In this document: positions 1 to 64,000 of the stretch, one piece after another
Numbering within the stretch: the stretch's first letter is position 1
Layout of the letters: each line of letters starts with the position of its first letter
Assembly: GCA_029856145.1 (NCBI GenBank)
Contig: JAHQWK010000011.1
Span: 96,001 to 160,000 of the forward strand
DNA: 64,000 nucleotides
Reading direction: 5' to 3'
Origin: Promethearchaeia archaeon
Lineage (GTDB): Archaea; Asgardarchaeota; Lokiarchaeia; Sigyniarchaeales; SOKP01
Notes under the pieces: model-generated
Told to the model about the DNA's origin: nothing
Databases searched by the model: none
What the model saw: the letters and a program-made list of their open reading frames with translations, nothing else
Translations under genes and position numbers: made by a program

Positions 1-1
1 T

Positions 2-1021
2 GATAAGGAATTACAGGATTTAGAAAATCTGATATTAGAAGCAAAAGATTCTGAGATTGATGCTATTATTGCTCACGATCTTGCGGCTATTAGAATAGCA
101 AAACGGAACAATATTAATTTTCATATATCAACACAGGCTAATGTTTCTAATATTGAAGCAGCTAAATTTTTTGAGGAATTAGGTGCTGAAAGGATCATCT
201 TAGCTAGAGAATTATCTCTTCAACAGATTAGACTTATTAAACACCTCCTAACAAAGACTAAAATTGAGTGCTTTGTTCATGGTTCTATGTGTACTTCGAT
301 TTCAGGACGATGTTATTTTTCTGCCACTGTCTGTGATGACGAAGAATATTCAGCAAACCGAGGAAACTGTATTCAACCATGCAGGAGAGAATGGAGAGTT
401 ATAGATGACCAGAATAATGAATTCATTTATGATGGTCAGATGTTTTTGAATGCTAAGGATCTTTGCATGATTAAATATATCCCCGAATTAATTAATGCTA
501 AAATAGATGCTTTTAAAATAGAAGGAAGAATGAAAGATCCACTATATGTTAAAACTGTAGTTGAGTGTTATAGAGAAGCAATAAATAGTTATTCTAATGG
601 GACTTATAATAAAGAAAAGGTAAAAATTTGGCTTGAAAGGCTTTCAAGAGTGTTTAATCGTGGTTTCCATACTGGTTTTTATTTTCATAGACCTACTATA
701 GAAGATATTGAATTAATGAAAAGGGGTAACCGTTCTCCTTATAAGAAACATTATTTAGGAAAAATCCTCGCATTTGATAAAAATAGTAAGTCTGCTAATG
801 TTTTGCTTGAGAGCTTAGATATCCCGTTAAAAGTAGGTGATGAGATAATTATTGAGGGAACTACAACCTATATGATTGAAACTATAAAAACTATGATTTT
901 CAAAGGAGAGAAAATAAAAAAAATTTCAAGAAAGAGATATTCTGACCCAGTTAGGTTCAATTTGCGCCTAAACAAAGAAGTTAAGCTTAACGATAAAATT
1001 TATATCATTTCAAAAACATAA
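2..1021 (+). CDS. U32 peptidase-family protein (TrhP/RlhA-like Fe-S RNA hydroxylase family), 5'-truncated by the window edge
   Basis: The frame is open from position 2 (DKELQDLENL...HISTQANVSN...RIILARELSL...ECFVHGSMCTSISGRC). It has the NRGNCIQPCR Cys motif and the KIEGRMK motif. The ORF-track start at 287 is internal. Confidence 0.9.
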   Translation, partial: DKELQDLENLILEAKDSEIDAIIAHDLAAIRIAKRNNINFHISTQANVSNIEAAKFFEELGAERIILARELSLQQIRLIKHLLTKTKIECFVHGSMCTSISGRCYFSATVCDDEEYSANRGNCIQPCRREWRVIDDQNNEFIYDGQMFLNAKDLCMIKYIPELINAKIDAFKIEGRMKDPLYVKTVVECYREAINSYSNGTYNKEKVKIWLERLSRVFNRGFHTGFYFHRPTIEDIELMKRGNRSPYKKHYLGKILAFDKNSKSANVLLESLDIPLKVGDEIIIEGTTTYMIETIKTMIFKGEKIKKISRKRYSDPVRFNLRLNKEVKLNDKIYIISKT

Positions 1022-1060
1022 AAAAATGATTTTTTTAAAAGATTACATAAATATCGCATT

Positions 1061-1753
1061 ATGGTCTCAACATTAAAAATGCATTTTGAAGAAAAGAGAA
1101 AGCGACTGGTTGAAAGTCTCAAGGATAGAGGAATATTAACTAAACCAGAGGTAATTAGAGCAATGTTAATTGTTCTCAGACATAAATTTGTTCCGAAAGA
1201 TGCTGAATCAAGTGCATATATGGATTCTCCTCTCTCTATTGGACTAGGACAGACAATTAGCGCCCCGCATATGAATGCTATGATGTGTGAATACCTTGAA
1301 CTAAAAGAGGGGGATAAGATATTAGAAATTGGAACCGGTTCAGGCTACCACGCTGCTTTATGTGCGGAACTGGTTGCTCCAGAAGAATCACAAAATCCCG
1401 GTCATGTATTTACGATAGAACGTCATGAAGGATTAGTTAAAAATGCTAGAGAAAGTATTAAAAAAACCGGTTATGAAGCTAATGTTACAGTAATTCATGG
1501 AGATGGTACATTAGGACATCCTAAAGAAGCCCCTTATGACAAAATATTAGTAACTGCTGCGTCACCCTCAAAGATTCCCCTACCTTTGCGAGATCAATTA
1601 AAAGATGGCGGAATTCTTTGTATTCCTGCGGGATCAAAAAATTTTGGCCAAAATTTATATATTATCAAAAAACATAAAAATGAATTCAAAACAAAAAAAA
1701 TAACAGGTGTCCGTTTTGTCCCTCTTATTGGAAAATTTGGATTTGAATCCTAA
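1061..1753 (+). CDS. pcm: Protein-L-isoaspartate O-methyltransferase
   Basis: GQTISAPHM, ILEIGTGSGYHAA, GDGTLG, APYDKILVTAA and VRFVPLIG motifs. Confidence 0.95.
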   Translation: MVSTLKMHFEEKRKRLVESLKDRGILTKPEVIRAMLIVLRHKFVPKDAESSAYMDSPLSIGLGQTISAPHMNAMMCEYLELKEGDKILEIGTGSGYHAALCAELVAPEESQNPGHVFTIERHEGLVKNARESIKKTGYEANVTVIHGDGTLGHPKEAPYDKILVTAASPSKIPLPLRDQLKDGGILCIPAGSKNFGQNLYIIKKHKNEFKTKKITGVRFVPLIGKFGFES

Positions 1754-1817
1754 AATAAAATAGTTGCAAAGAGAGATGCATAAAGAATTATAAAAATTTG
1801 ATACTTTAAGAAAAAGT

Positions 1818-1961
1818 CTATTTCTTAAGCTTTTTTCGAAGCTTTTCTTCCATTAGCTTTTGACGAACATCTTTAACATATTTATTGTTTTCAATCTTAT
1901 TTTTCAGCGTTTCTTTGTTATACGTCCAGCCATTTCGTTTTCCATTTCCGTTAGTTCCCAT
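1818..1961 (-). CDS. Small basic 47-aa protein, not in the ORF track (MGTNGNGKRNGWTYNKETLKNKIENNKYVKDVRQKLMEEKLRKKLKK)
   Basis: ATG at 1961 to TAG at 1818, translated by hand. K/E-rich and helical-looking; it fills the gap between pcm and the GH57 gene. Confidence 0.6.
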   Translation of the reverse strand: MGTNGNGKRNGWTYNKETLKNKIENNKYVKDVRQKLMEEKLRKKLKK

Positions 1962-2093
1962 AAACGTCAAAACCAATGTGTATTTTTATGTTTTATTATT
2001 TTTATTAGGTCCTTAATATATTTAAAGATATATTATATCGACAAAATTCCTACGAATATCCACAAATTTCTAGACGATACATAAATATAAATA

Positions 2094-4268
2094 TTAGAAA
2101 ATTTTAAGCGTAAGATGAATTTCTAAGTTCTTATCAAGTTTGAAAAAAGGAACAACATTAATTCCTTGATAAATTTCTTTATAGCCCTCTTCTGTATAAG
2201 CGTATGCAATTATAGGAAATTTATTAAATTTGATTAAATCATTATTACTGGAAATATCAATATCTAAATTTAGATCATAAGATTCATCATAAGCTCTAAA
2301 ATGAGAACCTGTATATTGAAATGGCTCCAGAAATTTAATGTCTTTATCATCGTCAAAATCTCCTTGTTTGCTTTCCCATTGAAATTTAGTTGTGTCTCCA
2401 TTAAAGAAAAAAGGGATATCAATAGCCATATTTATATTTTTAACAATACGGTTTAAGATTCCTTCATTTTCAGGGATTTCATTGAAATTTATTCTTAAAG
2501 AGACTTTAATTTCACTATCTTCTACATATATATCTTTTGTAATTCGAACTGGGTTTCGATCATCAGAATCAGGGTCCTTTATGCTTCCTATTTTCTCCAT
2601 CTCGATGATTGCAATCTTTCCTTCTTTTTCAGTACTAGTAACTCTAAAGTTTTCATCAACAAAATTTCCAAACTCATAATATTGATCTGCTTGAAGTTGT
2701 TCAAGTGTTATTTCATCATTTAAAAATCTAAGCCGTAATAAGTTCTTTTTGAACCTATCAACTAAAACTTCTTCTGTAGCGAGTTTTTTACTCTCATGAT
2801 AAGCTTCTGGCCATCTAGTTAAAGTATTTAATAGGTTATAGGATTTAGGTTTGTAGTCTAATTCAAAAATAGTACCACCATCACTAGGATTAATGTATAC
2901 ATTAAATATATCAGATTCAATTAAATATTCTGTTTTACTATCTTTAAGAAAATCAATTGGTGTTATGTAAATATAGGATTTCAGTTTTGGATTAATTAAT
3001 AAGTTTATTTCATCGAGTATTTTCTCAGCATTTATTAAATGTGTATAAACTGAAAACCTTAAAAACTGTAAATAAACTCCCCCGAATAAACCATGCCAAT
3101 AACAATCATTGCATTGAGCTTTATAGATCTCATCCCAGGCTTCAGCTATTTTTTTTAAGATTACAGAAATTAGTTGTTCATTTTGAACGTTTAATAAGTT
3201 TTCTTCAGTGTTAACGAGTTTATTTCTTACATAAAGCATCTTCTTATGCATATTATTAGATTCTGGATATTTTATTAGGAAATATCTCCAAAATCCTCCA
3301 CGGAGGAATTGATATGTCTCCTTCTTTTCTTCATCCTCTCTCAATGACTTTCGGATTGTCTTAAAATTCTTTCGAATTTCGGTAGGTAAAACCCATTCTT
3401 CCATTTTATCATAACTCGCAGTTGGAAGATATACCAAACTTTTAGCCGGAAACTTGGCCATATATTCAGAAAGGGTTAATGATTTAATCCATGTGTTATT
3501 TCTAATTTGTTCTAAAAATGCTGGAATAAAAGGTTTTCCATTATCTCCCTCATGATGCCCTTGACCTTCCACATAGCAAATTTTGTGTGTAGTTCCCCAA
3601 ACACCCATTTTTTCCGCATCAGATATGAGTAAAACGCACCTATCACCTTTTTCGTTGGCAGCATTTTTCAAATAGTCGATTGACATATATGTGGGCTTCC
3701 AAGGGGTTAAGTACCTTAATTCTTCATTGATAGGAAATATTCTTAGAGTTTTTCCTTCATCTTCTGTAATATAGGAATAGAACGTATCTTCTTCAGTAAT
3801 CCCTGTGGATCTAAAATGATTATCATCAAGGATAACATATTTTAATCCTACATCATTCAAAAATGAAGGATAATTTGGTTCCCATACTCTTTCTGATAAC
3901 CAAGCACCTTTCACATCAAGCTCAAATTCTTTTTTTATTAGATCAGATAATTTCTTCATTTGAGCTATTTTATCGCGATACGGGATAATAGCAAATATTC
4001 GTTCATAATAACCCCCTCCAATAATCTCTATTTGTCCTCTTTTTGCCATAATTTTTAATTTCTCTATGAAATTGGGTTTATTTTTTAAAAGCCATTCCAA
4101 TAAATTGCCTGAAAAATGAAGTGTTATTTTAATATCAGCAAATTTGAAAATATTATCAATAAGGGGTTCATATGATTTATTATAGACATCTTCAAATACC
4201 CACGGGAAGTTATCAACTGGTTGATGGAAGTGAAAGACAATTGGGAGGCAAATGGTTTTTTCAGTCAT
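2094..4268 (-). CDS. GH57 alpha-amylase / 4-alpha-glucanotransferase
   Basis: HFHQP, GAWLSERVWEP (catalytic Glu), SDAEKMGVW, AQCNDCYWHGLFGGVY; C-terminal beta domain. Confidence 0.92.
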   Translation of the reverse strand: MTEKTICLPIVFHFHQPVDNFPWVFEDVYNKSYEPLIDNIFKFADIKITLHFSGNLLEWLLKNKPNFIEKLKIMAKRGQIEIIGGGYYERIFAIIPYRDKIAQMKKLSDLIKKEFELDVKGAWLSERVWEPNYPSFLNDVGLKYVILDDNHFRSTGITEEDTFYSYITEDEGKTLRIFPINEELRYLTPWKPTYMSIDYLKNAANEKGDRCVLLISDAEKMGVWGTTHKICYVEGQGHHEGDNGKPFIPAFLEQIRNNTWIKSLTLSEYMAKFPAKSLVYLPTASYDKMEEWVLPTEIRKNFKTIRKSLREDEEKKETYQFLRGGFWRYFLIKYPESNNMHKKMLYVRNKLVNTEENLLNVQNEQLISVILKKIAEAWDEIYKAQCNDCYWHGLFGGVYLQFLRFSVYTHLINAEKILDEINLLINPKLKSYIYITPIDFLKDSKTEYLIESDIFNVYINPSDGGTIFELDYKPKSYNLLNTLTRWPEAYHESKKLATEEVLVDRFKKNLLRLRFLNDEITLEQLQADQYYEFGNFVDENFRVTSTEKEGKIAIIEMEKIGSIKDPDSDDRNPVRITKDIYVEDSEIKVSLRINFNEIPENEGILNRIVKNINMAIDIPFFFNGDTTKFQWESKQGDFDDDKDIKFLEPFQYTGSHFRAYDESYDLNLDIDISSNNDLIKFNKFPIIAYAYTEEGYKEIYQGINVVPFFKLDKNLEIHLTLKIF

Positions 4269-4367
4269 TTCTCTGTATTTACTTTTTTTATTTTAAATAT
4301 ATGTAAAAATTTTTACCTATAAAACATAACTAATTATATTATTGAAAATTGAAAATTATTGATTTTT

Positions 4368-6089
4368 ATGATAAATTATTTTGATAAAAATGTGATTCAA
4401 GGAGTTTATAATTCAAATGAGTTCAAAGGTTGGCTTCTTTCAAGAAGATGGTTCGGAGATAAATCAGCTTTATCAAATTTAGAGTTTGATATTCAAGTAC
4501 AATATTTTGAAATTATCGCAGGAAGAATTTTTCTAACAATTATTGAAGTAAAAACACCTAATTATTCTAAAACTTATTTTCTTCCCTTAATCTATTATGA
4601 AAAAGTCGAAGATTTTTTAAATTCCAGTGAAAAAACACATTCTAATATATTAAAACTCACTGAAAACACATTTAGTAAAAAATTAGCTATTACTCTCGAA
4701 AATAAACAGAAAGTTATTACACTCAATTTTGTGGAAGCGGAGCTTTGCCTTTTTTTCTGGAAGAAAATGTTATTTGATGCTAGGATCTCTGAAAAATTCC
4801 CTTCATTAAATTTAGAATTATCTCTTTATACTAAACAGTTTGAAGATGAAATAAACATGAAAAAAGTACAGAATTTAATTGAAGCAGGGATATACCCAGA
4901 TCGATATGAACTTTCAATTAATCAATTAGGAGGAGGAAATACAACTAATATCTTATTTTCATTAAATATATCTAATAAAAGAGATCCAGACCAAAAACCT
5001 ATCTCTTATGTTTTAAAATCTTATAAAGATTATTCTGTAAGCTTAGAACCATCAATTTTATTTGTTTTAGTAAAAAATAAGTTTCCAAACACTCCGAAAA
5101 TATATGGAACAATTAAAGTACGAGATAAAGAAACTATTGGAATACTTGAAAACGTTCCCAATATTGGAAATTTAGGTGATATATACTGGACTGAACTCAA
5201 TAATATGATTACTACGGTATTTAAAGATGGTGATGAGGACTATTCTAAGTTTAGTGACAAATCAAATACCTCTCAATTAATTAAAGAAAATTGCATTGAA
5301 ACCTTAAAAGTATCTGTAGAAATTGGAAACTATATTAAAAGTTTACATAAATCCTTAATTCTGCCTGAAAAAGAAGAATATAGTTTAGAATCAGTAGATA
5401 GTAAAATTTTTCTTAAAAATTATTCAGATAGATTAAATTCTATGATTTCAGATTTACTAACCAATATGAATGAACAACCAGAAAGTGCTTTCTTCAATTT
5501 ACCGAAAATAAGTTCAATTCTTATAGATATTAAAGATATTATCGAAAGATTTCGTTCCGAATTTAAGCAACTAAAAATTAAAATTCAACCAGTTCATCAA
5601 GATTTACACATGGAACAAATTCTATATAACATAGTAGATGGTCAATATAATTATTATTTTATAGATTTCGAGGGTGACCCACAACTTTCATTGGAAGAAA
5701 AAAAGGGAAAGTTTCCAGTAGAAAAAGACTTAGCTTCATTTTTAAGAGCTTTGAGTTATATCAAGTTTAACACTTTACTTATTTTTATTGAGCAAAAAAT
5801 AATTCGAAAAGATAAGTATGAAGTACCTGAAGAAATTCTATACAATCTTTACTTCAGAAGAGCTGCTAGACCTTTAAAAAAAATTCTTGATAGCGTTCTT
5901 AATGTTCTTAATATATGGGAATTAAAACTAATAGGAAAAATATTGAAAGATTTAGACGTAGACTATGTACTAATTACATATTTCTATATTGAAAGAGCTT
6001 TGTATGAATTAAATTATGAAATTTTATTCAGACCAAATAAAATAATTATTCCTATTTTAGGATTAAAAGAAATAGTTGATAAAAGTTAA
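4368..6089 (+). CDS. Maltokinase (Pep2/Mak)-like phosphotransferase
   Basis: WLLSRRWFGDK N-terminal motif, VHQDLHMEQIL, FIDFEG, KDLASFLRALSY and ERALYELNYE match Mak consensus blocks. ATG at 4368 preferred over TTG at 4359. Confidence 0.8.
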   Translation: MINYFDKNVIQGVYNSNEFKGWLLSRRWFGDKSALSNLEFDIQVQYFEIIAGRIFLTIIEVKTPNYSKTYFLPLIYYEKVEDFLNSSEKTHSNILKLTENTFSKKLAITLENKQKVITLNFVEAELCLFFWKKMLFDARISEKFPSLNLELSLYTKQFEDEINMKKVQNLIEAGIYPDRYELSINQLGGGNTTNILFSLNISNKRDPDQKPISYVLKSYKDYSVSLEPSILFVLVKNKFPNTPKIYGTIKVRDKETIGILENVPNIGNLGDIYWTELNNMITTVFKDGDEDYSKFSDKSNTSQLIKENCIETLKVSVEIGNYIKSLHKSLILPEKEEYSLESVDSKIFLKNYSDRLNSMISDLLTNMNEQPESAFFNLPKISSILIDIKDIIERFRSEFKQLKIKIQPVHQDLHMEQILYNIVDGQYNYYFIDFEGDPQLSLEEKKGKFPVEKDLASFLRALSYIKFNTLLIFIEQKIIRKDKYEVPEEILYNLYFRRAARPLKKILDSVLNVLNIWELKLIGKILKDLDVDYVLITYFYIERALYELNYEILFRPNKIIIPILGLKEIVDKS

Positions 6090-6109
6090 ATCATACTTTA
6101 CTATTCTTT

Positions 6110-6721
6110 TTACTCAGATTCTTCTTCAGGTATTTTGGCAAATTCAAAGCAATAATGGGTTGAAGATCGGATTTGTGGATTGATATTCTTGGTATATTGT
6201 GCTCTTAAACTTTTATTATTATCTATTGCTTCTTCTGTAAACCTCGTGTCGTACTCATATTTTAGCTCATAATTAACTAATTTATATACAAATGCTTCAA
6301 TGAATTTTTTTGGTCCAAATTTTTTAGAAAACCAAATATAGTTCTCATCATCAATTAGTTTAGAGAAAAAACCTAAATGTTCGCATAAATCTAATTTATA
6401 CCCGATATTATCAAGGTTACCTTGTATTGTAGCAATATCATTAATAAAACGGGCAGTTTTAACACCTAATTCCATTTGTTCAATCTCATTTAACCCTTCA
6501 ATAAGTTTCCTTAAAAGGCTTTTTTTCATTATTATTAAATCTCTATCATTAACTGATTTAATTGTATTGTTTTGAGTGACAACATATCTTGACATGTCAA
6601 GATATTTGCGAATAAAATCTGCTTTTGAAATACCTAACTTAGAACGTATTTTTTCAATATATTGATTTAATTCTTCTTCGATTCTAACTGTTATAACTGT
6701 TGTAGGTTTTTTTTCTGGCAA
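6110..6721 (-). CDS. Ribbon-helix-helix (CopG/MetJ-like) regulator with C-terminal sensor-like domain
   Basis: TTVITVRIEEELNQYIEKIRSKLGISKADFIRKYL; TTG start with GGAGG upstream. Confidence 0.75.
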   Translation of the reverse strand: MPEKKPTTVITVRIEEELNQYIEKIRSKLGISKADFIRKYLDMSRYVVTQNNTIKSVNDRDLIIMKKSLLRKLIEGLNEIEQMELGVKTARFINDIATIQGNLDNIGYKLDLCEHLGFFSKLIDDENYIWFSKKFGPKKFIEAFVYKLVNYELKYEYDTRFTEEAIDNNKSLRAQYTKNINPQIRSSTHYCFEFAKIPEEESE

Positions 6722-7379
6722 TAGTTAAATCCTCCTTGAATGTAATATTTGTATTTATTTGATATCATTTGTAATAGAAGTAATTATAGTATATAAATGA
6801 TTGTTTTTTACATTTTTAGGAAAAAATTATAAAAAAATACACATGCATATAATGTATTTTAAACTAGTAGGATAACTTTTAATATGAAAATCTCTTTAGT
6901 TTTGATTTTTAATGAAGATATAATAAAGATTTTCAATTTAATTTAGAATTAATTCTAGGATTTAATTTTGTATTGAATTCCCCATCATATTATGTGATTT
7001 TTAATATTTTCAAGTTAAAGTTTAACAATAATTTCTCAATAGGGTTATTTCCTTGAAATCTCACAGTTTTAATATGTATATATAATTCATCAAAAATCAT
7101 TCTAGAATAGATAAAAGTTGAAGATTATGTGAAGTGGGAATTTTATGGTACGTTTAATAAGTTTTATGTATTTATTTAATAGAATTTAATAATTTTACTG
7201 CTAGCGTTTTAACTATAATTTATAGCCAAATCTTATAATTAGAGCATAAAATGGCTCTCATTCTAAGATTCATTCATATTTTGATTGTTTAAAGATTATA
7301 GAAAGATGTAATTTTATTAAAAGAATGCTTTATTAAATAAACATTCCTAAAATTAAAAACAAGTTATATATGATTTCAA

Positions 7380-7490
7380 TGTCAATTGTAATTATTGTAA
7401 TAATTAGTAATCGTTGAATACAAACGAATTATGAATTTTTGCTGTATAAGATATATATACGGTGAATTATATAGTTTTCTTGTAATACAA
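7380..7490. promoter_or_regulatory. TGTAAT repeat array and TTGTAATACAA near-palindrome upstream of the ArsR-type gene (putative operator)
   Basis: ttgtaatta-ttgtaataa at 7386-7403 and ttgtaatacaa at 7480-7490. The same TGTAATA occurs at 6741 and 6770, in front of the divergent RHH gene. Confidence 0.45.
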
Positions 7491-7525
7491 AAGTAAAAAT
7501 TTTATTAAGGGTTGGATAGACAGTT

Positions 7526-7855
7526 ATGGAAATTACACAAACCGGTATTTTGGAAGTCAATTTGCAAAATAAATCTGAATCTATATCTATAGAATCAGAT
7601 GAACAAATTGAGAAAATTGTTAAAGCTCTGTCCTCGCGAACAAGACGTCAAATACTTCGTCATATTCAAGAAGAGCCAATGGATGTGTCAAATATTGCAG
7701 CTAGTTTAGATATGACAGAAGCCAATATATCTGCCCAAATAAAAAAACTTGAGGAAGCTGGTTTAATTGAGTGCTCTTACTCGTCTGGTAACCATGGGGT
7801 CAGGAAGATTAGTAATTTAAAATTCAATAAACTTGTTATTAAATTTTCATCTTAA
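7526..7855 (+). CDS. ArsR-family winged-HTH transcriptional regulator
   Basis: KALSSRTRRQIL...MDVSNIAASLDMTEANISAQIKKLEEAGLI. Confidence 0.9.
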   Translation: MEITQTGILEVNLQNKSESISIESDEQIEKIVKALSSRTRRQILRHIQEEPMDVSNIAASLDMTEANISAQIKKLEEAGLIECSYSSGNHGVRKISNLKFNKLVIKFSS

Positions 7856-7875
7856 AGATTTTTTAAAAAGAATTT

Positions 7876-9453
7876 TTAACCAGTAGTTTTTACTGGTTCT
7901 TTTGTTTTTTTAGTCAGAGCAATTGTCTCTAATTTTTTATCAAAAGTTCCATGTTTTTCAGTTAATTTATTTGGTATTCCATGTTTCATTATATCTTTCA
8001 TTTCATCGGAGATAATATCTTGTGTCATTCCCATTGAATGAAGCATATCTAATCCGCTAACAATCACTGTTTTAGCAAATCGAGGTATATTTCGCGTCAT
8101 CCAATTGAATTTCCCAAATGGATTAATGTATCTTTTTACGAGCATTCGAAGCCAACCCTTACTAAGATAATAAGCAGAATATGCTTCACCAACTAATCGA
8201 TACATTTCATTAGTAGTTAGTTGTTCTGTACGCATCATTGGATGAAACAAATCATAATGCTTATAATTATTACTAGTAATCATATTTTTTTCTAACATTT
8301 CATTGTAGAAATCTGTTCCCGGAAATGCGGTAATAGGTGTAAATTGGATACAGGTTAGATTAAGTGATTTAGCAAATTGAATATTTTGTCTTACCATTGT
8401 TTTGGTTTCACCTGGATATCCAATAATTACACCTCCAAATATCGAAATTCCATGATCTTGAAGTGATGAAACCACCTTTCTTACCATATCTGGAGTAGTA
8501 TTTTTTTTATTCATAGCATCAAGGCTTTGTTGATGCACTGATTCAATACCAAGAAATACTTGTCTCATTCCCGCTTTATGCATTAAATCAACTAACCAAG
8601 GATTTCGATATAATGAATCTACTCGCGATTGGCAGGAAAAAAGCATTTTGTTTGGAACCCCTGATCGAATCATAGTTTCAAGTATTTTCTTTGTCCGCTT
8701 TATTTTAATAGTAAAATTATCTTCACAGAAAAAAATAAAATCGTTTTTCCAATCTATATCATAAATTTCTTGCATAATCCTTTTGATAGATTTTGTTCGA
8801 TAAGTTATGTGGTTATTTGGATTTCTCCACATTTTTATAATGCAACAGAATTTACAATTATGTGGACAACCTCGTGAAGTTTCAAGTTGAGCAACTCTAG
8901 CACCTAAATAAACATATTTTTTATCATCTAATAAATCTCTTCGAGGCATGGGAAAATTATCTAAGTCAGGTTCTAACGTTCGATCCTTGTTATGAAGGAC
9001 TCGTCCTTCGTTATTTTTATACGAAACTCCATCAATATCTTTTAGTGATGTATTAGCTTTGTTTCCATCGAGATAATCTATTAGTTCACGAAATGTGTGT
9101 TCTCCTTCGCCCCTAACAGCATAATCTATTGCAGGATGCTTTGCTACATATTCAGGAACTAATGTTGGCTGGTATCCACCAATTATCGTCGTACAACCAA
9201 GATCTTTTGCCATTTGTGCTACTTCAAATGCCTGAGAGATTTGAGGCGTCATACTTGTGAGAGCTAAGATGTCACTCTGATTCAATAATGAACGGAATCT
9301 TTTTTCATTATACTTATGAACTTTAAAATCAAATAATTTTGCGTCATGTTCTGGAACCATGGCTGCAATTGAGATTAAGCTTAATGGAGGTCCTTTAATT
9401 ATCGCATCAAGTCCAGAACTAAGTCGTGCAGGATTAACATATAAAATTTTCAT
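7876..9453 (-). CDS. Cobalamin-binding radical SAM protein
   Basis: N-terminal B12-binding domain (PPLSL, IIGGYQPT, VRGEGE); ETSRGCPHNCKFC motif; GIES; IIGYPGET. Confidence 0.92.
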   Translation of the reverse strand: MKILYVNPARLSSGLDAIIKGPPLSLISIAAMVPEHDAKLFDFKVHKYNEKRFRSLLNQSDILALTSMTPQISQAFEVAQMAKDLGCTTIIGGYQPTLVPEYVAKHPAIDYAVRGEGEHTFRELIDYLDGNKANTSLKDIDGVSYKNNEGRVLHNKDRTLEPDLDNFPMPRRDLLDDKKYVYLGARVAQLETSRGCPHNCKFCCIIKMWRNPNNHITYRTKSIKRIMQEIYDIDWKNDFIFFCEDNFTIKIKRTKKILETMIRSGVPNKMLFSCQSRVDSLYRNPWLVDLMHKAGMRQVFLGIESVHQQSLDAMNKKNTTPDMVRKVVSSLQDHGISIFGGVIIGYPGETKTMVRQNIQFAKSLNLTCIQFTPITAFPGTDFYNEMLEKNMITSNNYKHYDLFHPMMRTEQLTTNEMYRLVGEAYSAYYLSKGWLRMLVKRYINPFGKFNWMTRNIPRFAKTVIVSGLDMLHSMGMTQDIISDEMKDIMKHGIPNKLTEKHGTFDKKLETIALTKKTKEPVKTTG

Positions 9454-9692
9454 AATTTTTTCTTACCTAAATATTTCTCTTATCTTCATAGTTTTTTTAA
9501 GGAGAGTGCTTAACTTTATCTAACTTATAATTTTTAATTATAGTTGAATAATAGAAGAAGCCTTGAGAGCTTATCAGTTCATTCTCACCATATTAAACTA
9601 TTTTATTATTTAATATTATGAAATCTTATTAAACTTTGTTATTTCTACATAGTTTAAAACATAAAAAGAATCAAATTTAGGCACTTAGGATT

Positions 9693-10832
9693 TTATTTGA
9701 AGTAAGAAATAAGAGTATTTTTTATCATTTCAAAATGACCTAAATGCGTTTTAGAAAGAGTTTCAAGTACTTCTATAATTCCTACTTTTTCAATCCTTTC
9801 AGTAATTTTGTAATAAGGAGATTCTTTCAATTTTTTCACTAATGCTTTATTTTTCTCAAGATTTCCTAATAAGTATTCTATTGGATTTAATTCGTGAGTT
9901 CCTAGCATTGCTTGAATGATTGCAATGAGCATTGTATCAAAAGTGGTACGAAGAATTATTTCTTGATCAAACTCTGAAGATATCGGAAACAGATAAGATT
10001 TAAGCATAGAGATAGATTCTTTAAATAGGTCTAAAGATTCATTTCCTAATTGTTTAATTCGCTCATTATAAGCTCGATTCTCGGATGCTCTTAAACATAA
10101 AGCGGTTACAGTTTGATATTCTGCAACAAAATGAATGAATCTTGCTTTCACGTTAAGATATGTATCTTTTGATTCTTCCTCATCTATAAAATTATCTAAG
10201 TCATCCAAAGCTTTTCTAAAGTATGAAGCAATATCGGAGAATTTTTTAGCAGAATCTTCGAATTCTCCACTTGACAATAAATTTAATGCTCCTTTTTCTT
10301 CTAATTCATAAAGCTCATCAAATTTGTGTATTTTCATAACCGCTTTTAATATTAATCGCTTTCCCTCATCTTTTTTAATTTTTGAACGCTCAAATGCTTG
10401 TCCTGCTTTTAGAAGAAGTATTGAAGATAAATTAATATACTCCTCAGGATCTGTCTCATAGAAATAATCTGAAGCTTTTTGCCATGATTCTCCTGCAGTC
10501 TCCCAATCATGCATATTAAAAGATACATTTCCTAATTGTATTAATAATTTAGCGGAAACTTCATTAAGTTTTAATTCTTCAGTTTTTCTAATTATTGATT
10601 TCAATCTATAAACAGCTTGAATATTATTTTTAAATCTCGAGATTATTTGAGCAATTCTGATGTATAATTCATCTAATTTAAGATAACTACCAAGATCAAG
10701 GTAGATTGAGGCTGCTTTTTCATAAATTTGGATTGCTTCTTTTCCTTTCCCACGATCAGCAAGGGTTTCTGCTTGGTCTATTAATCTTATAGCCTCCAAC
10801 TCTTTCTCATCATTATCGATATTATTGATCAT
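9693..10832 (-). CDS. TPR / alpha-SNAP-like helical repeat protein
   Basis: Repeats such as EAIQIYEKAASIYLDLG, TAGESWQKASDYF, LLKAGQAFE, DSAKKFSDIASYF. Confidence 0.65.
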   Translation of the reverse strand: MINNIDNDEKELEAIRLIDQAETLADRGKGKEAIQIYEKAASIYLDLGSYLKLDELYIRIAQIISRFKNNIQAVYRLKSIIRKTEELKLNEVSAKLLIQLGNVSFNMHDWETAGESWQKASDYFYETDPEEYINLSSILLLKAGQAFERSKIKKDEGKRLILKAVMKIHKFDELYELEEKGALNLLSSGEFEDSAKKFSDIASYFRKALDDLDNFIDEEESKDTYLNVKARFIHFVAEYQTVTALCLRASENRAYNERIKQLGNESLDLFKESISMLKSYLFPISSEFDQEIILRTTFDTMLIAIIQAMLGTHELNPIEYLLGNLEKNKALVKKLKESPYYKITERIEKVGIIEVLETLSKTHLGHFEMIKNTLISYFK

Positions 10833-11003
10833 TGTTTTTTCTCCCTAACAACTAGCAATTTGTAAATATATGGTTTATTTAAAATTTCAATACAATTTAC
10901 TTAGACTTAATTAAGATATTAAAATCTTAGTATTAATAGCTTTTTATAAAAAAAATTTTTATTTCTTTATATCTTTGCATTAAAATGTTAACACATCGTT
11001 CTA

Positions 11004-11888
11004 TTAAAATTGTTTAAAGAGCTTTATATTTCTACTTTTTAATATATCTCTAAATTCTATTGATTGATAAGCAGATGCAAATGATTCTTGGGCATCCTCA
11101 ATTGCGCCATAAAAAATAAAGTTCGAAAACCACGTTACTATGAACATTATACTAGCTCTTCGGTATCGGGTATGAAATTTGATATTTAAACGCGGTGAAG
11201 AAAATTGAAAAAGAAAAAGGTTGGCCGCCGTTCCAACTGGAAGTCTCAATGATGTACTAATTAATTGTTGAGTCTCTAATATATGAGCTAAACTTTCTAA
11301 ATTTACAACTCCTCCATCAATCCATATTCTTTCAACACCTATATCTTTTAACCCATCAATTATATTCACATTATTAGGTTGATTTTTATCTGTAAGATAT
11401 GTATATCTTTGGTTAGAAGTCATGTTTTCTGAACCAAGAATTAGTATTACAACAGATTTTATTTTGAATTTCCGTATTACTTCTACTTCTTTCTTATTTT
11501 TCAGATTTGAAATTGTATTATATATATATTGTTCTGTTGTAATTCCATTTTCTTTAAGATACTCAATTCCTGCTATTCTTGATTCAAGATTTCCTCCTAA
11601 TATGAAGGGAGGGTTAAAATGATCTAAATAAAATTCTAAATATTTTATCATTGATTTAGGAGTTGTAGCGGAAATTTCTATTAAATTGGGAATTTTATAT
11701 TTTTCTGATAATGATTGATGTGTTTCGATGCGTTTGATTGCTTTTTGAGTGCTAAAAACTTCTGGATTTTTCCGGTCTACAATAGTTTCATTCTGATAAA
11801 AAATTGTACCAATTAGAACGGGTGGTAAATCAAATTGTCCTCTTCCTAATTTTATATTCCCATAAGTATAATATTCAGCATCATCCAT
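11004..11888 (-). CDS. MtrH-family (tetrahydromethanopterin S-methyltransferase subunit H-like) protein
   Basis: LPPVLIGTIFY N-terminal motif, IYNTI, LPVGTA and FIFYGAIE, typical of MtrH. Confidence 0.8.
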   Translation of the reverse strand: MDDAEYYTYGNIKLGRGQFDLPPVLIGTIFYQNETIVDRKNPEVFSTQKAIKRIETHQSLSEKYKIPNLIEISATTPKSMIKYLEFYLDHFNPPFILGGNLESRIAGIEYLKENGITTEQYIYNTISNLKNKKEVEVIRKFKIKSVVILILGSENMTSNQRYTYLTDKNQPNNVNIIDGLKDIGVERIWIDGGVVNLESLAHILETQQLISTSLRLPVGTAANLFLFQFSSPRLNIKFHTRYRRASIMFIVTWFSNFIFYGAIEDAQESFASAYQSIEFRDILKSRNIKLFKQF

Positions 11889-12080
11889 TTTGAGATCAAC
11901 AAATAAATTTTATACTAATAATAGGAATAAAAAACTATTTAATCTGCTTACTTTTTCAATAGAAAGATATGTTTTCTATATTTTTTCTAACATCACTAAT
12001 GTAACAAGATTATATGTTTGAAGACTATTAATTATTTAAAAATTAAATTAACTCGAAATTATAGAGAAAATATGATTAAA

Positions 12081-12332
12081 ATGGATGATGAAAACATATC
12101 ACAAGTTAATGTTGCAGCATATTATCTTGCACAAAAAGGCTACACTTATGACAAACTCTGCTGGATGTTAGCACAAAGACAGTTACTCATTCAAAGGGAC
12201 CCAGCTTATAATCAGGAAGGAAGGATAAGAGAAAAAGCTGCTGAAATATTTTATTCTGACCCAACCTATGATATTTTGTGCTACTTAATTTCAGAAATAG
12301 ATATTGCGATGAAATTAAGTAAGAAACAGTGA
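12081..12332 (+). CDS. Small protein with two internal helical repeats (DUF2934-like pattern)
   Basis: VNVAAYYLAQKGYTYDKLCWMLAQRQL and IREKAAEIFYSDPTYDILCYLISEIDI. Start uncertain (12018, 12072 or 12081). Confidence 0.6.
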   Translation: MDDENISQVNVAAYYLAQKGYTYDKLCWMLAQRQLLIQRDPAYNQEGRIREKAAEIFYSDPTYDILCYLISEIDIAMKLSKKQ

Positions 12333-12365
12333 TTTATTCGCTTTGTAAGATTCTGGTTAAAAAAT

Positions 12366-13571
12366 TTAATAAAGATGAAGTTTCGATTCACAGGTGCGAC
12401 AATGGCTTTCTTTTAATTTCTTAAAACAATCCTCGTGATAAAGAGCATTACATTGAAGATTACCACATTGTACTGCGGCCTGACCTTTCTCAAAGATTAA
12501 ATGGCAAACAGGACATGCATTAAAAAGGGCTTCCTCTCCAAGTAACCCAACATCTTGAATATATTTAGCTGGCATGATTTCAGGTTTTTTAGCTGTTTCT
12601 TCTTTAAAACCCTTTGTAAGAGTACGTAATTTTTGAATTTGAGTGACTTCTATAGGGATTCTTAACAGATAAAAGCAATGAGGGCATCTAGCAGTACCAG
12701 ATCTTTTTACTTTATGATTTTTTTGGGAATCTGCCCATGCAGCTAAACAATGAATATGAAAAGGTGTAGTACAATTAGGGCAATACCTCCCTGTAACATA
12801 AAAAGAGCCCTTTGTATAGGGATTTTTATCAGAAAAACAAATCGAACATTTCTTAAAATCAACTTCTCCTCTTATTTGTTTTGAACGTTGTTCTTGATCT
12901 TTTGTTAGGTCTTGAACTCTTAATAAATCCGCTGCAATTTTTCTAAGAAACGCTGGGTTTTCTATAAGAGCTTCTTTCCCAGCCCCATACTTTTTATAAT
13001 TATCATCTGCAATTTCTTGTGCTGATCTAATTAATGACTCATGATCATTATTATAAAAGTATCTACCACCTGTGATATCACTTATTTTCTTTAGTATATT
13101 ATCTCGTCTTGTATTTCCAAGACCAAAAGTATCAATTCTGATATTTAAACCTTGAGCAAGACGTGCCATTTTTAAAGGATCAACAGCAGACTTCATATAA
13201 TTTCCATCAGAAATCAAAACTATTCTTGGAGTTTTAGCACCAATTTTACGTAATTCAGCGATTAAAGTTTTAATCGATAAAGCTAATGCATCACCCATCG
13301 CAGAATAACCTCCACAATGTAAGGAACTCAAGGCTTTATTGATGTTATCTCCGAAACTAGCGGTTGTAAAGTCTATCATCTTTTTTGGTTTGTCAGAATA
13401 TTTTATTAACGCAAAAGCACTTAAACTATCTAGATTGGATCTTTCCCTTATCAAAGTTTTAGCCGCGGAAATACAACAAGCTAATCGGTTAGGACTGAAA
13501 TCCTTTCTATACATCGACCTTGACGTATCTATACATATGACGAGATTCTCTGGAATTCTATTGTCTGACAT
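12366..13571 (-). CDS. VWA domain (Rpn10/Ssl1-like) fused to two C4HC3 RING-like zinc fingers
   Basis: ICIDTSRSMYRKDFSPNRL and IVLISDG; CSIC..CPNC..FHIHC..W..CPHC; CPVC..CGNLQC..YHEDC..CRTC. Confidence 0.8.
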   Translation of the reverse strand: MSDNRIPENLVICIDTSRSMYRKDFSPNRLACCISAAKTLIRERSNLDSLSAFALIKYSDKPKKMIDFTTASFGDNINKALSSLHCGGYSAMGDALALSIKTLIAELRKIGAKTPRIVLISDGNYMKSAVDPLKMARLAQGLNIRIDTFGLGNTRRDNILKKISDITGGRYFYNNDHESLIRSAQEIADDNYKKYGAGKEALIENPAFLRKIAADLLRVQDLTKDQEQRSKQIRGEVDFKKCSICFSDKNPYTKGSFYVTGRYCPNCTTPFHIHCLAAWADSQKNHKVKRSGTARCPHCFYLLRIPIEVTQIQKLRTLTKGFKEETAKKPEIMPAKYIQDVGLLGEEALFNACPVCHLIFEKGQAAVQCGNLQCNALYHEDCFKKLKESHCRTCESKLHLY

Positions 13572-13790
13572 TTTAATTAAAGTATTTGCCGTGTCTATTT
13601 TTTAATGTGTAGCAAATGATCTTTTTGATTCACTCTTTTTTTAAATGTTTATTAATAACTAATTAATTAATACTGCTTCAATTAGATAAAGTTTATTTTT
13701 ACAAAAAAAAATAATATTTAATAAGACCTATATTACTATTAAAATTAAGAATATTAGTAAAAAGAAAATTGATATTAAATTTGATGCGTA

Positions 13791-14999
13791 ATGTCAGAAA
13801 ATAGTAGTAAAAATGTAGCTATTAAAGATTTCTTTAAAAGAAATGTTCTAATAAATGAACTTGAAGAAGTTTTAAGATTTAAACTGGATTCACTAATAGG
13901 TGTTGATAAAATTAGTTCTGATCATTTAGTTAATGAAGGAATAAAAACTATTGACGATTTAGCTAATTTATCTGTCTCAAATCTGCCTGAAATAAAAGAA
14001 ATCCTCCCAAATATGCTACTAAAATGGGTAAAAATTGCTAAAGTTATCCAAAAGAATGTACAAGAACAACTTCGTCGACATAAAAAGATCCTGATGATAG
14101 GACTCGATTCAGCAGGCAAGACATCTATCCTAGCTGTAGTTCAAGATAAGTTTTCTATCATAAAGTCATTGTTACCAACGAGAGGCGTCAAAAGAGAGAA
14201 ACTGGACTTTTTCGGTTATCCAATAGTCTCGTGGGATTTAGGCGGGCAAGTACAATACAGAGAGAAACTTTACTTTAATAGACCTGAACTTTTCTTTACA
14301 GAGGCAGATATAATGTTGTATGTTGTCGACTCGCAGGATCCAGATAGAATTCCTGAGGCTGCTAACTATTTTCGAGAGGTTTTAAAGGTATTAAAAGATT
14401 TACATGAGAAACCTGAACTCTTGATTGTTTTAAGCAAAAGTGATCAAGATATACGTAAAACACTACAATGGCAACAAAATGTCACAAGCGTAAAAAACAA
14501 GTTTAACAGTATTGTCGCCGATTATGAAGATTTTGTTGTCGATTATTGCGATACAACAGTGTTTCAAAGAGAAACTATAATGCAAATGTTCAGTATTGCA
14601 TTAAAGAAAGTTTCTGATACTTCTGAAATAATCGAACACATCCTTGAAGAGTTTACACATCAAGTAGAAGCAAAAGCATCAAGCTTAGTATCAATGGATG
14701 GATTAATTTTCGGTAGTTACACAGGTTCCGATACAGATGAAATGCTTATAAATAATACAGCTTTATTACTTCAAACGCTTTCAAACTTTTATAATTCGAT
14801 AGGGTTAATTAGAGAAAAGTCAATAAAACTAGAGTTACCTCTTAATGGGTTCACAATTCGGGGCGAAAAATTATTTGAGTATTCTGAATTGCAGATCCCC
14901 GTATATTTATGGATGCTTTCTCAAAATCCAGAATTATTAGAGGGCAAAATTGATTATTTCAGAGAACAACTGCTTCCGTTGATAAACCTTTTTCTATAA
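13791..14999 (+). CDS. Arf-like small GTPase with N-terminal HhH-like and C-terminal roadblock-like domains
   Basis: G1 GLDSAGKTS, G2 PT, G3 WDLGGQ, G4 SKSD; N-terminal LIGVDKISSDHLVNEGIKTIDDL; C-terminal ASSLVSMDGLIFGS. Confidence 0.85.
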   Translation: MSENSSKNVAIKDFFKRNVLINELEEVLRFKLDSLIGVDKISSDHLVNEGIKTIDDLANLSVSNLPEIKEILPNMLLKWVKIAKVIQKNVQEQLRRHKKILMIGLDSAGKTSILAVVQDKFSIIKSLLPTRGVKREKLDFFGYPIVSWDLGGQVQYREKLYFNRPELFFTEADIMLYVVDSQDPDRIPEAANYFREVLKVLKDLHEKPELLIVLSKSDQDIRKTLQWQQNVTSVKNKFNSIVADYEDFVVDYCDTTVFQRETIMQMFSIALKKVSDTSEIIEHILEEFTHQVEAKASSLVSMDGLIFGSYTGSDTDEMLINNTALLLQTLSNFYNSIGLIREKSIKLELPLNGFTIRGEKLFEYSELQIPVYLWMLSQNPELLEGKIDYFREQLLPLINLFL

Positions 15000-15037
15000 A
15001 TTTCTTTATCTTTTTTGGATGTATAATCCAGTAAAAC

Positions 15038-15256
15038 TTAATTCAATTCCAATTCTTTATTTGCTGTAAGTAAAAACTCATTACATTTATCTAGCATTTT
15101 AATGGCATTATCTAATTTTACCACCACAGATTCTAAACCTTTTTCTTTAGCAATGTTTCGCCATTTTAAGAAACTTTCTTTATGTGAATCATTATGATCT
15201 GCCCAATGTTTACATAATTTTGATAATTTTAAAATATCTTTATCCAGTTTATCCAA
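15038..15256 (-). CDS. Small helical protein with HWxxHNxxH motif (probable metal binding)
   Basis: KLCKHWADHNDSHKESFLKW; TTG start; lies downstream of cdhA on the same strand. Confidence 0.7.
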   Translation of the reverse strand: MDKLDKDILKLSKLCKHWADHNDSHKESFLKWRNIAKEKGLESVVVKLDNAIKMLDKCNEFLLTANKELELN

Positions 15257-15562
15257 AATGTCTCACATCTTTAATATTGATCTGATTTTGTAATGAAAAT
15301 AAGCTTTACACATTAACTTTTGGTTTTTCTATTTAATTAGATTTAAATAATAATATCTAATTATTGATTACTCTTATTAAATTAGAATTGAAAGATTATA
15401 CAAGAAATTGTAGACTTTGATGTTGAAGTAAAAGCTTGTAATTTTTTTTTAGAAAGATTAAGGGATTTAACTAAGTAATAAGTTAAAAATTTGAATATTT
15501 CTAGAAATTAAAATAAATCAGTAAATAAATAATTATAAAATAAATAAAAAAAGATAAATAAA

Positions 15563-17911
15563 TTAAGTTCGACACAATCTTTTTAAGAGTGTAGGATCCA
15601 CGATTTCTTTTGGCTTCCAGCCTCTTTCTTTTAGAAATTCCTGAATTTCATCTTTCATATTAATTGGGATATCTGCTTCGACTCGAACAAATTTTTCTAA
15701 ATCGTTTGGAAATTGGACACCTTTGTATTTTCTCTCTAAGTCAATCCAATGAGAAAGTTTAATCATTCTTCCTTTAGAGTTATCTGCTGGTCTCAAACAT
15801 AATTTAGCAACAAGGCAGATCGCTTGTTCAATAGATTCGGCAGTAGTTAATAGATGTTCTGGACCTGGACCAACTAGATGATCGGCAGTTCCATCTCTAG
15901 CATTATATACTTTCCAAGTATCTTCATCATCAGACCTTCCAATATACATACGCCTATATTCTGCTGAATGAGGACCACAAACCGCAGGAACTCCTACTCC
16001 GTTAGCCATGCTCGCGATACTCGCGGCTTTCTGGCTCATCGCACCCCACGCAACACCGACTGCACCTACACGATTAAGAACATAATCGGCAATCTCTTCA
16101 AAATTTCCCCTTAAAGGGCGCCTTGCGAATATATTAGCGACTTTTAAAGCTGCTCCAGTGATATGCGGATTAGAGACGCATGAACCAACATTAATTAAGC
16201 CACCTCTGTCAAAATCTCCGGGGAATCGGTCGTAAAGTGTTTTACCCTCTTCATCCTTGACTAATCCAATATCCATCGCTCCGCAACCAGAAACTACAAC
16301 GATATAATTCCTTACACAAAATTCTTCTGCCATTAAGTATAATTCTTGAATATCTTTAGCATAATTAGCACATCCTATAATTGCGACAATACCGGGTATT
16401 TCTCCTAACACAATAGGAGCCCCAACATTGCGGATTTCTGTGTCCATAATTGGACCGCGACCAGATCTACAATTATATTTTTCATTCCGAATTTTTTCTC
16501 TTCCCGCATACATGATTAAAGTTAAAGGAGATACTTCCTTCATACAATCGGCTTCACACCTACCACAATCCAAACAAGAATCATATACTTCTTCTAATAA
16601 TGAAAAATCACCATCCTTTACCATTGCCACACCTTCAACAATTGGTAAATCGTTTGGACAATTCCTCTGGCAATTGCCACAACCATTACAATTCATTGCC
16701 ATATCAATACAGCCTTGCTCATCAGGAACGGCGCTTTTAGCTTTTCTTATAGGTTTGACTTTAATAGCCGTTTCAACCGCAACTTTTCCTGCCTTTATTG
16801 GATCTAGGATTAATACCCCATCCATTTTGCCACTAACTAAATCTTCTATTATTTCTTCAGCAGGATCATTAGTTCGATCAGGTAATCCGCCCATAATTTT
16901 TTCATTTGTAGCAATAAACGGAGCATTTACTAGTTTTGCTTGCTCGTGGGCGCGAAGATTAACGCATTGTTCATCAACCATTACGACATCGGCTAGCCCA
17001 GAGCGAATGTAAAACATCTGACGGGAGAGAGAACCAACGATTTTAGCACCAGAATAGTATCTAGTTAGATCTAATGCAGTACAACAAATTGCACCTACAT
17101 CTACTTTGCTATCTAAGTTATTTTCTCTCATGTAATCAACAAGTTCTACACCGGGGGCAACATTATGACCTATCATTAGAATTGTTGCTTTATTTTCAGC
17201 ATCCATCGTGCCCATTCCTAATTCTACTATTGGAACATCTGGATCACCCATTGGAAATCCATATGCTGCAATCTGGACTGCATCAGAAATCTCCATTCCT
17301 ACTGAATCTGCTAGACCTGCTAAAAAGCTTTTAGCCTCATAGTCTAAATAATTTGACTCTTGACCCGTGTGACCCGCGGCTAAGAGATGCGTGATAGTGC
17401 TTTGTACCCACTCCATCGCAGTCTCTAAATCCTCAAGGGTCTCAGGTTTCATTCCCACTACTAATCGAGTATGTGGCATCTCTACAGCGATATTGTTTCC
17501 AAAATTAATGGGTACATTGCCATATTTCTCTTTGAGCCAATGTAGTAGATGATCACCATGAGCCGAGTGACACGCTGCACCTATACAACAGGCAATCTCC
17601 ACTATTTTTGCGCATGCACCTTCTATGTTAATACCACACGCTCCTGTTCGCCCTTTGGAAAGGTTACATTTCCCGTATGTACATAGACAACACATATCAC
17701 AGATCGGCATGTAAAACGGTTTGTACCTTTCCATCATTTTAAAAAACCATGATCGCAGCGTAGGTATATGAGGCGAGGCTGTCGGTCCAAGTGGTTCCCA
17801 TTCAGTTTCATCTCCATATGATATTTTCCCAGTAGTAAGTTCAAATCCTTTAATTGTACCGAGAGGGCCTTTATACTCATCTATTTTGATTTTAGCTCCT
17901 CTTTTTTCCAT
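15563..17911 (-). CDS. cdhA: CO dehydrogenase/acetyl-CoA synthase complex subunit alpha
   Basis: CDMCCLCTYGKC, IGHN, AICCTA, DEQC, two ferredoxin motifs (CNGCGNCQRNCP, CLDCGRCEADC), GSCVSN, WGAMSQKA. Confidence 0.96.
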   Translation of the reverse strand: MEKRGAKIKIDEYKGPLGTIKGFELTTGKISYGDETEWEPLGPTASPHIPTLRSWFFKMMERYKPFYMPICDMCCLCTYGKCNLSKGRTGACGINIEGACAKIVEIACCIGAACHSAHGDHLLHWLKEKYGNVPINFGNNIAVEMPHTRLVVGMKPETLEDLETAMEWVQSTITHLLAAGHTGQESNYLDYEAKSFLAGLADSVGMEISDAVQIAAYGFPMGDPDVPIVELGMGTMDAENKATILMIGHNVAPGVELVDYMRENNLDSKVDVGAICCTALDLTRYYSGAKIVGSLSRQMFYIRSGLADVVMVDEQCVNLRAHEQAKLVNAPFIATNEKIMGGLPDRTNDPAEEIIEDLVSGKMDGVLILDPIKAGKVAVETAIKVKPIRKAKSAVPDEQGCIDMAMNCNGCGNCQRNCPNDLPIVEGVAMVKDGDFSLLEEVYDSCLDCGRCEADCMKEVSPLTLIMYAGREKIRNEKYNCRSGRGPIMDTEIRNVGAPIVLGEIPGIVAIIGCANYAKDIQELYLMAEEFCVRNYIVVVSGCGAMDIGLVKDEEGKTLYDRFPGDFDRGGLINVGSCVSNPHITGAALKVANIFARRPLRGNFEEIADYVLNRVGAVGVAWGAMSQKAASIASMANGVGVPAVCGPHSAEYRRMYIGRSDDEDTWKVYNARDGTADHLVGPGPEHLLTTAESIEQAICLVAKLCLRPADNSKGRMIKLSHWIDLERKYKGVQFPNDLEKFVRVEADIPINMKDEIQEFLKERGWKPKEIVDPTLLKRLCRT

Positions 17912-18103
17912 ATTTCAATTCACATTATTTTTAATTTGATTTTATATTGATTTTATGATATTTGAATATAATTAGAGTTATGGTAGATTTTATTTTAATT
18001 ATTATATTCCAAAACTCAAATTGTAATCTATATTAATTGAAAAAAGTGTGAAATTTCACTCAAATAATTTTTATCAGAAAAAGAATTAAAATTAGAATCC
18101 AGT

Positions 18104-18691
18104 TTAAAGAGTAGATAAGAAATCTGATACTGATTCTTTTGAATCTATTAATTTGTCATCTAATGTCTCTCCAATTAGGTCAAATTTGAATACGCATCTT
18201 TTATGCCCTAACAGGACACACTCAATTTCTTCAACATCGACATCAATTTTTAGCGTCTCAAACATGCCACTAAAGAGTCCTTGATAAAGCAAGCATAAGT
18301 TTTTTGCCATTATATTGTCTTTTTCCTCAGATGATAATGAATCTATTACTGTAATTAAGATGCTATTTTTTTTAAAATACCCTGTTATTTCTCCAAATCC
18401 CATAAGTTCTAATGCTTCAAGGTTCCCAAGAACGACTTCTTTTCTTGTTGCTATAGGCTCTGAGCTCCAATCTTTATTAGAGAAGAACTTTTCTACATAG
18501 TTTCGTCCAATAGTTTTACCGACCCAAACAAGGATATCATCTGCGTTAGTACCAGCAAAATCTGAGAATTCAATTAAATCAATTGGTCTTAGCATCAACA
18601 AACGTAAATCTTTCTTTTTATCACCGAAATATAATTGACCTGTTTTCTCGTCAATCATAATTTGTAAATCTTTTTTGAGTCTTTTAGACAT
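18104..18691 (-). CDS. V4R (4-vinyl reductase / Bet3-like fold) domain protein
   Basis: VGKTIG, MGFGEI, LCLLYQGLFSGMFE, VEEIECVLLGHKRCVF. Confidence 0.85.
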   Translation of the reverse strand: MSKRLKKDLQIMIDEKTGQLYFGDKKKDLRLLMLRPIDLIEFSDFAGTNADDILVWVGKTIGRNYVEKFFSNKDWSSEPIATRKEVVLGNLEALELMGFGEITGYFKKNSILITVIDSLSSEEKDNIMAKNLCLLYQGLFSGMFETLKIDVDVEEIECVLLGHKRCVFKFDLIGETLDDKLIDSKESVSDFLSTL

Positions 18692-18853
18692 TGATTATCC
18701 CTAATTTGTTATCTAAAGAGAATTATTAAGTTTTTATTTCATATAATAGAAATTTAAACGGCTAGATATTTAAATTTAATGTTTAATACATCAAATCCTA
18801 ATCTTTTATCAAATTTGAGTATTTTTTAAGTCATATCGCATTAATAATAAAAA

Positions 18854-19852
18854 TTAAGAAGAAATTAAATCAAAAATCTCTGGTATTATATTATCGATAT
18901 TAAGATTAGTTTTTACTGAAGTTAATAAGAAATTCCATTTTCTATTTTTTATATTTTTGAAATTATAGAAATTAAAAAGTTCTTTTTCTAAGTTTTGAAC
19001 TTGACTGTCATAGTCTTCTTTAGAACATTTGATTAAATCAATTTTATTACCTAATATGAGCAATGGGATGCCCTCTAATTCATCTTTATTTATTACGTTC
19101 CAGAATTCGCTGCTTGATTCCTCAAATCTTCTCTGATTAGCAATATCAATCATATAGATAATAAGATTTGAATCTTGAAGCCCTATTAACCATTTTGGTC
19201 GAAATGATTTCTGTCCGGGCATATCCCATATTGCTAATAGCCCTTTTTCTTCTACTGGGATATATTCAATATTAAATTTCCTAGTTGGAGTAAAATAATT
19301 CTCGTTAAATTCTCCTGTTTTTAATCTTCTAACTAAGCTAGATTTTCCAACTTCATCAATTCCAAATAGGAAAACTTTAAAAAATGTTTCTCTTTGAAAA
19401 TAATAATCAATTTCGTAAGGTTTCTCAATTACTTCATCACCGAACCTTCGAATATCAATAAACATAGAAATTAATAAATTATCAACTTCCATTTCATCAT
19501 CGAAGGAATATCCATTACCGTTATTCAATAATTCATTTAATAATTCTTTAAATATTTCCTTATAGTCATAAGGATTATCTTCATTATCAAAAATTAAACC
19601 TAAGATAATTTTACCATTGATACAACAAGTATATAAATTTAATTCATTGAGGAATTGAGCAATAGGCTCATTAATTGCAAATTGCTTCAAATTTAATTGT
19701 TGAGAGCATTCTTCTTTATCATGTTCTTTTATAATATTATTAACAAGTATTTTATCTTTGATACTAATAATTTCATGAGGATAACTATAGATATTAAGAT
19801 CTTCCAAATCTTGGATTTTATTTCCTTTAAATAAAAAGATGTTATATAACAA
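18854..19852 (-). CDS. Arf-like small GTPase with N-terminal longin/uDENN-like domain
   Basis: G1 GIDEVGKSS, PT, G3 WDMPGQ, G4 NKID, G5 TSVK; ~150-aa N-terminal alpha/beta domain (ILGLIFDNEDNPYDY). The N-domain assignment is inference. Confidence 0.8.
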   Translation of the reverse strand: MLYNIFLFKGNKIQDLEDLNIYSYPHEIISIKDKILVNNIIKEHDKEECSQQLNLKQFAINEPIAQFLNELNLYTCCINGKIILGLIFDNEDNPYDYKEIFKELLNELLNNGNGYSFDDEMEVDNLLISMFIDIRRFGDEVIEKPYEIDYYFQRETFFKVFLFGIDEVGKSSLVRRLKTGEFNENYFTPTRKFNIEYIPVEEKGLLAIWDMPGQKSFRPKWLIGLQDSNLIIYMIDIANQRRFEESSSEFWNVINKDELEGIPLLILGNKIDLIKCSKEDYDSQVQNLEKELFNFYNFKNIKNRKWNFLLTSVKTNLNIDNIIPEIFDLISS

Positions 19853-20034
19853 TTATATTTCCAGAATTCTTAATTCCTATATGTTTGAAAATAAAAATAA
19901 CTTAAAAAACGTTTGGAATCTTGCTGATTTTATATCCTTTTAAAGTTTTCGGTTTAAATTATAAAAGACAATCACTCTTTTGGTATTTATAAAAGAAACT
20001 AGAAATAAATCTGTTAAAAGTGAATTAATTAAAA

Positions 20035-21501
20035 TTAGTCTTCTTTTGCTTCCCTATTATCCTCTGAAGGTTCTTCTTTTATTTCTTCAATAGATTCCTC
20101 CATTGGCTCTTCAATAAGTTCCTCCGCTGACTCTTCAATAAGTTCCTCCGTTGACTCTTCAACTGATTCTGGGGTAGGTTTCTCACTTGGTTCTGGTTCT
20201 GGTTTAACACCTACAGGAGTTTCACAAACGGGACATTGAATCCATCCGGGTCTTAAACTGTATCCACATTTAACACATTCTTTAAGACTTTCGTCTACTT
20301 TCCATTCTGGTATATCTAACCCCCCTTGTCTCTTCTTTGTTAACTCCTGTAATTCGTCTTCAGTCCAAACTTCCATTCCCTCAGGTAAACCAGTTCCTCG
20401 CTCAGTAGAGAATTTAGATAATTCCTCCTCTGTCCAGCTAGGCATGTCTGGCTGAGAAGCCATTCTTTTTTGTGCTTCTTCTGCTAGTTCTTCAGCAGTC
20501 CAAGATTTGAGTTCTTGACCTCCAGGAGTTCTAACTGTACCCGGTTGTTGAGTTGCTGCTTGTGCAGGCGTTTGAGGTAGTTGGGAGGGAACATTGCAAC
20601 ATTCAGCAGAAAATCGTAAAAGAGCTTCAAAACACCTTGAATATTTATTCGGTTCTTTGCCTTCGCCTGTTACTAATATTAAAGTAGTTTTATCTGCAGG
20701 TTGAGGTATTGCAATACTAAAGACAGCAATATCTGAAGCAATTCGTTCTGAATCAATACCAGAAGTGATTCCTTCCATTGAATTCATTAATTCGTTATCT
20801 TTCATTAAGAAATCACAAATTGGATCACCATGTCTTTGATAACTTTCATGATATTTTGCGAGATGGTTTTGTGTCATTGTAGAATCTAAAGAATTAATAA
20901 TTGCACTAACATAAGAATAAATTTGAGTTTTTGGACCCTTTATAGAATCCTCGAGTTTATAACCGCCTAAATCAAGTGCTCCCATTACAGGAGCGAATAA
21001 TGGTTTCTCATTTTGCATTTTTCCAAATATTGTTGCTCTCGAAAGGATACATTTGATTTCTCCATAGAATGCAATAGTATTATCTAAAAACTCTATTTTC
21101 TTATCAAATACTATACGAGGAACAGTCCGAAACAAAACATCAACCCAAGGCATCTCTTTTATAGGAATTATGGCTACACATGTTTTTTCGATTAATTCTT
21201 TTAACTTTTTGATATAATTTTTTAATTCTTTCTTTATATCATCGTATTCTTCATTTCCTAATTCCTCATTTGCTTTCTTCTCGAGTTCTTTAAATTTTTC
21301 CTCATTTACTTTTAAGTTTCCCCCAAAAGATTTAATTTCTCCTACAATATTATCTTTCATAATTGTAGTTGCTTTCTCAATCACTTCTTTCTGAAAATTT
21401 GAAAGTTCTTGTTCTTCACTAGAGACTAAGTATTCAGCGGGATCAAATTCTAACTTGTTTACAAATACTTGAAAAAGCTTTTTTAAAACAGTATCAGACA
21501 T
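20035..21501 (-). CDS. Hypothetical protein with WTxEEL repeats, zinc ribbon and acidic tail
   Basis: SWTAEEL, SWTEEEL, VWTEDEL; CVKC...CPVC; Glu-rich C-terminus. Confidence 0.8.
   Translation of the reverse strand: MSDTVLKKLFQVFVNKLEFDPAEYLVSSEEQELSNFQKEVIEKATTIMKDNIVGEIKSFGGNLKVNEEKFKELEKKANEELGNEEYDDIKKELKNYIKKLKELIEKTCVAIIPIKEMPWVDVLFRTVPRIVFDKKIEFLDNTIAFYGEIKCILSRATIFGKMQNEKPLFAPVMGALDLGGYKLEDSIKGPKTQIYSYVSAIINSLDSTMTQNHLAKYHESYQRHGDPICDFLMKDNELMNSMEGITSGIDSERIASDIAVFSIAIPQPADKTTLILVTGEGKEPNKYSRCFEALLRFSAECCNVPSQLPQTPAQAATQQPGTVRTPGGQELKSWTAEELAEEAQKRMASQPDMPSWTEEELSKFSTERGTGLPEGMEVWTEDELQELTKKRQGGLDIPEWKVDESLKECVKCGYSLRPGWIQCPVCETPVGVKPEPEPSEKPTPESVEESTEELIEESAEELIEEPMEESIEEIKEEPSEDNREAKED
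20107..20166. repeat. 24-bp coding tandem repeat (~2.5 copies)
   Basis: ctcttcaataagttcctccg(c/t)tga twice, plus ctcttcaactga; encodes EES(T/A)EELI. Confidence 0.9.
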
Positions 21502-21646
21502 TTTCTTTCCCTTTTTTTCTGTTAATAATTTTGAATAAAAGATATTTATAATTATAGCAACGAAATGTATATAAAAATTTATTTGAATTACGCATAATAT
21601 ATAGGAAATAAAGATTAAGTGTTTTAATAAACTAATTCAAAGAATT

Positions 21647-22678
21647 ATGAGTGAATCAGATAAGAATTTCATTATATGTTTTATATCTACTATACCTAAA
21701 CATGTAAGAGAATATCTAGTTGAAAATTTGAAAAAAATAAATAATGTAAGGATTATATTTCGAAAAGATTCTTCAGAAGAAGAATTATTAAAACTTGTTC
21801 CATCAGCAGATATGTTGATTGGTTGGCGTCCTTCCAATAAGATTCTAAAAAATGCCACTAAGCTTAAATTATTTATCAATCCAGGAGCGGGAGTTCATCA
21901 TCTTTTGCAACTCTTTCATGAAATAAATAAAGAAAGGAAAGTTATTCTTATTAATGGTCATGGAAACTCTTATTTTGTAGCTCAACACACAGTTGCACTT
22001 TTATTGGCTCTAATGAATAAAATTATTCCTCATCATGAATGGATGCGACAAGGAAGATGGAGGACTGGAGATGAGGATGCCGCATCAATTCCGTTAAGAT
22101 TTAAAAAGGTGGGATTACTTGGATATGGAGCAATAAATCAACAAGTTCACTGTTTCTTAAGTGGTTTCGATGTTGAATTTTGTATTTTAAGAAAGCACTG
22201 GGAAAAACAAAAGGATCATCTACTTACAAAGATAAAAAGTTACAAAATCTCACAGCTTAATGAATTTCTTAAAGATATTGATATCCTCATAATTGCTGTA
22301 CCTGTAACTTCATTAACAAAGAAAATGATTGGGAAAACTGAATTAGAACTTTTGGGGCCAAAGGGGTTAATAATAAATGTTAGTAGAGGGGAAATTATTG
22401 ATGAAGAAAGTTTATTCAATGCTTTACAAGAAAATCATATACAAGGTGCTGCGATTGACGTATGGTATAACTATACTCCAGAAAGCAATAAAGAAGGAAA
22501 AAAATTTCCTTATCATTTTCCCTTCCATACCCTTGATAATATTATATTATCACCACATAGAGGTTATTCCCCTTTTAATGATTTATTAAGATGGAATGAA
22601 GTGATTGAGAATATTTCTCGAATGGCTCAGGGGCGTCAAGATTTTATTAATACAGTAAATCTGGAAGAGGAATATTAA
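21647..22678 (+). CDS. D-isomer-specific 2-hydroxyacid dehydrogenase
   Basis: GLLGYGAI, INVSRGEIIDE, AAIDVW, LSPHRG. Confidence 0.92.
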   Translation: MSESDKNFIICFISTIPKHVREYLVENLKKINNVRIIFRKDSSEEELLKLVPSADMLIGWRPSNKILKNATKLKLFINPGAGVHHLLQLFHEINKERKVILINGHGNSYFVAQHTVALLLALMNKIIPHHEWMRQGRWRTGDEDAASIPLRFKKVGLLGYGAINQQVHCFLSGFDVEFCILRKHWEKQKDHLLTKIKSYKISQLNEFLKDIDILIIAVPVTSLTKKMIGKTELELLGPKGLIINVSRGEIIDEESLFNALQENHIQGAAIDVWYNYTPESNKEGKKFPYHFPFHTLDNIILSPHRGYSPFNDLLRWNEVIENISRMAQGRQDFINTVNLEEEY

Positions 22679-23157
22679 AAAAAAATATTTTCATTTTAAA
22701 ATTCTCAAAACTTAACAAATTTTGTTATGAAATATATTTTCTCAAACATTTGGTTATTTAAATTGAAAAATTGTTTATGATTATTTAGATAAGTAAACAA
22801 TTTTGCTAGTTATAAGATTTTTTTATGGATACTTTCAACTTTAAAAGAAACTCAATATAAAATTGTTCATACATCTTTATATAATAATAAAAACTTCGAA
22901 AATATCCTTAAATTTGAGGAGTATAGAAACATTTTAAAAATTAATACATTAATATACTATTTGGAATATTTAATACATGACAAAATAGTATCTCTCTAAA
23001 TATATTAATCCGATAAAAATAAACATTTATATATTAATGTGTAATAAAATAAATTATAAAAAAAGTTGTGGTTTAAGGCGATAGTTTTAAAAAAAGGTTT
23101 AGTCAATTTGCCGATTTTTGAATTTGGCATATTTATGAAAAAATATAGTGGGTTAAA

Positions 23158-23448
23158 ATGAAAATTGTAACTGTTAACATTCCTGAATCCTATATCGATA
23201 GTATAGAAAAATTAGTGGGGGGAAATGGGCTATATCCATCTAGATCCGAGTTAATTAGAGTAGCTGTTCGAGATTTTCTTATCAGAGAACTAAAAATGGC
23301 CAACAATTTGGCTAAATATAAAGAGGCTGAAATTGAAGAATTCGATGATGAAAATTATGTAAGAGTACCAATCAAGCGATTAAATGAAAAAGATGAACCA
23401 GTTCGTGAATTTAAAACGTATAAGATTATCAAACGATTAGAATATTAA
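23158..23448 (+). CDS. Ribbon-helix-helix (CopG/Arc/MetJ) regulator
   Basis: MKIVTVNIPESYIDSIEKLV..GLYPSRSELIRVAVRDFL. Confidence 0.9.
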   Translation: MKIVTVNIPESYIDSIEKLVGGNGLYPSRSELIRVAVRDFLIRELKMANNLAKYKEAEIEEFDDENYVRVPIKRLNEKDEPVREFKTYKIIKRLEY

Positions 23449-23672
23449 ATTTTTTTATAATATACTCTTTATAAATTAGGTATAAGTTGGTTAGAAAAAG
23501 TTTTTTCCTTTTTTTTATTTTTTTTTGAGTATCTAAACACTCTCTAAATTCCTCAATTAAGTAAAAAATAAATACAATTAAAATAATCTTAATAAATCTA
23601 ATGTAAAAAAGATTCGAGGTAGTTTTTATTTCTAATAAATTAGAAAGCCAAGATCATTATGCGCCTAAATTC

Positions 23673-24905
23673 ATGGAATGGGGTATAATTAATAAAGAAA
23701 ATTTTGAGAATAAAACTACTTACGATGTTCCAATTAAGAGATGGGACCCTCTATCAACAGTAAGCATACGAACTGAGGATTTTGGTTTAAGAAAAGGGAA
23801 ACCAAGATATTATGGGCATTATTCTTATATTTCTCCAATTAGGGGAAAACGACCTAAAGGATTTAAGACAATAGAAGAAGAAAAGCATCTCTATGATTGT
23901 TCAAAAAAAATTGTTGGTAAATATAATGATGTATTTTCCTCAGTAATTGAAGGAAAAATAGTATATGATGATTGGGGTATGCCATTAGGAAATGGATTTA
24001 CAATTATTATTTCCGAAGATGAAAAAAGACGGGATAATCCCTTCTCAGAAGCACCACATCGAATAGATAAAATTTCAGATAAATCTAAAGCACTAACGTT
24101 AATAAATAGATATCCTTCGATGGCAAGAGTAGTAGATCCGGATATAGATAAGCATATTCAGCAAAATCTTCCTTCTCATTTGAAATTATCAAAAGGAATA
24201 AATTTAGTTAGCATTTCAAGAAGTTTCTATCCTTCTTTATGCTTTAATTTAATACCACATGGAGTTTTAGCAGGTATTTTTCTGTCAATGAGAGCAGCAA
24301 TTCTATATTGTATTGAAGAAGCTATTAATAGGGATTATTATGATATTCCTGTTATGCCATTTTTTAATATTGGAACTAAAGTTGGAGGATCCCAACCTAG
24401 AATACATAGTCAAGTTTATATCGATTTAAATATGGATGGTCATGGAAGTAGATTAGAAGGATATCTTGAAGCATTTAAAGAAATGGGGAGTAAATGTCAT
24501 CTATGTCAAACCACTCATGGGGGAACAGATAGGATTATATTAGAAACTGAATTCTGGACTTTTTACAATACTGGAAGTCCTGTAAGAAATTATCATATAA
24601 GATTTCATCCAAATGAACATTTAAGAAGATTTGCCCAATTAAAAGTTAACCAGATTGAAGATTTAGCAAAGTCTCTAAAAATTATTTTTCAAGCATTAGA
24701 CGATATTGAAATTGATAGAAACCGTAATATTTTATTTAATTGTTGTCCATATGGTTATGATGCTGATTTTCATATGTTTGCGGATATTATTCCACATGAA
24801 GTAATTGGTGGAGCTGAGATGGCTGATGATATGCGAGTTGCAAGAAAATTACCTCACGTTGCAGCAGAAGAAATTAGAAATTCGCTGAAGAAATATCTTG
24901 ATTGA
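23673..24905 (+). CDS. GalT/HIT-superfamily sugar-1-phosphate nucleotidylyltransferase
   Basis: NRYP, FFNIGTKVGGSQPRIHSQ (variant of the GalT HxHxQ motif), CHLC, FHMFADIIP. Confidence 0.8.
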   Translation: MEWGIINKENFENKTTYDVPIKRWDPLSTVSIRTEDFGLRKGKPRYYGHYSYISPIRGKRPKGFKTIEEEKHLYDCSKKIVGKYNDVFSSVIEGKIVYDDWGMPLGNGFTIIISEDEKRRDNPFSEAPHRIDKISDKSKALTLINRYPSMARVVDPDIDKHIQQNLPSHLKLSKGINLVSISRSFYPSLCFNLIPHGVLAGIFLSMRAAILYCIEEAINRDYYDIPVMPFFNIGTKVGGSQPRIHSQVYIDLNMDGHGSRLEGYLEAFKEMGSKCHLCQTTHGGTDRIILETEFWTFYNTGSPVRNYHIRFHPNEHLRRFAQLKVNQIEDLAKSLKIIFQALDDIEIDRNRNILFNCCPYGYDADFHMFADIIPHEVIGGAEMADDMRVARKLPHVAAEEIRNSLKKYLD

Positions 24906-25007
24906 GCATTTTACTTTCTAATGCCATAACCTTTATAATTCAAATTGAATTAGATTTATATCTATTAAATATGTTACATATTTGAAAATTTCCATGAGGT
25001 ACCAATA

Positions 25008-26156
25008 TTGAGAGAATGGTCTGCTATAATCTTGGCAGGTGGTAAAGGCAAACGGTTAATGCCTTTAACTTCACAAGTTCCAAAACCTCTAGTTAAGGTT
25101 ACAAATGTTCCTATGGTCGATTATGCGATTGCACATTTATTGTATGCTAATATAAAACATATTATTATAGCATTAGCATATATGGGTAAAGAAATGAAAG
25201 AATACATCAAAAAAACATGGACAAAAGACAAATTGGGAGACGTGGAATTAGAATGTGAGATTCAAGAGAGTAGAGGTACCGCAGATGCGTATAGGCTTTT
25301 AACCGATCAAATAGACTCTGAAAAAATTGTAGTTTCAATGGCAGATATTGTAACAAACCTTCCAATGAAACGTTTCATGGAATTTCACTCTGAAAAAGGG
25401 GGATTAGCTACTATTTCAATGAAAACTATTGCCAGTCATATATCTCAATATGGTGTAGTACTATTAGATGATAATAGGAAGATTTACCTTTTTTTAGAAA
25501 AACCTGCACCGATGGAATTATATTTAAGCAGTATGTCTCAACGAGAAGATCTTTTTTTACATACAAATGTTGCCAACACAGGTATATACTGTTTTAAAAA
25601 AGAAATTGGAGATATCCTTCATGAAACAGGTTTAATGGATTTTGGTGGCGAAGTCTTTCCCTATTTGCTTGAAAACAAATATGATTTATTTGGGTTTGTT
25701 GAGGATTATTATTGGATGGATGCAGGAAATTCTACTACCTATTTATGGGCGAATTGGGATCTTTTACGTAAATATGCATGGCCAATTTTACCCAAAGGAG
25801 TTGATTATGATGGAATTTATATAGAGGGTGTAATAAATTCTGGACAAAATATCGTAATCGAGAAACCAACTTGTTTTGGGGAATTTGTTCAATTAGAGAA
25901 TCGTGTAAAGATCAAAGAATTAACATCTATTGGAAATAATGTAACAATCGGAGAAGATACTATAATAGAGAAGAGTGCAATATGGGATGAAATTAAAATT
26001 GGTGCTGGATGTATTATAACAGAAAGTATAATTTGTAATAATTGTGAAATCGGAGATAATGTAGTTTTAGAGAGAGCGATTATTGCACCAAATTGTAAGA
26101 TCAGTAGTAACTCTCAAATCAGAGATAAAACAATAGAGCTTGGAAGAGAAATATAA
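25008..26156 (+). CDS. NDP-sugar synthase (sugar-1-phosphate nucleotidyltransferase with left-handed beta-helix)
   Basis: AIILAGGKGKRLMPLT..PKPL, GTADA, FLEKP, NTGIYCF, YWMDAG; hexapeptide repeats at the C-terminus. Confidence 0.92.
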   Translation: MREWSAIILAGGKGKRLMPLTSQVPKPLVKVTNVPMVDYAIAHLLYANIKHIIIALAYMGKEMKEYIKKTWTKDKLGDVELECEIQESRGTADAYRLLTDQIDSEKIVVSMADIVTNLPMKRFMEFHSEKGGLATISMKTIASHISQYGVVLLDDNRKIYLFLEKPAPMELYLSSMSQREDLFLHTNVANTGIYCFKKEIGDILHETGLMDFGGEVFPYLLENKYDLFGFVEDYYWMDAGNSTTYLWANWDLLRKYAWPILPKGVDYDGIYIEGVINSGQNIVIEKPTCFGEFVQLENRVKIKELTSIGNNVTIGEDTIIEKSAIWDEIKIGAGCIITESIICNNCEIGDNVVLERAIIAPNCKISSNSQIRDKTIELGREI

Positions 26157-26196
26157 ATTTTATTGATATTATTAATAAAATGAAAGATAATCCATA

Positions 26197-27912
26197 TTAC
26201 TTTTTAGCAAAAGGTTCAAGGTCTAATGCTTCAAATATATCATCTAAAGCTTCAATTGTTCCTAAAAAGTGCCATTCCCCTTCATCAACGTTTTGTCCGG
26301 TTGCATACTTACTTGCCATATTATATAACCTGATGAAATTTTCATAATGTAAGGCTATTCTATTTTCTGCATAATCTCTAGCACTCCAAGTTGTTATTAG
26401 AAATTGCCAATCACTACTTTGTAAGAGTAAGAGTTCTCGTACCATCTGTTTAAGAATTTTGAGTAAATTTGGATCGCTTGAATTTTTATATTTTGCGATG
26501 ATCTCTTCGCTCTTTGCTTCACATTCATATATTCTCTCCCATGTCCAAGTCGTCCACTCATTTAACCACACCCAATGAGAACTGGCTTGCCCCCATGATC
26601 CCTCAATCACAGAAACAACCTTATTAGGTGGGTTCTTTTCTAAATGTATTCTTGTGTTCGTCAATTCTACTTCAGGATCATCCTCTACCCACCGAAGAAC
26701 TCTGGCTAACCACCAGTTTCCCTCAAACCACCAATGGCCAAACAGCTCTGCATCATATGGCGACACGACAATACCATTTCTTCCATTTTTATCTTTGTAA
26801 TCTCGTAAAATATCTTTAATAAGATTTAGATAATGACCCGCATTTTCATCTAGTTTCCCAGGTATGTCCTCTGGCCAATAAAGCATTTTTTTCCCTAAAT
26901 CTAATTTCGCTTCTGTAACTTTCCAATATCGGAGACCTCCCGGATAGTGTTTCTTATGGAAATCAAGATACTCGGCACAGCCGGGATACCCATGCTCTCC
27001 GCTCCATACCACAATCCCTGTTTTTTCATCCCTAGTAAAAAAACCAACAGGTGCGGGGGTAGATGGATCAGTAGAAACTAAATATGGCTCATATTGAGAT
27101 TTTTCAAAAGATGTTGGAATTTCTTCATATTGAGAAGAAAATTGTTTCCAGAGTTCCGCAAGTAAAGGAAATCGAGCTGCATAAACACCCTGAGATTTTC
27201 CTCCTAAAAGTAAGGCTGTATCAATAAAGAAATATTTCAAACCATTTTTAGCAAGAAAATATTCTACACCAGGTCTTTCATACTCCTCATCTGTAATTGG
27301 ATTTTTCCATCGATATGCAGGACGATATCCACATTCGGGTAACCATGCACCAGTAGGAGCTCTCCCAAAATGAAGTTTATAATTATCAACTGCAGTTTTA
27401 AATTGGGCATCAATAGATGAATCTTTAGAAAGCAATGGAGCATATCCATGAGTTGCCCCACAAGTGATGATATCAACAAGCCCCATATCTTGTAGATTTT
27501 TATATGCTCCCACGATGTCTTTATTGTATCTATTTAAGAAATTGTCTCTAACTCGGTCATAGAACTCCTGCCACCACTTTGTTAATTTGATTCGTCCATC
27601 TTTATATTTATTTTCTGTAAAATCCTCAAAATCATATAAAGCAGCATTGTATTTTTCTTCCAAATATCCTAAAAAGCCATCAACAAATTTAGGATTACGA
27701 AGCATTTCACATAATACTGGTGTAAGACCAATGGTAAGTTTTGGATGATATCCATCATCAATGAGTTTATATAATTCTATTAAAAGGGGGATATATGTTT
27801 CTGCAGCCGCTTCATTAACCCAATCCATCCCATGCGGCCACACGCCATGGCCCAATACCCACGGGAGGTGACTATGCAAAACTAAACAGAATGAACCCAA
27901 TATTTCAGTCAT
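26197..27912 (-). CDS. GH57 1,4-alpha-glucan branching enzyme (DUF1957 type)
   Basis: LVLHSHLPWV, ETYIPL, GAWLPECGY, YDAELFGHWWFEG, ELLLLQSSDWQF. Confidence 0.95.
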   Translation of the reverse strand: MTEILGSFCLVLHSHLPWVLGHGVWPHGMDWVNEAAAETYIPLLIELYKLIDDGYHPKLTIGLTPVLCEMLRNPKFVDGFLGYLEEKYNAALYDFEDFTENKYKDGRIKLTKWWQEFYDRVRDNFLNRYNKDIVGAYKNLQDMGLVDIITCGATHGYAPLLSKDSSIDAQFKTAVDNYKLHFGRAPTGAWLPECGYRPAYRWKNPITDEEYERPGVEYFLAKNGLKYFFIDTALLLGGKSQGVYAARFPLLAELWKQFSSQYEEIPTSFEKSQYEPYLVSTDPSTPAPVGFFTRDEKTGIVVWSGEHGYPGCAEYLDFHKKHYPGGLRYWKVTEAKLDLGKKMLYWPEDIPGKLDENAGHYLNLIKDILRDYKDKNGRNGIVVSPYDAELFGHWWFEGNWWLARVLRWVEDDPEVELTNTRIHLEKNPPNKVVSVIEGSWGQASSHWVWLNEWTTWTWERIYECEAKSEEIIAKYKNSSDPNLLKILKQMVRELLLLQSSDWQFLITTWSARDYAENRIALHYENFIRLYNMASKYATGQNVDEGEWHFLGTIEALDDIFEALDLEPFAKK

Positions 27913-28103
27913 AATTCTATATTATCTCTAATGAAAGTTAAATTAATCGAAATTTGCTATTGTTATATAATTTTTCAATTCTTAAATATTAAAGAGAATC
28001 TTAAATATTCAAAAATCGTTAAAGTTATATATTCTTATTTAGCTTTTTATCATATATAATATCCAATTGAAACGTTATCGATATTTTAAAGAAGTAGTTC
28101 TTA

Positions 28104-29492
28104 ATGATTCATAATCCAATAGAAGACCTTAACGAGTTAAAAAAAAACGGTAGGATTATAGGTAAAGCAAACTATGTGTTTACACCGGAGATTTCAAGCT
28201 TAATAGGATCAATTCATGGTAGTTTATTCAAACAAGGAGAATCAGTTGTTATGGGGAGAGACTATCATAATGACAGTCGGATGTTGAAAAGAGCATACAC
28301 CTCAGGTATGATGTCTACTGGAATAAATCTTTTAAACCTTTCAGATTGCACGCTTCCCTTATTGCAATTTACAATAAGGCGATTTGGAGCGAGTGGTGGT
28401 TTTTATTTCTCAGGAGGGCATTTATTTAGTGAAGATGTAGGAATTCGTTTCTTAGATGCAGGAGGAATTGAATTAGCACAATCAGAACTTCAAAGAATAA
28501 TTGAATCTTACAACAACTATCCTCAACAAGTAAGAAGAGTTGATCCTAATGAAATAGGACAAATAACAGCAATACCTCAAACTGCTGATATTTATATTAA
28601 ATCCCTTCAACAATTTGTTAATAAAAAAAAGATAAAAGAGGCGAAATTAAAGATTGTAGTAGATTGTTCTTATGGTCCAACGGGAAAAATAACTCCCCTT
28701 TTAATTAATGATATTGGTGTTGAAGTAATTGCCTTAAATACTCATTACCGCGAAAGATCTTCAAGTCCCGTACCTAGCATTAATACTATACGAAATACAG
28801 CAGACATCGTGAAAGCATCAAATAGCCATCTTGGTGTTTGTTTTGATGTAGATGGCTCAAGAATATTAATAATAGATGAAAATGGGTTGGAAATAACCTA
28901 TGAAGATTTATTAATGCTTTTTATTACCTTTGATAAAAGAATTCAAAAATCTAAAGGGAGCACAATTATTACCACCCCATCAATTTCTCCTGTTGTAAGA
29001 GAATTTATTGAAGATAGTAATTTCCCCATAAAGCAGGTAGAAAATTATCCTGGGGAGATTTCAAGACAAATAAGAGAAGAAAGAGCATGTTTTGCTGCTG
29101 CAGATACATTGAAGTTTTATTTCAGTGAGTATGCTCCCTTTTCTGATGGTAACTTCATTCTACTCAAGGTTCTTGAAATCATGACTGCTCAAAATGATCT
29201 CATTAGCTCGTTATCCAGAGGATTTCCAAAAGGTATAAAGATTAATAAAACAATATCCGTTTCCTCAGATTTAATTAATAATATTCACAATCGCTTAAGA
29301 GAATTAGCAGAACAAAACGGATATAGATATCATGATATAATAAATGAACTGAAGATCATTGGAGATGATGCATACATCATTATAAAAGTTGCACTATATA
29401 GAAATGCAATTCTTCTTTCTGCTGAATCAGAGGATAAAGACAAGGCACAAGAAATGATCCTTAATATGGAAAAGATAATTTCCAAACTTTAA
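28104..29492 (+). CDS. Phosphoglucomutase/phosphomannomutase-fold protein with degenerate active site
   Basis: VVMGRD, IVVDCSYG. CFDVDGSR replaces canonical DxDxDR, and FSGGH replaces canonical TASHN. Confidence 0.85.
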   Translation: MIHNPIEDLNELKKNGRIIGKANYVFTPEISSLIGSIHGSLFKQGESVVMGRDYHNDSRMLKRAYTSGMMSTGINLLNLSDCTLPLLQFTIRRFGASGGFYFSGGHLFSEDVGIRFLDAGGIELAQSELQRIIESYNNYPQQVRRVDPNEIGQITAIPQTADIYIKSLQQFVNKKKIKEAKLKIVVDCSYGPTGKITPLLINDIGVEVIALNTHYRERSSSPVPSINTIRNTADIVKASNSHLGVCFDVDGSRILIIDENGLEITYEDLLMLFITFDKRIQKSKGSTIITTPSISPVVREFIEDSNFPIKQVENYPGEISRQIREERACFAAADTLKFYFSEYAPFSDGNFILLKVLEIMTAQNDLISSLSRGFPKGIKINKTISVSSDLINNIHNRLRELAEQNGYRYHDIINELKIIGDDAYIIIKVALYRNAILLSAESEDKDKAQEMILNMEKIISKL

Positions 29493-29728
29493 AACTTTCA
29501 CTCCTAGATGATATTACATAAGTTTATCATCAAAAGTATGATTCTAATCAAAATTATTTTAAAACCTTTCTAATTAATTTTATATTAAGAAATTTTAAAA
29601 TAATTAATCCAGTTATTTTGAATTCATGTTAATAACAGCGATAGATTAAAAAGGCAAAGATAATAATCCCTATAGCGTCGTAGAAGTAATTAAAAAAATT
29701 ATTAAACTTTGGAAAATAAATAAAAATA

Positions 29729-30754
29729 ATGAGCTTGCTAAGTTACATTTTCAAAAGAATACTGATAACAATACCAGTAATATTTGGAGTGTTAACTATA
29801 ACCTTTATACTTTCTAGATCAATGCCGGGAGATCCAGTGATGATACTACTAACTCAGGCGCAAATAAGAATTACACCGGAGATTTATAATGCAATGGTAC
29901 GTGAATTAGGACTTAATCTCCCTATTCATTTACAATATTTTAGATATATAGCTGATATATTTACAGGAAATTGGGGTGAATCTGTTAGTGTTGCTCGCGG
30001 ATCAGACGTTTGGGAATTAATCATTTATAGATTACCTAAAACAATGGACCTTGCTTTTTTTTCAATGCTCATTGCCTCATTTATAGGAATTAAAATAGGA
30101 ATTATTTCAGCAACTCATAGGAATAAAACCAGAGACACCATTTTTAGAAGTTTGGGCATTATAGGAGTTGCTTTTCCCGTATTTGTATTAGGAATGCTTC
30201 TGCAATATTTTTTATCATATCAACTGCACTTATTTCCAGCAACTTACTATAAAAGTATAGAATATAGAGATCCTCCTTTTATAACAGGTTTCTATATGAT
30301 TGATGCACTTTTAACAGGGGAACTCTATAAAATACCAGATTATTTATATCATTTAGCTATGCCTGTATTTTGTTTATCGTTTGTTACTCTTGCGGGAATT
30401 ATAAGACAAACTCGTTCTAGCATGTTAGATGTTTTACAACAAGATTATATAAGAACCGCAAGAGCAAAAGGATGTAGTGAAAAAGGTGTTATTAAAGGTC
30501 ATGCATTAAAAAATGCAATGATTCCGACTGTTACTGTTATCGGATTAAGTTTTGCTACAACATTATCTGGAGCAGTTATTTTAGAATCTACTTTTGGTTT
30601 ACGTGGAATAGGTTTATTATTAATTGATGCTACATTGGGGCTTGATTATTGGCTAATAAACGCATGTATGGTTGTCTTAGCATTTATTTTTATAATTACT
30701 ACTTTGGTAATAGATATCTTATATGGATTTATAGATCCAAGAGTAAGATTTTAA
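29729..30754 (+). CDS. dppB: Peptide/nickel ABC transporter permease (DppB/OppB family), copy 1
   Basis: MPGDP, RSSMLDVLQQDYIRTARAKG, HALKNA, IDPR. Confidence 0.93.
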   Translation: MSLLSYIFKRILITIPVIFGVLTITFILSRSMPGDPVMILLTQAQIRITPEIYNAMVRELGLNLPIHLQYFRYIADIFTGNWGESVSVARGSDVWELIIYRLPKTMDLAFFSMLIASFIGIKIGIISATHRNKTRDTIFRSLGIIGVAFPVFVLGMLLQYFLSYQLHLFPATYYKSIEYRDPPFITGFYMIDALLTGELYKIPDYLYHLAMPVFCLSFVTLAGIIRQTRSSMLDVLQQDYIRTARAKGCSEKGVIKGHALKNAMIPTVTVIGLSFATTLSGAVILESTFGLRGIGLLLIDATLGLDYWLINACMVVLAFIFIITTLVIDILYGFIDPRVRF

Positions 30755-31031
30755 GTCTAATCTCCGAAGAAGGATAATTAATTTCAGCTCAAACTTAATT
30801 GATATAGTTCTCGATGATAATATAAAAGATTATTACAATACCAGCATTCTAATCTAAATTATTTTTAAATTTCTTAATATAAAATTAATTAGAAAGGTTT
30901 AAATATAATTATCCAGATATTTTGAATAAATGCTAATAGCAGCGATAGATTAAAAAGGCAAAGATAGTAATCCCTATAGCGTCGTAGAAGTTATTAAAAA
31001 ATTATTAAACTTTGAAAAATAAATAAAAATA

Positions 31032-32057
31032 ATGAGCTTGCTAAGTTACATTTTCAAAAGAATACTAGCGACTATTCCTGTAATATTTGGAGTTTTAACA
31101 ATAACTTTTTTCCTTTCTAGATTGATGCCAGGAGATCCAGTGATGCAATTATTATTACAAGCACAAATAAGACAGGATACTTGGATGTATCGTCAAATTG
31201 TAAATCAATTAGGACTTAATCTCCCTCTTCATTTACAATATTTAAAATATTTAATCGATATTTTTACAGGAAATTGGGGTGAATCTATTGTTTATGCTGT
31301 AGGATCAGACGTTTGGGATTTAATCATTTTTAGATTACCTAAAACAATTGACCTTACATTTTTTTCAATAATCATTGCCTCATTTGTAGGAATTAAAATA
31401 GGAACTATTTCAGCAACTCATAGGAATAAAATCAGAGATACTGTTTTTAGAAGTTTGGGCATTATAGGAGTTGCTTTTCCCGTATTTGTATTAGGAATGA
31501 TTCTGCAATATTTTTTATCATTTCAACTGAAATTATTTCCAATGACTAATTATAAAACTATAGCATATAAGGATCCTCCTTTTGTAACAGGTTTCTATAT
31601 GATTGATGCATTATTAGCAGGGGAACTCTATAAAATACCAGATTATTTATATCATTTAGCTCTGCCTGTATTTTGTTTATCGTTTGTTACTCTTGCGGGA
31701 ATTATAAGACAAACTCGTTCTAGCATGTTAGATGTTTTACAACAAGATTATATAAGAACCGCAAGAGCAAAAGGATGTAGAGAAAAAAAAGTTATTAAAA
31801 AACATGCATTAAAAAATGCAATGATTCCGACTGTTACTGTTATCGGATTAAATTTTGCTAGCTTATTATCTGGAGCAGTTATTTTAGAATCTACTTTTGG
31901 TTTACCTGGAATAGGTTTATTATTAGTTGAAGCTACACTCTATAGAGATTATTGGTTATTAATCTCATGTATGGTTGTAATAGCATTTATTTACATTTTT
32001 ACTATTATGGTAATAGATATCTTATATGGATTTATTGACCCTCGAATCAAATATTAA
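31032..32057 (+). CDS. dppB: Peptide/nickel ABC transporter permease (DppB/OppB family), copy 2
   Basis: Same motifs and same length (341 aa) as the gene at 29729; long stretches of identical DNA. Confidence 0.93.
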   Translation: MSLLSYIFKRILATIPVIFGVLTITFFLSRLMPGDPVMQLLLQAQIRQDTWMYRQIVNQLGLNLPLHLQYLKYLIDIFTGNWGESIVYAVGSDVWDLIIFRLPKTIDLTFFSIIIASFVGIKIGTISATHRNKIRDTVFRSLGIIGVAFPVFVLGMILQYFLSFQLKLFPMTNYKTIAYKDPPFVTGFYMIDALLAGELYKIPDYLYHLALPVFCLSFVTLAGIIRQTRSSMLDVLQQDYIRTARAKGCREKKVIKKHALKNAMIPTVTVIGLNFASLLSGAVILESTFGLPGIGLLLVEATLYRDYWLLISCMVVIAFIYIFTIMVIDILYGFIDPRIKY

Positions 32058-32313
32058 GTTCTAAATTACTCATCGTATAGTAGCATAAAATCATTATAAC
32101 TACTTTTTACACATAATATTTTAAATTTCATCTATAAAGATTCATAAGAAAAGGAAAAAGCTCAAAAAAGGATTCTTGAATTAGAAGAAAAATGATCTAG
32201 ACTCTTATATTTTATTTTCTGTATAATATAGAGTTAAGGTTTAAAATAAATAGAATAAATTATATTATAATATTAAAATATCTTACAATCCAAAAAAAAA
32301 AGTTGAAAAAATC

Positions 32314-32982
32314 ATGGCATTTGACATTCCTAGTGTAATAATTTTGATAACTTTGTTCATCATATTTATGATATTTTTAGTTTTTGATTTATTTGGTAGG
32401 AATGAGAAGTACGGCTATTTAGCTTACGCCGTTGCTGTAATACCGGTTAATTACTTTTGGGGTATGGGAGGGGATCCACTCTTTGCTTATATCATTCTAT
32501 TCATATTGTGGATTGTTACAATACTACGAGATACAATAGGGTTATATCGAAAAAAAGAAAAAGAAATTAATGAGATACTAATGTACATAGCTATTAGTAT
32601 TTTAATACAATTGATTATCAGCGCGATTATTCCAGAAGCTAATCCCTCTTTACAAGCACCTTATACAGAGAAATTCTGGTTTTTCTGGTTACCTAATGTA
32701 CATTCTGCTATTTTTGATCCAGCAATAGTTGCAACTTTCAGAATTACTGCTACAATATTGATATTCATTGTTATTGTTCCTTTAATCTTAGATATTAAAG
32801 ACGAGGAAGTACCTTTACCGATTATTATTATATTTGTTGCGATATTCATTGCTCCTTTTCTTTATTTAAGCTATTTATGGATACCAGATCCAGCGGGTTT
32901 CTGGACATTAACGTTCCTATTCTTAGTTGTGTTATTTCTAATCCTGCTTCTTCTAACAAGAAGCGGCTTGGAGACAAAGTAA
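32314..32982 (+). CDS. Polytopic membrane protein of unknown function
   Basis: About 7 hydrophobic segments. Confidence 0.8.
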   Translation: MAFDIPSVIILITLFIIFMIFLVFDLFGRNEKYGYLAYAVAVIPVNYFWGMGGDPLFAYIILFILWIVTILRDTIGLYRKKEKEINEILMYIAISILIQLIISAIIPEANPSLQAPYTEKFWFFWLPNVHSAIFDPAIVATFRITATILIFIVIVPLILDIKDEEVPLPIIIIFVAIFIAPFLYLSYLWIPDPAGFWTLTFLFLVVLFLILLLLTRSGLETK

Positions 32983-33093
32983 AAAAAAAAAAATTCTTCT
33001 ATTAAATTTTTATTCTTATTTTTATATTTATTTCATGATAAAATATCAAATTTATCTGGAATTCAAATAAAAGTTTACACTTAATATTATATA

Positions 33094-34092
33094 ATGGCAA
33101 AAAAAAAAGTACAGTCTGAGGATACAAACGGTAAAGAAATTTCTAAGACAAAATCCTCTTATACTTTAAAAGATCTTCCTGGAGTGGGAGAAGCAACAGT
33201 AAAAAAGTTGAAAGAGGCAGGAATCTTATCCATAAGAACCCTTGCTTTGTATCCATTGAAAAAATTAATGGATGAAGCAGGTATAGGAGAAAAAACTGCT
33301 GAAAAAATAACCAAAGTTGCCCAAGATATCGAAAAAATGGGATTCAAGTCGGCAGATAAAATATGGGAAAAAAGAAAAACCTTACATAAATTAACTACAG
33401 GTAGTCAGAATTTAGATGATTTATTGATAGGAGGAATTGAACCTGGAGCAGTTACAGAACTTTTTGGGGAATATCGAACTGGAAAAACACAATTAGCGCA
33501 TCAATTGTGTGTTAATGTTCAACTTTCTTATGAGGAAGGAGGATTAGAAGGTGGAGCATTGTATATAGATACTGAAGGAACCTTTAGACCAGAAAGATTA
33601 ATTCAAATGGCACTTGCAAAAGATTTAGATCATAATTTAATCTTGAAAAAAACAACTGTCGGAAGGGCTTATAATAGCAATCATCAAATTCTATTAGCCA
33701 AAGAAGCTCCGAAAATTATAAGTGAAAAAGAAATAAAGTTAATTATAGTTGATTCTCTTATAGGCCATTTTCGTAGTGAATATATCGGTAGAGGGACTTT
33801 AGCAGAACGTCAACAAATTATAAATACGCATATACATGATTTATTAAGATTAACTGAAACCTATGATGAATTAGCTGTTGTTTTTACAAATCAGGTGTCT
33901 GCAAAGCCAGATGTATTCTATGGTAATCCACTAACACATACTGGTGGGCATATTGTAGCTCATGGTGCGACAATACGCATATTTCTACGAAAGGGTAAAG
34001 GTGAACAGCGAATCGCTAAAGTTGTAGATGCTCCACATATTCCTGAGAGTGATGCTATATTTTCCATTACTGAAGATGGTATAACAGATTAA
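33094..34092 (+). CDS. radA: DNA repair and recombination protein RadA
   Basis: N-terminal HhH (LPGVGEAT), GEYRTGKTQ, YIDTEGTFRPER, IIVDS, GRGTLAERQQ, TNQV. Confidence 0.95.
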   Translation: MAKKKVQSEDTNGKEISKTKSSYTLKDLPGVGEATVKKLKEAGILSIRTLALYPLKKLMDEAGIGEKTAEKITKVAQDIEKMGFKSADKIWEKRKTLHKLTTGSQNLDDLLIGGIEPGAVTELFGEYRTGKTQLAHQLCVNVQLSYEEGGLEGGALYIDTEGTFRPERLIQMALAKDLDHNLILKKTTVGRAYNSNHQILLAKEAPKIISEKEIKLIIVDSLIGHFRSEYIGRGTLAERQQIINTHIHDLLRLTETYDELAVVFTNQVSAKPDVFYGNPLTHTGGHIVAHGATIRIFLRKGKGEQRIAKVVDAPHIPESDAIFSITEDGITD

Positions 34093-34105
34093 TTTCGAGA
34101 GAGAA

Positions 34106-34543
34106 TTAATAATCAAAATTAGTATTTATTTCAATTCCTTCTCTTAATGATTCTGAAATGATGCAGAATTGCTCGAAAATTTTCTGACATTGATCTGCTA
34201 TTTTACGCATTCGTGGATTATCAATCTTGGGATCTAATTTTATATCTATTTTCTTAAGTCTCCAAAATCCTTTTTCATTTCTCTTACTAGTAATAACTGC
34301 TTTTCCTTCGATATCAGATACTGAAAAGTTTTTCTTACGTAAGCAAAATGCAAAACTAGCAGCTAAACACCCTAGAACCGATAATGCCAACAGTTTTGTA
34401 GGATTTGGTCCAATTTTGTCTATTGATTTCTTATTTTGTTCATCAATAAATAAATTATTCATTTTAATTTGTCCAAGATCGCATTTAAAGATCATTTCTT
34501 CTTCTAGTTTTATACCAACTTCAGATTTATATTCATCTGGCAA
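34106..34543 (-). CDS. OsmC/Ohr-family protein
   Basis: GPNPTKLLALSVLGCL...FEQFCIISESL. Confidence 0.85.
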   Translation of the reverse strand: MPDEYKSEVGIKLEEEMIFKCDLGQIKMNNLFIDEQNKKSIDKIGPNPTKLLALSVLGCLAASFAFCLRKKNFSVSDIEGKAVITSKRNEKGFWRLKKIDIKLDPKIDNPRMRKIADQCQKIFEQFCIISESLREGIEINTNFDY

Positions 34544-34583
34544 GTAAAATTCACCTTAATTAAAAATAAATAAAAATACTGAA

Positions 34584-35060
34584 TTAAATTTCAATATTCA
34601 CGTTTACTTCGACACCAGCACGGACAGATTGTGTCACAATACAATATTGCTCAAAGAAGCTTACCCCATCTTTGGTGGCTTTTAAACATTGTTTTGCTCT
34701 TTTAAGAGTTTCGGGATCTTCTATTTTTGGTTCAATATTGACATCAATTTTTTTAATTCTCAAGAACCCCTTTTCATTCCTTGCAATAGTAACCTCCGCA
34801 TCGCTTCTAAAATCATCTACTTTCATATTTCTTTTCTTTAAACAGAATATGAAACTCGCACTTAAACATCCTAAAACCCCCAATGCTAGCATTCTTGATG
34901 GATTCGGTCCTAACATATCGACTTCTTCATGATGTTCCTCATCGATATAACAATCTTTAACCTTCATGTTACCTAAGTTACATTTAAAGATCATTTGCGA
35001 TTCGAACTCATCTAATTTTATACCAACTTTAGTTTTTATCTCATTTGAAATGATGATCAC
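34584..35060 (-). CDS. OsmC/Ohr-family protein
   Basis: GPNPSRMLALGVLGCL...FEQYCIVTQSV. Confidence 0.85.
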   Translation of the reverse strand: MIIISNEIKTKVGIKLDEFESQMIFKCNLGNMKVKDCYIDEEHHEEVDMLGPNPSRMLALGVLGCLSASFIFCLKKRNMKVDDFRSDAEVTIARNEKGFLRIKKIDVNIEPKIEDPETLKRAKQCLKATKDGVSFFEQYCIVTQSVRAGVEVNVNIEI

Positions 35061-35085
35061 CCTTTAATATTTTGTAGAGAGAATT

Positions 35086-35619
35086 TTATTTGTTAGAAGC
35101 TATATCTCTAAAAAGCGAAAACAATTTATCTTTTTTTGATTTATCATCTCTAACATTCTCAAGCAATTGATTAATTTCAGTTAACTTAACCTTATAATAT
35201 TTCAAATCTTCTTTAATTTCTGATTGAACAATTGATAATTGAATAGAATCATCTATTATGCAAGCTCTTCTAACGAATTTGAGGCATTGATTAATTCTTT
35301 CAGATATTAAATCATCGTCAAAATATTTATCAACAATAATATTAATTTGTTTAATTAACCAATCTCCACTTTCATTTTTTATAGTTTTTAATTGAACATG
35401 GGGGAAATCTAATTCTTCTCTATTATTTCTCAAGCAATTTACTAAGGAAGCGTTTAAACAATTAATCAATGTCTTATCGGGTATTTTTGGAGTAGCCGTT
35501 GATAATGTGTCAATATCTGCTTCACCTACTTCTTCAAGAATACAGTTAAACAAATTAGTATCATTTAAATCACATTCAAAAACATTTAACTCATCTTCAT
35601 CCATAGAGATCAGACTCAA
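35086..35619 (-). CDS. Divergent OsmC-like protein with C-terminal helical extension
   Basis: FECDL, NCLNASLVNCLR, WLIKQINI and QCLKFVRRACII align with the two neighbours; the GPNP segment is missing. Confidence 0.65.
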   Translation of the reverse strand: MSLISMDEDELNVFECDLNDTNLFNCILEEVGEADIDTLSTATPKIPDKTLINCLNASLVNCLRNNREELDFPHVQLKTIKNESGDWLIKQINIIVDKYFDDDLISERINQCLKFVRRACIIDDSIQLSIVQSEIKEDLKYYKVKLTEINQLLENVRDDKSKKDKLFSLFRDIASNK

Positions 35620-35685
35620 TAATAATATTTTTTTTTATTTTAGAGTAACTAATACAATGTCTTACAAAAATCTTCTATCTATGAA

Positions 35686-36294
35686 TTAAAAGTTTAATGC
35701 TTTGTGGTTCTTTTCAATTTTTTTAAGAGTAAAGTGACGTTGCAAATGAAAGTATAGCCCAAGAAAATACAGTAAAATCATAAATATATATTTTAAGGCA
35801 AATATTACAATAAAAAGCACCATTAAAATAAAAATAATAACTTCTACTATTAAGCATATCTTATTACTATAATACTTCTCATCAAAAAAGGATGCTGGTA
35901 CTCTGTATTTAGCTAAATATGTAGGTAAATTTTCAAATTCTTCTTTCGAAATTAATAATCTAAAACCGACTTGTTTTTTCTGAAAGTAAAAAAAATTTGT
36001 ACCCCAATCAAGAGTATCAATAAATATATGAATAGAATAACTAAAACCACCGAGAATTAATGCTGGTAAGTCCAATATATATCCAATTATAATTATAACT
36101 ATACTTGGAATTATTGAATGAGTAATTAATAACCTATGATTATGATCTTTAGTAAATTTATTAAAAACAACATCAAAATCGCAAATAAATGAAAAAAATA
36201 CAATAAGTATAAATTCCAACACTGTAAAATTAAAACAATAGTTTAGAATAGAGGCAAAAATAACTCCGACAGCAAAATGAATATTTATATGCAT
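35686..36294 (-). CDS. Membrane-bound metal-dependent hydrolase (YdjM-like)
   Basis: N-terminal His, DFD, HNHRLLITHS, HIFIDTL; several TM helices. Confidence 0.75.
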   Translation of the reverse strand: MHINIHFAVGVIFASILNYCFNFTVLEFILIVFFSFICDFDVVFNKFTKDHNHRLLITHSIIPSIVIIIIGYILDLPALILGGFSYSIHIFIDTLDWGTNFFYFQKKQVGFRLLISKEEFENLPTYLAKYRVPASFFDEKYYSNKICLIVEVIIFILMVLFIVIFALKYIFMILLYFLGLYFHLQRHFTLKKIEKNHKALNF

Positions 36295-36319
36295 AAAACT
36301 AATTAATTTTAATTTAAGA

Positions 36320-37303
36320 CTAATTGATATATATTTTTTTTTTTAATCTTTTTAAAACTGCTTTTTTATTTTCTAGACCAGCAGGACCTTTATTTTCAAC
36401 TAAAAATGAAGCTGCTGCTGATGCTAAATAAGCAGCCTTTTCGATTGATTCCCATGATTTATCGGAATGAATATATTCATATAAGAATATTGAGAAATAA
36501 ACATCTCCTGCACCAGTTTCATCTACGACTCTTCTAGGTTCAAAAGCAGGAATATTAAGGATTTTTTCTCCTTTTTTAGTGAGCATGGACCCTTTTTCTC
36601 CCAAAGTCATAATGTAAATTCCATTATTATCATAGTTATTGCAGTGAATCATAACTTTTTCAAAATCATCACATTCCCCGGCAATTAGATTCATCTCCTC
36701 CTCTGAGCCTTTCAAAATCAATCTATCTCCAATTAAATCAATAATTTTCTTCATGTTAGAGATGATTTCATTCTCATAAATATATGTTACTTTACCATCC
36801 TCATCTATTTTTCTAATAAAACCTTGCAAATCTATGCCAATATAAGCATCAGAAAAATTTTTTAAAATTTGAGCTACATATTCATATGAAATTTCATTAC
36901 ACAATGGAACGAGTACAAATATATCTGGAGGATTATTAAGATATTCTAATGGAATATCTTTAAAATCAAGATTAGGGCTCTTAGATTTTAGGGTCAAAGT
37001 CCTTGAATGATCAAAGTAATCCAATACAAATTTTGTATTTTTTACTTGAGAATATTTAATTCCTCTTAAATCAATTTTCTTATTCTTAATTTTATCTAAC
37101 AAAGAGTTATTAAAATTTAATTTACCTATATGTGAGATTATGCCTATTTTAGCATCTTGGGTATAATTACTTAATGCTAAGGTGCAGTAGGATACACTTC
37201 CACCGAGGCTAGGTTTGTTAAGGCGTTTAAATCTTATTATGTTATCAATCGCAAAGTGACCCGTAAATATTATAGAGGGATGATTTTTATTTTGAGTATT
37301 CAT
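36320..37303 (-). CDS. PfkB-family carbohydrate kinase
   Basis: GHFAID, LGGSVSY, MTLGEKGS, DETGAGDVY. Confidence 0.92.
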   Translation of the reverse strand: MNTQNKNHPSIIFTGHFAIDNIIRFKRLNKPSLGGSVSYCTLALSNYTQDAKIGIISHIGKLNFNNSLLDKIKNKKIDLRGIKYSQVKNTKFVLDYFDHSRTLTLKSKSPNLDFKDIPLEYLNNPPDIFVLVPLCNEISYEYVAQILKNFSDAYIGIDLQGFIRKIDEDGKVTYIYENEIISNMKKIIDLIGDRLILKGSEEEMNLIAGECDDFEKVMIHCNNYDNNGIYIMTLGEKGSMLTKKGEKILNIPAFEPRRVVDETGAGDVYFSIFLYEYIHSDKSWESIEKAAYLASAAASFLVENKGPAGLENKKAVLKRLKKKIYIN

Positions 37304-37354
37304 AATTTCTATTTACTTTTCTAATGAAAAATCCTTTATAAAAAATGATAAATT

Positions 37355-38467
37355 TCAGAGCTTTTCAGAGCTTAGACGCTGTAGTTCTTTATTCTTTTCT
37401 TCTATTGTTGTTTTTAGTTTATTAATTTTGTTCTGTAAGTCTTCCACCAAACCTGACATTGGTCCTTTAGGTATTATAGGCTGAACTTGTTGAGTAGCTT
37501 TCAGTTCAGCAATCAAAAGATCTTTTTCTTTTATTTGTTCTTGAAGATTATTTATTTTCTCTTCAGACTCATTGATTTGAGGAGTCTCTTTTTGTTTCAT
37601 TCTCAAAGACTCCTGTAATTGTGATAGATCATTTTTTAACGACTCATTTTCTTTTTTAAGATCTTTAATTTCCTCAGGTTCTAATTGATATCCTCCACTT
37701 TCAAGTGTTTGTTTAAGGTCATCTTTTTCTTTAGTTAGATTTTCTATATTTCTTTTGTACCTATTTAGATCTTGTTGAAGGTCTTGGCATAACCTTTCGA
37801 GTGTTTCAGTTGATGGTTGTGTTGATTGAGGCCTTATTACTGACGGTTTTGGCTGCTCCAACGGAACTACATAATCAATTGGTAAAGTTTTCTCCTTTTT
37901 TAGCAATTGTTGGTTTAATACTTCATTTTCTTCAGTTAGCTCATTAATTTTGGTTTCTAATTCATCGATTTGAATCTTCTTTTTAGTTAAATCGGATTTC
38001 AAATCATTGATCAAAGCGGTGGTTACTCCAGAATCCGTAGTGGTTGAACTAACTATTGATTTTGAAGTTGCTTCTAATTTAGTCTCTAATTCAATTTTCT
38101 CATTACTTCTTGCTCTTAATTCCACTTCCTTTTCTGCTAACTGTTTTTCTAAGTTTATTATTGTATTATTAAGAACAACAATCTTTTGTTGGAGATCACT
38201 TACGTTTATTCCAATACTTAATCCCCCTTGTTTTAATTGTTCTTTTAACCGTTCGTTCTCTTCAATAGTGCTCTTAATAATATGCTCGGTTTTACTTATC
38301 AATCCTATATTATCTTTAATTTTATTTCTTAATAGTTCGTTTTCTTTTTCTACTTCTTTTATTCTATCTAAAGTCTCTCCGATGGCACTAGGTTTATCGA
38401 TTTCATTTTCCATCTTTTTTCTCCATAGACTAATGAAATCCTCAACTTTTTCATTTTCTTCTGGCAT
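37355..38467 (-). CDS. Long coiled-coil protein
   Basis: Heptad-rich E/K/L/Q segments separated by Pro/Thr linkers. Confidence 0.8.
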   Translation of the reverse strand: MPEENEKVEDFISLWRKKMENEIDKPSAIGETLDRIKEVEKENELLRNKIKDNIGLISKTEHIIKSTIEENERLKEQLKQGGLSIGINVSDLQQKIVVLNNTIINLEKQLAEKEVELRARSNEKIELETKLEATSKSIVSSTTTDSGVTTALINDLKSDLTKKKIQIDELETKINELTEENEVLNQQLLKKEKTLPIDYVVPLEQPKPSVIRPQSTQPSTETLERLCQDLQQDLNRYKRNIENLTKEKDDLKQTLESGGYQLEPEEIKDLKKENESLKNDLSQLQESLRMKQKETPQINESEEKINNLQEQIKEKDLLIAELKATQQVQPIIPKGPMSGLVEDLQNKINKLKTTIEEKNKELQRLSSEKL

Positions 38468-38505
38468 TTTATTTCAAAACTTTTTTCTACTTAATTTTTA
38501 TATTT

Positions 38506-39390
38506 TTATTTTATTAATACTCCTGAAAAATATCCTACACAGTATCCACTGAAACTTCCAACTTTTTCAGAACTTGTATAATATTTTAATAATTTCCCTT
38601 TATTTGCATTTAAATTTTTACATATCATCATTAAAGAAGTTATTGTTTGAGCCCCACATACGGTTGTTTTTGAAGCTGCCTCAAGTGTTTTTTCTGGATT
38701 AAATGCGACAAAAGAATCAATTACTTGCTGATCTCTTTCCTTGAATTTTTCTAATTGTTTTGAATCATATACCTCTTTATGAGTCATATCAGAAGAGGCA
38801 ACTATTACCACATCCTTATTGTAGGATTCAATTGATTTTGCAATATCGTTTGATAATTTGCTCAATATATTAAAATCTTTAACAGATACTTTTATTGGTA
38901 TAAATTTAACATCTTTTTCTTGAGCACAATATTTTATAAATGGTAACTGTACTTCGATATTGTGTTCTCTTCCAAAAGGATGACCAATGAATGCTGACTC
39001 ATCATTTATAACTATATTACTATTATCTAATATCTTCTCAGATAATTCTTCATCAATATGTATATTTCCTAGAGGTGTTTCCCACGCTCCCTCATCCATT
39101 AAAGCAACTTTACCATAACCAATATGATCAGTGCCTAAAACTATAACAGTATCAGGTATTCTTTCTTTAAATAAATTTAAAAAAGTAAAAGCAGCACAAC
39201 AACCAGAATAAACGTATCCCGCATGAGGAGATACTCCACCAATAATTGATCTTTGTTTTTGGTTTAATGTTTTGGGTTCTTCACCAGGTCCAAACTCATT
39301 ATCAGTGAATGATTCTTTTAGAATGTTAAGTAAATCAGGTTTGAATCGGGGATAAAAGTGACCCGCCACCATAGCATGTCGAGTAACCAT
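38506..39390 (-). CDS. MEMO1-family protein (AmmeMemoRadiSam protein B)
   Basis: VAGHFYP, PHAGYVYSG, EHNIEVQLPF, ASSDMTH, TVCG, VGY. Confidence 0.95.
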   Translation of the reverse strand: MVTRHAMVAGHFYPRFKPDLLNILKESFTDNEFGPGEEPKTLNQKQRSIIGGVSPHAGYVYSGCCAAFTFLNLFKERIPDTVIVLGTDHIGYGKVALMDEGAWETPLGNIHIDEELSEKILDNSNIVINDESAFIGHPFGREHNIEVQLPFIKYCAQEKDVKFIPIKVSVKDFNILSKLSNDIAKSIESYNKDVVIVASSDMTHKEVYDSKQLEKFKERDQQVIDSFVAFNPEKTLEAASKTTVCGAQTITSLMMICKNLNANKGKLLKYYTSSEKVGSFSGYCVGYFSGVLIK

Positions 39391-39510
39391 TTTTCTAACA
39401 CTTATATTTTTTAGTTATATTACTAAATTTATTAATGTTGAAATTTATATAATTTCATCTAGTTAATGTAAAATTGAAAGATTTATTAAGTCATTTTTAA
39501 TACCTCTTTA

Positions 39511-40107
39511 GTGATGAACCAAGTAAAGGATGAACAAATCTCTCTTGATGACATTGAAGTACCAGATAAAATTCCTACTAAATTTGTAAATTCAAGAGTG
39601 ATTGTTTTCAACCCTTTGTATGCCTCTTATTTATACGTGAAGAAAGGGTTTTTTGGCTCTCCATTAGGGATCAATAAACCTAGATTAGAATATTTTTCCA
39701 AACCAAGCGAGTTATCGTTAATTGAATCATATTATCTATTAGAAAGAGATGAAATTACAATTTTCGATGTAAAAGAGAATAATTTTTTAGAGCCAAAGAA
39801 ATTCAATGAGATAGCTAAGAGGATTCATCATAAATTTGAGGAAAAATATATAATTTACAAAGATTTAAGACAAAAAGGATATATCCCGAGACCTGGGTTA
39901 AAGTTCGGAGCAGATTTCGTAATTTATAAAAAAGGACCAGGACTCGAACATTCTCTTTTTATGGTTCATGTTTTACCACATGATTCTGAAATTACTGCAA
40001 TTGATATGGTTAGGGCGGGGAGGCTTGCAACCTCTGTAAGGAAAAAGTTTGTTATCGCAAATCCACTCACAAAATCATATTATTTCTTTGAATGGTTCAA
40101 GCCTTAA
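39511..40107 (+). CDS. endA: tRNA-intron lyase (splicing endonuclease, catalytic subunit)
   Basis: LSLIESYYL, IYKDLRQKGY, GLKFGADFVIYKKGPGLEHS, RLATSVRKK. Confidence 0.95.
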   Translation: MMNQVKDEQISLDDIEVPDKIPTKFVNSRVIVFNPLYASYLYVKKGFFGSPLGINKPRLEYFSKPSELSLIESYYLLERDEITIFDVKENNFLEPKKFNEIAKRIHHKFEEKYIIYKDLRQKGYIPRPGLKFGADFVIYKKGPGLEHSLFMVHVLPHDSEITAIDMVRAGRLATSVRKKFVIANPLTKSYYFFEWFKP

Positions 40108-40199
40108 AAAGCAACTTCATATTATTTATATCCATTCTTGGATTAGCATCATTATTTCTAAAAATTCTTTGATTTTATACATCTCTCGATATAGAAAAT

Positions 40200-40853
40200 T
40201 TAGTGAGGTCTCCACTTTGAAGATATTATTATTATTATAAAAAACAACAATAGAAAAGGGGATAAAATAAAAAATGTTAATGAATAATAATAATAGAAGG
40301 TCCATGTAATGAGTATTATTGAAGCAATTAACAATGCTACTAAATAATATAGTGAATTATTTCTTTTCATTTCATATATACTACCAAATATTATTATAAA
40401 AGATCCAAAAAACATACCTATCATTCCAACACCGGGAAGATAAGACCCCCAAAGGCTCGGTGGCTTCCAAAAAAAGTATATAGTATAATTTGTTATATAA
40501 ACATATTCTATTATAATACTCAAATTTAATGTTGAAATAATCATTAATACGCTGACAGTAAACGATTCTCCAGCAAGTTTTCCAGTATTAAGATTTCCCT
40601 TATCAATACTTCTAAAAATATAAAAAGTAATAATTATACAAGCTAAAATTAAAATAGCTAAAATAAGATTTAAACCAAAAGGACTTAAAAAAAATCTCAA
40701 ACTAAAATCCTTTATTACAAAGCCCCAATAGAAGAATACTTGCCCAAATTCATTAACAACATATGATGTAAAAATCAAAGGAAATAAGAATCCAATGAAA
40801 GTTAGTATAATTCCAACCTTAAGACTAAAAATATATATTTCGTTTTCTTCCAT
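40200..40853 (-). CDS. Polytopic membrane protein (last gene of the radical SAM locus)
   Basis: About 6 TM segments; starts 17 bp after the peptide gene at 40871-41128. Confidence 0.7.
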   Translation of the reverse strand: MEENEIYIFSLKVGIILTFIGFLFPLIFTSYVVNEFGQVFFYWGFVIKDFSLRFFLSPFGLNLILAILILACIIITFYIFRSIDKGNLNTGKLAGESFTVSVLMIISTLNLSIIIEYVYITNYTIYFFWKPPSLWGSYLPGVGMIGMFFGSFIIIFGSIYEMKRNNSLYYLVALLIASIILITWTFYYYYSLTFFILSPFLLLFFIIIIISSKWRPH

Positions 40854-40870
40854 TTTTTATTTCCTATAAA

Positions 40871-41128
40871 TTAGGATTTTCTTTTTTTGATTTTAAAATC
40901 TTTCATTCTTACAGTTGAATATCCCGTTCCAGCAGGATAGGTATTTCTACTGATTTCTGCTGTTAATATAAGTATAGATATTGCCCAAAAAGAGATCATT
41001 ATTATAATTATTAGCTTAAAAATTAGCGTATACCTACTATTATTAAAAAATAGTACCTTATTCATTTCTTTATTTGTTAATCCTAATTCTTTACCAATCT
41101 TATAAAACTCGATGATATCCTTAATCAT
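40871..41128 (-). CDS. Single-TM peptide, putative radical SAM substrate (paralogue 1)
   Basis: FYKIGKELGL leader, TM helix, NTYPAGTGYSTVRMKDFK tail; paralogue at 43750-43995. Confidence 0.8.
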   Translation of the reverse strand: MIKDIIEFYKIGKELGLTNKEMNKVLFFNNSRYTLIFKLIIIIMISFWAISILILTAEISRNTYPAGTGYSTVRMKDFKIKKRKS

Positions 41129-41176
41129 TCTTTATTCCCATTTTTTATAAATTATCCATTTTTTAAATTACAGATT

Positions 41177-42301
41177 TTATATATTTAATATGCTAGAATA
41201 GATATTTTTGTATTTTGATAAAACTGTATCCATTTTTCCTTTTACTTTAAAAATTTTCGAATTAAAACGTACATTTTCTATTGCTCGTAAACAATAGGGC
41301 GAATCTTCTGAGTTTAAGGCATATCTTGTTCCTAAACAGCCTCCTTTACATTCATTCACCATATCACAGTTTTTACAATATCCACGTAAATTTTCTTTTT
41401 CAAAATTGCGATTATAATTAAAAGCATAAGGATTTGATATAATTTCCTTTAGACTATTGGTTCTTACATTTCCTTCAATAAATTTATCTGAAAGGGTTAA
41501 ACATCCTTTAATATTTCCATTGCTTTGAATACCTAACACTGAATATCCTGCTTGACATCCAACCCATGGTGCTAATCCCAAATTTGGTATGAATCTTGAA
41601 AAATAACCAATACAATGTGCTCCTATTACAGGGAGTCTTCGATAGGAGTATTTTTTAACATTAATTGCAATAAACATTGCTAATGCATAATATTCTTCTC
41701 TTGAAATCATTAATTCTTTAGGAAAGCGCCCAATAGGGACTGCTAATTGAATTTGCCAAGAAATATTTTGATCCAAAATTAAATTTTTAATTAAATCTAC
41801 TTCCTTTAAGTTTTTTTTATTAATGGCTGTTATTATTGAAACTGGCAGTTTTTCTTTTTTTAAAATCTTCATTGCATTTATAGTTTTATCGTAAGCTCCT
41901 TTAATTCCTCTAAGATAATCATGAGTTTCTGGAATTCCACCGTCTAAGCTTAAAGATACACAATCTACATCTAGTTTTTTCAATTTTTGAATATGTTTAA
42001 CAAGATTTAATCCGTTAGTAACAATTGATAAGTCCATTTTATATTTCTTAACTTCTTTCGCAATTTCAAACCAGTCCTCTCTAATTAGAGGTTCTCCACC
42101 CATTAATGCGACACCTTTATAGCCACATGAATGCAAATCTTTTACCAATTCTAACGCTTCCTCAGTATTTAACTCATCTGAACGCGCGCTACCCGCTCTG
42201 GACCCACAATGAATGCATAAACTATTACACTTTAAAGTAATTTCCCAAACTGCACAAGAATTTTTTATTCTACGGGTTAAAAGTGATATTAAACTTGGCA
42301 T
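41177..42301 (-). CDS. Radical SAM/SPASM domain protein, peptide-maturase-like
   Basis: AVWEITLKCNSLCIHCGSRAG, MGGEP, SLSLDG; SPASM GCQAG...GNIKGC...GNV...CKNCDMVNECKGGC...YC. Confidence 0.92.
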   Translation of the reverse strand: MPSLISLLTRRIKNSCAVWEITLKCNSLCIHCGSRAGSARSDELNTEEALELVKDLHSCGYKGVALMGGEPLIREDWFEIAKEVKKYKMDLSIVTNGLNLVKHIQKLKKLDVDCVSLSLDGGIPETHDYLRGIKGAYDKTINAMKILKKEKLPVSIITAINKKNLKEVDLIKNLILDQNISWQIQLAVPIGRFPKELMISREEYYALAMFIAINVKKYSYRRLPVIGAHCIGYFSRFIPNLGLAPWVGCQAGYSVLGIQSNGNIKGCLTLSDKFIEGNVRTNSLKEIISNPYAFNYNRNFEKENLRGYCKNCDMVNECKGGCLGTRYALNSEDSPYCLRAIENVRFNSKIFKVKGKMDTVLSKYKNIYSSILNI

Positions 42302-42418
42302 TGCAATTATCGGATTCTTTTTCTGAAATATAAATTGATTAAATTTCTTTAAAAACTTTTGTTATAAAAATTGAATATTTCATAATATAATCGCTATGGA
42401 GTATAATTTAATTGCTTT

Positions 42419-43753
42419 TTAATTTACGGAATAGTACTTATCGAGAGTTATGATAGGATTAAAGTTCGCTAATGGTACTGTTGACTTCTTTACGCAACTT
42501 ATTTCTGAAGCGATATCCTTTTTGATCATCTTTTTATTCTTTATATTACTAATTCTTAACAATCTTAATGTTCTCCTGTAAGTTTTTAGTGCATCTGATC
42601 TTAAATTCAATTTAACAAACACTTTTGCTAAATTCCAGTAATAGATTAAATCATCCCTAAATATTTGAATTGAGTCTAACAATTTCTCTTTAGCAATTTC
42701 ATAATTTTGATTGTAAACTTCCTTTATTCCTTGATAGAAAAATACTTGAGATTTTCTTTGAATCATTGCAGAAGAGAAAAAGAACAACTTATTCGGTTTA
42801 TTAGTTATTGAGAGTTCTTTTAGACGAGTCAATTGTTGCTGCTTTTCATTTTTGATAAACATTAATTTCTCTATTATTCTTTCACCAAATGCTTCTATTG
42901 ATGAAAATGCAAACATTTGGGATCCTGGAATTGTTGGCAGTCTTTTAAGGGAATTAAATAGAATATTAGGAAGGTTGTATTTTATTATATATTCAATTAT
43001 TTCATAAATGTATTTTATCTCAAAAATTGAAAGATAATTGATATCCTCAATCCCTTTAAGAAAAATGTTAGCTACTTGAGGAAATCTTATTAGAATGGTC
43101 TTAATAATTTCAAATATAATATTTTTATCTTTTCTTCTTTCAAATTCTTTTAACTTTAATATTATAAAAGTTACTAAATCCTCTTGTTCTTTTGCTAAAA
43201 AAGAGTCTTTAAAATCTACTAGATTCTCTAATAACATTTGTTTTCGAATATGCGTAATAACTTGAAAGAAATTCTCTTTTGAAGGCTTTTTGCATTCAAC
43301 TCTTAAAGTGGGTATTGACTCTGTGTTATAAAATTTTCTTTCCTTTATATCAATAAATCCTATTTTTCTAAGCATTTCTGCTAACAATTCTGAGGGATAA
43401 CATAACTTATGTTGAAGTCCTTTATGAGGAATACCAAATATCCATCCTAAAATTTCCTTTTGTTGTTCATAGTTTCCATTTAAATAGGATTGAAAAGCCT
43501 TTTCAATATCAGGTGTTTCTATTATTAGAACTCCATTAAACTGTAAGACTCTAAAAAATTCGCTTAATACATAGAGAGATTTGAAAAAACCAATATGTTC
43601 AATTAATTGAATTGCTTTAACTTCTTCACAAGAGTTATCGGAAAATGAGAGATTTATAGCAGACATTTGTTGATCTGCTAAGATATCTTCATATAAATCA
43701 ATATTGTAATAATCTGGCTCATATCTTCTTCCAGAGCCCACATTTAACTTCAT
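42419..43753 (-). CDS. Class I SAM-dependent methyltransferase domain fused to a C-terminal TPR region
   Basis: KLNVGSG..YYNID, QLIEHI, EFFRVLQFNGVLIIETPD; TPR-like FFYQGIKEVYNQNYEIAKEKL..YYWNLAKVFVKLNLRSDALKTYRRTL. Confidence 0.85.
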   Translation of the reverse strand: MKLNVGSGRRYEPDYYNIDLYEDILADQQMSAINLSFSDNSCEEVKAIQLIEHIGFFKSLYVLSEFFRVLQFNGVLIIETPDIEKAFQSYLNGNYEQQKEILGWIFGIPHKGLQHKLCYPSELLAEMLRKIGFIDIKERKFYNTESIPTLRVECKKPSKENFFQVITHIRKQMLLENLVDFKDSFLAKEQEDLVTFIILKLKEFERRKDKNIIFEIIKTILIRFPQVANIFLKGIEDINYLSIFEIKYIYEIIEYIIKYNLPNILFNSLKRLPTIPGSQMFAFSSIEAFGERIIEKLMFIKNEKQQQLTRLKELSITNKPNKLFFFSSAMIQRKSQVFFYQGIKEVYNQNYEIAKEKLLDSIQIFRDDLIYYWNLAKVFVKLNLRSDALKTYRRTLRLLRISNIKNKKMIKKDIASEISCVKKSTVPLANFNPIITLDKYYSVN

Positions 43754-43995
43754 TTTTTATTTTTAAAATCATTTAATTTAACAGATGAATATAAGGTTCC
43801 GCTTGGATAAACAGATTTAGATCCAACAACTATAGCGACAACTATAACAACAGCTAATGAAGCTAAAAAAAATATCAATGAAAGTGTAAATAATATAGAA
43901 CGATTGCCTGAAAATAAAAATGTTCGATTAATTTCACTTTTTTTTAATCCTAACTCTTTACCAATTCTATAAAATTGAGTTAATTCTTTGAACAT
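43750..43995 (-). CDS. Single-TM peptide, putative radical SAM substrate (paralogue 2), 81 aa
   Basis: The likely start is ATG 43995 (GAGGTGA upstream; aligns with paralogue 1), not 44115. FYRIGKELGL...SVYPSGTLYSSVKLNDFK; ATGA overlap with the methyltransferase gene. Confidence 0.8.
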   Translation of the reverse strand: MFKELTQFYRIGKELGLKKSEINRTFLFSGNRSILFTLSLIFFLASLAVVIVVAIVVGSKSVYPSGTLYSSVKLNDFKNKK

Positions 43996-44204
43996 GTTGT
44001 AAATTTCACCTCTTAAATATAGAATAATGCTATATGCTTTTTTATTATAATTACATATAAAAACATTTCTTTGGTATATTAATAGTCTAAGAGATTTTAA
44101 AGCTTTAAGGTGCACTTTTCGAACATTATGAAATATTCTTGAAATTAGGAAATTATTTTTAGCTTTTTTCCCTTAAAAGTTAAGTTGCACTTAATTTTAG
44201 TTAT

Positions 44205-46013
44205 TTAGATGGCAAGCAATCTTAATTTCTTCATGATTGTATCTTTAATTTTCTCGATCCGTTGAAATGCTTCATTAGGTACAGTCTGGCTTATTCGCAA
44301 AATTGAGTTTATAAGGTCTGGTTCTAAAAGATCCTCAATCAATATTCCTCGCTCTATAAGGTTTTTACCCTCGTTATAGATTAAAAGTATAACTTTGATT
44401 ATCCCTAATAATTTTTTAATACTTGTATAATTATCAGTGTCATCGAAAGCGTTTTGAATTAAGAATCCGTCTCTAATCATTTTTGCAATGAATAGAACTA
44501 ACTGTTGAGATTCAGGTAAATTTTTTTCTCCAACCAATTGTAGAATATGTTTCAATTCTTGTTCTTGGGATAATATCTCATTTACTTGGTTTCTACATTG
44601 AGACCAATCAATATCTATCTCTGGCCAATCTATATCTCTCTCATACCACCATTCAGAAATGAATTGGGAATAATTTGAATATGAATTCAACCAAGTAATG
44701 GCAGGATAATGTTTTAGATAAGCAAGTTTAGGATCCAAAGCCCAAAAAACTTGAACTAAACGCTTAGTTGTTGCTGTTACTGGTTCGCTGAAATCCCCCG
44801 CAGGAGGAGAAATAGTGCCAATGATTGATATTGAACCAATTCTTTCATTTCCTAAATGATCTTTTCCTAAAGTTCTAACAACTCCTGCTCTTTCATAAAA
44901 ACTAGATAGTTTAGATGGTAGATAAGCAGGATATCCTTCTTCTGCGGGCATTTCTTCTAATAATCCTGAAATTTCTCTCAAAGATTCAGCCCATCTTGAT
45001 ATACTATCAGCTAGAACTGCAACATCATATCCCATATCTCGATAATATTCTGCAATCGTTACTCCAGAAAATAAGCTAGCCTCCCGAGCAGATACAGGCA
45101 TATTAGATGTATTAGCTATAAGTATAACTCTATCTAATAATGTTTCTCCGCTTTGGGGGTCTCTAATTTCTGAAAATTGTTTCAAAATATTAGCAATTTC
45201 ATTTCCAGGTTCACCACACCCAATAAATACAATTAAATCAGCATTACACCATTTAGCGAGTAATTGCTGAATCACAGTTTTTCCTGTGCCAAAACCGCCC
45301 GGAATCGCAACTGTTCCTCCTTTTGCTATCGGAAATAATAAGTCTATAACCCTTATTCCCGTGATCAATGGCTCACGAGGATCTTCTTTTCTCATATAAG
45401 GGCGCTTTTTTGTTATTGGCCATTTTTGCAGCATTGAGAAAGATTTTTCTATACTATTTTTTTTTATTAGAAAAATCTCATCTGTGATTGTATAATCTCC
45501 TTCTTGAGCAATAAAGGATATTTCTCCATTGATAAATGGAGGGACCATTATTTTATGTTCAAAAAATGTAGTTTCTTGTATAGTACCAATAATATCTCCT
45601 GCATTGACGTTATCATTATTTTTCCTTATTGGTACAAAATGCCATTTTTTACTTCTAGATAAAGAAGGATATTTTACTCCTCTCCCTAATCTTCCATTAT
45701 TAAAATCTTCAAATACTTTTCCTAATGGTCTCTGTATCCCATCGAAAACGTTTGATAAAAGCCCTGGAGCTAATTCCATTGAAAGAGGTTCATTCAAACT
45801 AACAACTTCTTCATTTAACTGTAGGTTTATGGTATTTTCAAAACATTGACTAATTATATGATCTGAATAGATCTGAATTACTTCTCCCAGGATATTATAT
45901 TTAGAGATATTAATTAGGTCGAAAAGATGGACATGATTTTCCAGACCTTTAATTTTGATAAGCGATCCATTAATTGCAGAAATATAGCCAATTTTTATTT
46001 CTGTTTCATTCAT
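44205..46013 (-). CDS. atpA: A/V-type ATP synthase subunit A, second copy with altered catalytic motifs
   Basis: [36 protein letters not shown]; GCGEPGNE and ADSISRW replace GCGERGNE and ADSTSRW. Confidence 0.93.
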
Positions 46014-46037
46014 CTCTTTTTTTCAAGCATCCTATTT

Positions 46038-46481
46038 TTATTGGTATATTATATTTTCATTACAAAATGGACATTTTTTAACAAAATTCGGCACAATATT
46101 CCCACAATTTTTACATTTATTTATTAAAGGTTTACGGTATTCAAACTCTAGGTTGATAGGTTTAGAAATTTTAAGGTTAGGTTGTTTTAATTCCTTCTCT
46201 TCTAGAATTCGCTTTCTTTTTGTCTGTTCACTTAGTTTAGCTCTACTTTTTTTATCTGAAAACATCCTAGAATAAAGAGTTCGTTTGTTTCGTCTGAGAA
46301 ATGGTCCGATAGTAGCTAAAATAATAAAGATGAGTAAAATTGAGATAATTAAAGGGTTAAAACCAAAATTGATTAGTAGATAAAATAGGTAAAGAAAAAT
46401 AATTAAATAAAGCATTATCCAAATTAATTTCAAAATAACTTGTTTGCGTGATGGTTTATTTTTTTTGTCTTCTAGCGTCAT
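46038..46481 (-). CDS. Two-TM protein with C-terminal zinc ribbon, inside the ATPase operon
   Basis: Two hydrophobic helices, basic linker, CKNC...CPFC. Confidence 0.8.
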   Translation of the reverse strand: MTLEDKKNKPSRKQVILKLIWIMLYLIIFLYLFYLLINFGFNPLIISILLIFIILATIGPFLRRNKRTLYSRMFSDKKSRAKLSEQTKRKRILEEKELKQPNLKISKPINLEFEYRKPLINKCKNCGNIVPNFVKKCPFCNENIIYQ

Positions 46482-46521
46482 AAATTGTAGATTTTAACAT
46501 TTTTGCTTATTAAATATCATT

Positions 46522-48804
46522 TTATTTAAATTCTTTTGAGATATAACTCTTCGCTTTATCAATCTCATCCTTTACCGATTTAATTTCAATTTCTTTATCT
46601 ATCTCTTCGGAAATTATATCTTTCTCAAGTTCTCTACTGAATATCATTACTGAATAATCAGCATCAAGATAGAAAGGGAAATACTCAATGCCAGAACCTT
46701 GAAAGAATTTAAAAAAGAACTCATAAAAATGTAACCTCATCGTGTTGATAAATACAAGTAATCCTTCTATGAGAATAACGATAATATTACCAAAGATTAA
46801 ACCAACTATGTTAAGTATTTCAAAACCTATACCCTCTCCCTGAATCAGATTTCCCATTTCATTTATAGCATATAATAAAGCGACATGAGCAAGTGCTAGT
46901 GCTAGTAACCTAATATATGAAAGAACATTACTCATAACTGATAATAATGTATCAAATGTTTCAATTGATCCTTCACCTAATAATCCACCAAAAGATTCTT
47001 CCCGTAAATAGGATAATTTAAATACCTTCCCTAAGGGTTTTGAGAGTATCAGTAAAAGTCCTGGAATTAACACAAATAGTATAGGGTATGGAAAAGCTAA
47101 CCATACATATATATCAAATCCATAAGTAAAAATTAGAACTGTTCCTCCGATCAAAAAGAAAATTTTCATTAATGAGTCGGTAAATGCTAAATATTTCCTA
47201 TGTTGCTTCCAATAATTTAGAAATTGAATGATCCACCCCAAAATTATGTGAAAAATCCCAATTAATATGGAAAAATAAAATACAGATAAAATATTATTTA
47301 ATGGATTATATAAAATGATATTTGTAAAAGGAATTTTAATTGGCTCAAGATTTAAAAGAACGATGCCAAATATTTCTATTTCTTGTTTTCCAAAAAATTC
47401 ACCATATAAAAAACCAATAAAAAAAGCAGCCCATCCACAGAAAAAGATAATCCAAGAGAAGTTAGACATTTGTTTCTTTCGCTTTCTGAATACTAATGCT
47501 CCTATTAATCCACATATTATTAAAGTTAAGCCATGCCCAATATCTCCAAACATAATTCCAAATAATATAGGAAAAGTAAAAGCAATAATTGGCGTAGGAT
47601 CTATTTCAGAATAAGTAGGAGTACCATACATTTTTGTGATTGCTTCGAAGGGTCTTACTAAAAAAAAGTTTTTCATAATTCTTGGAGTTTGATCCCTTAA
47701 ATCTTCAACGCTATCAGATTCCTCACTTAATGACTTTATAGTTTCTGTTTTTACTTTTAATCTACTTTTTTTTTTTCTGATTGATTTTGAGGGATAAATT
47801 TCATAAATAGGACGCTTTTTAGATACATCAATCGAGTCAACTATTACGTTATCCTTAAATTTATTGAATAGGGTTTCTTGAATTTTATTCTTTTTTGATA
47901 AAGGAACAAAAAATTTGAGAATTGCCCTATTTGTTGAAGTTTTTTCAAATTGCTGATCTGCCCAATTATATTCTTCGATATTTTGAACGATTTCATTAAT
48001 ACCTGCAAATTTTAATAAATTATCCTTAGCGATTCTACTTTGCTCTTTGTTATACCTTAATAATAAGTCTTTGATAAAATTGATTTCCATATCAATCCTA
48101 TTATAATTAATACCTGTATCAGTCATATATTTTTTTAAAATCGGGACTTGTTCTGAATGGATTAATCGAATTCTTCCATTAAATTCATCTTCTTTATCCT
48201 TAGGATATATTATATAAAAACCTATCCGATCATCTGGGATTTCAAATGTCTCATAGAAGTTTGGGAATTCAGAAAAAGCAAAAAGATTGTTTAAATTATC
48301 TAAATTTTTATAAAATGTTGTAAAAACTTTAAATTTAAAATAATTTAAATTCGTAACGTTATTTTTTGTTATATTTATTTTTTCAAGGTGTTTATAACAA
48401 GCTTTTATAGACTGTAAATTCTCTAGCTCAATATTTGCTTTAGCAATATAACTTTGTAATTCTGTTACCCGATTTATGAAAAAATCTATTTCTTCAAGAA
48501 TATGATTAATTAATTCAGTAAAGTCTTGTGCTTTAAATTCAATTCTCTCAGATTTCTTAATTCGTAAATTTTCAATATCAGCTTCATTAATATCAAGTTT
48601 TTTAAATAATGTATTCAAATTCTTTCTTAAAAGTTTAATCTTCTCAACAACAGGCCTTTTATCTTCAATTTCTCCTTTGATTTTGGTTTTCTCTTTTTGT
48701 TTAATATGTACAGTATTTAAATTAGATATTTCTATTAAAAGTTGATCTTTATAATTATTGTTAATGTCCGCTTTCATTAAACAAAATTCATCTTTTTTTC
48801 CCAT
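46522..48804 (-). CDS. atpI: A/V-type ATP synthase subunit I (a)
   Basis: YGTPTYSEIDPT, FGIMFGDIGHG, SNVLSYIRLLALALAH (essential Arg), RLHFYEFF. Start is ATG 48804 or GTG 48813. Confidence 0.95.
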   Translation of the reverse strand: MGKKDEFCLMKADINNNYKDQLLIEISNLNTVHIKQKEKTKIKGEIEDKRPVVEKIKLLRKNLNTLFKKLDINEADIENLRIKKSERIEFKAQDFTELINHILEEIDFFINRVTELQSYIAKANIELENLQSIKACYKHLEKINITKNNVTNLNYFKFKVFTTFYKNLDNLNNLFAFSEFPNFYETFEIPDDRIGFYIIYPKDKEDEFNGRIRLIHSEQVPILKKYMTDTGINYNRIDMEINFIKDLLLRYNKEQSRIAKDNLLKFAGINEIVQNIEEYNWADQQFEKTSTNRAILKFFVPLSKKNKIQETLFNKFKDNVIVDSIDVSKKRPIYEIYPSKSIRKKKSRLKVKTETIKSLSEESDSVEDLRDQTPRIMKNFFLVRPFEAITKMYGTPTYSEIDPTPIIAFTFPILFGIMFGDIGHGLTLIICGLIGALVFRKRKKQMSNFSWIIFFCGWAAFFIGFLYGEFFGKQEIEIFGIVLLNLEPIKIPFTNIILYNPLNNILSVFYFSILIGIFHIILGWIIQFLNYWKQHRKYLAFTDSLMKIFFLIGGTVLIFTYGFDIYVWLAFPYPILFVLIPGLLLILSKPLGKVFKLSYLREESFGGLLGEGSIETFDTLLSVMSNVLSYIRLLALALAHVALLYAINEMGNLIQGEGIGFEILNIVGLIFGNIIVILIEGLLVFINTMRLHFYEFFFKFFQGSGIEYFPFYLDADYSVMIFSRELEKDIISEEIDKEIEIKSVKDEIDKAKSYISKEFK

Positions 48805-48815
48805 ACCATCCACAC

Positions 48816-49463
48816 CTAGATAATCTTTTCTTGTTTAATAATCAGGTCTTTGGTTTTTTTCAATCTTACATAATTTTCTCTTTCAATTTCTTCTAAAATT
48901 TCTTTTATTTGTTTAATAGTAGATTCTAATTTAGGGATTATAACATTTTTTAACCCATTTATTCTTCTATTAATTTTTTTAAAGTTTATTGTTACTTTTA
49001 ATATTAAATCTTCGATTTCAGAAAATTCTTTAATTTTATTAAAGAATTCTTTCAGTTTTATGAGTAAATCATCAAGATAATGGCTTGTGTTTTCAAAAGT
49101 ATATGCAGGAAGTTTCTCTTCTTGAAACAATTCATAATCTACTTGAGAGACAACAATTCCCATTTTTTTTACTGTTTGAATATTTATTCTCGGTTTATAT
49201 TGGATTCTACTTAGTTTGCTAATTAAATTCACGCCGTTTTTGCCCATCTCTTCATAGGTTTGTGTCAAAAAGTTAAGAGACTCTTTGAATAATTTGAGAA
49301 GTTCTTTCCTATGAGTATTGTAATCCTTCCATAATTTTTTAATTTGAAAAATGAGCTGTTCACGTCTAAATTCCAAAAAATTTTGTCCTTTACCTGCGAA
49401 TAATAATCTTTTCTGCAAATTAATCAAATTCGTTTTAGTTGGCTTTATTTCACGAAAACTTAT
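48816..49463 (-). CDS. atpD: A/V-type ATP synthase subunit D (probable ATA start)
   Basis: RRINGLKNVIIP, LEEIERENYVRLK; the conserved IKPTKTNL lies upstream of the track's TTG at 49427. Confidence 0.9.
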   Translation of the reverse strand: MSFREIKPTKTNLINLQKRLLFAGKGQNFLEFRREQLIFQIKKLWKDYNTHRKELLKLFKESLNFLTQTYEEMGKNGVNLISKLSRIQYKPRINIQTVKKMGIVVSQVDYELFQEEKLPAYTFENTSHYLDDLLIKLKEFFNKIKEFSEIEDLILKVTINFKKINRRINGLKNVIIPKLESTIKQIKEILEEIERENYVRLKKTKDLIIKQEKII

Positions 49464-49466
49464 AAC

Positions 49467-50858
49467 TTACACCTTTGGTTTATAGTATTTATTAATAAAG
49501 TTCTGATGAATTCTAATTAATTGGTTTTTATTTAAGTTAGATAATGTGTCCCAAGCAATAGCTAGGGTTTGGTTAAATTCTCGATTTTCATTTAGTTTTT
49601 GATTTAGGAATTTTTGTTCAAAATCTTCTCCAAACAGTAATAAATTCTTTTGATCAATGTTTAAACCATCCTCTCCAACAATTGATATAAGGTCTTTAAC
49701 TTCAAGATAATTGGAATATGAAGCTAATAATTGAGAACTAACATCAGCATGATCTTCCCTTGTTTTATCCTTACCAATAGCATCTTTCATCAATCTTGAT
49801 ATCGAAGCTAAAACTTCGAAAGGAGGATATACAGCTTTCTTATGTAAGCTACGACTAAGAACTAATTGTCCTTCAGTTATGTAACCAGTTGTGTCCGGTA
49901 TTGGATGAGAAATATCATCATTTGGCATTGTTAAAATTGGGATTTGCGTTATTGTTCCCTTTTTCCCCTTAATCTTCCCTGTTCTCTCATAAATTGATGC
50001 AAAGTCCGAATAAATATATCCCGGATACCCTTTCCTACTTGGAATTTCTTCTTTAGCTGAACTAAGTTCTCTTAAGGCTTCTGCATAATTGGTCATATCA
50101 ATTAATATTACTAAAACATGCATGTCCTTTTCAAAAGCATAATATTCAGCAGTGGTTAATGCGATTCTTGGTATAATTAATCTTTCGATTATTGGATCGT
50201 CTGCAAAATTTATGAAGGAAATGATATTTTGAAGTGTTCCACTCTCCTGAAAACGGTTTAAAAAATATATTGCTTCGTCTTGAATTATACCGATACCACA
50301 AAAAATTATTACAAAAGGCTCCTCTGAAGTAACTTTAGCTTGAGTTGCTATTTGAGCTGCCAATTTATTATGAGGTAATCCTTGCCCACTAAAAATCGGA
50401 AGTTTTTGACCCCTAATAAGGGTAAATAAGCCATCAATTACAGATATACCTGTTTGAATAATATCCTGGGGATATTCTCTAGCAAAGGGATTAATAGGAA
50501 TTCCATTAATATCTCTTCGAACGTCAGTCAATATATCAGAATCCAGAACGTTTTTTGTTCTAATATCAATTGGGTTTCCAAGTGAGTTGAATGTCTGTCC
50601 AAACATATCTTTTGAGATATTAATCTTAAATGTGTCTTCTGTAAATATGATTTCTGCATTTTCTGAAGATAATCCAGAAGTATCTTCGAAAACTTCAACG
50701 ACTATCATATCTTCACTCATTTTTACTATTTGCCCCGTTCTAATATTATTATCATCTGTTTTAATCTTAACAATTTCGCCATATTGAGCATCATGCTCAT
50801 TTTTTAAAAACAAGAGTGGTCCTATTATTTGTTGAATCTTCTTATAAATTATACTCAT
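49467..50858 (-). CDS. atpB: A/V-type ATP synthase subunit B
   Basis: [53 protein letters not shown]. Confidence 0.96.
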
Positions 50859-52699
50859 TTTTTCTTATATACCCCATGAGTTAGTTTTAATGCTTCTATT
50901 TCACTTAGTAGTTTATTTTTAAGACTTTCTAATTTATGAAAATCTTCATTACGTATAGAGCGATTTATTCTTAAAACTGTATTTATAACAGTAAGTTCCT
51001 TAATATCGTCAATATAAAATCCTTGTTTAAGAAGTTCTTTGCTTTCTTTATATATTAAAAGAATTATTTTAATCATTCCAAGTAATTTTGTGATACTTGT
51101 ATAACTATCAATGTCATCGAAAGCATTTTGAATTAAAAATCCATCTTTAATTAATTTAGCAATAAATATAGTTAATTGCTGATCTTCAGGTAAGTTTTCT
51201 ACCCCTATCAATTGAGTAATATACTTTAACTCATTATCTTTAGATAAGATCTCATTTACTTGTCTACGGCAATCAAACCAATCAATATCAATCTCCACCC
51301 AATCAAAATCTCTTTCATACCACCACTCAGAAATGTATTCTGGATAATTTGAATATGAATCTAACCAGTTAATTGCGGGATAATGTTTAGAATATGCTAA
51401 TCCGGCATCTAAAGCCCAAATACCTTGAACAAAGTTTTTAGTTGTAGCTGTAACAGGTTCACTAAAATCACCCGCAGGTGGAGAGACAGAACCAATAATT
51501 GTTAAAGAACCAATTCTTTCCTTTCCATCTAAATCAGTTCCTAATAATTCTACAATTCCAGCGCGTTCATAAAAGCTTGAAAGTCTGGAGGATAAGTATG
51601 CAGGATAACCCTCCTCTGCGGGCATTTCTTCTAATAATCCTGAAATTTCTCTTAAAGATTCAGCCCATCTTGATGTACTATCAGCTAGAACTGCAACATC
51701 GTATCCCATATCTCGAAAATATTCTGCGATAGTGACTCCTGAAAATATACTAGCTTCACGTGCAGAAACAGGCATATTTGATGTGTTTGCAATAAGAATT
51801 ATACGTTCTAATAAAGGGCGTCCAGTTTGGGGATCAATTAATTCAGAAAATTGGTTTAAGACATCAGCTATCTCATTTCCACGCTCCCCACAACCAACGT
51901 ATAGCACGACATCAGCATCACACCATTTCGCTAACGAATGTTGTATAACTGTTTTACCTGTTCCAAACCCTCCAGGAACCCCAATTGTACCACCCTTAGT
52001 TATTGGAAATAATAAATCTATAACTCGAATCCCCGTAATCAAAGGCTCTTGAGGCATATTTCTCCTCTTGAATGGCCTAGATTTAGTTACTGGCCATTTT
52101 TGTAGCATAGAAAACGATTTCTCTTTATTATTTATTTTTAAACGGTAAATTTCATCAATAATAGTATAATCCCCTTCCTCTACTAGAAATGACAATTCTC
52201 CAGAAATATTAGGAGGAACCATAATTTTATGCTCTATTAAAGCTGTTTCTTGCACTGTTCCTATTATATCCCCACTTGAAACTGTTTCCTTAAGTTTTCT
52301 CTGTGGAGCAAAATACCATTTCTTTTTTCGTGAAATTGGATTTATTTCTAGACCTCGTTGTAGTCCCCCTTCTTTAAAGGAATTAAAGGCTTTTTTTAAT
52401 GGTCTTTGGATTCCATCAAAAACATTACCCAATAATCCAGGTGCTAACTCCATAGAGAGTGGTTCATTTAAACTAATTACTTCATCATTAATTCTTAAAT
52501 TTACAGTACTTTCAAAACATTGAGCTACAATATGATCAGAATAAATTTGAATTACTTCTCCTAAAATATTATATTTTGTGACTTTAATCAGATCATGAAG
52601 TCTAATATGGCGTTCTAATCCTTTTATCTTTATTAAAGACCCCACTATTGTTGAAATGTATCCACGACTTTGATTATCTTTATATTTGGATTTGATCAT
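50855..52699 (-). CDS. atpA: A/V-type ATP synthase subunit A (canonical copy)
   Basis: [33 protein letters not shown]. Confidence 0.96.
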
Positions 52700-53408
52700 A
52701 TTGCTTGAGATATTCTATTATTTTTGTTTTTTGATTTTGAATAAAAGTATTGAAATCTTTATCAATTTCCTTAATTTCTGAGTCATTTACAATCTTTGAG
52801 ACTTCTATTTGGATGAAAGAAGATTTTTTATTAATTAAGTTATCAATAGTATAATCATAGGATATTAATCCGCCACCCAATGAAATTTTAAAACCTCCAA
52901 TAAAATCCATATTTTCTTTGTTTATTTCGACGGGATTTTTGAATAAATTTTGAATTTTTTCTGAGTTTTGAAGAAAATAACTATAATCTTTTGAATTAAG
53001 GATTAATTCTATTGCTTGAGGTTTATCAACAGTTTTTTTAATTTTCTTAATAATCTTTAATAAGAACTTAATGTAATTTGAATAATTATTTTTTATATTT
53101 ACCTTAATATTATTAAATAGACTTGTTTTCAACTCTTTTATTAATTTATTTTTTAATTTCAAAAATTTTTCTTTTCCCTCTAAAAGTGTTGAAGATAAGG
53201 ATTGATTTAAGAACTGATCAAAATTTTCTGTAAATTGTTCTTTGAGTCTTAGGGAACGTTCTTGACTTCTTTCTATATACCTCTTTTTTATTTCAGCTTT
53301 CTGAAATAATGTTTGGCGATTAAATTCGTCTATTTCTTTTTGAGCTTTCTCAATTAAATAAAGCCCTAGATCCCCAAACTGTTTTTTTAACTCTTTTTCT
53401 TCAGAAAT
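52680..53408 (-). CDS. atpE: A/V-type ATP synthase subunit E (probable ATT start)
   Basis: C-terminal IGGFKI...SYDYTID. The frame stays open for 82 more codons upstream of TTG 53162, giving a coiled-coil N-terminus, as expected for subunit E. Confidence 0.8.
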   Translation of the reverse strand: MSEEKELKKQFGDLGLYLIEKAQKEIDEFNRQTLFQKAEIKKRYIERSQERSLRLKEQFTENFDQFLNQSLSSTLLEGKEKFLKLKNKLIKELKTSLFNNIKVNIKNNYSNYIKFLLKIIKKIKKTVDKPQAIELILNSKDYSYFLQNSEKIQNLFKNPVEINKENMDFIGGFKISLGGGLISYDYTIDNLINKKSSFIQIEVSKIVNDSEIKEIDKDFNTFIQNQKTKIIEYLKQYDQIQI

Positions 53409-53422
53409 TTTATATCAACTCC

Positions 53423-53746
53423 CTATGATATAACAACGTCTCCAATAGATTCTAATATTTTATTTATTACTTGTCCTTCTTCTTCAATGTGAGGATGGAA
53501 AATATCTGGAAGGATAAATATGAAGGGTATCCTATTATTAAGTTTAAAATTTATTATAAAATTTATAATATCGTCGGGTAAAGGTATTGCAATTATTATC
53601 ATGCCTATTGAAGGCCTTTTTATTAACTCTTTAAATTCGATCATAAAATCATCTCCAGAATTAATTATTGTGCCTTCTATACCTAAAAGACCTAACATTA
53701 CTACCAAATCTTCTTCTCCTAAAATATGAATTTTTTGATTGACCAT
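53423..53746 (-). CDS. atpF: A/V-type ATP synthase subunit F
   Basis: KIHILGEEDLVVMLGLLGI, IGMIII, PFIFILP. Confidence 0.9.
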   Translation of the reverse strand: MVNQKIHILGEEDLVVMLGLLGIEGTIINSGDDFMIEFKELIKRPSIGMIIIAIPLPDDIINFIINFKLNNRIPFIFILPDIFHPHIEEEGQVINKILESIGDVVIS

Positions 53747-54057
53747 TAGAAATCTAACCTTGCCTCAGATATAATTAATTTATTTAGATTTTGAATACTA
53801 TTCTGAAATTGCTTTTCAATTTTTTTAATTGCTATATCCATCTTATCCCTAAAGATTTTAGTTTCAGAGCCCACATCTTTTGAGAGTGTAATTAAGGCAT
53901 TATTTACAAGATCATTTTTCTTTCTTAGATAATCCTCAAATTCCTTTCTTTGGATCTCTCTGAACTGTTCTATATCATTTAAATTAACATTTTTCGCACT
54001 ATTTATTAATTCTTCATATACGTTTTCGATATCTTTTATCCATTTAAAAATATCCAT
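53746..54057 (-). CDS. A/V-type ATP synthase peripheral stalk subunit H/G-like
   Basis: 103-aa charged helix (IKDIENVYEELINSAK); position in the operon. Confidence 0.65.
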   Translation of the reverse strand: MDIFKWIKDIENVYEELINSAKNVNLNDIEQFREIQRKEFEDYLRKKNDLVNNALITLSKDVGSETKIFRDKMDIAIKKIEKQFQNSIQNLNKLIISEARLDF

Positions 54058-54102
54058 AGCTCAACAACCCGAATTATTGTCTCCTATTTTTACATTAATC
54101 TC

Positions 54103-55167
54103 TCATTTTAATAATTTGTATTTTTCATGCACAATTTTTACTAATTTTGGGAGAATGAATAAGCGAATTTCTTTATCTTTTTTTATTAGTATTTCCAAGA
54201 TTTTAAATATCGCTTGATATTCAATATCCACTTTCTTAGTTTCTAACATTTTAAAATAATAATCTAAATATATTTTCTCTACTGACCAAATAAAATGTTC
54301 TTCATCAAGAGAAGAATGAGATAAACTTGATTTTAGTTCTTTTATATTAGTTAGAAATTTTTTAAAAACTACTATAAATTCATCTACATCGTTTGAAAAC
54401 ACTAAATCCTTCAGTTTTTTCTCATTCATAAATAAATAAGTTTTAACCAAAAACTGTAATAAAAGATTTTTATCAATATTATTTTTAATCCCTCTATATA
54501 TAACATTCAAATTGTAAATTTCTGATACATAATTGATATAAGAAGAAATCATTGTTTTTTCTTTTTGAGTTAACAATCTCATCTCTTTTTTCAGATTTTC
54601 ATAATATAATTGGTCTAAAAAGGCTTCTAACACGAATATTTCATTTGTTTTTTTAAAATAAAGAATTCCTTCTCTAATTACCTTATTATATAGGGTAGGT
54701 TTCATAAACAGTTGTATTGTTTCTAGAGATGTAATTTCAATCAACTCTGTCATAAAATTTGCATTATTTAGGTATTTCTCGACTAACATATTAACCATAG
54801 AATTTTTTTCATCAGTACTTATACCTAAAATTGTACCAAGGATAATGTGTTTTATATTCATTATTTCATATTTCAATAAATAGTTCCTCAAAAAGATTCT
54901 CATAGTTTTTGGAGATATATAGAGAATTTTCCCTATTAATTTTATATAAGTGTGAAAAAGAGCTTTCTCAATATCTTCAATTGTATAAGATTTAAAAGTG
55001 AGTCCAGGATAAAATACGCTTATATATTCAATAAATTGTTTAATCTCAGTAATTTCTTCTAACTTTTGCAGTGTTGTGTCATCCATTATTAATTGTTTTA
55101 AAAAACCAATTTTGATTAAAGAAAAAGCGTAAGATGGTACTTCGATAGCACTCGTAAAATTCACCAA
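54103..55167 (-). CDS. atpC: A/V-type ATP synthase subunit C (d)
   Basis: YEIMNIKHII, EAFLDQLYY, EIYNLNVIYRG; 354 aa; operon context. Confidence 0.85.
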   Translation of the reverse strand: MVNFTSAIEVPSYAFSLIKIGFLKQLIMDDTTLQKLEEITEIKQFIEYISVFYPGLTFKSYTIEDIEKALFHTYIKLIGKILYISPKTMRIFLRNYLLKYEIMNIKHIILGTILGISTDEKNSMVNMLVEKYLNNANFMTELIEITSLETIQLFMKPTLYNKVIREGILYFKKTNEIFVLEAFLDQLYYENLKKEMRLLTQKEKTMISSYINYVSEIYNLNVIYRGIKNNIDKNLLLQFLVKTYLFMNEKKLKDLVFSNDVDEFIVVFKKFLTNIKELKSSLSHSSLDEEHFIWSVEKIYLDYYFKMLETKKVDIEYQAIFKILEILIKKDKEIRLFILPKLVKIVHEKYKLLK

Positions 55168-55195
55168 AAATATAATATTTATAAATTAATAACGG

Positions 55196-55564
55196 TTACG
55201 GAGGTGCTGGGATATTAAACACCAATAGGATTGCTATGATCAAGCCATAAATCGCAATCGCTTCTCCTAATGCAACAATAACTACTACCTTTCCAAATGC
55301 GCCCTCCCTTTCTGAGATTGCTGAAATTGCAGCAGTCCCTACGGTTTTTATAACATGAGCTGCAGCTAATCCTGAGATTGAGATCGCTATAGCAGCAGAA
55401 ATTGCTAATATAGCAGTCGTTGGAGAGTTATAATAGTCAAAATTTGTCTCTTGGGCGGTAACAAATCCTACAAGACCATTAATAGTTAAAAGAAATACCA
55501 TAACTAATATAACTTGAACAAGAGCAAGATAAAAATAAAATTTTTGTTTACCGTTCATATACAT
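55196..55564 (-). CDS. atpK: A/V-type ATP synthase proteolipid subunit K (c) with N-terminal hydrophobic extension
   Basis: VGTAAISAISE, VALGEAIAIYGLIIAILL (ion-binding Glu). Confidence 0.93.
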   Translation of the reverse strand: MYMNGKQKFYFYLALVQVILVMVFLLTINGLVGFVTAQETNFDYYNSPTTAILAISAAIAISISGLAAAHVIKTVGTAAISAISEREGAFGKVVVIVALGEAIAIYGLIIAILLVFNIPAPP

Positions 55565-55803
55565 TACATCTAAGTTTTTATTTAAAAAAATTATTCTTTT
55601 GAATGAGAATAATTAAAATTTGCGTATAAATCTTCTTATTCAAAACTGAGAGATTTAACAATTGATGAAAATATGTATATAATACAACTATTGAAGTATC
55701 ATAGATTATATACTATACTTTTTCTATTAATTTCAAGAAAATTGAAGGTTAATGATATATAATAAAAACAGAGACTAGTGACGGGGTAATTTACAGCCCC
55801 AAT

Positions 55804-56439
55804 TCACTGATAAAGTAAAACTCTTATGAGATCTGCAATATCGTGGATGCGGTCTGCAAGACTTTCCAGCAAATTTATACTATCTCTTAATCGTAAAAGG
55901 ACTCTTATATCAATATCTTCATTAGAATATAAATGTTCAAGAAATTGCCTGTATATTAGATCAATTTCATTTTCAATCTCATGAATCGTTGTGGTATTCT
56001 TAAATACAACATCTGGTTTATCTCTTAAGCCTTTTATAGTTGATTTTAATACATCAGCCATCTCAATAGTTTTATTGATCAATTTCTCGTATCTCTTGAC
56101 TATCTCTGGGTTATTTTTAGTATCCAGTTTAATGTTAGGCAACATATCTACAAATTCGAGAGGATAATTGATCAAATTATCCATTCGGAGGATTAAAGCA
56201 ACGAAATCGTCTAATCCGGCGCCCGATTCAGAAAAGTTTTGAATTAACTGAATTTTAATGGCATCTGCATCTTCTTCATTTAATTGCATTTTAATCTTTT
56301 TCTTTTCCAGTGAGGGTTTATGTTTTTCATAATCTTCAACCCATCTATTATAAAAAACCCCCATATCGCTGAGAACAGAATATATAATTCTGGAGTGTTC
56401 TATTAGTATTGATATGATTTCTTCCTTATTTTTATTCAT
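55804..56439 (-). CDS. DUF47 / PhoU-like phosphate transport regulator
   Basis: EEDADAIK, RMDNL, IHEIENEIDLIYR, LESLADRIHDIAD. Confidence 0.85.
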   Translation of the reverse strand: MNKNKEEIISILIEHSRIIYSVLSDMGVFYNRWVEDYEKHKPSLEKKKIKMQLNEEDADAIKIQLIQNFSESGAGLDDFVALILRMDNLINYPLEFVDMLPNIKLDTKNNPEIVKRYEKLINKTIEMADVLKSTIKGLRDKPDVVFKNTTTIHEIENEIDLIYRQFLEHLYSNEDIDIRVLLRLRDSINLLESLADRIHDIADLIRVLLYQ

Positions 56440-56571
56440 AAAAATCTCTTCAAATAATTTATTATAGTAAGGTTTGTAATCTCTGAAATGATATAAATTT
56501 TATGAATTACAGTAAACCTCCTTAAATTTATATAATACAAATTTATTTTATAGCATAAGAGAAAGAAAAAA

Positions 56572-57927
56572 ATGTTAATTTCAATGTTACAATTTAAGAT
56601 AAATGAATTTATTACCCTAAAACTTGAAGATAAGAAGACTAATCTTTATATAAATGGAGAATTGTTTGAGCAATGTTCATATATCTTACTAAATAAAAGA
56701 GCTGATAAATTAGAAGAGCTGCAAGCTATTGACTCTGTTGATGAATTAGCAGAATTATCTATAGATGAAATAGCGAAAACTCCTTCTCATATAAAAGAAG
56801 ATGATTTTGAAATAGAAATATTAGACATTCCTGCTCATGTGAGATTCTTAGTCCACTGCTCAAATCTACAAGCATGGGCAGAGAATAATTATGACACTCG
56901 ACTTCTTCATAGTAATCTTTCATTTCCTTTATTAAAAAAGCTTACTGAAGTCGGAGACACAAAAGCAAAACAAAAATTTAAAGAAGAAATAATTTTCCGA
57001 TTTTTTAATGGTACTAAAAATATCCAGAAATATCTACTACAAGAGGGATATATGAAGTTGATCACTATTGATGAGAAATATATCCTATTCAAATTAGAGG
57101 AAGAGGAAAATGTGATTAGAGAATTAGAAAGGTTAACTGGAAAAGAATTCAATATAGACAATGAAGAATTTCTTTATTATCAAAGTCTTGTATTAAAAGA
57201 GGGGAAAGTAAAGGAACTAAATCTAGTAAGGTGTAATATAACAGAAATACCTAGAATAATTAAAAGACTAAAAAACTTAGAAGTATTGAGGATTTATAGT
57301 AATCAATTGAGACAGCTTCCTGATTGGATTGGAGAGATAAGTTCTCTGAAAATTCTTAAGATACTTGAAGAACTAGAAGAATTACCTGATTCAATCGGAC
57401 ATCTAAAATCTCTAGAAATATTAGAATTGCATGACACTATGATCAAGACGCTACCTGAATCGTTTGGTAATCTCTATAAGCTTAGGAAATTAGACCTTAG
57501 TCATAATAAATTAAAAAATCTACCCGAATCATTTGGAAATTTAAAAGCACTTGAGCAATTGATTGTAGTTAATAATGAATTAGAAATTTTGCCAAAATCA
57601 TTTGGAAACCTTACTTCATTGAAAGAATTAGAGTTAAGTGAGAATAAACTGATAACACTTCCAGATTCTTTTGGATACTTAAAGTCTCTTAGGGTAGTCG
57701 ATCTATCTAATAATCAATTAAAGCAAATCCCAGAATTAATCGGAAATCTTAAATCAATAAAAACTATTACCTTGAACACAAATTTATTGGAATATATACC
57801 TAAATCAATAGGAAATCTTAAGACACTTATAAGCCTTGATTTAAGTAATAATAAGATAGCAAAACTCCCTTATTCTATTGGAGATCTAACTCTGAGGGAG
57901 TTTGAAGATAATTTGGAATATCTTTAA
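56572..57927 (+). CDS. Leucine-rich repeat protein with a conserved N-terminal domain typical of Lokiarchaeia
   Basis: About 10 LRRs of 23 aa (LPESFGNLxxLxxLDLSxNxL); N-terminal FKINEFITLKLE and HCSNLQAWAENNYDTRLLHSNLSFPLLKKL. Confidence 0.92.
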   Translation: MLISMLQFKINEFITLKLEDKKTNLYINGELFEQCSYILLNKRADKLEELQAIDSVDELAELSIDEIAKTPSHIKEDDFEIEILDIPAHVRFLVHCSNLQAWAENNYDTRLLHSNLSFPLLKKLTEVGDTKAKQKFKEEIIFRFFNGTKNIQKYLLQEGYMKLITIDEKYILFKLEEEENVIRELERLTGKEFNIDNEEFLYYQSLVLKEGKVKELNLVRCNITEIPRIIKRLKNLEVLRIYSNQLRQLPDWIGEISSLKILKILEELEELPDSIGHLKSLEILELHDTMIKTLPESFGNLYKLRKLDLSHNKLKNLPESFGNLKALEQLIVVNNELEILPKSFGNLTSLKELELSENKLITLPDSFGYLKSLRVVDLSNNQLKQIPELIGNLKSIKTITLNTNLLEYIPKSIGNLKTLISLDLSNNKIAKLPYSIGDLTLREFEDNLEYL

Positions 57928-58273
57928 TAGACAAATAGAAGATCTCTAAAGTACACATTTTTTTATTTAAATACGAGTGTGATTATTTAATATTAGGCAA
58001 GAATTTCATCATTAATTCAATAGAATAACTTTTTACTATGATAAGAAAACATGGGCCCTACTTACACCCTGGATTTTTGTCTTTTGGTAGTGTAAATTCT
58101 TACACTCTGATTTCGCCCTCCTCCACCTATTTTGTTTTGACGCTCATTTGCGTCTCGTACAGTAGGGACCCCCCTTTCTCCAAACTATTATTAATTTACA
58201 TATTGTCTAAATTTTTTATTTAACCACAGCTCTCATACATTTTATATAATGCTAAATCCATTTTATAAGCAGG

Positions 58274-58522
58274 ATGTCTCAAAAAAGTGACGCTGTAAAA
58301 CAAGCAAGAAGGGAGTTAATTCAACATACTCTGGATAAAATTTGTGGGACTCGTGATTTTTGGGAGCTTAAGAGGAGTACTTTTGTTGTACTCGCACATT
58401 TATAGCTCCACACTAAAGCAGAAAAAGAAGGACTGTTTGAATTAGATGAATGGGCGCACCCTCAGCTTAGAGAACGCCTTATTGAAATAATTGAGACCTT
58501 TCTCACTAAGCATATAAGATAA
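58274..58522 (+). pseudogene. 82-codon ORF interrupted by an in-frame TAG at 58403
   Basis: MSQKSDAVKQARRELIQHTLDKICGTRDFWELKRSTFVVLAHL*LHTKAEKEGLFELDEWAHPQLRERLIEIIETFLTKHIR; looks protein-like on both sides of the stop. Confidence 0.6.
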
Positions 58523-58725
58523 GGAGTTTGACTCCATGGTGAAAAACTGTTTTCTTCTATTGTAATAAACTTAAGGATTCATATGTCGCATTTTATATTC
58601 ATCACTCCAGAACAGTAATTATATTTAAATATCTTCTTCAATAACATCCTATACGAATCCAATTTTTACTTTTAAAAGGTAAAAAATGGATGAAATCTAA
58701 TTATAAATGTAAAAGATGAAAAAAT

Positions 58726-60216
58726 ATGAATAAAAAAAACAAATTTAGTTTAATAGGTCTAAGCCTTTTATTTATCATTGGATTTTCAACCAGTGGAATG
58801 GCATATTTCGATCCTGGTAGTGGGGGCGGTTCTCTTCTTCCTACTCCTGAACTTTATCAACCCACTTCCCCAGATTATGATGGTATTATTATATTAGAGT
58901 GGAGTGAAGTAAGTGGAGCTGATTATAAAATATACAGATGGAATTCACAGACTGGAATATATAAGCTTATAGCAGCAACAACGAATAGAGCGCGAACTTA
59001 TATAGATGCAATTCCTAATGGCACTTGGGCATATAAAGTCAAAGCATATAACCCTGATACGGGGCAACAGTCATTATGTTCTAACCCTAAATCAGTAGTT
59101 GTAGAGTTACCCGCACCAAAACCTTTAATAGGTTCAACCCAAAGATTCTTTCCTCAAGAACTAGATGCGAAATTAGGATTTACAATTTTGAGTATTGATA
59201 CCTATTATACTCCAACAATTGAGTTTAGTCTAATTAACACAATGGATCCTGATAAAACTATAGATATTAAAATATATGTTGATAATTCAGAAATCTATAA
59301 TGAAATGGGCATTATACTAACAAAAAATGACCTGTATCCATTTATAATCGATGCAAATGAACTCACAACTCCATTAACGCATCAGATAGTAATAGAACTT
59401 TCTCATGGTCAGAATATCAGATTAGAAGATCTATTTATTAACAATCTATGGTATATCGAAAACACACTTGATAATAATAAAAGATATACCCCCTTACAGA
59501 ATTGTATTTATAATGATTTACCAGATGATCCTGTTGTTGATCTTGAAGTCTTTGTTCCCTATACTGAGCCAGATGGGGAGGTAAATGATTATTTGGCTAC
59601 TTTTGGAACGTCTCTTTTAGTTAATATTGATCCTGATACTTATGACTTCACTAGAAGAGCTGGTGTACTACTCGAGATATGTACTTATTATATTCATGGA
59701 GTCTCTCTTCAATGGAGAGTTCTTTGTCCTGATGGAACTTATATGGATAATCAGAATTTAGGTATATTTTGTGATATTTCCACAAGTTATGAGGGAACGG
59801 ATTTTTATGAGCAAGTTAACCATGTTCTTAAACAGATAAGTAATATAATAAACCTTATCAATTTTCCCGAATATATAGAGGATCCATTAAATTGGGCAAT
59901 TAAATTTCTTACTTTTATGAACCCTGATGACCCAGTTATTTCTAAAGAAAGAATTGATAATGATAAATTCGTTGCATCGTGGCATGCAGGAGGATTCTTA
60001 GCGATTCCAAACCCAACACTAGAAAGTCTTAGTATGTATACTGGTTTTACAATTCAACTACCTAATCCAAAAATTCTAGGTTCTTATCAAATGGAAATAA
60101 CATGGATGATTGATATTGATCTTCTAGTATATCTATCCGGTTATCCAGCTGCTACTTCTCATGAAGACGCATATGAAGTATCATCAACCTATTATCTGAA
60201 CTTTGAGTATGTTTAA
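58726..60216 (+). CDS. Secreted/surface protein with fibronectin type III domain
   Basis: Signal peptide MNKKNKF...TSGMA|YFDPGSGGG; FN3 pattern IILEWSEVSGADYKIYR...YIDA..NGTWAYKVKAYN...SNPKSV. Confidence 0.8.
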   Translation: MNKKNKFSLIGLSLLFIIGFSTSGMAYFDPGSGGGSLLPTPELYQPTSPDYDGIIILEWSEVSGADYKIYRWNSQTGIYKLIAATTNRARTYIDAIPNGTWAYKVKAYNPDTGQQSLCSNPKSVVVELPAPKPLIGSTQRFFPQELDAKLGFTILSIDTYYTPTIEFSLINTMDPDKTIDIKIYVDNSEIYNEMGIILTKNDLYPFIIDANELTTPLTHQIVIELSHGQNIRLEDLFINNLWYIENTLDNNKRYTPLQNCIYNDLPDDPVVDLEVFVPYTEPDGEVNDYLATFGTSLLVNIDPDTYDFTRRAGVLLEICTYYIHGVSLQWRVLCPDGTYMDNQNLGIFCDISTSYEGTDFYEQVNHVLKQISNIINLINFPEYIEDPLNWAIKFLTFMNPDDPVISKERIDNDKFVASWHAGGFLAIPNPTLESLSMYTGFTIQLPNPKILGSYQMEITWMIDIDLLVYLSGYPAATSHEDAYEVSSTYYLNFEYV

Positions 60217-60682
60217 CAGATTTTAGTAAAATTTAATCTTCTAAAAACTTTTTTTTATTTTTTATACATATTATATCTATTATTGGTTTTCTATAATTCT
60301 AATCCGATGGATATAAGTTCCGCTTCTTCGTCTTTAACTCAGAACGTAGAATAAAATACACTTTGATAACCATGCTCTTTTGATTCTAATAAGATATATC
60401 CTGTCCCAACTATATTTATTAGAAAACTCTCTGAGATATAACTACGCAAATAAATGTTAGTGGCTTTACTCATTTAATTATTAAACCACAAGAGAGTATG
60501 AATTTTGAGATTATAATATTTTTGGATGAATCCCATAGAGCATAGCTTTTAGGAACATCTCATAAAAATCTTCATCCAAACTTCTGTCTTTTTCTTTACT
60601 CTCTTTATGGTCTTCTTTTACAGATTTTGTAATTATTTAATACACCCTAACATAATTTTTTATGCACATATATATTGTAGAA

Positions 60683-61111
60683 TTAATTCTCAGGAGGATC
60701 CTTTCTTTTAAAATATTTAACAATATCAAAGTTGAGGAATTTTTGAGGTTGGTTAGTTGATACCTGTAAATCTTTAAAATTCATTAACGGATGGGACACT
60801 CGTAAATAGAGTATAGTAGAACTATCTTCTCCACTCCGCAGAGCAAATAAATAGTAATCGATATTATCATGGCTATTAAAGATCTCAGTTGCATTTCCAA
60901 ACACAAGCTCAATTCTCTCCTCCTCTTGAATTTTCTCACGTTTCTCAGCTTTCTCATCTGTTAAGCCTAATGCTTCAAGGACTTTTTGGAGCACCCCAGC
61001 TGACTTTACTAGACTGACAAATCCTTCTACTTTATATTTTTTGACTATTTTCTTTTTCACTTTTTCAGTTGCATAAGCATCAGTTGCATAAATGCAATAT
61101 TCGGATTCCAT
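60683..61111 (-). CDS. Hypothetical protein, possibly an N-terminally truncated fragment
   Basis: 142-aa ORF; only 6 bp from the divergent ORF, so no room for a promoter. Confidence 0.5.
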   Translation of the reverse strand: MESEYCIYATDAYATEKVKKKIVKKYKVEGFVSLVKSAGVLQKVLEALGLTDEKAEKREKIQEEERIELVFGNATEIFNSHDNIDYYLFALRSGEDSSTILYLRVSHPLMNFKDLQVSTNQPQKFLNFDIVKYFKRKDPPEN

Positions 61112-61117
61112 TTTGAG

Positions 61118-61798
61118 ATGAGCATTGTTATTGGTTGTTTACTTCGGCATTATAAGATTGGTAAATTTCCCAGCTCCATAATTGATTTTTTAGATGACCT
61201 CAAGAAATATTTGATTGATCATCCGTATAGTGAAGATTTTAACGAGAGTAATATCAAAAGTATCGAAAAGACAATTGAATTCATTCAAGAGGATCCTGTT
61301 CTCCAAAGAACATTATGGATGTCCTTGGATATTCCTCGATGGTTAGGATTATGGAGTGAGGGGAAGAAGATATGTATTGATTTATCAGGGTGCGATCTTC
61401 ATTATCAGAAAATACTATTTCCTTTGCTCTTTCAGGTAGTTAAGAACTCCATCCCTATAAAGAATTCAGATACTCCGATCGGTGTTGTTGTTTTAGAAGA
61501 TGCTGATGATCTCCTTCAGAAAGTACCGTTTGACTATTATAGTAAAAATTTTAAGTTAAATAGAGATTATTATTACCAATTTGAAGAAGAGGCATATTTT
61601 CTTGCAAAAGAGCAATTAATAAAGGTATTTGGAGATAAAGATTACCTAATGAACGTTCAGCTCGAAAGTGTGTTCAATAGGTTAGTTTTTGATGAGTTAA
61701 TTTATAGAAATATCTCTTTTATTACCACATGTAGAGATCCTTTAGAACTCCATTATCCATATAAAACACAATTTCAAATTAAAATAAATTTAGATTAA
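61118..61798 (+). pseudogene. Probable C-terminal fragment of a degenerate HerA/VirB4-like P-loop ATPase
   Basis: KKICIDLS, Walker-B-like VVVLEDADDLL, NISFITTCRDP; no Walker A; no promoter space. Confidence 0.45.
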
Positions 61799-62337
61799 AG
61801 AAACTGATCATAGATTAATGCCAATGTTAACCAAATGCAAAAGAGTAAACCTTTCTATTTTATGTCCTTGAGGAAATCAGTAATTTATAACTCTGGATTT
61901 AGGATTAATGCACACATTGATACTATCCCTCATGGGGATGTGCGGTATTCCAATTTTCTTCCATATTACTTTCTGAACTTTCGATTTATCTGAAAATAAT
62001 ATACAAAAATTCCAAAACTTCCTTCTATAATCCATCTGCTAAAGGAAAAGAACAAGATAGCGCAGAGTTAGAAAATATAGTATCCAATGAGTATGTGGCT
62101 ATGGAATTATCTGAGGATGTTTTTGAAGTTTCAATTTAAATATTTAATTAACTCTTATAAATATAAAAAATTAAATCAATAAAAAATATAGTATTTAGAG
62201 AAATTTTAATATATTCTTAATTTTATTTATAAGTAAATTCTAAAAGAATTGGATATATCTTTTTAATAAAATAATCTTATTGAGAATTGTACAATTTAAG
62301 CTTGTAAACATTGATAAAAAGGTGAAAAAATAGCATA

Positions 62338-62994
62338 ATGCCTATTAAGAAGAAATTTCAGCAATGGAAAGAATATTCTAAAATGTCTGATTTAGGAATA
62401 ATCGTAAGAAGAAAATTCTTTAATAATGCTTTTGACGGCGCCTTAACTTGTGCTGGAATTGTAAGTGGGATTTTTATAATATTCCTCGCAGATCCTTTAA
62501 AATTTGAGTCTCAACAGGTTCTCATAACAGGATTTGCAACAGCCGCAGCAATTGGAATTAGTGGGTTGTGGGGAGCATTTCTTTCTGAGGAAGCTGAAAG
62601 AAAGAAAAAAGTAATGGACATGAAAAAGGATATGGCGATTGTTAAAGAGGAAAATCTTGATTTAGAGTCTAGGCGTGAAAAAAGTAAAAATAAGAAAGAA
62701 AATAATTCTAAAACAATAATAGGAAAAGCAGAAAATTTCGCAACAATTGTGGCTTCTTTAGTAGATGGAGGTGCTCCAGTTCTAGGAAGTTCTCTTCCTC
62801 TAATTCCTTTTTTCTTTGGGGTATCTCTGACTTTGTTTCATTTTATATTTTCTTACGTTATACTTGCCGGTTTGCTTATATATTTAGGTGTTTTTTTAGG
62901 ACAAATTTCAGGAGGGGGCCGTTTAAGATATGCTTTGCATTTAATAACCGCAGGTGTGGTAACTCTAATAGTTTCGATACTACTTGGTCTCTAA
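62338..62994 (+). CDS. VIT1/CCC1-family transporter
   Basis: NNAFDGALT, AIGISGLWGAFLSEEAE, PLIPF. Confidence 0.88.
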   Translation: MPIKKKFQQWKEYSKMSDLGIIVRRKFFNNAFDGALTCAGIVSGIFIIFLADPLKFESQQVLITGFATAAAIGISGLWGAFLSEEAERKKKVMDMKKDMAIVKEENLDLESRREKSKNKKENNSKTIIGKAENFATIVASLVDGGAPVLGSSLPLIPFFFGVSLTLFHFIFSYVILAGLLIYLGVFLGQISGGGRLRYALHLITAGVVTLIVSILLGL

Positions 62995-63109
62995 GATTAT
63001 AAGGTGTATCAAAATTTTAATTGATAATCATCTCTTTAATTGAAAAATAAGATTTGAATAGATTAAATAAGAAATTCTACTCCCGATTGTAGTTTAAATA
63101 GTAAATAAA

Positions 63110-63823
63110 ATGTTAGAAAAAATCAGAACTTACGCAAAAATTACGAATTTATGGGCAATTGCTAGACGATATTTTGTAAATAACTTTTATGATGGGATGT
63201 TAACAGTTTTAGGAATTTTATTAGGTTTTTTTGTTATAGTGTTAAAGGGAGATCAACCGACGATTGATAGTCATCTTGTTATTTTAACCGGGGTGGGGAG
63301 TTCCATATCAATGCTCATTTCAGGTTTAACTGGATCATATCTTTCAGAGAAGGCTGAACAAAAAAAAATTAAAGAAGAATTAAAAAAAGCAATGGTAATA
63401 GATGTTAGTGAGGAACAAGAAGAGATTGAAGGGGATTCTGATAATATTAAAGAGATTGAAAAAGCAATGTTGATTAAAATAAATCAGAATATAATTTCAA
63501 AAGCACAAATCAGACGGAGAAAAGAGAAGAAAAAATTTAAAACCCTTCAAGAAAAAGCTGAGAAATTTTCAAGTGTAATTGTTTCTTGCATAAATGGAGG
63601 TTCTCCATTTTTAGGAGGGTTAATACCTTTAATTCCTTTTTTATGCGTACCATCTGCCAATTTATTAATTTTTATTATATCCTTTTTAATAATCCTTATT
63701 TGTGTAATTTTACTTGGAGTCTTTTTAGGAGTAGTTTCTAAAGAATCAATTATCAAAAATGTACTTCAGATGACATTTGCCTTTTTTATAACCATTTTAA
63801 TTTCTATCTTTTTATTAAGTTAA
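63110..63823 (+). CDS. VIT1/CCC1-family transporter (paralogue)
   Basis: NNFYDGMLT, SMLISGLTGSYLSEKAE, PLIPF. Confidence 0.88.
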   Translation: MLEKIRTYAKITNLWAIARRYFVNNFYDGMLTVLGILLGFFVIVLKGDQPTIDSHLVILTGVGSSISMLISGLTGSYLSEKAEQKKIKEELKKAMVIDVSEEQEEIEGDSDNIKEIEKAMLIKINQNIISKAQIRRRKEKKKFKTLQEKAEKFSSVIVSCINGGSPFLGGLIPLIPFLCVPSANLLIFIISFLIILICVILLGVFLGVVSKESIIKNVLQMTFAFFITILISIFLLS

Positions 63824-63888
63824 ATTATTATCATAAATTTTAATTTTTGATTTTCATTTTACACATTAGCTAGATTACATACTATAGG

Positions 63889-64000
63889 ATGAATGGAAAA
63901 TTGAAGACTTGTGGAGTAGACATTGGATCATTAGAAACAAAAGTAGTATTGCTTGACGATAAGAATATTATGGGCTATCGGGTAGGGCGATCTACCTTTG
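63889..64000 (+). CDS. BadF/BadG/BcrA/BcrD-type ATPase (acyl-CoA dehydratase activase), 3'-truncated by the window edge
   Basis: MNGKLKTCGVDIGSLETKVVLLDD, the ASKHA phosphate-1 motif. Confidence 0.75.
   Translation, partial: MNGKLKTCGVDIGSLETKVVLLDDKNIMGYRVGRSTF

Follow-up and report, generated by a model that had tools for sequence, protein, structure and literature searches.

The window, a stretch of 64,000 nucleotides from a Promethearchaeia archaeon, encodes two small, related membrane-anchored peptides on either side of a radical SAM/SPASM enzyme and an MTase-TPR protein, and this arrangement raises the question of whether the peptides are substrates of the enzyme and, if so, what is done to them.

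Layout and inheritance of the cassette

All the genes lie on the minus strand, and both their order and their sizes are as the sequence-only reading had given them: peptide 2 (81 aa, 43750..43995), the MTase-TPR protein (444 aa, 42419..43753), the radical SAM/SPASM enzyme (374 aa, 41177..42301), peptide 1 (85 aa, 40871..41128), and a multi-pass membrane protein (217 aa, 40200..40853). The ATGA overlap between the peptide 2 and MTase-TPR genes, likewise read from the letters, is found at 43750-43753. Peptide 2 opens with an ATG at 43995, and this start is supported by the Shine-Dalgarno-like GAGGTGA 10 nt upstream (44006..44012, minus strand); a 121-aa form, extended to a GTG codon, was rejected, the extension being absent from most homologues. 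The whole accessory insertion (40108..44204) sits between a tRNA-intron endonuclease gene and the V/A-ATPase A gene. A scan of the cassette for promoters and terminators stayed at chance level, no att-like or terminal repeats were found at its ends, the only repeats being the two peptide genes themselves, and its GC content, only slightly below that of the flanks, gives no hint of recent transfer.

Among 135 genomes of the host's Lokiarchaeia family, 55 carry between one and four such peptides; the enzyme is present in 54 of these and the MTase in 52, the exceptions being truncated or contig-end cases. Since the peptides are found in only part of the family and nearly always adjoin the enzyme gene, the co-occurrence exceeds chance. 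Peptide 2, the MTase-TPR protein, the radical SAM/SPASM enzyme and peptide 1 thus form a conserved accessory cassette. The proposal that the enzyme acts on the adjoining peptides gains support from this near-perfect association, the chemistry itself being inferred, and none of the checkable findings that had been named as speaking against it (homologues mostly without the enzyme gene, a core motif not conserved) was made. The 217-aa membrane protein, in contrast, had been counted as part of the system and does not belong to it: its gene occurs in 7 of the 135 genomes, five times beside the cassette, the protein has no Pfam or NCBIfam match, and it is a variable passenger rather than a core component. 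In 30 loci from the genus, the two flanking genes stand side by side in 21, enclose the cassette in 6 and are uninformative in 3; other relatives have the cassette elsewhere, and decayed copies and lost cassettes occur, one genome (G016) retaining a remnant.

The precursor family and its enzymes

Each peptide consists of a leader helix, a transmembrane (TM) segment and a C-terminal core, an architecture that had been proposed from the letters and is supported by motif matches and homologue alignment; the two terminal motifs written for the pair recur letter for letter. In peptide 2, the leader FYRIGKELGLKKSEIN is followed by a single TM helix at about residues 34-58 and by the core YPSGTLYSSVKLNDF, in which alignment places Tyr63, Tyr69-Ser70 (LYS) and a downstream DF at 43765..43809 (minus strand). 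Peptide 1 has the same leader, a TM helix at about residues 34-57 and the core YPAGTGYSTVRMKDF, with the corresponding sites Tyr64 and Tyr70-Ser71 (GYS); the pair share 40% identity (tblastn E about 1e-14), and the host genome holds no further copy of either. Y63, Y69, S70, and F77 do not vary among the 33 aligned peptides. Across the host family, Ser follows the second Tyr in 83 of 84 peptides and Gly in the remaining one, and charge distribution favours an N-in orientation in 63 of the 84. Neither peptide matches any Pfam or NCBIfam family, Nif11 and DUF1843 included, and an ESM Atlas search with peptide 2 gave no usable match, which is uninformative either way.

A profile made from host-family peptides only nonetheless matches precursors of Thorarchaeia, Thermoplasmatota and bacteria that adjoin relatives of the enzyme. 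Alignment thus places the window peptides in a wider precursor family with a common leader helix and a common C-terminal core, Tyr-x-[ST]-[IV]-xxx-DF, between which the cargo varies: none, one or two TM helices, a lipoprotein, or a Kunitz inhibitor, the Kunitz-type protease-inhibitor domain standing between leader and YG core in four bacterial precursors. Soluble homologues exist as well, a precursor-enzyme pair in Thermoplasmatota being one example. The second core Tyr of the window peptides corresponds in position to the XYG splice site that relatives have; Gly follows it, as in a canonical splice site, in 46 of 58 distant precursors. The first core Tyr is missing from several relatives, and at +2 from the second, 6 of the 58 precursors of the wider clade have Gly and 4 have Ala. 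Two loci carry both YG and YS paralogues under one enzyme (L058, and L075 with two YS and one YG). The system is not confined to Asgard archaea, having relatives in Thermoplasmatota, Undinarchaeota, Elusimicrobiota, Nitrospirota, and Desulfobacterota.

The enzyme matches the Pfam Radical_SAM and SPASM domains, contains CxxxCxxC plus eight conserved Cys in the SPASM region, and retains all cluster cysteines. No RRE gene is visible, as the sequence-only reading had noted, and the enzyme itself has no N-terminal RRE. Its best NCBIfam families are TIGR04103 (nif11-class maturase 3; 226 bits, cut-off 725) and TIGR03913 (192.5 bits, cut-off 591.75), both below cut-off and both also the top families for four of its relatives. 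The genuine members of these two families that were examined adjoin LYG or PYG precursors and have WQxQ, C228, and WxGCxAG in common with the window enzyme, which is splicease-like by sequence and closest to the PlpX type. In a quick tree with an outgroup set of two sequences the enzyme forms its own clade, and a larger tree with long-branch outgroups, likewise built from quick searches, together with the alignment, shows the YS clade on a long stem with about ten residues peculiar to it, so that its chemistry may have drifted. A phage collection contained no match to the enzyme at 1e-20. Co-folding of the enzyme with peptide 2 gives a score of 0.38 with a best control of 0.00, a weak signal without an interface. 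At least 62% of contacts recur between runs, with a partner pLDDT of at least 64. Of 80 solved complexes 58 reach this mark, as do 2 of 110 mismatched pairs; with a score of 0.60 or below, only 7 of the 80 reach it, and both mismatches fall in that range.

The MTase-TPR protein is predicted, from sequence and model, to carry a class I SAM-dependent methyltransferase domain. It combines an MTase fold (about residues 1-156), a helical middle region and TPRs (about 330-403); of 31 family members, 28 match Methyltransf_11 and 17 match TPR_2. The predicted model (pLDDT 91.5) matches class I MTases in fold, G6, G8, D19, E52, H53, and H115 are invariant, and the Rossmann-type fold, the glycine-rich motif I and the acidic residue after beta-2 are all present.

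What the enzyme may do to the peptides

The reading we incline to, as somewhat probable, is that the cassette encodes a two-component variant of the spliceotide systems, in which tyramine would be excised at xYS before membrane insertion and a ketoamide displayed extracellularly. It is suggested by a splicease-like enzyme and by the alignment of the second core Tyr with the XYG site of relatives. The co-inheritance of the genes, the YG and YS paralogues served by one enzyme, the Kunitz-type domains, the charge bias towards N-in and, weakly, the co-fold speak for it as well. The N-terminal IGKELGL helix would dock on and activate the enzyme in place of a PlpY or RRE protein, in the manner of the RhaA leader, activation by a leader helix being known from two-component systems (PMC11414181). 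As the TM helix is followed by no more than about 23-33 residues, the chain would leave the ribosome before insertion, kept soluble possibly by the TPR protein, and the enzyme would then remove tyramine (-135.06 Da) at Leu-Tyr69-Ser in peptide 2 and at Gly-Tyr70-Ser in peptide 1, producing an alpha-keto-beta-amide. The MTase may add a methyl group, and the protein would be inserted N-in/C-out, its ketoamide tail being displayed outside or released as a protease inhibitor. Several observations speak against splicing. The splice sites characterised in PMC11414181, PMC11626197 and PMC10533398 are all XYG, whereas the window precursors have LYS and GYS, and both the second invariant Tyr and the almost obligate MTase are foreign to the spliceotide systems of those same papers. 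The enzyme lies far below family cut-offs in a separate clade, and with a single TM helix the membrane would part leader from core unless modification precedes insertion. Fairly unlikely, and put forward tentatively, is the more far-reaching idea of a splicease clade of its own for which the Tyr is enough, whether Ser, Ala, Asn, Asp or Gly comes next, and which edits integral membrane proteins before their insertion and has a dedicated MTase acting on the ketoamide or on the second Tyr.

That the enzyme instead crosslinks the core (-2 Da), joining the Tyr69 ring to the Ser or Thr at +2 as a Y-S-[ST] cyclophane or Tyr63 to Tyr69, with methylation following, seems unlikely. Cyclophane-forming SPASM enzymes act on an aromatic-x-x pattern, in the triceptides always with a C-beta on the third residue, and Y-S-[ST] fits this locally; both core Tyr are invariant in the family peptides, the Gly needed by known spliceases is absent, and SuiB and ChlB are among the fold neighbours. 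These fold matches are, however, generic, at 17-21% identity, the best families of the enzyme are splicease-type with no cyclophane-forming family ranking high in NCBIfam, and the clade precursors with Gly at +2 argue against such a bond because Gly offers no C-beta; nor do Ala at that position in others and the loss of the first Tyr from several relatives favour it. It is quite unlikely, too, that the YS peptides merely bind or activate the enzyme as poor substrates or non-substrates, their YS being a relaxed remnant of YG, as might be thought of two peptides with no canonical site in a family with decaying cassettes, given that RhaX is active without a substrate-fused leader (PMC11414181). 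Ser is fixed across four genera while the adjacent x position takes nine different residues in the same 84 peptides, a pattern that looks like selection and not decay, and the enzyme has kept its cluster cysteines. Were modification to take place elsewhere, the candidates would be Tyr63, methylation only, or another protein. We consider it very improbable that no peptide is modified at all and that these are small membrane subunits, perhaps of the neighbouring V/A-ATPase, beside a cofactor-type radical SAM enzyme resembling AhbD or NirJ. The cassette does follow the ATPase A gene and the AhbD family scores 150 bits, but 21 of 27 informative relatives lack the cassette at this site and others carry it elsewhere, the peptides track the enzyme and not the ATPase, and soluble and Kunitz-fused homologues exist; the subunit role was rejected largely on this synteny.

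Relation to known systems and wider meaning

The earlier remark that no such system was known to be described in Asgard archaea does not make the class new: as a probable spliceotide variant the cassette belongs to one with precedents, archaeal spliceotide clusters having been predicted earlier (PMC11626197), and YG-type archaeal members of the clade may be among 939 predicted splicease systems. A literature search on Asgard RiPPs and radical SAM enzymes, the TIGR numbers and the MK-D1 locus tags, with Scott et al. 2022 (Chem) and a 2025 paper on splicease mechanism outside its reach, returned no description of the system itself. The nearest likeness is to the type II pairs RhaX/RhaA, RcsX/RcsA, and RasX/RasA of Rheinheimera (PMC11414181, PMC11626197), where a splicease-type enzyme also stands beside its precursors, with no separate RRE or Y protein, a Tyr-centred C-terminal site, and a conserved N-terminal precursor helix, that of RhaA being likened by description. 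The cassette differs in having xYS for XYG, precursors whose leader and core are joined by a TM helix, an MTase-TPR protein that is almost always present, and an enzyme that scores under the family cut-offs and forms a clade apart. Type I (PlpA/PlpX/PlpY) is represented by the best-scoring family, to which we take PlpX to belong and which fits a Nostoc locus; the enzymes have WQxQ, the extra Cys, and WxGCxAG in common, whereas the cassette has neither a Nif11/NHLP leader nor a PlpY gene, identity to the Nostoc TIGR04103 member is about 37%, and no similarity was detected between the leader here and the small PlpY-like protein downstream in that Nostoc locus. The GDL-motif (DUF1843) maturases of TIGR03913 and the TIGR04133 family, second and third best, also have small multi-copy precursors, and the TIGR04133 radical SAM/lipoprotein system is a precedent for membrane-anchored substrates; scores are far below cut-off, though, and the precursors are unrelated, with no DUF1843 match and no lipobox in the two peptides here. 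SuiB, ChlB, CteB, SkfB, and PqqE have the overall radical SAM-SPASM fold in common with the window enzyme, which has no RRE domain. A sactipeptide or ranthipeptide is excluded because neither window peptide contains Cys.

If splicing at xYS is correct, the XYG rule of tyramine splicing would be broken, widening a tool already in use for site-specific protein labelling (PMC10533398), and YS systems would have been missed by genome mining based on YG (PMC10849128). Asgard archaea would possess a pathway for protein-backbone modification, and RiPP chemistry would act on membrane proteins. Asgard archaea feed on peptides in sediments rich in proteases, and the ketoamide is a protease-blocking group; should the splicease clade of its own be real, these organisms would bear surface-tethered, backbone-edited protease inhibitors, a modification that to our knowledge has not previously been described in Asgard membrane proteins. 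Splicing can be tested in the cultured Promethearchaeum syntrophicum MK-D1, which has a homologous cassette (QEE16168-QEE16170) where a single enzyme serves three precursors, of YG, YD, and YN type, with short, Lys-rich tails, and whose raw proteomics data are publicly deposited (PXD051006; PMC11284389).

Cassette layout, co-inheritance and accessory status

The cassette is real, conserved, mechanistically interpretable and testable, and it very probably pairs an enzyme with its own precursors. All five minus-strand ORFs of the sequence-only reading were found in the positions and order it gave them: peptide 2 (81 aa, 43750-43995), the MTase-TPR (42419-43753, with an ATGA overlap with peptide 2), the radical SAM/SPASM enzyme (41177-42301), peptide 1 (85 aa, 40871-41128) and a 217-aa membrane protein (40200-40853). 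The 81-aa start of peptide 2 is favoured because GAGGTGA lies 10 nt upstream of its ATG. The two peptides, 40% identical, match exactly the N-terminal and C-terminal motifs described for them, and no third copy occurs in the 3.55-Mb genome. Homologues that carry names are those of Promethearchaeota/Lokiarchaeia. Nearby, window positions 44205-48813 hold a V/A-ATPase A gene and a subunit I gene with a small TM-zinc-ribbon gene between them (46038-46481); these genes may form another, divergent ATPase cluster.

The peptide alignment, the enzyme and the MTase each served as a query against one set of 161 genomes of the class, 135 of them from the family. Real peptides occur in 55 of the 135 family genomes, in one to four copies each, an enzyme match in 58 and the MTase in 53. 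The co-occurrence that had been proposed as a check is borne out, the enzyme being present in 54 and the MTase in 52 of the 55 peptide-positive genomes, almost always on the same contig as the peptides and within a few kb; these figures are given as counts, without a statistical test, since kin genomes are not independent. In the single peptide-only genome the sequence stops 2 bases from the peptide, and the four enzyme-only genomes comprise three truncated matches, probably contig ends, and one distant subclade. The 217-aa gene, earlier placed in the cassette order, is instead regarded as a passenger, being found in only 7 of 135 family genomes and adjoining the cassette in 5.

The cassette is an accessory element. 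Within the genus, the junction of atpA and endA (V/A-ATPase A gene/tRNA-intron endonuclease gene) is empty at 21 loci and occupied by the cassette at 6, and several genomes with an empty site hold the cassette elsewhere. One genome (G016, L068:1800-1934) retains a decayed peptide tail, IYPIGVKYLTVKIKDF, in the otherwise empty gap, which implies cassette loss. In another (G102; L073:6746-6946, L178:3250-3450), the border of the cassette carries a duplicated endA 3' end and the decayed beginning of a peptide, a trace of further insertion at the site.

Precursor peptides and the tyrosine site

Across 33 aligned peptides, G12, Y63, Y69, S70 and F77 are invariant, Y63, Y69 and S70 being residues of the YPxGTxYS motif, and a hydrophobic helix of variable sequence fills the middle. 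In 84 distinct family peptides the second Tyr is followed by Ser in 83 and Gly in one and preceded by nine different residues; the pattern behind this count demanded the second Tyr, so its invariance stands on the 33-peptide alignment only.

A profile from the family peptides alone retrieved distant precursors adjoining distant enzyme relatives, with the family's leader ([IL]GxxLGLxxx[ED]I) and tail (Y-x-[ST]-[IV]-xxx-DF). What lies between leader and tail differs from group to group. Thermoplasmatota precursors carry no cargo, those of Thorarchaeia a single TM, and those of other Lokiarchaeia two, along with a shorter tail (Y-x-V-Y). Elusimicrobiota have a lipoprotein-like signal, and in Nitrospirota and Desulfobacterota the cargo is a signal peptide together with a Kunitz protease-inhibitor domain. 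The Tyr position reads YG in 46 of 58 distant precursors, YA in 8 and otherwise in 4, which makes LYS of peptide 2 and GYS of peptide 1 positionally equivalent to the XYG splice site. Two loci (L075, L058) have YG and YS paralogues served by one enzyme, suggesting that it tolerates both.

Several variants were observed besides. Four bacterial precursors directly upstream of the enzyme (L137:4553-4981, L149:4445-4984, L140:4586-4990, L129:4622-5026) comprise leader, signal peptide, Kunitz/BPTI domain and SKYG core, and would join a folded protease inhibitor to a predicted ketoamide site. Other bacterial precursors (L136:3419-3781, L145:4412-4966, L134:3591-3953) have cores GYPCGTKYFT, GYPCGTRYFT or GYPAGTRYAT, almost identical to that of Loki except that the site reads YF or YA. 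At L057:6521-7034 (G060), three soluble Pro/Lys-rich precursors, beginning with GYP[FY] and ending with PP[SRK]YGVY, lie between enzyme and MTase-TPR.

A splicease-like enzyme and its predicted reaction

The enzyme has Radical_SAM and SPASM domains, CxxxCxxC and eight more invariant cysteines; no RRE was found in it. Its best NCBIfam scores are TIGR04103 (226 bits against a cut-off of 725), TIGR03913 (192/592) and TIGR04133 (154/425), and TIGR04103, which we take to be the PlpX family, and TIGR03913 likewise lead for four relatives. WQxQ, C228 and WxGCxAG are common to the window enzyme and true members of both families, which are plasmid-derived and adjoin precursors with LYG and PYG; the genes of a Nostoc TIGR04103 locus are laid out as in plp. 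The enzyme falls, in quick trees, within a YS-associated Loki group (SH-aLRT 99), nested in a larger archaeal-bacterial clade (SH-aLRT 95-97) that groups with TIGR04103/TIGR03913 sequences against a small outgroup. Judged by sequence, it is splicease-like yet outside both families; its fold matches SkfB, PqqE, SuiB and ChlB, which is generic. After the enzymes of a separate splicease-related Loki subclade (L063:4635-5249, L064:3204-3542) comes a 204-aa protein with the C-terminal sequence MYAAAPPVEWQ, which may be a substrate of the YA type, and in a plasmid record of the gut bacterium Agathobacter rectalis (L160:2698-2913) an unannotated short ORF ending GPVMYGTGVRM lies just upstream of a splicease-like enzyme.

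Spliceases cut out tyramine at XYG, the leader helix acts as activator in two-component systems, and the resulting ketoamides are protease inhibitors (PMC11414181, PMC11626197). The cassette resembles spliceotide systems in its predicted working but differs at XYG, which the window precursors lack, and for that reason it is described as a variant and not as a member. Archaeal spliceotide clusters were predicted earlier (PMC11626197) and may already include YG-type relatives; the YS clade would escape a filter based on YG. No published account of the cassette, or of such an Asgard system as the earlier reading had remarked, was found in the library searched.

The leader helix would dock on the enzyme. 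Co-folding of enzyme and peptide 2 gave weak support, with a score of 0.38 against 0.00 for the best control, contacts that agreed to 62% or more and a partner pLDDT of 64 or higher. Of 80 solved complexes 58 attain this mark, as do 2 of 110 mismatched pairs, but with a score of 0.60 or below just 7 of the 80 complexes do so, and both mismatched pairs. The stretch from TM end to C-terminus (median 33 residues among the 84 family peptides; 23 and 28 in the window) is short, such that translation would be complete before insertion and modification would be cytoplasmic. The modified peptide would then be inserted N-in/C-out, the orientation predicted by charge for 63 of 84, and display its altered tail outside. 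Secreted Kunitz and lipoprotein versions fit both this modify-then-export order and a protease-inhibitor role. Tyramine excision at YS is somewhat better than an even prospect. The main rival, in which the enzyme makes a crosslink in the core, appears unlikely, and the 6 of 58 relatives that have Gly at +2 count against it.

The methyltransferase and a cultured relative

Among 31 family members of the MTase-TPR, 28 match Methyltransf_11 and 17 match TPR_2, and a confident model (pLDDT 91.5) shows an N-terminal class I fold with a helical C-terminal part. Nearly every Loki, Thorarchaeia and twin-enzyme Thermoplasmatota cassette includes the MTase-TPR, but most single-enzyme Thermoplasmatota and Kunitz-type loci lack it within 5 kb, and it is therefore read as a tailoring or chaperone step dispensable for the core reaction. 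Guesses at its target are the ketoamide's enolisable carbon and the first Tyr. Ten Thermoplasmatota loci (L103, L104, L107, L108, L110, L112, L114, L117, L121, L135) hold two radical SAM paralogues, which may serve the two Tyr sites. In addition to the MTase-TPR and an AMP-binding-like ligase, these loci carry from one to six soluble precursors (55-125 aa), some of which have repeated cores.

A homologous cassette is present in the cultured Promethearchaeum syntrophicum MK-D1 (L060, 4295-8143, G050; QEE16170, enzyme; QEE16169, MTase-TPR; QEE16168), with three two-TM precursors whose tails, KYGVY, DYDVY and LYNVY, read YG, YD and YN. Raw MK-D1 proteomics are public (PXD051006), and together with this cassette they offer the most useful new point of analysis.

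Follow-up and report, generated by a model that had tools for sequence, protein, structure and literature searches.

The minus-strand ORF at 41177-42301 of the window (the whole stretch of 64,000 nucleotides that was analyzed) encodes a radical SAM/SPASM enzyme of 374 aa (rSAM), which was found to be part of a conserved trio of genes: the rSAM, a methyltransferase-TPR protein and one to four peptides with a conserved tail tyrosine. The best reading of this cassette is tyramine splicing of the peptide tails, a tentative assignment drawn from sequence comparison that falls just short of probable. Spliceases, a class of rSAM enzymes, remove C8H9NO at X-Tyr-Gly sites in which X is variable; the published cases considered here are bacterial peptides, and their X-Tyr-Gly site is strict (PMC9811515; PMC11414181; PMC11626197; PMC10533398). 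The source genome is that of an Asgard archaeon with a G+C content of about 29%, and the closest matches to its proteins carry the names Promethearchaeota, Promethearchaeia or Lokiarchaeia.

The ORF is complete and its orthologues share 42-100% identity. The N-terminal stretch reads CAVWEITLKCNSLCIHCGSRAG and contains the cluster motif CNSLCIHC (CX3CX2C; residues 25-32; 42206-42229, minus strand). In the SPASM domain (CX12GX4C ... CX2CX5CX3C ... C; 41291-41557, minus strand) the stretch WVGCQAGYSVLGIQSNGNIKGC is followed by CKNCDMVNECKGGC, and the last PYC completes the full seven-cysteine pattern. The strings that the initial annotation had quoted for the N-terminus and the SPASM domain were all recovered in a translation check. 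Across 55 sequences the seven SPASM cysteines (C249, C267, C309, C312, C318, C322 and C337) show no variation. With Pfam, Radical_SAM (PF04055; 92 bits, 6.2e-26) and SPASM (PF13186; 34.4 bits, 2.7e-08) were both detected above cut-off. Both superfamily features are present, and the encoded protein is a member of the radical SAM/SPASM superfamily.

Among the NCBIfam models, the highest score was obtained for TIGR04103 (nif11-class maturase 3) with 226 bits (6.4e-67; residues 14-342) and 225.1 bits in a six-frame search of the genome. Going by its name, this model is taken here to represent the type I spliceases (PlpX/PcpX). The second model was TIGR03913 (GDL-motif peptide maturase; 192.5 bits, 9.1e-57), and both alignments extend over approximately the full length of the rSAM. 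The family cut-offs are 725 bits (TIGR04103) and 591.75 bits (TIGR03913), of which the rSAM reaches 31% and 33%, respectively, placing it outside either family. The resemblance to spliceases claimed in the initial annotation was borne out by these two top models, whereas the scores do not extend it to family membership, so that the enzyme is best described as a relative of the splicease-type TIGR04103/TIGR03913 families. Of the two SPASM models named in the initial annotation, TIGR03913 ranked second while TIGR04064 was found outside the 25 best families. Further matches scored between 135 and 154 bits, namely TIGR04133 (154), AhbD (150), TIGR04053, WgkB (147, over the N-terminal half alone) and NirJ2 (135). 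The best PDB relatives by profile were SkfB, PqqE, CteB/SuiB-type enzymes and anSME; we know of no solved structure for any splicease. The predicted complex of rSAM, SAM, three 4Fe-4S clusters and pepA had a median score of 0.31, where the threshold is 0.32 and the controls gave 0.00-0.01; this value was taken as evidence in neither direction on binding.

When 1.8 billion representatives were scanned in full with HMMER, 461 proteins were retrieved at E <= 1e-30. Thirty of the best 150 relatives (the closest 50%-identity representatives), drawn from all parts of a 162-sequence tree, and six bacterial/Thermoplasmatota orthologues were scored against the curated models. For all 36 sampled relatives the same two models, TIGR04103 and TIGR03913, were on top with 165-318 bits, and none of the 36 reached the cut-off of either. 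The top rank went to TIGR03913 in the Thermoplasmatota and in several of the bacterial relatives. No TIGR03913 member was found at E <= 1e-100 in 301 Desulfobacterota genomes, and the control genomes contained no member of TIGR04103 or TIGR03913. The rSAM thus belongs to a broad radiation that is not covered by curated models, and the curated families closest to it are those of the splicease type. The PlpX-type enzymes seem to be located farther away than many uncharacterized clades, since no true member was among the 30 sampled of the 150 closest relatives.

In the tree of 162 relatives, which includes neither PlpX, PcpX and RhaX nor any other characterized splicease, the Asgard clade (support 0.92) is located inside a clade whose basal members adjoin xYG-array proteins. 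Directly upstream of the relative P0125, a protein of 237 aa (L048:3270-3983) is encoded, which carries seven repeats of the type xY[G/S][IF]P (KYGIKP, KYGFPG, MYGIPP, LYGIPS, LYSIPY, KYGFLP and RYGIIG; six YG and one YS). The neighbor of P0124 carries PMYGV, PKYGV and AMYSV. P0125 and P0124 branch at the base of that half of the rSAM tree which includes the enzyme of the window, and P0162, from the other half, adjoins a 64-aa peptide ending with EVAYGDGGGGG. Membrane proteins ending with TVYGEVPSDLD and VMYAAAAP adjoin P0137 and P0139, respectively; the contigs of P0130, P0133 and P0150 are too short for a view of their neighbors. The neighbors of these more distant relatives look like classic multi-core splice substrates, and the single YS unit that stands in register with the YG units in each of the arrays of P0125 and P0124 is the most direct natural hint that serine can replace glycine.

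The rSAM gene is located in an accessory island of 4.1 kb (40108-44204) between the convergent 3' ends of a tRNA-splicing endonuclease gene and a second copy of atpA. The five genes of the island, encoding pepB, the 444-aa partner, the rSAM, pepA and a 217-aa membrane protein, are co-oriented on the minus strand. In a congener (G049) the island is absent, and the corresponding flanks (C2:48146-50904 and C2:50948-54039) are separated by about 43 bp at the empty site (C2:50905-50947). Around the island, no integrase, flanking repeat or duplicated gene end was found, and the sole repeated sequences are the two peptide paralogues. The atpA-like gene beside the island (44205-46013) is a second copy, which at the DNA level aligns to two sites of the congener with 74% and 72% identity (C2:50948-54039 and 57917-59604).

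Enzyme orthologues (E < 1e-85) were identified in approximately 18 of 121 sampled Asgard genomes with a patchy distribution, and two congeners are without it. At 17 of 17 ortholog loci the enzyme is found beside one to four small proteins of one family, and the outer flanks vary from locus to locus. The profile of the one-TM peptide matched 15 of the 121 Asgard genomes, and all 15 also contain the enzyme, in nearly every case on the contig of the peptide; none of the enzyme-free genomes among the 121 contained the peptide. Judging from the inserted island and the patchy distribution, the cassette is an accessory trait that moves horizontally. A scan of GTDB species genomes resulted in 79 named loci. 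The archaeal loci belong to Promethearchaeota/-eia, Thor-, Hermod- and Hodarchaeota, Thermoplasmata/Thermoplasmatota, a Methanobacteriota MAG and a Nanohalarchaeota MAG, and the bacterial loci to Elusimicrobia, Geobacteraceae, Syntrophus/Smithellaceae and Nitrospira-type MAGs.

The two peptides of the window share the same layout. pepA (40871-41128, minus strand; peptide profile 9.4e-27) is a precursor of 85 aa with a leader helix (KIGKELGL), one TM helix, the core TYPAGTGYSTVRMKDF and a basic tail, and pepB (43750-43995, minus strand; peptide profile 2.2e-24) is a precursor of 81 aa with a leader helix (RIGKELGL), one TM helix and the core VYPSGTLYSSVKLNDF. The true start of pepB is the ATG at 43995, which is preceded by GAGGTGA, and not the upstream GTG; its stop codon overlaps the start of the methyltransferase gene (ATGA). 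Both peptides are paralogous, with a nucleotide identity of 74% across leader and core. Profile searches of the source genome detected two peptides, one partner protein and no others, and all three are located within the island.

Both peptides end with TYPxGxxYS..DF, and YG is absent from each; at the position of the X-Tyr-Gly splice motif of spliceotide systems they read GYS (pepA) and LYS (pepB). The proposed modification sites are Tyr70-Ser71 of pepA (X = Gly69; 40916-40921, minus strand) and Tyr69-Ser70 of pepB (X = Leu68; 43786-43791, minus strand), which share an invariant tyrosine column. In 31 aligned peptides, all of which are annotated as hypothetical in the database, G12 and L17 of the leader helix (G-x3-GL), Tyr64, Tyr70 and Asp77 are invariant, and Gly67 and Phe78 are nearly so. 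The initial annotation had described two invariant core tyrosines without YG in both neighboring peptides, which was confirmed and holds for the tyrosines throughout the 31 orthologous peptides. Since neither pepA nor pepB contains a cysteine, thioethers are excluded. No match to Pfam or NCBIfam, including the curated peptide families, was obtained for pepA and pepB even at E = 10, no leader of the Nif11/NHLP type was detected, and a look-up of pepA in the ESM Atlas gave no usable match.

The X position of pepA is a glycine (Gly69-Tyr70; 40919-40924). In PMC10533398 an aminopyruvate unit is described only for an engineered GYG site, and pepA, if spliced at GYS, would represent a natural glycine-derived aminopyruvate unit. 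More distant Asgard variants of the peptide have two TM helices, with TYPxG after the first and xYG[VA][FY] after the second. At loci L092-L100, L103 and L106 (Thermoplasmatota, Methanobacteriota), two to five short precursors of about 60-80 aa are arranged in tandem; these end with ...GPxxYPGxxYGT[IV]SI[KN]DF and appear to be without a TM helix, which would render them soluble.

The third component of the trio is the 444-aa partner (42419-43753, minus strand), whose AF2 model has a pLDDT of 90.8. In this model a minimal class I SAM-methyltransferase fold spans residues 1-155 (Foldseek: 1vlm, 2p8j and Rv2258c; E ~1e-5), followed by a helical middle part and C-terminal TPR repeats identified by a PDB profile search. 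In 18 orthologues the motifs for binding of SAM (LN[IV]G[CS]G, N-[IV]-D, [IV]-A-D, [IL]-E-H) are invariant, with the invariant residues G6, G8, D19, D27 and E52-H53. For the partner in the window, only the second half of Methyltransf_11 was detected with Pfam, below threshold, whereas the orthologues scored above threshold. A homologue is syntenic in 16 of the 17 ortholog loci, and 57 of the 79 named loci, among them loci of Elusimicrobia and Geobacteraceae, carry one no farther than 2.5 kb from the enzyme. In addition, an N-terminal methyltransferase(-TPR) part is naturally fused to a C-terminal rSAM/SPASM part in P0129 (728 aa) and P0136 (834 aa), two near relatives. Due to this conserved neighborhood and the natural fusions, the partner is a core and physically coupled component of the cassette, and its TPR part could bind the leader. 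The 217-aa multi-pass membrane protein (40200-40853, minus strand) is located inside the island and is not a core member of the cassette. It has no match in Pfam or NCBIfam, and homologues directly after a peptide gene were found in a few Promethearchaeota loci only (L087, 40%; L071, 33%; L023, 29%).

For the analysis of the core motif, 98 peptides could be aligned across the core, and 29 of 127 profile matches did not align there. The second (tail) tyrosine is present in 98 of 98 core-aligned peptides, by selection, and the first in 94 of 98. The motif Y-x2-G-x2-Y-x-[ST]-[IV]-x3-D-F adjoins the enzyme in 65 of the 79 named loci, and Tyr64, Gly67, Asp77 and Phe78 are near-invariant in the core-aligned peptides. 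The -1 position is freely variable (L39, R23, K11, Y9, F7 and others). Position +2 was determined to be T or S in 89 of 98 peptides, with A, V or G in some lineages (YGAIG, YGVIS, YGGVS), and position +3 to be I or V in 94 of 98.

The least constrained core position across lineages is +1 (G, S, A, N, F, Y and H). It was found to be S in 54 and G in one of the 55 Promethearchaeota peptides, and G in 21 and A in four of the 25 Thorarchaeota peptides. In Thermoplasmatota, G was found eight times and N twice, and nearly all further unaligned peptides of this lineage are also YG. G was also identified in the Hermod and delta-type bacterial loci, F, Y, H and A in Elusimicrobia and F in Geobacteraceae. 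Since the +1 residue is lineage-specific, YS is the form that Promethearchaeota show at a position occupied by glycine in most other lineages. The xYS instead of xYG pointed out in the initial annotation was correct, and is recast here as a clade-wide substitution at a position that is mostly YG in other lineages. Since F, Y and H occur in bacterial members, glycine is not required at +1 in the cassette family. Both alternatives put forward in the initial annotation, a variant splice site and some other tyrosine chemistry, are compatible with this pattern.

At locus L063, AFYGSV is found beside ALYSSV and TKYSSI with one enzyme, and two genomes of one genus carry YG/YG (L037) and YN/YS (L026). 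In Thor loci, one DYAS paralogue is retained among YG paralogues. The switch at +1 has occurred more than once. At L037 (L037:7066-8131; G034) a frameshift or an assembly error divides the rSAM orthologue between two overlapping frames (170 and 130 aa); the two YG peptides and the methyltransferase are intact.

Within the enzyme, residue 27 was the only position that stood out as tracking the +1 residue of the peptide. Ser27 (42221-42223), the third residue of the CX3CX2C loop, is conserved as serine in 27 of 28 Promethearchaeota enzymes, and in 45 of 45 enzymes from other lineages the residue is L or M. As it marks a single clade and coincides with the Gly-to-Ser change of the substrate, it is not independent evidence.

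According to the splicing reading, the rSAM would be the maturase of the three-part cassette and would modify pepA at Tyr70 and pepB at Tyr69, in the C-terminal tail of each. A tyramine equivalent (C8H9NO) would be excised and the carbonyl of the preceding residue joined to the former tyrosine carbonyl. The expected product is an alpha-keto-beta-amino residue, derived from glycine in pepA and from leucine in pepB and directly followed by serine. The xYS site would then be the Promethearchaeota form of the xYG site of the cassette family. The conserved N-terminal G-x3-GL helix may serve as leader helix, as in binary spliceases, where this helix activates the enzyme (PMC11414181), and the methyltransferase-TPR protein and the rSAM may work as a complex.

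Several findings point to this reading. TIGR04103 and TIGR03913 rank first for the rSAM and for the 36 sampled relatives, and the peptides are taken as its substrates because they are inseparable from the enzyme at the loci and across genomes. The tail motif behaves like X-Y-G, since -1 is free, the tyrosine is constant and +1 is mostly G in the Thor, Hermod, Thermoplasmatota and delta-type members. The mixed locus L063 and the genus pair L037/L026 suggest that YG and YS are interchangeable in nature. Splicing is also favored by the invariance of G12 and L17 in the leader, given the activating role of the helix in binary spliceases, and by the xYG arrays beside distant relatives, which resemble the splice tags of PlpA (...P[GL]YGLPI and ...AGYGVVF; PMC10533398). 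The two enzymes are tied together by the natural methyltransferase-rSAM fusions P0129 and P0136.

On the other side, the aromatic residues or histidine (F, Y, H) at +1 in Elusimicrobia and Geobacteraceae match no splice site described in the literature found. The scores reach only 31-33% of the cut-offs, and at such a distance from the curated families the chemistry of rSAM/SPASM enzymes is not reliably predicted. In the literature covered, the known spliceotide systems are described as X + A (+/- Y) without a core methyltransferase. No PlpY-like or RRE partner and no small PqqD-like gene was found in the island. Furthermore, the single TM helix would put leader and core on opposite sides of the membrane unless the peptide is modified before insertion.

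The strongest local conservation, Y-x-[ST]-[IV], equally fits a crosslink between tyrosine and serine or threonine. A different radical modification centered on the tyrosine, most likely a three-residue crosslink (cyclophane or ether) from Tyr70 to the +2 Ser/Thr with +1 as a mere spacer, is a serious rival to splicing, if on balance a rather unlikely one; a link between Tyr64 and Tyr70 is a further option of this kind. It would account for +1 being the least constrained position next to a conserved +2 (S/T in 89 of 98) and +3 (I/V in 94 of 98), and for the near-invariance of Tyr64, Gly67, Asp77 and Phe78. However, +2 is replaced by A, V or G in the lineages with YGAIG, YGVIS and YGGVS, and the relatives beside xYG arrays look like cases of splice substrates. 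Moreover, no curated crosslinking maturase comes near the splicease-type scores (WgkB, 147 bits; DynA, 74 bits; SkfB, 73 bits), and none of the 25 best NCBIfam matches is a cyclophane-forming family.

The purpose of the cassette is addressed by another, improbable explanation, according to which the three components would produce a cofactor or reactive group from a peptide, similar to PQQ or mycofactocin, with tyrosine processing by the rSAM, subsequent methylation and a membrane-anchored product. It is compatible with splicing as the first step and overlaps with either chemistry. The membrane-anchored substrate, the core cassette without an obvious cleavage site, protease or exporter, and a methyltransferase that is as conserved as the rSAM and sometimes fused to it are in line with such a product, and MftC (120 bits) and PqqE (84 bits) do match the rSAM. 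But the tyrosine is internal and not C-terminal as in MftA, and the patchy distribution, the absence in congeners and the inserted island fit an accessory trait better than a core cofactor. It is highly improbable that the rSAM is a non-peptide SPASM enzyme of the AhbC/AhbD/NirJ heme type, or another small-molecule type, with the small ORFs as bystanders. Although significant, the scores of AhbD (150 bits), NirJ2 (135 bits) and AhbC (117 bits) all fall far short of the respective cut-offs (500-650) and are below both peptide-maturase models. The island contains no heme genes, peptides are found beside the enzyme at all loci examined and are absent from enzyme-free genomes, and the tail motif is kept from Asgard archaea to bacteria. 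The grouping with AhbC/AhbD/NirJ that the initial annotation had named as contradicting its splicease assignment was not observed, the scores being lower and partly confined to the N-terminal half, and the context being peptides instead of heme genes. The heme-pathway reading was rejected on the basis of scores and gene context (peptides plus methyltransferase).

To our knowledge, spliceases are the only route to ribosomal beta-amino acids and alpha-ketoamide warheads. If tyramine splicing is true, this chemistry would reach beyond bacteria into archaea, Asgard archaea among them, and would include proteins anchored in the membrane, the glycine rule would be relaxed, which is useful for splice-tag engineering, and an as yet unexplained methylation step would be added. 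It is possible, although doubtful, that the cassette represents an undescribed branch of backbone-splicing systems, distributed over several archaeal phyla and anaerobic bacteria and characterized by membrane-anchored substrates, a non-glycine +1 residue (Ser, Ala, Asn, aromatics), a methyltransferase-TPR protein in the catalytic unit and a natural aminopyruvate in pepA. If the reaction is not splicing, a very widespread and strictly conserved modification of a tyrosine tail by a splicease-like enzyme would be new chemistry.

Compared to known systems, the cassette shares features with several groups. The three-residue cyclophane-forming rSAM/SPASM enzymes (triceptide type) use an aromatic, a variable and then a conserved residue, and the Tyr-x-Ser/Thr beside a SPASM enzyme is a likeness of motif logic only. 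The name of TIGR03913 ('rad_SAM_trio') refers to a GDL motif, and the peptides of the cassette end with a conserved x-D-F/L; the score of 33% of the cut-off differs from this family, and no curated GDL-peptide model matched pepA or pepB. With the type I enzymes PlpX/PcpX (equated here with TIGR04103), the rSAM shares CX3CX2C and the full SPASM architecture, and this model is the best one (226 bits). The tags of type I PlpA (YGLPI, YGVVF) resemble the cores beside the relatives of the rSAM. In contrast, the cassette is without a Nif11/NHLP leader and without PlpY, contains Ser instead of Gly at +1 and reaches 31% of the cut-off. The binary spliceotide systems of Rheinheimera (RhaX/RhaA, RcsX/RcsA, RasX/RasA; PMC11414181; PMC11626197) differ from the cassette, which has membrane-anchored precursors, an xYS site, an obligatory methyltransferase-TPR protein and archaeal hosts, and the likeness to them is one of description and not of sequence-level membership. 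As in these systems, the rSAM/SPASM enzyme adjoins its own precursor without an RRE/PlpY gene, and their precursors are similar to pepA and pepB with an N-terminal helix, a C-terminal core and one or a few X-Tyr-small sites with a variable X.
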